Of a stretch of DNA of 30,856 nt, positions 1 through 30,856 are shown one piece after another. A program made the translations under genes and the position numbers. Numbering within the stretch: position 1 is the stretch's first letter; each line of letters begins with the position of its first letter. Below the pieces are notes generated by a model that was not told the origin of the DNA, searched no databases, and saw nothing but the letters and a program-made list of their open reading frames with translations. Origin of the DNA: Pseudomonadota bacterium (GTDB lineage: Bacteria > Bdellovibrionota > Bdellovibrionia > Bdellovibrionales > SG-bin7); contig JAWXAY010000028.1 of assembly GCA_034439715.1 (NCBI GenBank), positions 1-30,856 on the forward strand. The letters are read 5' to 3'.

Positions 1-74
1 CACACAAAATGTTGGTCTAACCTATAGAGAAATTTACGATGAAAAACCCGCAAAAAAAACTTAAAAAACTGCTA

Positions 75-281
75 TTAAGTGACAACCGGATAGGCAGGGT
101 TTTTTCTTTCATCGCGCCAAAGAACTATATCAACATCCGAATCGCTATGAAACCACTGACTCTTTACCTTTTGGTGAGTGGTGTTGATTATACTGCTTTC
201 CATTTCCTTTAACTTTAAGCCTATCTCGCGAAAGTTGACATAAAAAGGCTTTTCAGACTTGTTATTGAAAGCCTTTGTCAT
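75..281 (-). CDS. Short hypothetical protein, last gene of the mla run; possibly 3'-truncated
   Basis: ATGA overlap with the mlaD stop (278-281) implies translational coupling. The sequence is protein-like (SQWFHSDSDVDIVLWRDE) and then ends abruptly at 68 aa. Confidence 0.55.
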   Translation of the reverse strand: MTKAFNNKSEKPFYVNFREIGLKLKEMESSIINTTHQKVKSQWFHSDSDVDIVLWRDERKNPAYPVVT

Positions 282-1252
282 TTAGTTCCTCCAGCGGCAG
301 GGCGACGATCATTTGATTTTTCTTCCTCTTCGCGAACTTCTTGAACTTTTCCGCGCAACATAAAATTACGTTGAACAGCCTTCAGAGTAATAACTAACTC
401 GTCTATGGCCTCTACCGTACGCCGACTTGTTTTTGGCAAATCAGGCGCTATCTCTTTTAGGGCAGGAATCAATATCTGAAATTCTCTCGTCAAGCGGTTG
501 ACTTGCTCTAACGTCGCCATAAGTTCTTTGCCAAAATGTGGGGCACCCTCAATCATTTGGGGCAGTAGCGTATTTAATTCTTCTGTGAGGTGAGAGGTAT
601 TTTTAAGAATGACATTGAGATGCTTCTTCTCTGTTAAAGTGGAGCTGAGATCCACAACCTTTACAGACATTTGATTTACATTCTTGATTAGGGTCGGAAG
701 ACTATCGACAATTGCAATTAAAGATTTTGACCGTTCTTTCGAGAACATATTTTCAGCGAGCATGCGCAAATTCTCTGCGAGGCTTTTCATGGTATCCAAA
801 TATTGGCCCATTTCTCGGCCACTAATGAGATCCATAATGTCAGTCGTCCCTTGTGACTTCAGCGTTTCACCGGCAGAAATCGCTTGAGACTCTAATGAAC
901 CCACCGAAATATCGATAACTTTTTCGCCAATTATAAAGGGACGAATAACTTGTGCCACTGAATCTTTTTTAATTCTCTTAAAAAAATCTTCATGAACTTC
1001 AAATGTCACAATAATTTCATTGTTGGTTTCTAGTACCACTTTTTTGACTGAACCCGCTCGAAGTCCCGCCATTTGTACCATGGTTCCAACGTGCAAACCA
1101 TCTCCCGTGGTAAACTGAGCTCTTAGGTCCTCTTTTTTGGCCAACCAGCCTTGCTTAATAGCTACTAATATCGTGGCCGCAATGCTGCCAACAATTGCTA
1201 CGATTACAAAGACACCCGCGATTTTTTCAAATTTACCAAATCTTACTTTCAC
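278..1252 (-). CDS. mlaD: MCE/MlaD-family protein with long C-terminal helical region
   Basis: N-terminal TM helix; MCE motifs GDGLHVGTMVQMAGLRAGSV and IIGEKVIDISVG; about 180-aa amphipathic helical tail; GTGA overlap with mlaF. Confidence 0.9.
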   Translation of the reverse strand: MKVRFGKFEKIAGVFVIVAIVGSIAATILVAIKQGWLAKKEDLRAQFTTGDGLHVGTMVQMAGLRAGSVKKVVLETNNEIIVTFEVHEDFFKRIKKDSVAQVIRPFIIGEKVIDISVGSLESQAISAGETLKSQGTTDIMDLISGREMGQYLDTMKSLAENLRMLAENMFSKERSKSLIAIVDSLPTLIKNVNQMSVKVVDLSSTLTEKKHLNVILKNTSHLTEELNTLLPQMIEGAPHFGKELMATLEQVNRLTREFQILIPALKEIAPDLPKTSRRTVEAIDELVITLKAVQRNFMLRGKVQEVREEEEKSNDRRPAAGGTK

Positions 1253-1980
1253 GCGTAAATCACCTTTTTCTCAAATTCTTCATAACTAAAAACTTTCTTA
1301 TCAAAAATTACGAAACTATCTACCTCTAAATGGCTTAAAAGTTCTTTGTCCTGACTGACAATAAAAACATGTTTTAACCAGCCCTGGTCACGCCCTTCCT
1401 TAATGTAACGAACTAAAGCCTTTTCGGCGAGGTCATCGAGGCCAGTGGTGGGTTGGTCAAAAATAATCATTTCAGGTTGGGTGACGAAAGCGCGGGCCAC
1501 AATGGTGGCTTTTCGATGGCCCCCTGACACTGCTGAAGGGCGAGCATCTCGGTTTCTGGTCAAGCCAAAATCTTTGAGAATCTGATCCACTCGCTCAATA
1601 GCAGAAGTGTGGGACAGCAGCTCATGATATCGAAGCGGAAGCATTAGATTTTCAAAAAGAGTGCGATTTGCCAAAAGTCCGCCGTAGTCAAAACTAAAAC
1701 CAATGTTTAATCGATAGGGCAAAAACTCTTCAAAACTCATCGGGAGTGCGTCCTCACTGTTGATAAGGAACTTTCCGACTTCGGGATTAATAAGACCTGC
1801 TATTATTTTTAAGACCGTGGTCTTTCCCGCGCCTGCTGGCCCGGTCAAATGAATATTTTTATTCATCGGAAATTCAACTGTGTTATTTTCGATCAATAAG
1901 CCGCGGTCTTCGAAACCAAAGCTTACATTTTCAAATCTCATGCTTTTAATAGATTTTCTGAGTTTTGATTCCATGTTCAT
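1249..1980 (-). CDS. mlaF: MlaF-like ABC ATP-binding protein with degenerate catalytic motifs
   Basis: Walker A GPAGAGKT, signature VSGGHRK, Walker B IIFDQP; lies between mlaE and mlaD with 4-nt overlaps. Confidence 0.85.
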   Translation of the reverse strand: MNMESKLRKSIKSMRFENVSFGFEDRGLLIENNTVEFPMNKNIHLTGPAGAGKTTVLKIIAGLINPEVGKFLINSEDALPMSFEEFLPYRLNIGFSFDYGGLLANRTLFENLMLPLRYHELLSHTSAIERVDQILKDFGLTRNRDARPSAVSGGHRKATIVARAFVTQPEMIIFDQPTTGLDDLAEKALVRYIKEGRDQGWLKHVFIVSQDKELLSHLEVDSFVIFDKKVFSYEEFEKKVIYA

Positions 1981-2807
1981 ATTATTCCCAGATTCATAAG
2001 CTGTTTTAGATACACGATAAAGGTCACACAGAGGTTGAACACCATGACATAACCGATGCTATTTACGACGGCTCTGGTGGTCGCTTGCGGCACTTCGTGC
2101 GAACTTTGTTGAACCTTTAATCCTTGATAAGAGCAGACTGTAAAAATTATGGCACCGCTAAAGGTATTCTTTAGCAAAAAGACATACACATCGTGCACAT
2201 CTAACGCCTGTGCAATTGAATCGAGGTAAAACTCAAAATTCATCTGGTGCGTAAAACTAGAAACCAAGAATCCGCCCAAAAGCGCAATGACGTTGAAATA
2301 GAATGCCAGACATAGAACACTAATAATTCCTCCCACAATTCTGGGAAAAACTATAAAACTTAAGGGATGAATGCCCATGGCTTCTAAGGCTTCTATTTCG
2401 CGGTTAACTCTCATATTGCCAATTTCAGAAGCCACTGCTGTACCCGATCGCGCCACGACTACGATGGCCACAAGCAAAGGAGCTAATTCTCTAACGACTA
2501 CAATAATCATGAGATTTCCAATCATCTCAGATCCACCGAAAAGCATGAGCTGCGCCGAACTCTGCATTATGATTAGTGTGCCTACGACAAGTGCCATAAC
2601 TGTGACAAGGGGCAGGGCTTGAAAACCGGTAAAATAAATTTGTGCGGACACCACTCTAAATACTGTTCCTAAACCTTGCGCCTGATCGCGAAAGGTGGCG
2701 CGAAGTGAAAGGTAAATCATCAAAAATACTTTGAAGGTATCTTCGACTTGCCCAAGCGCACTACGGCCGATAGCTGGAATAGAATCAAAAAAACGAGGGC
2801 TACTCAT
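1977..2807 (-). CDS. mlaE: MlaE-family ABC permease
   Basis: Motifs RELAPLLVAIVVVARSGTAVASEIGNMRVNREIEALEAMG and VPQATTRAVV; multiple TM segments. Confidence 0.93.
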   Translation of the reverse strand: MSSPRFFDSIPAIGRSALGQVEDTFKVFLMIYLSLRATFRDQAQGLGTVFRVVSAQIYFTGFQALPLVTVMALVVGTLIIMQSSAQLMLFGGSEMIGNLMIIVVVRELAPLLVAIVVVARSGTAVASEIGNMRVNREIEALEAMGIHPLSFIVFPRIVGGIISVLCLAFYFNVIALLGGFLVSSFTHQMNFEFYLDSIAQALDVHDVYVFLLKNTFSGAIIFTVCSYQGLKVQQSSHEVPQATTRAVVNSIGYVMVFNLCVTFIVYLKQLMNLGII

Positions 2808-2814
2808 AGAGGTT

Positions 2815-2842
2815 TTATCGGATTTACACTCTGAAAACTAAG
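2815..2842 (-). promoter_or_regulatory. Putative sigma28 (FliA) promoter for mlaEFD
   Basis: Minus strand reads CTTAGTTT-N12-TCCGATAA versus consensus TAAAGTTT-N11-GCCGATAA. The ATG follows 7 nt after the -10 element with no Shine-Dalgarno. Confidence 0.55.
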
Positions 2843-2854
2843 CACTTCGATAGT

Positions 2855-3451
2855 CTAGTACGCCCAAATAGAATAAAATAAAGATTTAATGCCTTCTTCT
2901 AATAGATCGTCCCAGGAACTCCTAAGGTTTCCCATAAGGACACCGCGCGCATATATGGGAATGCTATCGGGTATTACCGAGCGAAAGGTACGATAAGCCC
3001 TGTACATATGGACATGAGATGTAATCAAAACGAGATCTCTACAATGAAGAGCCTCAACAAACGACAGGGCCTGTTGTGCGTTTCCATAGGTCGTCTGCGA
3101 TCGTTTTTCTAGAATAACGTCCTGCTCTGAAATCTCTCCGTAAAACGGCCATTGCGGAAATATCTGTCTTAAATTTGACCCTGGGTTTACTCCCGCCAGA
3201 ATAAGCTTTTTAATTTGTTTTTGGGAAAGAAGGTCCATTCCCTCTTTTATGCGACCAGCCCGCCCTGTTAATACCACCGCACAATCACCATGGTGGTCTT
3301 CTACCCATGACGAAATACGAGTGGTGTTTACTTTTCGAATCTCTCGAATCAAAGCCCAAGAAAACATAATTGTCACAACGAGCACGGGGCTAAATAATTT
3401 AAATAACTTAATCGCCCTAAAATCTGCGGGCAATGACTTCAATTTCAACAT
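2855..3451 (-). CDS. YdcF/DUF218 (ElyC/SanA-like) family protein
   Basis: N-terminal TM; motifs VVLTG..RI, EKRSQTTYGNA, LITSHVHMYRA. Start uncertain (TTG at 3433 is an alternative); overlaps the ridA 3' end. Confidence 0.82.
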   Translation of the reverse strand: MLKLKSLPADFRAIKLFKLFSPVLVVTIMFSWALIREIRKVNTTRISSWVEDHHGDCAVVLTGRAGRIKEGMDLLSQKQIKKLILAGVNPGSNLRQIFPQWPFYGEISEQDVILEKRSQTTYGNAQQALSFVEALHCRDLVLITSHVHMYRAYRTFRSVIPDSIPIYARGVLMGNLRSSWDDLLEEGIKSLFYSIWAY

Positions 3452-3800
3452 TTACCCCTTTAGGTAACGCACTCACCTGCACCGTGGAACGCGCCGGCGG
3501 CTCTTTTTTAAAATAACCGCTATAGACTTCATTTACCTTTGTAAAGTCATTGATATCGGTTAAAAAAATCGTTGTTTTAATAACGTTGTCTAATGAAAGA
3601 TCAGCTGCTGCTAATACATGTTTAATATTTTCCATCACCATTTTAGTTTGTTCAGAAATTTCTCCCTTAAAAACTTCGTTGGTTTTGGCATTAATTGAAA
3701 TCTGGCCTGAACAGAAAACAAAACCTCCCGTCTCCACGGCCTGCGAATAGGGGCCGACGGGTGCTGGAGCTTCTTTAGATACATGAATTTTTTTATTCAT
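3417..3800 (-). CDS. ridA: RidA/YjgF imine deaminase
   Basis: Motifs APAPVGPYSQAV, SGQI, PARSTVQVSALPKG, VEIEVIA with the catalytic Arg; GAGG RBS. Confidence 0.95.
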   Translation of the reverse strand: MNKKIHVSKEAPAPVGPYSQAVETGGFVFCSGQISINAKTNEVFKGEISEQTKMVMENIKHVLAAADLSLDNVIKTTIFLTDINDFTKVNEVYSGYFKKEPPARSTVQVSALPKGVNVEIEVIARRF

Positions 3801-3808
3801 TACTTACC

Positions 3809-4291
3809 TCAAAAATAAAATGTAATTCCCGCGCGAATGGGACTATCGGCAAATGTTCTAAATCTGACGCCGCTAGAAATAGACGTAATGCCAATCCCTG
3901 ATTCAAAACTAAACCCTAAACTATCAAGCCCCATCAAGAAAAACTCACCTCCAACAAAACCAGACAATTCAAAACCAGATTCAGAACGACCAGCGGTTTC
4001 GGTAGTCAACAAGCCCGCCCCTGTTCCCATATAAAAATTAAGGTGTTCTTCTTGAAAAATAATTCGATTAAGTTTCACTTGAAAACCAAACTTGGAGTTG
4101 TCCGTTTTGGTATCAACACCGAGTGCTGCCGAAAAACCTAAATCATCGTAAGGATAATATTGAGCGGCGATTCCATTTAAATCAGGATCGCCAAACTGGT
4201 TCTTGTATCCCACACCCAAGCGGTGCGAAAGGTTCTTAGAAAATGCCTCGGCACCTACCAAAAGTACTAAACACACGATGATTTTTTTCAA
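3809..4291 (-). CDS. Small outer-membrane beta-barrel protein (about 8 strands)
   Basis: Signal peptide ending AEAFS; alternating Gly/aromatic beta strands; C-terminal GITFYF beta-signal. Confidence 0.75.
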   Translation of the reverse strand: MKKIIVCLVLLVGAEAFSKNLSHRLGVGYKNQFGDPDLNGIAAQYYPYDDLGFSAALGVDTKTDNSKFGFQVKLNRIIFQEEHLNFYMGTGAGLLTTETAGRSESGFELSGFVGGEFFLMGLDSLGFSFESGIGITSISSGVRFRTFADSPIRAGITFYF

Positions 4292-4301
4292 TGAATTCCC
4301 C

Positions 4302-4703
4302 CTAATGGACGGCCTTGTTAATGGATTTAATAATATCTAGAAAAGATGTACCTGGACCAAAAACGGCAAAAACGCCAAGCTTTTTTAGCTGCCTGGCATC
4401 ATCATCAGGAATGATTCCACCCAAAAACATTGGTCGGAGTGCCTTTCTCTTTTTTAATAAACTTTGGATTGCACTAACTAATGGCAAGTGCGCGCCCGAA
4501 TGAATCGAGAGACCAATAATATCCACATCTTCTTGAATTGCGGCAATTACTATCATCTCGGGAGTTTGGTGAAGTCCGGTGTAAATGACTTCAAAACCCG
4601 CATCTCTCAGTGCACGCGCGACGACTTTAGCACCCCGATCATGGCCATCGAGCCCAGGTTTAGCTATGAGTATGCGAATTTGAGCCCCACGTTTTTTAAC
4701 CAT
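4302..4703 (-). CDS. Stand-alone cobalamin-binding subunit of an acyl-CoA mutase (MCM C-terminal domain/IcmB-like)
   Basis: [12 protein letters not shown] (DxHxxG), [14 protein letters not shown]; 133 aa. Confidence 0.92.
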
Positions 4704-4791
4704 TTGCTTTCAATCCTAGACCACGAAAATCAATATGTAAAATCAAAGTTTTTTGAAGTACTATCAAAAGAATCGACCAGAGGAGATAGCA

Positions 4792-5946
4792 ATGTCCGAA
4801 CATTTACCCTTAAGCCACTTCTCCCAAGAAGAAAAAGACTTTTCTGAGGCGGTCAGATCATTTGCCCACTCGGAAATTAAGCCTTTGGTGCAAAGTATGG
4901 ATCAAGAACAAAAAATGGATCCTTCTTTGATAAAGAAACTTTTTGAAATGGGTTTAATGGGAATAGAAACTCCCCAAGAATTCGGGGGCGCACAGGGCAG
5001 TTTCACCATGGCCTGTTTGGCTGTTGAAGAAATAGGCAAGGTGGATGGTTCAGTAAGCGTAATGGTCGACGTACAAAACACACTAGTTACCAATGCATTT
5101 CTTCGCTGGGCAAATGGAGAACAAAAAAAGCGTTACTTGCCAAAGCTTGGTGCAGACACAGTTGGTGCCTACGCCCTTTCTGAAAGTGGGAGCGGCTCCG
5201 ACGCATTTTCTCTTAAACTTCGGGCTCAAGAAAAGGGTGATAAATATATTCTCAACGGAAACAAACTATGGATCACCAACGGCGCTGAAGCCGGATTATT
5301 TATTGTCTTTGCAAATATTGACGTTACAAAGGGCTACAAAGGGATCACTGCCTTTCTTGTCGATAAAAATTCTTCAGGTTTTAAAATCGGAAAGCGCGAA
5401 CACAAACTTGGAATTCGCGCTAGCTCCACCTGTGAACTCATTTTTGAAAATTGTGAAGTACCCAAAGAAAATGTTTTAGGAGAAGTTGGTAAGGGGTATA
5501 AAATCGCCATTGAAACTCTTAACGAAGGCCGGATAGGCATTGGCGCGCAAATGGTAGGAATTGCCACAGGTGCTTACCAGGCCACGCTCGAATACATCAA
5601 GACGCGGGAACAATTTGGAAAATCCATTTCGCACTATCAGGCAGTGCAGTTTCAACTAGCCGAAATGCGTACCGAACTCGAGGCTGCTAAGCTCTTAGTG
5701 TATAACGCCGCTAGAATCAAAGACCACAAAGGTGACTACATTCAGGCGGCAGCTATGGCCAAATTATTTTCGTCTCGCGCTGCCGAAAGTATTTGTTCTC
5801 AGGCTATTGATCTGTTTGGCGGGAACGGTTTTGTAACCGATTACCCAGTTGAAAAATTTTTTCGTGACGCTAAAATTGGTCAAATTTATGAAGGCACAAC
5901 CAATATGCAGCTACAGACCATTGCCAAAATGGAGCTGGGTAATTAA
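4792..5946 (+). CDS. Short/branched-chain acyl-CoA dehydrogenase
   Basis: Motifs GAYALSESGSGSD, NGNKLWITNG, KLGIRAS, IYEGTTNMQ (catalytic Glu). Start moved to ATG 4792, which follows an AGGAGA RBS. Confidence 0.93.
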   Translation: MSEHLPLSHFSQEEKDFSEAVRSFAHSEIKPLVQSMDQEQKMDPSLIKKLFEMGLMGIETPQEFGGAQGSFTMACLAVEEIGKVDGSVSVMVDVQNTLVTNAFLRWANGEQKKRYLPKLGADTVGAYALSESGSGSDAFSLKLRAQEKGDKYILNGNKLWITNGAEAGLFIVFANIDVTKGYKGITAFLVDKNSSGFKIGKREHKLGIRASSTCELIFENCEVPKENVLGEVGKGYKIAIETLNEGRIGIGAQMVGIATGAYQATLEYIKTREQFGKSISHYQAVQFQLAEMRTELEAAKLLVYNAARIKDHKGDYIQAAAMAKLFSSRAAESICSQAIDLFGGNGFVTDYPVEKFFRDAKIGQIYEGTTNMQLQTIAKMELGN

Positions 5947-5956
5947 CTCCGTAGTT

Positions 5957-6382
5957 TTAGCTGAGACTTTTTCTCACCCATTTAATGTAAGGGCGCAAAT
6001 GAGCCATGTTTCGAGCGTCTGTTTGGCAAACCCGAGCCACATCTTCAGTGGATAATAAATGAACCTCGACGTAGTCTGCGCATTTCACTTCTGAAATATT
6101 TTGCTTAAATTTATAATCCCAGACAAAATCAATTAGAGAAATTTCCATATTATGAATACTGACTTTTTTAAAACTTTTGCGCTGGGGCTTTTGATCTAAC
6201 TCGTTCATTTCTACCCAACCCAATTTTTGATCTTGAGCAAAGACTATTGTGGTTTTTTCTTTCTTTGAGACTTCCACAATCTTAATTAGGTCCTGCCTTT
6301 GATTCTGTTTCTGGCCTTTTTCTTGAGGCGCAGCAAACGTAAAAACCGGCAAAAATATAATCGCAAAAAATGTTTTTTTCAT
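5957..6382 (-). CDS. Hypothetical secreted protein
   Basis: Classic signal peptide MKKTFFAIIFLPVFTFA; one Cys pair; fills the gap with no overlaps. Confidence 0.7.
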   Translation of the reverse strand: MKKTFFAIIFLPVFTFAAPQEKGQKQNQRQDLIKIVEVSKKEKTTIVFAQDQKLGWVEMNELDQKPQRKSFKKVSIHNMEISLIDFVWDYKFKQNISEVKCADYVEVHLLSTEDVARVCQTDARNMAHLRPYIKWVRKSLS

Positions 6383-6447
6383 AAGCTGTGCAATATAGTT
6401 CGAATCATTCGGTTAGTCGAATTTAGCGCATAGTTTTGAATTTTTTA

Positions 6448-7605
6448 CTAGTGAGCGAACTGACCGGCACATGAAAAGGCGCGGACTGCCGCCCCCCGCT
6501 TTCGGCTCGCATGGAATTCATATCCAATCAAGAGCATGCCTAAGCCGATCATTCCGTATTGAGTAACTTGAGAGCCTGATAGAGCATACATCACCGCGAG
6601 GTTTTGCGTAAAGCTAATGCTAAGGGAGGCTACCTTATAAGCGAAAGCTGCTTTATTTCGTTTAAGTTCAATTTCTTCAGGGGTACTACCTACGACATTA
6701 AGTTTTGCTTTAATTAAAAAGCGGGTCAGAATCGCTTCATAAAAACTAAAAAGTGTATATCCCGCAGTGGACATCCAAAAATTATGCATAACTTCGCTGG
6801 TTTTTTCTGCGACCGGAAAAGCAAACTCCCAGCTATTAACCGCTGCCAAAAAGAAAATCTCTACCAAAAAAATTTTAGCCAAGCGGTTTGAGAATTTGTC
6901 AACTTCTAAACCCTCTGGCCTCTCGTCTTTACCATTTTTAATATTCTCTTCGTAAGCTAACTGTAGCCTATGATTTTTTTTAGTCTTCTCATGACTCCAG
7001 CCCTTGTAATTTAAAAACGTCCCAATTGTGTCGAAGTTAGCTCTGTAAACGGCAGCTATACCCAATAGCATAACCGCTGTACTCACCAAACGAGTAACAC
7101 TCGCGTCGTTGGCGGAAATATTACCAACAGTAAACGAAATTATTGTTGAAGCTGTCCCCAAAAACGTCGTAACAATCGTCACATTTTTTCCGCTCTGCAG
7201 TGGGTGGCGGAAGGCTTCTTTAAGACCTTGGGCAACTCTTGGAATGTTAATTGCGGCATAACCATAAATAGCACTTGTCTTTTTCACTGAAGATTTTATT
7301 GGCTGCCAAAACTGCGTCTCCAAACGGTGATAAATCGCCTCGTACATTTCGGGCGTCATAAAATACGCCAAAGTATTATTTATGCCACCCTCTGACATTT
7401 CGGTGAGAGGAAAAACTTTTTCTACAGGCATGGGATCCGAAACATCAATTTTGATTTCAGAGTCTGAAGCCTCTTGAACCGCAGGTTTTTCTTGCGCAAG
7501 CCCATAAACAGGCGAAAAAATCATAGCAAATATCAGGACATAGGACGTCACTGCCCTACCATTTTTGCGGTCTCGCTTATGCATTTTAGTCATTACATCG
7601 AACAT
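6448..7605 (-). CDS. Hypothetical multi-pass membrane protein with signal peptide
   Basis: 385-aa ORF; signal-like segment ending VYGLA; several hydrophobic helices; strong sigma54 promoter upstream; C-terminus SCAGQFAH. Confidence 0.8.
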   Translation of the reverse strand: MFDVMTKMHKRDRKNGRAVTSYVLIFAMIFSPVYGLAQEKPAVQEASDSEIKIDVSDPMPVEKVFPLTEMSEGGINNTLAYFMTPEMYEAIYHRLETQFWQPIKSSVKKTSAIYGYAAINIPRVAQGLKEAFRHPLQSGKNVTIVTTFLGTASTIISFTVGNISANDASVTRLVSTAVMLLGIAAVYRANFDTIGTFLNYKGWSHEKTKKNHRLQLAYEENIKNGKDERPEGLEVDKFSNRLAKIFLVEIFFLAAVNSWEFAFPVAEKTSEVMHNFWMSTAGYTLFSFYEAILTRFLIKAKLNVVGSTPEEIELKRNKAAFAYKVASLSISFTQNLAVMYALSGSQVTQYGMIGLGMLLIGYEFHASRKRGAAVRAFSCAGQFAH

Positions 7606-7656
7606 ATCGCCTTTGACCTACTTTTTAGGAATTTGATACAGCAACCATTTTTAAAT

Positions 7657-7672
7657 AGCAATTGGGGTGCCA
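7657..7672 (-). promoter_or_regulatory. sigma54 (-24/-12) promoter for the 385-aa membrane protein
   Basis: Minus strand TGGCACCCCAATTGCT matches TGGCAC-N5-TTGCW exactly, about 50 nt upstream of ATG 7605. Confidence 0.85.
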
Positions 7673-7677
7673 GAACT

Positions 7678-8205
7678 CTACAGAATCAGCCTTCTCAACT
7701 CTTGTTGGGAGTAAACGTAATCGGCATAGATCATGGTGTTGGTGATATTACAGTGACCAAGCGCCACCTGTACCAGCCTCACATCTTTGGTTTTCTTATA
7801 AAGTCGAATGGCAAATGTGTGTCTCAGAGCATGGAATTTCTTAACCGTGGGGCGATAAAATTCCCAGATTTGGCGTAGTCGGCTATAACTAATCGGAAAG
7901 AGGCGTTCGGATTGTTCAGTTTCACAGTAGTCGAGTAAGTGCCTAAACAACTTCGGCGGCAGAGGTATTTCGCGGTCTTTACTACCCTTTATCCCTCTAA
8001 TAAAAACTGTTTCATCAGTGCTATTAAGATCTGATTTTTTTAAGTTTAACAACTCCGTAGCTCGGGCCCCTGTGCGCAGAGCTAAAATGATTAACAGACA
8101 ATTTCGCGGCTCTCTAGCGACAAAGTGATTTAGGATGTCCTCAAGCTTTTGGGCTTCGGGTTCTAGCAAGTATTTATTTTTGTTTAAACTGTAGTGCTTT
8201 GACAT
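7678..8205 (-). CDS. Tyrosine recombinase, catalytic domain only (about 175 aa; FimB/FimE-like size)
   Basis: Complete R-K-HxxR-H-Y set: RTGAR, GIKG, HALRHTFA, LGH, TMIY. No core-binding or arm-binding domain. Start set at ATG 8205 (GGAG upstream) rather than GTG 8247. Confidence 0.92.
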   Translation of the reverse strand: MSKHYSLNKNKYLLEPEAQKLEDILNHFVAREPRNCLLIILALRTGARATELLNLKKSDLNSTDETVFIRGIKGSKDREIPLPPKLFRHLLDYCETEQSERLFPISYSRLRQIWEFYRPTVKKFHALRHTFAIRLYKKTKDVRLVQVALGHCNITNTMIYADYVYSQQELRRLIL

Positions 8206-8440
8206 ATTGCTTCTACTCCGTGAGTAAATCTGAAAACCGAATAACACATAGTATAATAAAAATTTTTCCTCTATTTAACTCAATATACTAAACATTACAT
8301 ATTATAAAGTCATTTAATTTCATATACTTAGCACTATGTATTATAACTAAAAGCTGTAGTGCTATTGAGCGTAGGGCAACCCTAGCTATGGATTCAAATC
8401 TATTCAATTTGATTTCAATTCTATAAAATGACAAAATATG

Positions 8441-8478
8441 TATTACACAACGTATAATTATGTGAAACACCACATAAT
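8441..8478. other. dif-like recombinase core site with an overlapping palindrome
   Basis: TATTACACAA-CGTATAA-TTATGTGAAAC; the right arm matches the E. coli XerD arm TTATGTTAAAT at 9/11. Also ATTATGTG-N6-CACATAAT (8457-8478). Confidence 0.4.
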
Positions 8479-8495
8479 ATGGTGAAAGGAAATAC

Positions 8496-8993
8496 ATGGA
8501 AGAGTTAGTTAGTGCGTCGAGTCAAAATAATGTGAAACAGAAATTGACGACATTAAAGGTAAAAAGCCCGCATCGAATGATTTATGAATCTGAAGTAGTA
8601 GTGATTAAACGCCTGATCGGCGACTTAGAACAGATTCGACAAAATTTGGGGCTTTCTCAGCGAAAAATTTGCCAACTTTTGATGGTAGATCCCTCGGCAT
8701 GGACCAGATGGATAAAAACTAAGGGGGGCGCTCCCCCACATGTTTACCGAGCTTTGCAGTGGTATTTGCAGCTTATCGATAAACATCCCTCTTTAAAACC
8801 CGCACTTTTTTTAGCAGATTTTAGGGCAAGTGCTCCAACACTCCCTGCCGCACCCAATCCCGAGTTTGGTAGATTCCGAGAATCTCTTGTCCTCGTTATG
8901 AGCGAAATCAAAAGACTAAAACAGATCTATGTCTTTGCACTCCTCGCCTGTTTGGCAATTGTGGCGGTATTTGTTTTAAACCGCTTAAACTGA
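8496..8993 (+). CDS. XRE-type HTH protein with C-terminal membrane anchor
   Basis: HTH LEQIRQNLGLSQRKICQLLMVDPSAWTRW; Pro/Ala linker; short coiled coil; terminal TM IYVFALLACLAIVAVFVL; AAGGA RBS. Confidence 0.82.
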   Translation: MEELVSASSQNNVKQKLTTLKVKSPHRMIYESEVVVIKRLIGDLEQIRQNLGLSQRKICQLLMVDPSAWTRWIKTKGGAPPHVYRALQWYLQLIDKHPSLKPALFLADFRASAPTLPAAPNPEFGRFRESLVLVMSEIKRLKQIYVFALLACLAIVAVFVLNRLN

Positions 8994-9132
8994 TACCCAA
9001 GGGTGATTCAAGACCGTTTCTGACATGATTTCCCAGTCGTCTCGAGGAGTCTAATATTTGTCAAACTATACCCTTACTAATAATACATAGGTATCATGCT
9101 TGGGCAGATAACAAATAGACACCGCCAAAGAA

Positions 9133-12100
9133 CTAAATATTCCTGCGGTATTGTCCGCCCACTTCGTAGAGGGCTTGGGTCATCTGATATAGAGAACAGT
9201 GGGGAGCTGCCGACATTAAGGCTTCAAAAATATTTCGACCTTGAAGAGCTGCGTCTTTTAGTTTTTTGATTTCGCTTTCGGCCTGAGCCTTATGGTTCTT
9301 TTGAAAGGATATTAAATTATTTCGTTGCTGTTCTTTTTCCGCAATAGTGGCCCGCGCCATCGGAATTTTGGGAGGGACATAATCCGCCTTTAGGGTTTTT
9401 GGATCAATAAAAGTATTAACCCCGACGATCGGCAGTTCACCTGAATGTTTTTGATGTTCATACAACAAAGACTCTGCTTGAATTTGGCTACGCTGATACT
9501 GAGTTTCCATTGCACCTAAAACTCCACCACGTTCACTAATTCTCAAAAATTCATCTAGCACCGCTTCTTCGACGAGCTCAGTGAGCTCGTCAATAAAATA
9601 ACTACCTTGAAGAGGGTTTTCGTTAATAGCCCAACCAAATTCTTTATTAACGATCATTTGAATCGCCATAGCCCGACGCACAGATTCTTCAGTTGGTGTG
9701 GTGATCGCCTCGTCATAAGCGTTGGTATGAAGAGAATTACAATTATCAAAGAGCGCAATGAGCGCCTGCAGCGTCGTGCGAATATCGTTAAACTGAATTT
9801 CTTGCGCGTGTAAAGATCGACCACTTGTTTGAATATGATATTTTAGTTTTTGTGATCTCTCGTTAGCCTGATACAAATCGCGCATGGCAATAGACCAAAT
9901 CCTCCGCGCCACACGACCCAATACCGTATACTCAGCGTCCATTCCGTTACTAAAAAAGAATGAAAGATTAGGTGCGAACTCATCCACTTTCATTCCTCGT
10001 GACAGGTAATATTCAACAAAAGTAAACCCATTACTCAGAGTAAAGGCCAATTGAGAAATCGGATTGGCACCGGCCTCTGCAATATGGTATCCCGAAATAC
10101 TTACTGAATAAAAATTGCGAATATCATTTTTAGAAAAGTACTCTTGAATATCGCCCATCACTTTTAGAGCAAAGTCGATTGAAAAAATGCACGTGTTCTG
10201 ACCTTGGTCTTCTTTCAAAATATCGGCCTGAACAGTGCCTCTAAGGTTGGTGAGAGTTTTTTGTTTAACTTCTACGAGTTCGCTCGCACTAAGTTTTCTG
10301 CCCAACTGTGATTCTTTATGCCTCACTTGTTGATTGATAGCAGTGTTCATATAAAACGCCAAAATCATGGGAGCCGGACCATTGATAGTCATACTGACGC
10401 TAGTACTAGGAGCGCAAAGATCAAATCCGTCATAGAGCTTTTCCATGTCTTCGATGGTACAGATACTGACACCGCTCTCTCCCACTTTACCGTAAATATC
10501 GGGTCGCTGATCGGGGTCGTGTCCATAAAGAGTGACACTATCAAAAGCAGTAGAAAGGCGTTTTGCCGGCTCGCTTTGACTTAAGTAATGAAAGCGCTTG
10601 TTGGTTCGTTCGGGCGTCCCTTCGCCTGCAAACATTCGCTTGGGGTCCTCGCCAAGGCGCTTTAAGGGAAACACCCCCGCCGTATAGGGGAACTCTCCTG
10701 GAACGTTTTCTAATTTTAAAAACTTTAGGCGATCGCCCCAGTCTGATAAGTTCGGAAAAGTCACCCGCCGAATAATCGTTCCGCTGAGAGTTTTTTTGGT
10801 AAGATCTTGATTTAGAGTTTTTTCGCGAACCTGAAAATCCAATTTTTCTTTTTTGTATCTTTCGCTCTGTTTATTCCAAGACTCCAGGTGCTCTAAGGCG
10901 TCGGGCGGTAGTTTCTTTTTTTGTTTTTCACATTCAGAAGTGACAGATTTATCATTTATGACGATTTTAGTTTTTTCTAAAGCTCCCACTAGAGATGCTA
11001 TCCCGGCCTGTTCTTTTGTTCTATTTTTATAGCCACGTACACTCGCTACGATTTCCGCGAGATAATTTTGGCGCTCAGGAGGCACTATTGCCTTCTGTTC
11101 AAAACTTCTTAGGTTTTTCTTGTATTCGGCTGTTAACAAAAATCTCTGCGTGTCATGTGAGTTAAATTTTTCACACAGACTAAAAAACAATTGGTTAATC
11201 CCCACATCGTTAAACTGAGAGGCTTGAGTCAAAAAAACGGGTAAACCCTCGACGTCCTGACCAAAGACTTTGCGTGACCTACCGTACTGTTTTTTAACGT
11301 CTCGCAAGGCATCTTTAGAGCCTCGGTGATCTGCCTTATTGATGGCAACGAAGTCGGCATAGTCGAGCATGTCGATTTTCTCTAGCTGGCTAGGAGCACC
11401 AAATTCAGCCGTCATCACATAGAGACTCTTATCGCTGACCTCAGTAATCTTCATGCTGGACTGCCCGATTCCTGACGTTTCAACAATGATTAAATTAAAA
11501 TTGAGACTCTTTAATAATTTTAACATTTCCGGAATGGCGCTTGAGATTTCGCTGCCACTGCCACGAGACGCGAGTGAGCGCATAAATACTCCCTCTCGTG
11601 AAAGGGAATTCATGCGAATACGATCCCCCAAAAGTGCACCACCAGTTTTCTTTTTGGAAGGGTCCACACAGAGCACAGCTATATTAATCTCGGGCCAGGC
11701 ATTTAAAAACCGTTGCAATAACTCGTCGATGAGGCTTGATTTACCGGCTCCCCCTGTGCCCGTAATTCCTAAAACCAAGGGGGCCTTACCACCCTCAATG
11801 GCAGCTGATTTTTTTTGGTGTTCAATCGCAGTGAGGTTCAAACCAATTTCACGCTGAGGAATACGCCCCCCCGTTAAAACCTTGGGAGTACTCGTAGCCT
11901 GTTCTAAAAGGTCAAAATCACAACCTTTAATAATAAGTTCGATCATGCCATCAAGGCCCATTTTACGGCCATCGTCAGGATGAAATATTTTTTCGATTCC
12001 ATATTTTTCGAGCTCGGCTTTTTCTTCGTGAACGATGACGCCCCCACCACCTCCAAATATCTTAACGTAAGGGGCACCAAGATCATTAAGCATGTCTCGC

Positions 12101-12336
12101 ATATATTTAAAAAATTCCATATGGCCGCCCTGATAAGAGCTCACACAAATTCCTTGAGCGCCCTCTTGAAGTGCAGCATCGACAATTTCTTTAACACTTC
12201 GATTGTGGCCTAAGTGAATAACCTCAGCCCCTTGGTCTTGCAGAATTCGCCTAATAATATTTATGGTGGCGTCGTGGCCATCAAAGAGGCTCGCCGCAGT
12301 GACAATTCTAATATTATTTTTCGGCTGATAACTCAT
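9133..12336 (-). CDS. icmF: Fused isobutyryl-CoA mutase/MeaB-type GTPase
   Basis: N-terminal B12 domain (FDGHDA); GTPase motifs GTGGAGKSS and NKAD; mutase barrel with RMFAGEG (Phe, ICM type), GTVQADILKE, SISGYHIAEAG, QTSGRSL; 1067 aa. Confidence 0.96.
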   Translation of the reverse strand: MSYQPKNNIRIVTAASLFDGHDATINIIRRILQDQGAEVIHLGHNRSVKEIVDAALQEGAQGICVSSYQGGHMEFFKYMRDMLNDLGAPYVKIFGGGGGVIVHEEKAELEKYGIEKIFHPDDGRKMGLDGMIELIIKGCDFDLLEQATSTPKVLTGGRIPQREIGLNLTAIEHQKKSAAIEGGKAPLVLGITGTGGAGKSSLIDELLQRFLNAWPEINIAVLCVDPSKKKTGGALLGDRIRMNSLSREGVFMRSLASRGSGSEISSAIPEMLKLLKSLNFNLIIVETSGIGQSSMKITEVSDKSLYVMTAEFGAPSQLEKIDMLDYADFVAINKADHRGSKDALRDVKKQYGRSRKVFGQDVEGLPVFLTQASQFNDVGINQLFFSLCEKFNSHDTQRFLLTAEYKKNLRSFEQKAIVPPERQNYLAEIVASVRGYKNRTKEQAGIASLVGALEKTKIVINDKSVTSECEKQKKKLPPDALEHLESWNKQSERYKKEKLDFQVREKTLNQDLTKKTLSGTIIRRVTFPNLSDWGDRLKFLKLENVPGEFPYTAGVFPLKRLGEDPKRMFAGEGTPERTNKRFHYLSQSEPAKRLSTAFDSVTLYGHDPDQRPDIYGKVGESGVSICTIEDMEKLYDGFDLCAPSTSVSMTINGPAPMILAFYMNTAINQQVRHKESQLGRKLSASELVEVKQKTLTNLRGTVQADILKEDQGQNTCIFSIDFALKVMGDIQEYFSKNDIRNFYSVSISGYHIAEAGANPISQLAFTLSNGFTFVEYYLSRGMKVDEFAPNLSFFFSNGMDAEYTVLGRVARRIWSIAMRDLYQANERSQKLKYHIQTSGRSLHAQEIQFNDIRTTLQALIALFDNCNSLHTNAYDEAITTPTEESVRRAMAIQMIVNKEFGWAINENPLQGSYFIDELTELVEEAVLDEFLRISERGGVLGAMETQYQRSQIQAESLLYEHQKHSGELPIVGVNTFIDPKTLKADYVPPKIPMARATIAEKEQQRNNLISFQKNHKAQAESEIKKLKDAALQGRNIFEALMSAAPHCSLYQMTQALYEVGGQYRRNI

Positions 12337-13118
12337 TACTTCCCCGTAAACTGCGGCGATCGCTTTTCTATAAAGGCTCGGGTGCCTTCGATTTGGTCGC
12401 GGGAGCCAAAGAGCAAAGTAAACTCGTGCGCCTCGAGATCAAGGCCAGCCACCAAATCACAATCAAAGCCCTGATTAATAGATTTTTTTGCAGCTCCTAC
12501 GGCTAATGGGCCACGAGAAGCAATTAGGCTTGCTAACTTTAAACATTCTGGCAAGAGCGCATCAGGAGCCAATACCTTCTGCACAAGACCAAACTCAAAG
12601 GCGGTCTTCGCATCATAAAATTGGCCGGAGAAAATCATTTCACGTGCTCGGCCCACTCCCACCCAACGCGAGAGTCTTTGTGTGCCGCCATATCCGGGTA
12701 TAATTCCGAGACTCACTTCTGGGAGACCCAACTTTGCTTTTTCGCTGGCCCAAATAAAATCACAAGCCAGCGCCACTTCAAGCCCACCACCCAATGCAAA
12801 TCCATTGACCGCAGCAATTACCGGGCAGGGCAACTGTTCGATTTTTAATAAAGTATCTTGTCCATACTTGGCAAATTTTTGTGGTTCTTGTCCTTTTAGT
12901 AAACTTATTTCTTTGATGTCAGCGCCAGCAATAAAAGCTTTATCTCCCTGACCTGTGAAAATCAGACATCGCACTTCATCGTCGTGCCGTATTTTATCCA
13001 AAAATGTATTTAATTCTTCTAACAGTGGTCGATTGAGGGCGTTTAATGATTCGGGCCTATTAAATTTTAATACTCCCACGCCCTGATTTTCCTCATAGGA
13101 CAACGTTTTGTAAGACAT
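12336..13118 (-). CDS. crt: Enoyl-CoA hydratase (crotonase)
   Basis: FIAGADI, ALGGGLE and LPEVSLGIIPGYGG with both catalytic Glu; TAATG overlap with icmF. Confidence 0.93.
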   Translation of the reverse strand: MSYKTLSYEENQGVGVLKFNRPESLNALNRPLLEELNTFLDKIRHDDEVRCLIFTGQGDKAFIAGADIKEISLLKGQEPQKFAKYGQDTLLKIEQLPCPVIAAVNGFALGGGLEVALACDFIWASEKAKLGLPEVSLGIIPGYGGTQRLSRWVGVGRAREMIFSGQFYDAKTAFEFGLVQKVLAPDALLPECLKLASLIASRGPLAVGAAKKSINQGFDCDLVAGLDLEAHEFTLLFGSRDQIEGTRAFIEKRSPQFTGK

Positions 13119-13127
13119 GTATGACCT

Positions 13128-13985
13128 CTAACTTTCAGAATAATCGTAAAATCCACGACCGGTCTTCTTACCCAGCCATCCGGCCTCAACGTATTTTATT
13201 AGTAGTGGGCACGGACGATATTTAGGATCGCCTAAACCTTCATGCAGAACTTGCATGATAGCAAGACAAGTATCAAGTCCAATGAAATCAGCAAGCGCTA
13301 AAGGCCCCATCGGCTGATTGGTGCCAAGTTTCATTGCTTGATCAATATCATCAACCTGTGCAATTCCTTCATGAAGTGCAAATATAGACTCGTTTATCAT
13401 TGGCATCAGTACTCGATTTACAGTAAAACCAGGCATATCTTTTGACTCTACTAATACTTTGCCTATTTTTTTTACCAACTCTCTCATGACATCAAAAGTG
13501 GCTTGAGAGGTTTGCAGTCCCTTGATGCCTTCAACAAGCTTCATGACAGGAACGGGGTTCATGAAGTGCATCCCGGCAACTTGCTCAGGTCTTTTAGTGA
13601 CAGAGGCCATTTTAGTAATTGATATCGAAGAAGTATTACTTGTGATGATTCCGTGAGATGGCATCACCTCATCAAGTTTTTTAAAAATGTCTATTTTTAG
13701 ATTGAGATTCTCTGATACGGCTTCAACAGCAAAATCACAGTCCGAAGCATCTGCGAGATCTGTAGTAATTTGAACATTCGCCATAAGAGAAACTTTTTGC
13801 TCCGCTGTCATCACTTGCTTTTTAATAAGCCGATCACAACTCCCGGTAATATTTTCTACGGCTCCTTTTAAAGCTGCGTTAGATAGGTCCATCAGTCTCA
13901 CTTTATAGTCTTGAGCTGCAAACACTTGCGCAATTCCCGAACCCATTTGGCCAGCGCCGATGATAGCTATTTTTTTAATATTCAC
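13128..13985 (-). CDS. hbd: 3-hydroxybutyryl-CoA dehydrogenase
   Basis: [24 protein letters not shown]. Start set at GTG 13985 (GTGA overlap with the upstream gene). Confidence 0.93.
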
Positions 13986-15013
13986 TCCATCCCCCGAGGC
14001 GCATAACGCCATGTTAATAACAACTGATCGTTACTGACTTCTTTTGGTTCCGATAAATTCTTTATCGCATAAATAAAAAAACGAGAAGTTTCATTCCAGT
14101 TATGCAATGCTAAACCCAACGTGATCTGCATTTCCTTGTGCCGACCTGCCAATGGGTAAAAGCGAATCTCATCGTAACGTAATAGAATATGCGAAGAAGG
14201 GCCATAAGAAAATTTAAAGTCGATCGTGCCGCCGCCAAATTGGCGAGTATTGGCATTTTCGCTTAAAATTTCAGCTAAATAGACTTTGCCACTATACGAC
14301 CATTTTTCATGCTGACGCTCACCATAGAGTGCCGAAAGGCGCATTTTATGTTTATCTGTTGTCGTAAAAAACTCATCGAGCGATGGATCGAGAGCAACAT
14401 TGGTACTTTCAGGGCTTGTCTGCCCCACCTGGGCACTTATTCCCACTTCTTGCTTTTTTTCTTTGTAGGCCCATTTCGCTGAGAGCCAGGCGCGATTGTC
14501 CAGGTCGTTTCCACCTTCTCCATTGTGAACTGTCAACGCCGTATAAGCAAATCCTTGGCTGACATAGTAGCTAAAGCCCACGTCTCTGATTCCTAAGATT
14601 CTTTTCTGGTAAATGAGACTTCTCGGAAATAACAACTGTTCTTCGCGAGCTCCACTCTCTAATCCAAAATCGAGAGGCACTAAGCCTGCTCTAAAATTTC
14701 CGATGCCACTGGCAAATTCTCCGAAACCTTCAATGAGCCCCATGCCGCTCAATTCAACGCCGTACCTTGCCGGCTTGCCGATGAGTTCTTGATTTCCTAA
14801 AGTGATATCGGCCCACCAATGGGCATCGTTTTTCCAGCGAAATCCCACAAGTGCTTTAGCCAGCAAAAAATTCGCCGTTTTTGGTTCGGTGACTGAAAAA
14901 CTGGGCTCCAGCAATAAGCGCTGCACACCCATTTCCCCTAAGGCTTCGTCGGCTAAAGCGGTCGCATTCCCTACGATGGTCGAAAAGAGAAAGGTCCAAA
15001 ACATTTTCTTCAT
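13982..15013 (-). CDS. Putative outer-membrane porin (OprO/OprP-like barrel)
   Basis: Signal peptide ending ATALA; amphipathic beta strands; RDVG and NGEG motifs reminiscent of anion-selective porins; AGGAG RBS. Confidence 0.6.
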
Positions 15014-15102
15014 CTCTCCTATTTTATCTATAGAAAATTCAGGGGTCTAGAAGCATTTCTCCTGGTCTTGTAGAGACTGCAAGCAAATGTCAAAATTTTT
15101 TG

Positions 15103-16446
15103 ATGCTAAGTTGGTTATCCCTATTCATCGCAGGCCTTATGGCTGGGCATGGCGTTCAAAGCTACGCCTTACCAGTATATTCAAAGATAAATAATCAATG
15201 GCCTTCTTTAAATGTGCCCCGTTCAGAGCTTGAAAAAAACTTGAGCGAAATTCGCTCAACTCCCTGGGTAGAAGTAAAAACTGAAGCCCCTATTGTGACT
15301 TCGTGGATGAGAGAAGCCGACCTGCTCAATGCCACGCATGTTTCGAAGTGGGCATTTATGATGAACACTGCCCGACTTAAAAATTTTCCAAATGAAAACT
15401 CCCTTCCTGCCAAACAAATGGCTCTGAGTGGGCCCTGGATAATTCACCAACATCGGGACCACTGGACACAGGTTTCATTGCCCCACAGGCCAGAAAAATA
15501 TCCAGAAAAATATTGGGTCGAAAATTCTTATCTGACCGCCAAAGGCGATGATTGGGAATTTGCCGTAACAAAGAGGCCCACGTCGTTACTATCACAAGCT
15601 GACACTACCGGTAAAACCTTGTGTCAGATTAAATCCCAGGAGCGGCTGATTTTGCACTCCTTTAGTGGCCACTTTGCCAAAGTCCAAGGTTGCGGAGGAT
15701 TAGGTTTTGTGTCACTGAAGGATCTTATCACAAAGGCTCATTTCGCAAAAAATGTTTGGACCACTGATGGCACCCACGAAATTCTTCGCGTAAATATTTC
15801 TGAGATTATCGATATAAACCTTCGGCCAATCTCATTTTCTTCAATTCGTGGATTTGAATTTCATTCGGGTATTCGAATTTCTAAAGGACAAGCCGCTCAT
15901 TCAAACCAAAAATTATTTATTCGCAGAATCAAGAATGTTGTTTGGGGTTTGTCACAATTGCCTCACGCTGGCAAATTTTGGTGGAATACCGCTCAAAAAG
16001 ATTCTGAACCATCACCCGAAACTACCAATCAAGAGCTATTAAAAAGAAAACTCTTCGATATGGTCAGCTCTCCAAAAAATCCCGATGAAAAATGGGCTTC
16101 TGCTGGTGGAATTTACAGAACTGTTAATGGCAAGACCTGGCAGAAGCTCGCTCAGTTTGAAAATAATAATTACCCCATTTATATTAGCGAAAAGGGTCGC
16201 GTACTCGTAGGCCCCTATTATAGCGATGATGACGGAAAGACATTTTCTTCTTATGTCCGTTGGGATTTGCTACTTGACCTGCTCAATCAAAAGTCTCACG
16301 CCCATTTGAGCGATATAAGGCTGAGCCAGATTCAGCCTTTAGACATTACTGGAGATGCTTTAAAATTGGTTTTTCATGTCGCAAATCAATATTTATCAAT
16401 TGAAACTAAAGATTTTGGCGCGAGCTGGCAGCTCATGAAGAAATAG
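15103..16446 (+). CDS. Secreted protein with SH3-like repeats and C-terminal Asp-box (BNR) repeats
   Basis: Signal peptide; SH3b-like segments (HWTQV..KYWV, HFAKV..LGFV); Asp-box-like motifs YRTVNGKTW, YSDDDGKTF, ETKDFGASW. Confidence 0.7.
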   Translation: MLSWLSLFIAGLMAGHGVQSYALPVYSKINNQWPSLNVPRSELEKNLSEIRSTPWVEVKTEAPIVTSWMREADLLNATHVSKWAFMMNTARLKNFPNENSLPAKQMALSGPWIIHQHRDHWTQVSLPHRPEKYPEKYWVENSYLTAKGDDWEFAVTKRPTSLLSQADTTGKTLCQIKSQERLILHSFSGHFAKVQGCGGLGFVSLKDLITKAHFAKNVWTTDGTHEILRVNISEIIDINLRPISFSSIRGFEFHSGIRISKGQAAHSNQKLFIRRIKNVVWGLSQLPHAGKFWWNTAQKDSEPSPETTNQELLKRKLFDMVSSPKNPDEKWASAGGIYRTVNGKTWQKLAQFENNNYPIYISEKGRVLVGPYYSDDDGKTFSSYVRWDLLLDLLNQKSHAHLSDIRLSQIQPLDITGDALKLVFHVANQYLSIETKDFGASWQLMKK

Positions 16447-17179
16447 TCGCTAACCCTTCTATCATTTTTTCCCTAACTAGGTTTTGTAAACTCTCTAAAT
16501 TTTCTAAATTATATTTGCCAGCATCAATGGTCGGCAAAATTTTAACAGTGACCACCGTTTGCCAATGATCAGCGCCCGGAAGTAAACTTTTTTTCTTTAG
16601 GAGATGATGGGCATTTTTGATAACGATAGGTACCAATAGTGCCTTTGACTCGATCGCAAAAATAAAAGGCCCATTTTTGAACCGCCCAATGACATTATCT
16701 ATTTGCCGAGTGCCCTCGGGTGCCAATATAAAATTGGTTCCTTTCTGTAGACTCTCATAAACGGTGCGGTACATCGCTAATACCTTGTCTCTTTTGCTGC
16801 GCTCAATTTTTAAGGCGTTCACACTTCTCATACCTAATGACAAAAAGGGAATTCTAAATAGTTCTTCCTTGGCCCCAAAACGAATAGGAAGCTTCAGTGC
16901 GGCTACCAAAACCGGAATATCGTAGTGAGAACAGTGGTGAAATAAAAATAAACTCCCCTTTTGTGGCAAGTTCTCGCGGCCAAAGACTCTTAATCTACCG
17001 CCAGCGCTAAGCAGTAGAGTCCAGCCCCACAACCAGGGAAGAACAACAAAACAAATTCTGTCCCATCCCAAAGTACGCGTCAGCAAAAGTAAAATACTAC
17101 AGATAACAGTAAACACTCCGACGCAAAAAATAGCAAAAAGTGCGCGCACACGAGTTAACACCCACCTTAAAAGCGACAC
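16433..17179 (-). CDS. plsC: 1-acyl-sn-glycerol-3-phosphate acyltransferase family protein
   Basis: HCSHYD (HX4D), AKEELF, APEGTR, FKNG; N-terminal hydrophobic helix. Confidence 0.9.
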   Translation of the reverse strand: MSLLRWVLTRVRALFAIFCVGVFTVICSILLLLTRTLGWDRICFVVLPWLWGWTLLLSAGGRLRVFGRENLPQKGSLFLFHHCSHYDIPVLVAALKLPIRFGAKEELFRIPFLSLGMRSVNALKIERSKRDKVLAMYRTVYESLQKGTNFILAPEGTRQIDNVIGRFKNGPFIFAIESKALLVPIVIKNAHHLLKKKSLLPGADHWQTVVTVKILPTIDAGKYNLENLESLQNLVREKMIEGLATISS

Positions 17180-18279
17180 TAGATCCCTCCCAACACACGA
17201 CTGCGTGCCGCCGCGATCTGTCGCTCTTTATATTTATCATGGGCACTGGGACCTGAAAGTGTTTGTAGATAGGTCTCTTGACTCATAATTTGCACTTCAT
17301 AAGGATAGTAAAAACTCAAGTGTCGCTGGGCCTTCTCGAGAATATTCTCGATCGTGATACGCCGACGGTTAATAAATTTGATCGCACGATAATTTTCGCC
17401 AGAAAAAATATTTTCGCGCTCTTTATATTCAGCTCTGGTCATTTCATTTTCCAATTTTTCGTGCAAGTCTTTATCCACAGAATCGCTGTTTAAATCGCGA
17501 CCAGATTTTTTGACTTCATCTAAATATTCGAAAAAAAGATTTACGGGATAAACGGTGTTTCTGGCTTCGGTAATCACGTTATTAGGAAAACTCACCAAGT
17601 GTTCTTCTATTAAAAATCGCACCACTCGGAAAGAGTCAAAGATCCCTTTAGTGACAAAGCGAATCCCCACTCTATCCATTATAAATGGAGCCACATACTC
17701 ACGCTTAGCCAGCAGTTTAACAACTGCACTGGTAGAGGTTTTTAGCGGTTTCACATCGAAGCGAACCAACTTTATTTGATCTTTGTCAGCCTCCCGACCG
17801 AGTGTCACACCCCCGACACCCGAGATCTCAACAAGCCGTTCTTTAAAGGGTCGTAAAATCTGTAATTGCATTTGCTCGATAAAATGCGAACTCAAATCAT
17901 TTTTTAGATGCACGAGAACATGCATAATTCTTAAAATAGCACATGACCATTTTTGAAAAACATTATCGCCTTCGCTCATTGTACTCGAATAAATAAGCAG
18001 GTAACCGATGTGTCCAAGTCGGTTGGGATCTAATAAGACCTCGGGTAGGTCTTTGGCATTAACCTTAAAAACATCCTTTAGCATAGTCACCGCTTGGCGA
18101 TGAAAAGACCAAATTTGTTCTCTGTCCTTATCCTCATCCCAGTTATAACCATAGGTGCGAATAAACTCATTAGCTTCTTCGAGAGTGTGAATATTAAGGC
18201 GAGGTATGTCGATGGCAGAGATGCCACCTAAAACGACATCAAAGGCTTGGCGGGGGAAGTCATATTTACTAGACGACAT
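17179..18279 (-). CDS. TIGR04552/TIGR04562-like protein with RelA/SpoT-type nucleotidyltransferase motifs
   Basis: Motifs KTSTSAVVKL, DRVGIRFV, YRAIKF, YEVQIM, HDKYK. Family name recalled from memory, not searched. TAGTG overlap with plsC. Confidence 0.7.
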   Translation of the reverse strand: MSSSKYDFPRQAFDVVLGGISAIDIPRLNIHTLEEANEFIRTYGYNWDEDKDREQIWSFHRQAVTMLKDVFKVNAKDLPEVLLDPNRLGHIGYLLIYSSTMSEGDNVFQKWSCAILRIMHVLVHLKNDLSSHFIEQMQLQILRPFKERLVEISGVGGVTLGREADKDQIKLVRFDVKPLKTSTSAVVKLLAKREYVAPFIMDRVGIRFVTKGIFDSFRVVRFLIEEHLVSFPNNVITEARNTVYPVNLFFEYLDEVKKSGRDLNSDSVDKDLHEKLENEMTRAEYKERENIFSGENYRAIKFINRRRITIENILEKAQRHLSFYYPYEVQIMSQETYLQTLSGPSAHDKYKERQIAAARSRVLGGI

Positions 18280-18305
18280 CCCTTAGATGATTAGTCTTAA
18301 TCAGC

Positions 18306-18983
18306 TTAATTGCAAATGAAAAAGTCGCAAGCAACAATTGAGAATTTTCCGAGCTGTTGGTAGCCCTTGGGCAGTCCAGGATCAGCAGAAACCCAGTTCT
18401 GATAAAATACGCTTCCTTCAAATCTGGCGCCCATGACGTTACCAATAAATTGAATATTCCCGTAGTTATCTGAAAAAGTGAGGTTCACGTTTAAACCATT
18501 TGACTGGCTTGAAGCGCCAATCATATCGATGGGGTATTCAGGAATAATTTTACCATCTCTATCGCTTGTTCCCGCTAAAGAATCCCAAACCACCAATCGA
18601 AGTGAAGCCGTGGCTAGATCGATATTAGTGATGGCGCCACTGGTAACAGTTGCCTTGACCGCGCCTTGAAACATCACTCCTGTTTTTTGTCCCGCGAGGG
18701 GATCAACTGTTCCCATTTCGCTCAGCGGGACTGTTGCTGACATAAGGCCTTGCACCTGTGTGTTAAAAAAGCCATGTTGCCATGTAGGTTCTGAAGTAAC
18801 ATAACCCCATTGACCAGAGTTGTTTAAGTTAAGCTGCCCAACCATACCTTGTGCGATATTGGTATAAGCGCTCTGGCCTCTGGCCAAACGTTGAGTCAGG
18901 GTCTGTCTTTTGTTTGACTTTGAACAGGCCGCGCCCAAAAACAGAGTCAATAATAGTGTCGAAAAGCAAAGCACCTTTTTCAT
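18306..18983 (-). CDS. Hypothetical lipoprotein
   Basis: Lipobox in MKKVLCFSTLLLTLFLGAAC; AAGGAG RBS before ATG 18983. The longer start at 19022 lies inside the sigma54 promoter. Confidence 0.82.
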   Translation of the reverse strand: MKKVLCFSTLLLTLFLGAACSKSNKRQTLTQRLARGQSAYTNIAQGMVGQLNLNNSGQWGYVTSEPTWQHGFFNTQVQGLMSATVPLSEMGTVDPLAGQKTGVMFQGAVKATVTSGAITNIDLATASLRLVVWDSLAGTSDRDGKIIPEYPIDMIGASSQSNGLNVNLTFSDNYGNIQFIGNVMGARFEGSVFYQNWVSADPGLPKGYQQLGKFSIVACDFFICN

Positions 18984-19010
18984 GATAAACTCCTTGATGT
19001 CCTTACTTAT

Positions 19011-19026
19011 CGCAAGCGCCATGCCT
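19011..19026 (-). promoter_or_regulatory. sigma54 promoter for the lipoprotein
   Basis: Minus strand AGGCATGGCGCTTGCG (GG-N10-GC, TTGC); predicted +1 near 19000, just upstream of the RBS. Confidence 0.7.
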
Positions 19027-19132
19027 ATAGATTCAGGCCCTAATACAATACATTAGATTTAATGCTAGTCTTTTAGGGGAATTACCACGGGGAGACCCAT
19101 TTAGCGGCTCAGTGGCTAAACTGTCGACAGGT

Positions 19133-19154
19133 CTAATAGAATCCTAACAATATC
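19133..19154 (+). promoter_or_regulatory. Candidate Pho box (11-bp tandem repeat) upstream of pstC
   Basis: CTAATAGAATC / CTAACAATATC, 8/11 identical with an 11-bp period typical of PhoB/PhoP sites; 18 nt before pstC. Confidence 0.45.
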
Positions 19155-19172
19155 CAGATACCCTCAGGTACG

Positions 19173-20057
19173 ATGCTCAAAAAACTCAACGCCGACAGCT
19201 TTGTTAAGTGGGCCCTTTATTCTACCCTTTTAATTTCCGCATTTACTACCCTAGCGGTCGTGTTTGTGATTGGCCGTGAGTCCTTTAATTTTTTCTCGCA
19301 GGTAGGAATATTAGAATTTATTTCTGGCACGCGCTGGGAGCCGCTACTTGATCCTAAATCGTTTGGCGTATTGCCTCTCGTTTGCGGCACGGCGCTTGTT
19401 GTCTTTGGCTCAGCACTTATTGCCTTACCAATGGGTATCGCCGTAGCCATTTTTCTAAATGAATTTGCTGGCAAAAAACTGCGCCGAATTATCAAGCCGA
19501 TTTTAGAAATTCTCGCGGGTATTCCGACAGTCGTGTTTGGTTATTTTGCACTAACTTTCATTACACCCGTTTTAAAATCCGTATTTCCATCGATCCAAGT
19601 TTTTAATGCTTTAAGCGGAGCCATCGTCGTTGGCATTATGATTTTACCAATGATCGCCTCTTTAACTGACGATGCCTTACGAGACTTACCTAATACTTTA
19701 CGTGAAGGAGCCTACGCCCTAGGTGCAACCCACTTTGAAACCATTACTCAGATATTAATTCCGGCAAGTTTAGCGCGCATTGGGGCAGTAACAATTTTAG
19801 CCATCTCGCGCGCGATTGGCGAAACCATGGCCGTGACTTTAGCCGCTGGCGCTACGCCAAACATTACGCTTAATTTCTCTGAGAGTATTCAGACGCTGAC
19901 AGCCTATATTGTTCAAGTAAGCCTCGGAGACGTGCAACAAGGCGGAATCGAATATTTGACCTGTTATGCCGTCGGTGGACTCTTGTTTGTGATGACTTTT
20001 ACTTTAAATGTCATGGGACATAAATTGATTTCTCGTGCCCGAATGGTTCAATTATGA
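19173..20057 (+). CDS. pstC: Phosphate ABC transporter permease
   Basis: EILAGIPTVVFG, LREGAYALGAT, SRAIGETMAV. Confidence 0.95.
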   Translation: MLKKLNADSFVKWALYSTLLISAFTTLAVVFVIGRESFNFFSQVGILEFISGTRWEPLLDPKSFGVLPLVCGTALVVFGSALIALPMGIAVAIFLNEFAGKKLRRIIKPILEILAGIPTVVFGYFALTFITPVLKSVFPSIQVFNALSGAIVVGIMILPMIASLTDDALRDLPNTLREGAYALGATHFETITQILIPASLARIGAVTILAISRAIGETMAVTLAAGATPNITLNFSESIQTLTAYIVQVSLGDVQQGGIEYLTCYAVGGLLFVMTFTLNVMGHKLISRARMVQL

Positions 20058-20899
20058 ATCACCGACACCTCAAAAATTCAATATTTAAATACACCTGTAT
20101 ATTGGTCGTCATCCTTTCAATTGCCATATTGGGAATTTTAATTGGGCAAATTATTCAACAAGGCCATTCATGGGTTACTATGGATTTTTTAAAGAACTTT
20201 CCTTCACGTCTGCCAAGTCGCGCGGGAATTAAAGCCGGTCTTTGGGGTACACTCTGGCTTTTAGGGCTGACCGCACTCCTCGCAATTCCTATCGGAATAT
20301 TTTCAGCGGTTGCACTTGAAGAATATATGAGAGAATCGAAAATTAAAAAGTGGTTACAGATTAATGTTTCAAATCTTGCAGGGCTACCCTCCATTGTTTA
20401 CGGTCTATTGGGCTTATCTATTTTTGTCAGAGGACTCGGCATGGGACGAAGTCTGTGGGCCGGCAGTCTCACCATGGCACTTCTTGTTCTACCCGTGATT
20501 ATAATTGCATCTCAAGAATCGATTCGAGCTGTTCCCAAAACTATTCGTGAAGCTGCCTACGCGCTTGGGGCCAGGAAATGGCAAGTTGTATTTATGCAGG
20601 TCCTCCCGGCCTCTGTACCTGGAATTATGACCGGCATCATTTTAGCCCTTTCGCGAGTGGCTGGAGAATCAGCGCCATTGATAGTCATAGGAGCGCTAAC
20701 GTTTGTGAACTTTGTTCCGCAAGGACCCAGCGATTCATTTAGCGCGCTCCCCATCCAAATTTTTAACTGGTCATCTCGCCCGCAAGAGGAGTTTCATGGA
20801 CTCGCTGCCGGCGCAATTATAGTCTTGCTCGGAATTTTGTTTTCACTTAATCTCGTTGCAGTTTTTATTCGCGAACGCTACCAGAGGTATCGAACATGA
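20054..20899 (+). CDS. pstA: Phosphate ABC transporter permease
   Basis: [32 protein letters not shown] overlap with pstC. Confidence 0.95.
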
Positions 20900-21663
20900 G
20901 TATTAAAGATACGTCAAATCATGCGTTTAACATACAATCTTTAAGTGTTTTCTATGGCCCCAAAGAAGCTGTAAAAAACGTCAGCTTTAAGATCCAAGAG
21001 AAAATGGTAACAGCAGTCATTGGCCCCTCAGGTTGTGGTAAAAGTACTCTCTTAAGATGCCTTAACCGCATGAATGATTTTATATTGGGTCTCAAAGTCG
21101 AGGGTAAAATATTTTACCGCGACGAAAATCTCTACGCGCCTAAAGTTGATGCCGCAAGCATTCGCCGTAAAATTGGGATGGTTTTTCAAAAACCCAATCC
21201 CTTTCCTAAGTCCATCACTAAAAATATTTCTTGGGGTCCTAAAGTCAATGGCTTTACCGGCGACATAAATGAATTGATTGAAACTTCTCTGAGGCGCGCG
21301 GCCTTATGGGATGAAGTTAAGGATCGCTTGAATGACAGTGCCCTCACCCTTTCTGGCGGTCAACAGCAGAGGCTTTGCATCGCAAGGGCGATTGCTATGA
21401 ACCCCGAAGTGATTTTAATGGATGAGCCCTGTTCGGCCCTTGATCCCAATGCCACTTCTCGTATTGAAACTTTAATTCATGAGTTAAAAAATCGTTTCAC
21501 AATCATTATCGTAACTCACAATATGCAACAGGCCGCGCGAGTTTCTGACGAAACCGCATTCTTTTACGAAGGCGCCCTTGTAGAATTCGGTGAAACTGAT
21601 AGAATATTTACGAACCCTCGTGAAAAACGCACGGAGGACTACATTACCGGCCGGTTTGGATAG
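20896..21663 (+). CDS. pstB: Phosphate ABC transporter ATPase
   Basis: [55 protein letters not shown]. Confidence 0.97.
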
Positions 21664-21692
21664 GGCTGGAAAAAGTGGAATAAGGAAGCACA

Positions 21693-22355
21693 ATGGCAAA
21701 TCACTTACGCTCAGAATTAGAAAGATTGAAAAACGAATTATTGGATTTAAGCACCCAGGTGCATGGGGCTCTCAACAAGGCTGTTTTATCTGTAAAAAAT
21801 CTTGATCAAAATATTGCCCGTGAAGTCATTGAGCAAGATAACATCATTGATCAGGCCGAAGTTGAGGTTGAAGAAGACTGTTTAAAGATCCTCGCGCTCC
21901 ACCAACCTGTGGCCAATGATTTGCGATTTGTTGTGGCCAGTTTTAAAATCAATAGTGACCTCGAACGAATTGGCGACCTGGCAGTCAACATTTCTGAACG
22001 TACCATTTATTTGGGCAAGGGCCCGCCCGTAAAAGTACCTTTTGATTTTGGTAAAATGTCAGAAAAGGTTTCGATTATGCTCAAACGCGCTATCGATGCC
22101 TTTGTAAATCAAGATGTGAAATTAGCTCACACCATTTGGCAGTCTGACGATGAGGTGGATCAAATAAATTCTGAGATGTACGATTGCGTTTACAACGAGA
22201 TCAGACGCTCGCCGAATGATGTTGAAGGCCTAATTCATTATCTTTCAATATCTAGACACTTAGAGCGAATTGGGGATTACGCCACCAATATTTGTGAAGA
22301 TGTTATATATATGGTCGAAGGTAAGATCGTGCGCCATAATCCAGAGAAATTTTAA
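21693..22355 (+). CDS. phoU: Phosphate signalling protein PhoU
   Basis: QPVANDLR, DLERIGD, HLERIGDYATNICE. Confidence 0.96.
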   Translation: MANHLRSELERLKNELLDLSTQVHGALNKAVLSVKNLDQNIAREVIEQDNIIDQAEVEVEEDCLKILALHQPVANDLRFVVASFKINSDLERIGDLAVNISERTIYLGKGPPVKVPFDFGKMSEKVSIMLKRAIDAFVNQDVKLAHTIWQSDDEVDQINSEMYDCVYNEIRRSPNDVEGLIHYLSISRHLERIGDYATNICEDVIYMVEGKIVRHNPEKF

Positions 22356-23623
22356 AAACCCTTCCAGCAATCTAAATATTTTTTATCTCTAAATTCAGAG
22401 TTTAGAGCAATCTCGGTCGGATGATAAACCATGTATGACTCAAACATAAAGGCCATTGTGTTGGTAATTTTTTGAGGTTTGAGTTCGGCAAGACTTGCCG
22501 CCTCATATGTTATTTTATCGGGCCCATGCGGCTGCATGCAATTGTGTAAGCTGGCGCCCCCTGGCAAAAACCCGTCCGCCTTGGCATCGTACTCGCCATG
22601 AATCAGTCCCATAAACTCACTCATAATATTACGATGAAAATAAGGCGGCCTAAAAGTATGCTCGGCCACCATCCAACGTGGTGGAAAAATCACAAAATCA
22701 ATATTGGCAGTTCCTGGTTTATATGAGGGAGAGGTCAGCACTGTAAAAATAGACGGATCGGGGTGATCGTAGCTGACTGTATTTATAACTTGAAAGTTTC
22801 GTAAATCATATTTGTAGGGAACGTAATTGCCATGCCAGGCCACCACATCAAGCGGTGAGCGCTCTATTGCTGACGTCCAGACATGGCCCTGAAATTTACA
22901 AAGGAGTTCAAAGGAGCCTTTTTTGTCTTCATAATGCGCGCCAGGAATTTTAAAATCTCTGGCATTAGCTAAACCATTGGCTCCAATTGGTCCTAAATTG
23001 GGAAGTACGAATGGCGCGCCATAATTTTCTCCGATGTATCCCCGCGCGCTGCCTTTTATCTCAACTTGAAATTTAATACCACGTGGAATCACGCATATCT
23101 CGTAAGGAGTGACGTCGAGAACACCACATTCGGTTTTTATTTTAACGTCACCTTGTTGAGGCACTAGCAACATTTCGCCATCAGAATTATAAAAATATCT
23201 ATTTTCCATCGACTTGTTACAGGCGTAAAAGTGAAGGGCACAGCCTGATTGGTTGGTCACGCCATTTCCGGCCATGGTGATAATACTATCTATAAAGTCA
23301 ATTGGTCTGCTAGGAATTGGTAAGGGGTTCCAACGCAGTTGGGTGGGAGGTGTCGGAATTTTATCAAAGGGCGCACTTTTTAGCGTCCTGTGTTCATATA
23401 TCTTAAAATCATTATGTAACGCAATAGAGGGCCTTAAGCGATAAAACCAAACTTTTTGATTCTCAGAACGAACTGCTGTAAAAGAAGTTCCATTTAACTG
23501 TTCGGCGTAAAGCCCGCGCGCAGGTTTTTGCGGCATGCTCTGGCCAATAGGCAAAGCACCTTTTTCGGCTTCTGTTTCAAAGTAGTTACCAAATCCCGAC
23601 TGATACGATAAATTATTTTCCAT
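22352..23623 (-). CDS. hmgA: Homogentisate 1,2-dioxygenase
   Basis: YQSGFGN, LYAEQL, GPIGANGLAN, DHPDPSIFTVLT; Fe ligands in FHRNIMSEF and PHGPD. Confidence 0.96.
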   Translation of the reverse strand: MENNLSYQSGFGNYFETEAEKGALPIGQSMPQKPARGLYAEQLNGTSFTAVRSENQKVWFYRLRPSIALHNDFKIYEHRTLKSAPFDKIPTPPTQLRWNPLPIPSRPIDFIDSIITMAGNGVTNQSGCALHFYACNKSMENRYFYNSDGEMLLVPQQGDVKIKTECGVLDVTPYEICVIPRGIKFQVEIKGSARGYIGENYGAPFVLPNLGPIGANGLANARDFKIPGAHYEDKKGSFELLCKFQGHVWTSAIERSPLDVVAWHGNYVPYKYDLRNFQVINTVSYDHPDPSIFTVLTSPSYKPGTANIDFVIFPPRWMVAEHTFRPPYFHRNIMSEFMGLIHGEYDAKADGFLPGGASLHNCMQPHGPDKITYEAASLAELKPQKITNTMAFMFESYMVYHPTEIALNSEFRDKKYLDCWKGF

Positions 23624-23629
23624 ATCACT

Positions 23630-24334
23630 TCATTTCTTTAGTTGATTAGACACACCTTTGATTTTTTCTTCAATCTCTTTGGCATCACCTAAGTAACGAT
23701 GACTTTTAATTTTCAAACTACCGGGGTCAACTTCGTAAGCTAAAGGCACACCGGTGGGAATATTGAGTTCAACGATGTCTTTTTCTGAAACATTATCTAA
23801 ATATTTTACCAGCGCTCGAATACTATTTCCGTGAGCAACCACCAAAACTTTTTTACCCTCTTTAAGTTTTGGCGCAATCTCATCAAACCAAAGGGGCATA
23901 AACCGCGCTTCAGTGTCCTTGAGCGACTCTGATTTTGGCTCATCCTTTTTTGCGTCCATTTTAGGTGGCGGAGGAATGTCGTAACTCCGACGCCAAATTT
24001 TTACTTGGTCTTCACCATATTTTTTAACGGTCTCCGACTTATCAAGTCCTTGCAAAGCTCCATAATGGCGTTCGTTGAGTCGCCAGCTATGTGTTTGCGG
24101 AAGTCCCATTTGATCGAGAACATCTAAAACATGCCACATGGTGCGAATGGCGCGTTTAAGAACAGAAGTAAATACAACATCAAAGTGAAAGCCTTCTTTT
24201 TTTAAGATCAGCCCTGCGGCTTTAGCCTCAACTTTACCTAGTTCAGATAGATCAACGTCGACCCAGCCGGTAAATCGATTTTCTTTATTCCATTCGCTTT
24301 GACCGTGCCGAAGCAGCACGAGATTTTCTCTCAT
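23630..24334 (-). CDS. gpmA: 2,3-bisphosphoglycerate-dependent phosphoglycerate mutase
   Basis: [31 protein letters not shown] 24334 preferred; GTG 24343 possible. Confidence 0.95.
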
Positions 24335-24392
24335 CAAACCCACTCAATTATTGATAATCACTTAAGATTCTTATTCAAGATAAAGACCCCTG

Positions 24393-24410
24393 TCTAGAGT
24401 TTTCTCTAGA
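24393..24410. promoter_or_regulatory. Perfect inverted repeat in a divergent intergenic region (candidate operator)
   Basis: TCTAGAG-TTTT-CTCTAGA between gpmA and the dikinase gene. Confidence 0.35.
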
Positions 24411-24445
24411 GATTTTTGGCAAACTCTGCTAATTAGAGGCAGTAT

Positions 24446-26794
24446 ATGGAGCATGAAACCTTGAACACGCCTAACTTACCAGAAAAACTCCCTTACTTTA
24501 CTTTTCCAATGGTCGCTGCTCAAAACCTAAGAAATGTAGGTGGCAAGGCCTTTAACCTAGCACTATTAAGCCGACAAGACCTACCTGTTCCGACTGCCAT
24601 CGTGCTTATGAAAAAACCAGAAAATTCCCTGGATTGGTCCAAAGTTTTTAATTGGTGGAGAACTCAAAACAATCAGCCCCTCGCCGTCAGGAGTTCCGCC
24701 AAAGACGAAGATTCCAGTGACCTAAGTTTTGCGGGACAACAGACAACTTTTCTGAATGTTCTCACTGAAGAATCCCTAAAAAATGCTGTAGAGAACTGTT
24801 TTGCCTCGATTCATCGAGAGGCCAGTCGCGCTTACCGAGATTTTTTTAAAAAGAAAAATCTTTCGTTAGAAATGAATGTCGTTTTGCAAGTCATGGTTAA
24901 CGCCAAATTTGCAGGAGTTTATTTTTCAAAAGACCCGCGAGGTAAAGTCCCGACTTGGATTGTTGAAAGTATAGAGGGCCTAGGCGAAGATTTAGTTTCA
25001 GGAAGAAAAAACCCCGCGAGATTTAACGAAACCACAATTGTCGACAAGCAACTTCCGGGATTTACTAGTGAGCATTTAAAAAAAGTTGTCGAAATGGGCA
25101 ATCGTATTCGAGATATTCTTAATTTTGAAGTCGACACCGAATGGGCCTTTGATCAAGCTGATAATTTTTGGTTACTTCAGGCTCGACCTGTGACAGCGCT
25201 TCACAGCCACTCCAATCAGCAAAAAGAAATCGAAAAAGAGTTAAAACGCCTCAGAAAAAAACATCCCAGAAACGTCATTTGGGATGGTCAAACGTTTTCA
25301 GAATGGACCGGATTTCCCAGTTACTTAACTTTTAGTATTTGGAAAAACGCCTTTGCACCCGAAGGTGCTTTCTCTAAGGCTCTACAGCGCATTGGCTATT
25401 TGGGGTTTACGAGTCACTCTTTTTCTCCCAAAGACACACTCCTCGAACGCGTATTCGGTCGAGCCTACGTCAATTTAAGCTTGCTTGAACCTCTGTTTTT
25501 TGGTCCCACTCCCTACAGCATCATACCCATTCCTCGGCCCCATTTAAAATTCAATTGGCGAAAAATCAACTTTACTACTATCTTGCGCACCCCCCAAGCT
25601 ATGTACCGAATGGCGCTCGTGGCATGGCGGCTACAAAGCGAACGACGAGGTTTTTTAAATCGCTGTGCCTCAGAACTTGCTAAATTTCGAAATGACTTTG
25701 CTCGGCCCGTAGATCCCGATTTTTTTAAGGATTGGGAAAACGACCGCCTCGTTAAGCATTTTAGCGAAGAGGCCAAAAAGTTTTCTACCGAGCATCTAGA
25801 ATGGCCTTTTGTTTTAATAATTCTTGCCGAGGCCACCTTACAAACCTTGCAGGCAATGCTCAAGCGAATTTATGGCGCCAAAGGCGCCGAACAAGAACTG
25901 CAGAAATGGCTCGGCATGGGACTACAGACCCTGACTGTGAAAATGAATACTGAGTACCGCGAAGCCAGTGGTCATCCTGAACAAAGAAGCTTTTTCATGA
26001 ATCGCTATGGGCACAGGGGACCCGGCGAACTCGATTTATCTCACCCGCGTTGGGTTGAGCTTGGCGACCGAGCCTTTGGCAAGACATCAACAGGTTTTCA
26101 ACTAAAATATGAGGATGTAGAAGCAGAAATCAATAAACTGGGCCGCTTTCAAAAGCCCATCATTCTACAAGAGTGGCGCTTTTTAAAAAAAATGTTAGAA
26201 CTGCGGGAACAATGGAAAATGGAAATTATGCGGCCCTATGCCCACATGCGCTGGATGGCGCTTGAGATTGGCAAACGGCTTGGCATCGGTGAAGAAGTTT
26301 TTTGGCTGCGACTTACTGAAATTTTGAAATGTAAAAATTTTGCAACCTACGCCAATAAAGTAAATGATCGAAAACAGAGATTCAATTCCTTCAGAAAAAT
26401 ATCGTTTCCGGTTGTCGTGGGTCTTGATGAGCTTGAAGAAATCCTTTCTGGCAAGGACACCACTAATCGCGGCGCTCTTGAAGGCGAGGGGCTTTCTCCG
26501 GGGCTGGCCTTTGGCGAAGTCCGCGTGGTTGTGGATCCCGAGAAAGAGAATGTGAGCGAGTGGCCTGATAACGTCATCTTAGTGGCAGAGGCTACCGATC
26601 CTGGTTGGACGCCACTCTTTCAACACGCCAAAGCCGTAGTGGTTGAAAAAGGGGGAGTACTTTCACATTGCGCGATAGTCGCACGTGAAATGGGAATTCC
26701 GGCTGTCAGCCAAATTCAAAAGTGTCATTTACGATTAAAGAATGGTGATCAAGTATGGGTGGATGGAAGTAATGGGCGCATTGTTTTGGCTTAG
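24446..26794 (+). CDS. PEP-utilizer-family dikinase with rifampin phosphotransferase/PigC domain order
   Basis: ATP-grasp motifs (VGGKA, AVRSSAKDED, SFAGQ, GLGEDLVSG, EWAFD, LQARPVT); central helical domain with YGHRGPGELDL; C-terminal phospho-His domain (TDPGWTPLF, GGVLSHCAIVARE). No PEP/pyruvate TIM barrel. Confidence 0.88.
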   Translation: MEHETLNTPNLPEKLPYFTFPMVAAQNLRNVGGKAFNLALLSRQDLPVPTAIVLMKKPENSLDWSKVFNWWRTQNNQPLAVRSSAKDEDSSDLSFAGQQTTFLNVLTEESLKNAVENCFASIHREASRAYRDFFKKKNLSLEMNVVLQVMVNAKFAGVYFSKDPRGKVPTWIVESIEGLGEDLVSGRKNPARFNETTIVDKQLPGFTSEHLKKVVEMGNRIRDILNFEVDTEWAFDQADNFWLLQARPVTALHSHSNQQKEIEKELKRLRKKHPRNVIWDGQTFSEWTGFPSYLTFSIWKNAFAPEGAFSKALQRIGYLGFTSHSFSPKDTLLERVFGRAYVNLSLLEPLFFGPTPYSIIPIPRPHLKFNWRKINFTTILRTPQAMYRMALVAWRLQSERRGFLNRCASELAKFRNDFARPVDPDFFKDWENDRLVKHFSEEAKKFSTEHLEWPFVLIILAEATLQTLQAMLKRIYGAKGAEQELQKWLGMGLQTLTVKMNTEYREASGHPEQRSFFMNRYGHRGPGELDLSHPRWVELGDRAFGKTSTGFQLKYEDVEAEINKLGRFQKPIILQEWRFLKKMLELREQWKMEIMRPYAHMRWMALEIGKRLGIGEEVFWLRLTEILKCKNFATYANKVNDRKQRFNSFRKISFPVVVGLDELEEILSGKDTTNRGALEGEGLSPGLAFGEVRVVVDPEKENVSEWPDNVILVAEATDPGWTPLFQHAKAVVVEKGGVLSHCAIVAREMGIPAVSQIQKCHLRLKNGDQVWVDGSNGRIVLA

Positions 26795-28229
26795 GCGCAG
26801 TCCTATTTTAGCAGTCATTCCGACAGTGGCAATCCCCCTAACGATCATCGGCGTTATAATTAGTGCTATTGCCTCTTTTATCGCAGGCCTTTTTGGACTT
26901 GAATTAAAGTGGGAAGGCCCTAAAAGACTACTCGAAGTTTTTTTAAAACCTCGGGTCATTGTTGCCGCCATACTATTAAATCTGATTATTTGGGCCGGTA
27001 TTAAGGCCTACGATTATGTTTCAACGATGGCACGGCCACTGACCTATGTGCAACTTAAAAACCACTTCAATGCCCTCCCGAGTGACAATCGAAAATACAC
27101 TGACAACATTGAAACACCTAATATTTTTGAAAGCATCGAAGGGCTCACGATTAAAAAAATTAGCGCACTTACACAAGTGTGGGAAACTAAAGTTCCTAAG
27201 GGGGCTTTTGGTGGCCTTGTTTTTTCTGGCACTTCAATGTTTTTTGGCTCTGACGATGGCAATGTCTATGAGATGGACCCCACTGACGGCAAGGTCTTAA
27301 GAAAGTTCTACGTGGGCACCAGCGCCACCCCTAAAGTTGTGATTTGGAATAATCTTCTTTTTGCTGGCGAAGGCCACCACCCCACCCATCACGGCCGAAT
27401 TTACGTCTTTGATTTAAAGTTTGGCACCCTGAAGGGGGTCTTCCAAACCAAGGGTCATACCGAAGGCCCGCCTATGGTGTATACTGTTTTGGGCCAATCT
27501 CTGCTCTTAGTAATGGCTGGCTCTGATGGTATTTACGGTGTTGATCCTTTGACCTTAAAGCAAGTTTGGCATCAAAAATTAGGCCATGTAGATTCCGAAG
27601 CGAGGGTTGAAGGCAATCGCATTTATTTTTCTCGCGGAGTGGAACGTGATTTTGATGTTCGCGATCATAAAGTCTACGCACTCGAATTTAGCACCGGTAA
27701 TGTTATTTGGGAATCCGACACTGGGTCATCCAGTTGGCGCGCGCCCATTATTTTCGCGGATCGTGTTTGTTGGACGTTCGGTGAAATTTTTGTAAAAACC
27801 AAATTTGGTCAAGTGGGATGCTTTGATAAAACTTCTGGAAAACCACTGACGGCGGTTACACTCGACGGCTCATCGATAGGTACTCCTCTCCGTCTCGGCA
27901 GTTCGATTATTACCGCTGACCTGCAAGGTGGAATCTGCTCAATAGATCCCGTTACGGCCACAAGAAATTGGTGTGCCGATATTCCCAAAGGTAAATATTC
28001 TTATGCCTCGGCCAATTTTGACGGATATGGAAATATTTTGTTTCCGACAGAAAAAGACGGGCTCGTCGCGCTTGACTACAAGACTGGCGAAAAAACTTTT
28101 CAATGGAAGCCTGATGATAAACAGGCACCTTGGGGCATGGTAATGTCGGGCATTCATGTTAAAGATGACGAATTTTATGTGATCGATTGGAAGGGCACAG
28201 TTCGCAAATTAAAACCGGTTTATCAGTAA
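26772..28229 (+). CDS. Membrane-anchored PQQ/BamB-like beta-propeller protein
   Basis: Two N-terminal hydrophobic segments; repeated A/D-x-x-T-G-x-x-x-W blades (ALEFSTGNVIW, ALDYKTGEKTFQW). Start probably ATG 26772, overlapping the upstream gene by 23 nt. Confidence 0.85.
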   Translation: MGALFWLRRSPILAVIPTVAIPLTIIGVIISAIASFIAGLFGLELKWEGPKRLLEVFLKPRVIVAAILLNLIIWAGIKAYDYVSTMARPLTYVQLKNHFNALPSDNRKYTDNIETPNIFESIEGLTIKKISALTQVWETKVPKGAFGGLVFSGTSMFFGSDDGNVYEMDPTDGKVLRKFYVGTSATPKVVIWNNLLFAGEGHHPTHHGRIYVFDLKFGTLKGVFQTKGHTEGPPMVYTVLGQSLLLVMAGSDGIYGVDPLTLKQVWHQKLGHVDSEARVEGNRIYFSRGVERDFDVRDHKVYALEFSTGNVIWESDTGSSSWRAPIIFADRVCWTFGEIFVKTKFGQVGCFDKTSGKPLTAVTLDGSSIGTPLRLGSSIITADLQGGICSIDPVTATRNWCADIPKGKYSYASANFDGYGNILFPTEKDGLVALDYKTGEKTFQWKPDDKQAPWGMVMSGIHVKDDEFYVIDWKGTVRKLKPVYQ

Positions 28230-28261
28230 ATATTTTGCTCGGTACGGATAGATCAATTACT

Positions 28262-28822
28262 CTAGCGCCTGGTTAACGTATTTTTATCTGTATGATGAAA
28301 AAGTTTTTCTTGGCCCTTAATTTTAAGGACCGAGTCCTCTTCATAGGTAAAACTAGTGTCACTATGAATCGTAATACTGAGATCAAAAGCCACTGTTTTA
28401 AACTCCACATCTAAAAATTTGCTCGAGCAGATTCCATAGGTTTCTGAACCCACTTTAGCTGACAATTTAAACTGCCGCGCCTGAACATTGGCAGTACCAC
28501 CCGCCAAAACTGTGATGCCTCGAGGGACTAAAAAACAGCGCATTATCTGTTCGCTCTTTGCGTCCCACAGCCAGTAGCCGAGCTCCTCATGAAAGGCATC
28601 GGCCTCTCCCACCCTGAAGGCATTCGTTTGATAGCGTAGTCCATAGAGCTCTTGTTCGTGATTATTAACAGGTCCCATTGGCACAAAATTCATAACCTCG
28701 CGAAACTTAGTAGTTTCGGTTTTCCGGTCATGAGAGGGGGCAATATCAATACCCTTTTCACCTTCCCAAGTTCCGGCTAACGCAGCAAGAGGGCCCAATT
28801 TTTTTATGATTTCTGATTCCAC
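28262..28822 (-). CDS. Nitrobindin/FABP-like (DUF1794) heme-binding beta-barrel
   Basis: LGPLAALAGTWEG, FHEELGYWLWD, C-terminal FHHTDKNTL. Start set at GTG 28822 after GGAGG. Confidence 0.85.
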   Translation of the reverse strand: MESEIIKKLGPLAALAGTWEGEKGIDIAPSHDRKTETTKFREVMNFVPMGPVNNHEQELYGLRYQTNAFRVGEADAFHEELGYWLWDAKSEQIMRCFLVPRGITVLAGGTANVQARQFKLSAKVGSETYGICSSKFLDVEFKTVAFDLSITIHSDTSFTYEEDSVLKIKGQEKLFHHTDKNTLTRR

Positions 28823-28916
28823 GGCCACCTCCAAAAATATAGTGGTGTTAGCCTAGCGTGAGGATCCCAGTTTTGACAACTAATGAATTTGGAGGAAGCT
28901 TCGTTACCACCTGCTG

Positions 28917-28932
28917 TGGCACGGGATTTGCT
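28917..28932 (+). promoter_or_regulatory. sigma54 promoter, perfect consensus
   Basis: TGGCACGGGATTTGCT equals TGGCACG-N4-TTGCT. Confidence 0.85.
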
Positions 28933-28946
28933 TTAGTTTATGAGAT

Positions 28947-29105
28947 ATGCGAGGACCTATACAAACAATCATTAGCACCCTTTTTGCAATTTTGATTGTC
29001 TTTGCCATTTTGGCATTTGAAAAACGCGCTAAGGCTTCCGACTTTCAAGTGGAACGAGAGGTATTCCTAATACATCCGTTAACACCCAAGCTACCACACC
29101 ATTAG
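28947..29105 (+). CDS. Small 52-aa protein with signal peptide/TM helix (absent from the ORF track)
   Basis: MRGPIQTIISTLFAILIVFAILAFEKRAKASDFQVEREVFLIHPLTPKLPHH. The ATG is about 4 nt after the predicted sigma54 +1; the 3' 77 nt overlap the trehalase gene antisense. Confidence 0.55.
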   Translation: MRGPIQTIISTLFAILIVFAILAFEKRAKASDFQVEREVFLIHPLTPKLPHH

Positions 29106-30660
29106 TCCACAAAAAACCTTCTTGCGTAGGATATTTGTCGCCTCTTTCCTCAGGCAAACTACCCGTCACTACGTCAATTTTTTCGATGAGCTTAGTTGAT
29201 GCTTCATATATTCTTAGATTTGATTCTACCCATTTTTCACCCAAGCGTGTGGCATCATTGATATAGCCATATTTAAGTAGTCCACTAATCGACATAAAAT
29301 GGTGAGGGGCCCAGCCATACGGAAAATCCCATTGCTTTCCTGAACTAATATTTGACGAGGCGATTCCACCCTTTCGCTCAAGCATTGGCAAGAGGGCTAA
29401 CAGGGATCGTGCTTGCTCGGGACTCGCCGCGCCCACATACATCGGTGCATATATGTCAGCGGTCAATACATTGCCCTTTTGATTTGATCTCAAATTAAAA
29501 TCAAAATAACCGCCTTGTTTTTCATCCCACAAATAAGTGTTCATGGATAATTTTCTTTTTTCGGCGGCTTGTTCAAAATGTCTTGCATCGTCGGCTTTAT
29601 CGAGAAGCCTCGCCATCCAAAGAAGATCGTGCTCCACCTGAAATAAAACAGAATTTAACAATACGCCTGCAACTTGGGTAGCCTCACCGCCAAAGGCATC
29701 AGTAAAATCCTTGCCGCTTTCAGCTTCAGCTCTCGCATCGCGGAAGGTTTTAGCAAGCACCTCGTCAGCATCTGTCGAATGCCTCTCTGGACGTGGGGTG
29801 TTTAAATCGTCATAATGGTGATTAAGTGCCGTTTTAATATCATAGCGAGTTTTAGGGTTCATCCAAAATTTTTGATATTCTGCTTTCACAAGTGGATAGG
29901 CCTTTTTACGAAGCCATTCCATGGTTTTTACATCGAGTGGAGCTGCTAGGGCTTGGTGTTCGATATACAACCTAATCATTTGCGATAAAAATGGCGGCTG
30001 TGATCGTGATAAATAATACTCTCGATTTCCGTTGGGAACAAAGCCATATTTTTTTACTAGAAAAAGGAAATTATCAATCGTCATCTTAACGATATTTGAG
30101 CGTCCTGTTTTTAAGAGCGTCGGCATAGCAAAAAATGAATCCCAATAGTAACTTTCTTTAAAACGAGAACCTGGAATCATCATAGGATTGGGTAGCGGGA
30201 TCAAAGTTGACTTTGTTTTTTTGGGCGTTTTACGGATAAGATCTACCCAGGTTTTCTCGATATAATTAAAGAGGGTCTGAAATTTTATAGATTCAATGGT
30301 CCACTTCGGATCCAGCTCTCGCAAGGAGACGGGTTTAAGTTCATTTGCGGGCCGGTAGGTCTTTGCCAAAAGAAATTTTAATGCTTCAACCCGGCCCTTT
30401 TTAATTTCAACTTGCTGGCTTTCTATTTGGATCTTTTCTATTTGAGTTGTCGTGAGATTGCGGGGAACTAAGTCCGCTAAGGCCATAAAGTCGTCTACAA
30501 TGCGGAGACTTCTGATTTCTTCCAAAAGCGGGTCTGTTAGAACTTGGGAATATGTTTTAACATTGAATGAATTGCTGCAGATGCTGGAGGCCATTACCGG
30601 TAGAATAAAAAACTGAATTAGAAAGTGGATTATCATCAACCGTTTTAATTGCAACGACAA
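29029..30660 (-). CDS. treA: Secreted alpha,alpha-trehalase (GH37)
   Basis: PGSRFKESYYWDS, PNGNREYYLSRSQPPF, AESGKDF, QWDFPYGWAP, QEGFLWTNG; signal-peptide-like N-terminus. Start is TTG 30660 or ATG 30636. Confidence 0.92.
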   Translation of the reverse strand: MSLQLKRLMIIHFLIQFFILPVMASSICSNSFNVKTYSQVLTDPLLEEIRSLRIVDDFMALADLVPRNLTTTQIEKIQIESQQVEIKKGRVEALKFLLAKTYRPANELKPVSLRELDPKWTIESIKFQTLFNYIEKTWVDLIRKTPKKTKSTLIPLPNPMMIPGSRFKESYYWDSFFAMPTLLKTGRSNIVKMTIDNFLFLVKKYGFVPNGNREYYLSRSQPPFLSQMIRLYIEHQALAAPLDVKTMEWLRKKAYPLVKAEYQKFWMNPKTRYDIKTALNHHYDDLNTPRPERHSTDADEVLAKTFRDARAEAESGKDFTDAFGGEATQVAGVLLNSVLFQVEHDLLWMARLLDKADDARHFEQAAEKRKLSMNTYLWDEKQGGYFDFNLRSNQKGNVLTADIYAPMYVGAASPEQARSLLALLPMLERKGGIASSNISSGKQWDFPYGWAPHHFMSISGLLKYGYINDATRLGEKWVESNLRIYEASTKLIEKIDVVTGSLPEERGDKYPTQEGFLWTNGVVAWVLTDVLGIPLVPLESRKP

Positions 30661-30704
30661 TGCCGCAACAAAGTGAGAATAAGCGTGCTAGTCGCCCCAT
30701 CCTG

Positions 30705-30732
30705 TTGAAAAATTGGACATCGGGCCTATAAT
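30705..30732 (+). promoter_or_regulatory. Candidate sigma70 promoter pointing out of the window
   Basis: TTGAAA-N16-TATAAT. Confidence 0.45.
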
Positions 30733-30767
30733 TGTCACACGGCGATCTTTAAAAAGTTTTAAATAAA

Positions 30768-30856
30768 TTGGGGACATCGGCGGGTATTTTTGAGTATCTC
30801 GCTGTACTGACTTGGATTTTAGTACTGGTATGGGCTTCGCAGTGGAGAAAAGAGAG
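30768..30856 (+). CDS. Possible N-terminus of a membrane protein running off the window
   Basis: Open from TTG 30768 to the window end: MGTSAGIFEYLAVLTWILVLVWASQWRKE; hydrophobic; downstream of the sigma70-like promoter. Confidence 0.35.
   Translation, partial: MGTSAGIFEYLAVLTWILVLVWASQWRKE

What the first reader, a model, noticed from the sequence alone, without database searches (positions are those of the whole stretch)
7678..9118. Minimal tyrosine recombinase plus membrane-tethered HTH protein plus shared repeats: candidate undescribed recombination/DNA-tethering system
Seen: a 175-aa recombinase with a full catalytic set but no core- or arm-binding domain, divergent from a protein built as XRE-HTH, linker, coiled coil and C-terminal TM. 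The 290-bp spacer is very AT-rich (12 G+C in 60 nt at 8281-8340) and repeat-dense. No phage, transposon or conjugation genes are nearby. Established: catalytic-domain-only tyrosine recombinases such as FimB/FimE are local invertases that rely on accessory proteins, and XerCD is activated by membrane-bound FtsK. Inference: the HTH-TM protein supplies the missing specificity and holds the locus at the membrane, giving either a phase-variable switch or a resolution/segregation site. The latter would suit a predator that partitions many chromosomes by multiple fission.
Basis: partly seen in the sequence, partly recalled or inferred. Interest (0 to 1): 0.8.

Follow-up and report, generated by a model that had tools for sequence, protein, structure and literature searches.

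The report
Second terminus recombination system in Bdellovibrionales
Most relatives of the predatory bacterium Bdellovibrio keep, usually close to the point where chromosome copying ends, an unstudied DNA-recombination module (a stripped-down recombinase, one palindromic DNA site and a membrane-anchored DNA-binding protein) that may help separate the many chromosome copies these predators make before dividing.

Summary
The gene pair is real and is a core module of the order. Both genes occur in the same 46 of 53 high-quality genomes and both were not found in the other 7. It is normally single-copy and lies 3.6-81 kb from dif in the 71 genomes where both share a contig; XerCD-dif is retained. 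The site is a true recombination site. In one genus paired inverted copies bound segments found in both orientations (3 of 38 cassettes flipped), and a prophage with a related mini-recombinase is integrated in it in another genome. A local phase switch is not supported in this window, which has no partner site. Best guess (0.45): a phage-related, accessory-factor-controlled resolvase that unlinks sister chromosomes without FtsK. Against: no Tn-seq fitness defect, and the membrane anchor is missing in 8 of 45 orthologues. An earlier scan note saw a conserved 28-bp palindrome on other DNA. Not found described in 10 paper searches.

The parts
7678..8205 (-). Catalytic-domain-only tyrosine recombinase, 175 aa (P0001); probable orthologue of B. 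bacteriovorus Bd2025
   Evidence: (catalytic residues invariant in 40 of 40); single-copy orthologue at 54-72% identity in 51 of 61 genomes; named B. bacteriovorus records
8318..8330 (-). IHF-like box starting 2 bp beyond the right arm of the core site
   Evidence: One mismatch to the recalled IHF consensus; such matches are at chance level in the window as a whole (111 seen, 112 expected). Its weight comes from the fixed position in 41 aligned sites
8333..8360 (-). 28-bp core recombination site: left arm 8350-8360, asymmetric 6-bp centre 8344-8349, right arm 8333-8343; degenerate here (6 of 11 arm pairs)
   Evidence: unique in the own genome (51.3 bits, next 5.7; the window copy was in the training set); arm covariation 0.296 vs 0.109 shuffled; inversion and prophage ends fall on homologous sites in relatives
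8437..8451 (.). Accessory box 1 (15-bp palindrome), 78 bp from the core site; presumed binding site of the HTH protein
   Evidence: (43 matches in 38 loci vs 0.6 shuffled; pattern drawn from these loci)
8459..8473 (.). Accessory box 2, 22 bp after box 1
8496..8993 (+). XRE-like HTH protein, 165 aa (P0002): conserved core about residues 25-95, variable linker, C-terminal hydrophobic anchor (residues 143-161); probable orthologue of Bd2026
   Evidence: (54 of 61 genomes)
9064..9091 (+). Partial inverted look-alike of the core site behind the HTH gene; not counted as a working part
   Evidence: pair I5; no partner site above shuffled level in 41 loci; no joint here in contigs of 4 DNA runs

Best explanation
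A vertically inherited, phage-related site-specific recombination system that works beside XerCD-dif near the replication terminus. SHOWN by sequence comparison: recombinase, HTH protein and a single 28-bp site are co-inherited; the site has dif/lox-like 11-6-11 anatomy; homologous sites mark inversion and prophage-integration ends; an IHF-like box and 2-3 helically phased boxes flank it. INFERRED: the mini-recombinase binds the two arms and exchanges strands across the 6-bp centre. Because it lacks a core-binding domain, it depends on an IHF bend and on the HTH protein bound to the phased boxes, which also holds the locus at the membrane (or on DNA, in the lysine-tail versions). With one site per chromosome and an asymmetric centre, the only regular partner is the sister copy, so the likeliest job is to resolve dimers or unlink freshly replicated termini without FtsK, in a filament that has no septum until all chromosomes are made. 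It would back up XerCD-dif rather than replace it.
For: Co-inheritance: both genes in the same 46 of 53 high-quality genomes, neither found in 7. Full site at E<0.001 in 117 of 150 genomes; of the 17 non-g12 genomes without it, 14 also lack the recombinase. Position: 3.6-81 kb from dif, median 12.3 kb, in 71 of 71 same-contig cases; 10.7-27 kb in 24 closed genomes; same polarity in 70 of 71, in 30 of 31 genera. Recombination: inner segment flipped in 2 of 21 cassettes of G037 and 1 of 17 of G044, with ends at the sites and centres matched within each genome; these genomes hold only two tyrosine recombinases each. A 9.4-kb prophage in G170 lies between two hybrid sites with the same centre and encodes a 46% identical mini-recombinase. 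Accessory boxes: only on the HTH side, first-box distances step by about 11 bp (34 loci, R 0.75), and in G044 they stay with the site although the HTH gene is 669 kb away. Extra copies lie beside a ParA-like and a TraD-like gene. Probable orthologues are transcribed, Bd2026 mainly in growth phase (RPKM 42 attack, 156 growth), while ftsK and one xer gene are scored silent (5/31 and 1/25; PMC3627812 supplement).
Against: No dimer resolution or unlinking was observed; the function rests on position and anatomy. Tn-seq in a host-independent B. bacteriovorus background shows no defect for insertions in either probable orthologue (W 1.2-1.8 and 1.8-2.5; neighbours 1.1-1.9; PMC6561027 supplement). 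XerCD and dif are retained (dif pattern in 143 of 172 genomes), so the need for a second system is not evident. Not found in any of about 187 genomes of other classes of the phylum, which include periplasmic predators (recalled). Exceptions to the position rule: in G028 dif lies 143 kb or more inside another contig; G036 has reversed polarity; in the window's own genome the locus is not on the dif contig and codon skew gives reversed polarity. 30 of the 71 rows and 22 of the 24 closed genomes are one genus, and fragmented assemblies favour near pairs. Kept polarity could reflect the general constraint on inversions near the terminus. The TM anchor is missing in 8 of 45 orthologues. In g30 the single Xer-like protein could be the invertase.
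Confidence: 0.45

Rival explanations
1. Domesticated phage attachment platform. The site is a landing pad for small phages and plasmids, and the host keeps the recombinase and the HTH protein to excise, silence or control them. Position near the terminus is inherited, not functional.
For: Prophage integrated in the site in G170. 2-10.5 kb of variable genes lie between site and recombinase in 11 of 51 genomes. Host proteins form a compact group (26 of 27 rows, support 98) among viral and unlabelled mini-recombinases in a quick tree. Two of 12 close viral loci carry a site look-alike at E<0.001, none of 43 distant ones. No Tn-seq defect.
Against: Only 1 occupied site was seen among the strong hits of 150 genomes. 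The 11 cargo blocks have no second site. The G170 phage brings its own recombinase. 54-72% identity across 11 families and conserved phasing are more than a rarely used landing pad would need.
Confidence: 0.18
2. Tether or topology device. The HTH protein anchors the terminus region to the membrane or pole through the boxes, and the recombinase only binds, nicks or relaxes DNA at the site. Crossing-over is a side reaction exploited by phages and by genus g30.
For: One site per genome gives no routine partner except the sister. Hydrophobic tail in 33 of 45 orthologues, borderline in 4 more. The terminus sits near the flagellated pole in B. bacteriovorus (PMC11318664, passage).
Against: The asymmetric centre is conserved (35 of 41 keep the same central pair) and matches within each cassette pair, as strand exchange requires. 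All catalytic residues are invariant. The anchor is replaced in some lineages.
Confidence: 0.15
3. Phase-variation invertase, like FimB/FimE or RecV: the ancestral job is to invert promoter segments.
For: In G037 and G044 dozens of dispersed cassettes hold two inverted sites, 3 of 38 classified are flipped, and pilin-type N-termini lie beside 8 of 22 G037 cassettes.
Against: Seen in one genus only (2 genomes). In 41 ordinary loci and in the own genome there is no partner site, and no joint in contigs of 4 DNA runs over the window locus (contigs drop rare variants).
Confidence: 0.1
4. The site is recombined by the host XerC/XerD (or the single Xer of g30), and the small protein acts only as a partner or regulator.
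For: Same 11-6-11 geometry as dif. In G037 the lone site lies about 3 kb from the only Xer-like gene, and no convincing dif was found near the expected terminus in g30.
Against: The arms do not resemble the dif arms of these genomes. The site tracks the small recombinase, not Xer: genus g12 keeps dif (20 of 21) but shows neither the recombinase (0 of 9) nor the site (0 of 16). In G044 the site is beside the small gene and about 410 kb from the Xer-like gene.
Confidence: 0.07

Closest known systems
XerS/difSL and XerH/difH single-recombinase dimer-resolution systems
   Same: One tyrosine recombinase linked to one dif-like site near the terminus (XerS/difSL linkage: PMC2731167 abstract); catalytic fold closest to XerA and XerH.
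   Different: Those enzymes keep the core-binding domain (XerH chain 363 aa) and replace XerCD (recalled). Here the enzyme is 175 aa, coexists with XerCD-dif, and has an IHF-like box, phased boxes and a dedicated HTH protein.
Plasmid cer/psi sites (XerCD with ArgR/ArcA and PepA) and Tn4430 TnpI/IRS (recalled, no call)
   Same: Core site plus helically phased accessory boxes that could impose a topological filter and free resolution from FtsK.
   Different: Chromosomal, with its own recombinase and an accessory protein that is usually membrane-anchored. Topological selectivity not tested.
FimB/FimE, RecV and Mpi invertases
   Same: Small tyrosine recombinase (FimB/FimE size and lack of core-binding domain recalled). 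In genus g30 one enzyme appears to serve many dispersed promoter switches, as RecV and Mpi do (PMC5903667, passages).
   Different: NCBIfam FimB/FimE-type models score 35-44 bits against cut-offs of 221-222. Most members have a single site with no partner.
Phage P1 Cre-loxP and small phage integrases (Cre biology recalled)
   Same: Recombinase gene beside one symmetric site with an asymmetric centre. Viral relatives at 40-54% identity exist, two of them next to terminase small-subunit genes.
   Different: Host copy is core and single-copy, with no phage genes nearby. No match among 50,697 named phage records at E<=1e-12.
XerCD-dif-FtsK of B. bacteriovorus (Bd3064, Bd2300, Bd0041; PMC11318664)
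   Same: Same 28-bp geometry, same chromosome region, probably the same problem solved.
   Different: Separate site about 12 kb away in the genus Bdellovibrio, different arms, homomeric enzyme without core-binding domain.

Membership tests
Tyrosine recombinase superfamily (PF00589) | Catalytic R-K-H-R-H/W pentad and tyrosine nucleophile in the integrase fold | tested here: met
   85 bits vs cut-off 27; six residues invariant in 40 of 40; fold matches XerA/XerH
XerC/XerD | N-terminal SAM-like core-binding domain, about 300 aa, score over the family cut-off | tested here: not met
   No PF02899 match, 175 aa; TIGR02224/TIGR02225 score 67-68 vs cut-offs 330-335
XerC/XerD | Acts at dif | tested here: not met
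   Canonical dif is a separate single site, kept also in genomes without the small gene; binding itself not tested
XerS/XerH-type single-recombinase systems | One recombinase gene linked to one site near the terminus | tested here: met
   exceptions G028, G036 and the own genome
XerS/XerH-type single-recombinase systems | Replaces XerCD-dif and keeps the core-binding domain | tested here: not met
   Two full-length Xer genes and dif present in G066 and in the own genome; XerS model 57 bits vs 267. Genus g30 has only one Xer-like gene
XerS/XerH-type single-recombinase systems | FtsK-dependent dimer resolution | not testable with these tools
   Needs genetics
FimB/FimE/RecV-type invertases | Pair of inverted sites around an invertible promoter | tested here: not met
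   No partner in 41 ordinary loci or the own genome; met only in genus g30
FimB/FimE/RecV-type invertases | Sequence membership (NF007370, NF007371) | tested here: not met
   35 and 44 bits vs 221 and 222
cer/psi-type accessory-controlled resolution sites | Core site with helically phased accessory-protein boxes | tested here: met
   Boxes 21-22 bp apart, first box stepping by about 11 bp from the core; the binding protein is inferred
cer/psi-type accessory-controlled resolution sites | Topological selectivity for resolution | not testable with these tools
   Needs in vitro recombination
Prophage or mobile-element integrase | Patchy presence and neighbouring phage or transfer genes | tested here: not met
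   One copy in 51 of 61 genomes, 17 of 17 in genus g31; no phage families among 30 window ORFs
Protelomerase (TelA/TelN/ResT) | Larger enzyme acting on a perfect palindrome to give hairpin ends | tested here: not met
   TelA is rank 47 in the fold search; the centre is asymmetric in 39 of 41 sites; the site lies inside single-contig genomes

The most novel reading that the evidence does not exclude
Bdellovibrionia domesticated a phage mini-recombinase into a septum-independent, membrane-anchored machine that unlinks sister termini during filamentous multi-chromosome growth. Lineages that divide by simple fission lost it (genus g12, left unnamed here, lacks all parts and may be the epibiotic genus), phages and plasmids exploit its site, and one genus turned it into a master invertase for dozens of pilin-linked promoters.
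Probability: 0.3. Interest if true: 0.88.

Novelty: new variant of a known kind. Interest (0 to 1): 0.72.

Why it matters
How Bdellovibrio separates many chromosomes in a filament before synchronous division is open; a 2023 review names only predicted XerCD, dif and FtsK (PMC11318664, passages). This gives a two-gene, one-site candidate in a genetically tractable model strain (probably Bd2025, Bd2026 and the site between them), testable with standard knockouts and plasmid assays. It also defines the target site of a large unstudied family of about 175-aa tyrosine recombinases (248 clusters at 50% identity, E<=1e-30), shows the same site type used for integration and inversion, and offers a very small recombinase with a 28-bp site as a possible genetic tool.

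Tried and rejected
Two IUPAC pattern searches for the site had the spacer one base too long and are uninformative; the profile search replaced them. The single genome-contig scan gave only 4 loci. Complex prediction of recombinase with HTH domain: no verdict, not used either way. Search for longer or fused forms: none at E<=1e-20 among 1,182 candidates, weak evidence. Sequencing runs: 11 DNA holders, no RNA holder listed; contigs of 4 runs show no joint at the site, which does not exclude rare events. Exact site pattern in viral contigs: none. Named phages: no match. Promoter scan of the spacer: 2 found, 3.3 expected. The site as the true dif: rejected, a canonical dif lies elsewhere with the skew switch. 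The site as promoter or operator of the recombinase gene: unlikely, it stays put when 2-10.5 kb are inserted and lies downstream of the gene in G044. RNA hairpin reading: arm covariation exceeds shuffles, but G-T and A-C mismatches both occur and relatedness inflates the score, so symmetry is read as DNA symmetry. The careful tree did not finish; only the quick tree was seen, with 38 of 150 representatives sampled before a length filter and no test of one clade. Terminus position in G037 and G044 could not be fixed. Supplements of PMC11656739 could not be read and those of the two bioRxiv papers were not seen; gene lists there could bear on the epibiotic link and on expression.

Full report
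OBSERVATION. The window is a whole contig (C28) of a 3.26-Mb, 95.7% complete genome. It encodes a 175-aa protein at 7678-8205(-) and a divergent 165-aa protein at 8496-8993(+). The first matches only the catalytic Pfam model PF00589, folds as a catalytic domain alone (pLDDT 91) and is closest in structure to XerA and XerH. All catalytic residues are invariant in 40 of 40 aligned orthologues. The second has a weak XRE-type HTH and a C-terminal hydrophobic stretch.

A CORE GENE PAIR OF ONE CLASS. A single-copy orthologue of the recombinase (E<1e-50, 54-72% identity) is in 51 of 61 related genomes and of the HTH protein in 54 of 61. Among the 53 genomes at least 90% complete and at most 5% contaminated, the same 46 have both and 7 show neither. 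Of the 51 with both, 36 are divergent neighbours within 1.3 kb, 11 are divergent with 2-10.5 kb between them, 2 are on separate contig ends, and 2 (genus g30) are unlinked. In a phylum-wide sample the recombinase profile hits 51 of 251 genomes, all in the own order but one, which is in the same class; genus g31 scores 17 of 17 and genus g12 0 of 9. Named records place g31 proteins in Bdellovibrio bacteriovorus. From name, length (177 codons), neighbours and distance to the published dif I infer that Bd2025 and Bd2026 are the orthologues.

The spacers share a 28-bp imperfect palindrome of two 11-bp arms around an asymmetric 6-bp centre, followed after 2 bp by an IHF-like box (the IHF label is from a recalled consensus). 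In the window it lies at 8333-8360(-) and is unique in the genome. Arm positions change in step across 41 sites (64 cells with changes on both sides vs 24.8 shuffled; relatedness inflates this). A profile finds the full site at E<0.001 in 117 of 150 genomes, nearly always once. The 33 without it are 16 genomes of g12 and 17 others; 14 of the 17 also lack the recombinase, 2 have a site by the weight matrix and 1 has the gene 196 bp from a contig end. On the HTH side lie one to three 15-bp palindromic boxes, 21-22 bp apart. The distance from core to first box steps by about 11 bp over 34 loci (R 0.75; five near-duplicate loci dropped; kin are not independent). In G044 the boxes stay with the site although the HTH gene is 669 kb away, and one site-less HTH paralogue has a box upstream. 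I infer that the HTH protein binds them.

POSITION. A dif pattern taken from the published B. bacteriovorus site (PMC2731167, table passage) and the own genome hits 143 of 172 genomes. In the 71 genomes where site and dif share a contig they are 3.6-81 kb apart (median 12.3 kb), and the IHF-like end points away from dif in 70 of 71, on either side of dif. Genomes with the two on different contigs or without a dif hit were left out and not counted. Limits: 30 rows and 22 of the 24 closed genomes are one genus, and short contigs favour near pairs. Contrary cases: G028 (dif 143 kb or more inside another contig), G036 (reversed), and the window's own genome, where dif is on contig C22, the genes that separate locus and dif in a same-family genome map to C22, and codon skew gives reversed polarity. 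The window's copy therefore looks displaced, and its arms are among the more degenerate (6 of 11 pairs).

THE SITE RECOMBINES. In G037 and G044 (genus g30) the profile hits dozens of dispersed copies. They come in pairs with near-identical arms and mutually inverted centres, 345 bp apart in G037 and 135 bp apart in G044, and the centre differs between the two genomes but matches within each pair. Scoring the outer flanks shows the inner segment flipped in 2 of 21 two-site cassettes of G037 (26 regions examined, 5 without a pair) and 1 of 17 of G044 (18 examined, 1 unclassified). Pilin-type N-termini lie beside 8 of 22 G037 cassettes. Each genome holds just two tyrosine recombinases, the small one and one Xer-like gene; serine recombinases were not searched. 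In G170 a 9.4-kb prophage sits between two hybrid sites that share the centre; the host arms rejoin to a 10-of-11 palindrome, an intact site stays beside the HTH gene, and the phage's own integrase is 46% identical to P0001. This shows integration at the site, probably by the phage enzyme. Extra copies also lie beside a ParA-like and a TraD-like gene. In ordinary loci, including the window, there is no partner site.

ORIGIN. The family is broad: 248 clusters at 50% identity score E<=1e-30, mostly 165-195 aa. Twelve viral contigs carry relatives at 40-54% identity; two have a site look-alike at E<0.001 against none of 43 distant-integrase loci. In a quick tree 26 of 27 host rows form one group (support 98) among viral and unlabelled relatives, apart from the Xer proteins. 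A phage source is likely, but direction was not tested.

MECHANISM. Shown: co-inheritance, anatomy, position, and recombination at homologous sites. Inferred: the small enzyme cuts across the 6-bp centre and, lacking a core-binding domain, relies on IHF and on the HTH protein at the phased boxes, much as cer and psi rely on accessory proteins (recalled). One site per chromosome with an asymmetric centre leaves the sister copy as the only regular partner, hence dimer resolution or unlinking. B. bacteriovorus grows as a filament with many chromosomes, and a review expects dimers to be a larger problem there (PMC11318664, passages). In RNA-seq, Bd2025 is expressed in both phases (RPKM 54 and 80), Bd2026 is growth-phase specific (42 and 156), xerD is high in growth (54 and 901), and ftsK and Bd3064 are scored silent (PMC3627812, supplement rows only). 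Against: Tn-seq insertions in the probable orthologues show no defect (PMC6561027, passages and supplement rows; host-independent background; the authors note that redundancy can hide pathways), the anchor is absent in 8 of 45 complete orthologues, and other classes of the phylum lack the system. I put the full mechanism at 0.45, and the narrower claim, a working site-specific recombination module with this site, at about 0.85.

WHAT IS KNOWN. Ten full-text searches found no description; the search for Bd2024-Bd2028 with Bdellovibrio returned no paper. Term searches in PMC11656739 (no hits; supplements unreadable), PMC11870529 (passages; 2 supplements without hits), bioRxiv 10.1101/2025.09.24.678257 (passages) and 10.1101/506055 (passages) show no mention of these genes. 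PMC8138268 (passages) has no Bdellovibrio occurrence. PMC5903667 (passages) supplied the RecV and Mpi comparison. The library lacks most subscription papers. An earlier scan note (e1-2431559) reported a strikingly conserved 28-bp palindrome in a spacer of another genome without this interpretation; I had found the motif.

VERDICT. Real, conserved and apparently undescribed. The chemistry is of a known kind; the combination is new: a core-binding-less recombinase kept as a core gene beside XerCD-dif, with a usually membrane-anchored accessory protein, and re-used for integration and for promoter inversion. New variant of a known kind, interest 0.72.

Noticed in passing
G037 (L154-L160, L194-L207) and G044 (L151, L163-L166, L172, L214-L225): Dozens of dispersed invertible cassettes bounded by two inverted copies of the site, many before type IV pilin-like genes: a likely genome-wide phase-variation system in genus g30, which also has only one Xer-like gene and no convincing dif near the expected terminus.
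   Followed up: partly
L173:760-10200 (G170): 9.4-kb small prophage (P-loop ATPase, transglycosylase, acetyltransferase, 374-aa protein without Pfam family) integrated in the site, with its own mini-recombinase of about 200 aa.
   Followed up: partly
L226:1432 (G061) and L227:1572 (G143): Second copies of the site beside a ParA-like gene and a TraD/TraG-like gene, as expected of plasmid or conjugative-element resolution sites.
   Followed up: partly
L006, L007, L008, L010, L015, L059: HTH orthologues whose membrane anchor is replaced by a long lysine-rich tail.
   Followed up: no
L063 (G028) and L064 (G036): Second HTH paralogues without a core site; the G028 paralogue lies 23 kb from dif while the main locus is on another contig.
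   Followed up: no
L012 and L018: The 6-bp centre reads in the opposite orientation relative to the IHF-like box.
   Followed up: no
G020 (closed, 1.6 Mb): No XerC/XerD-like gene at E<=1e-10 and no small recombinase found in this reduced genome.
   Followed up: no
window 9133-12336(-): IcmF-type fused B12 mutase with MeaB GTPase, in a fatty-acid catabolism cluster; ordinary.
   Followed up: no
window 6448-7605(-), 13982-15013(-), 17179-18279(-), 18306-19022(-): ORFs of 238-385 aa without a Pfam match.
   Followed up: no
L066, L067 (viral contigs): Phage mini-recombinase genes directly after a terminase small-subunit gene and before glycosyltransferase genes.
   Followed up: partly
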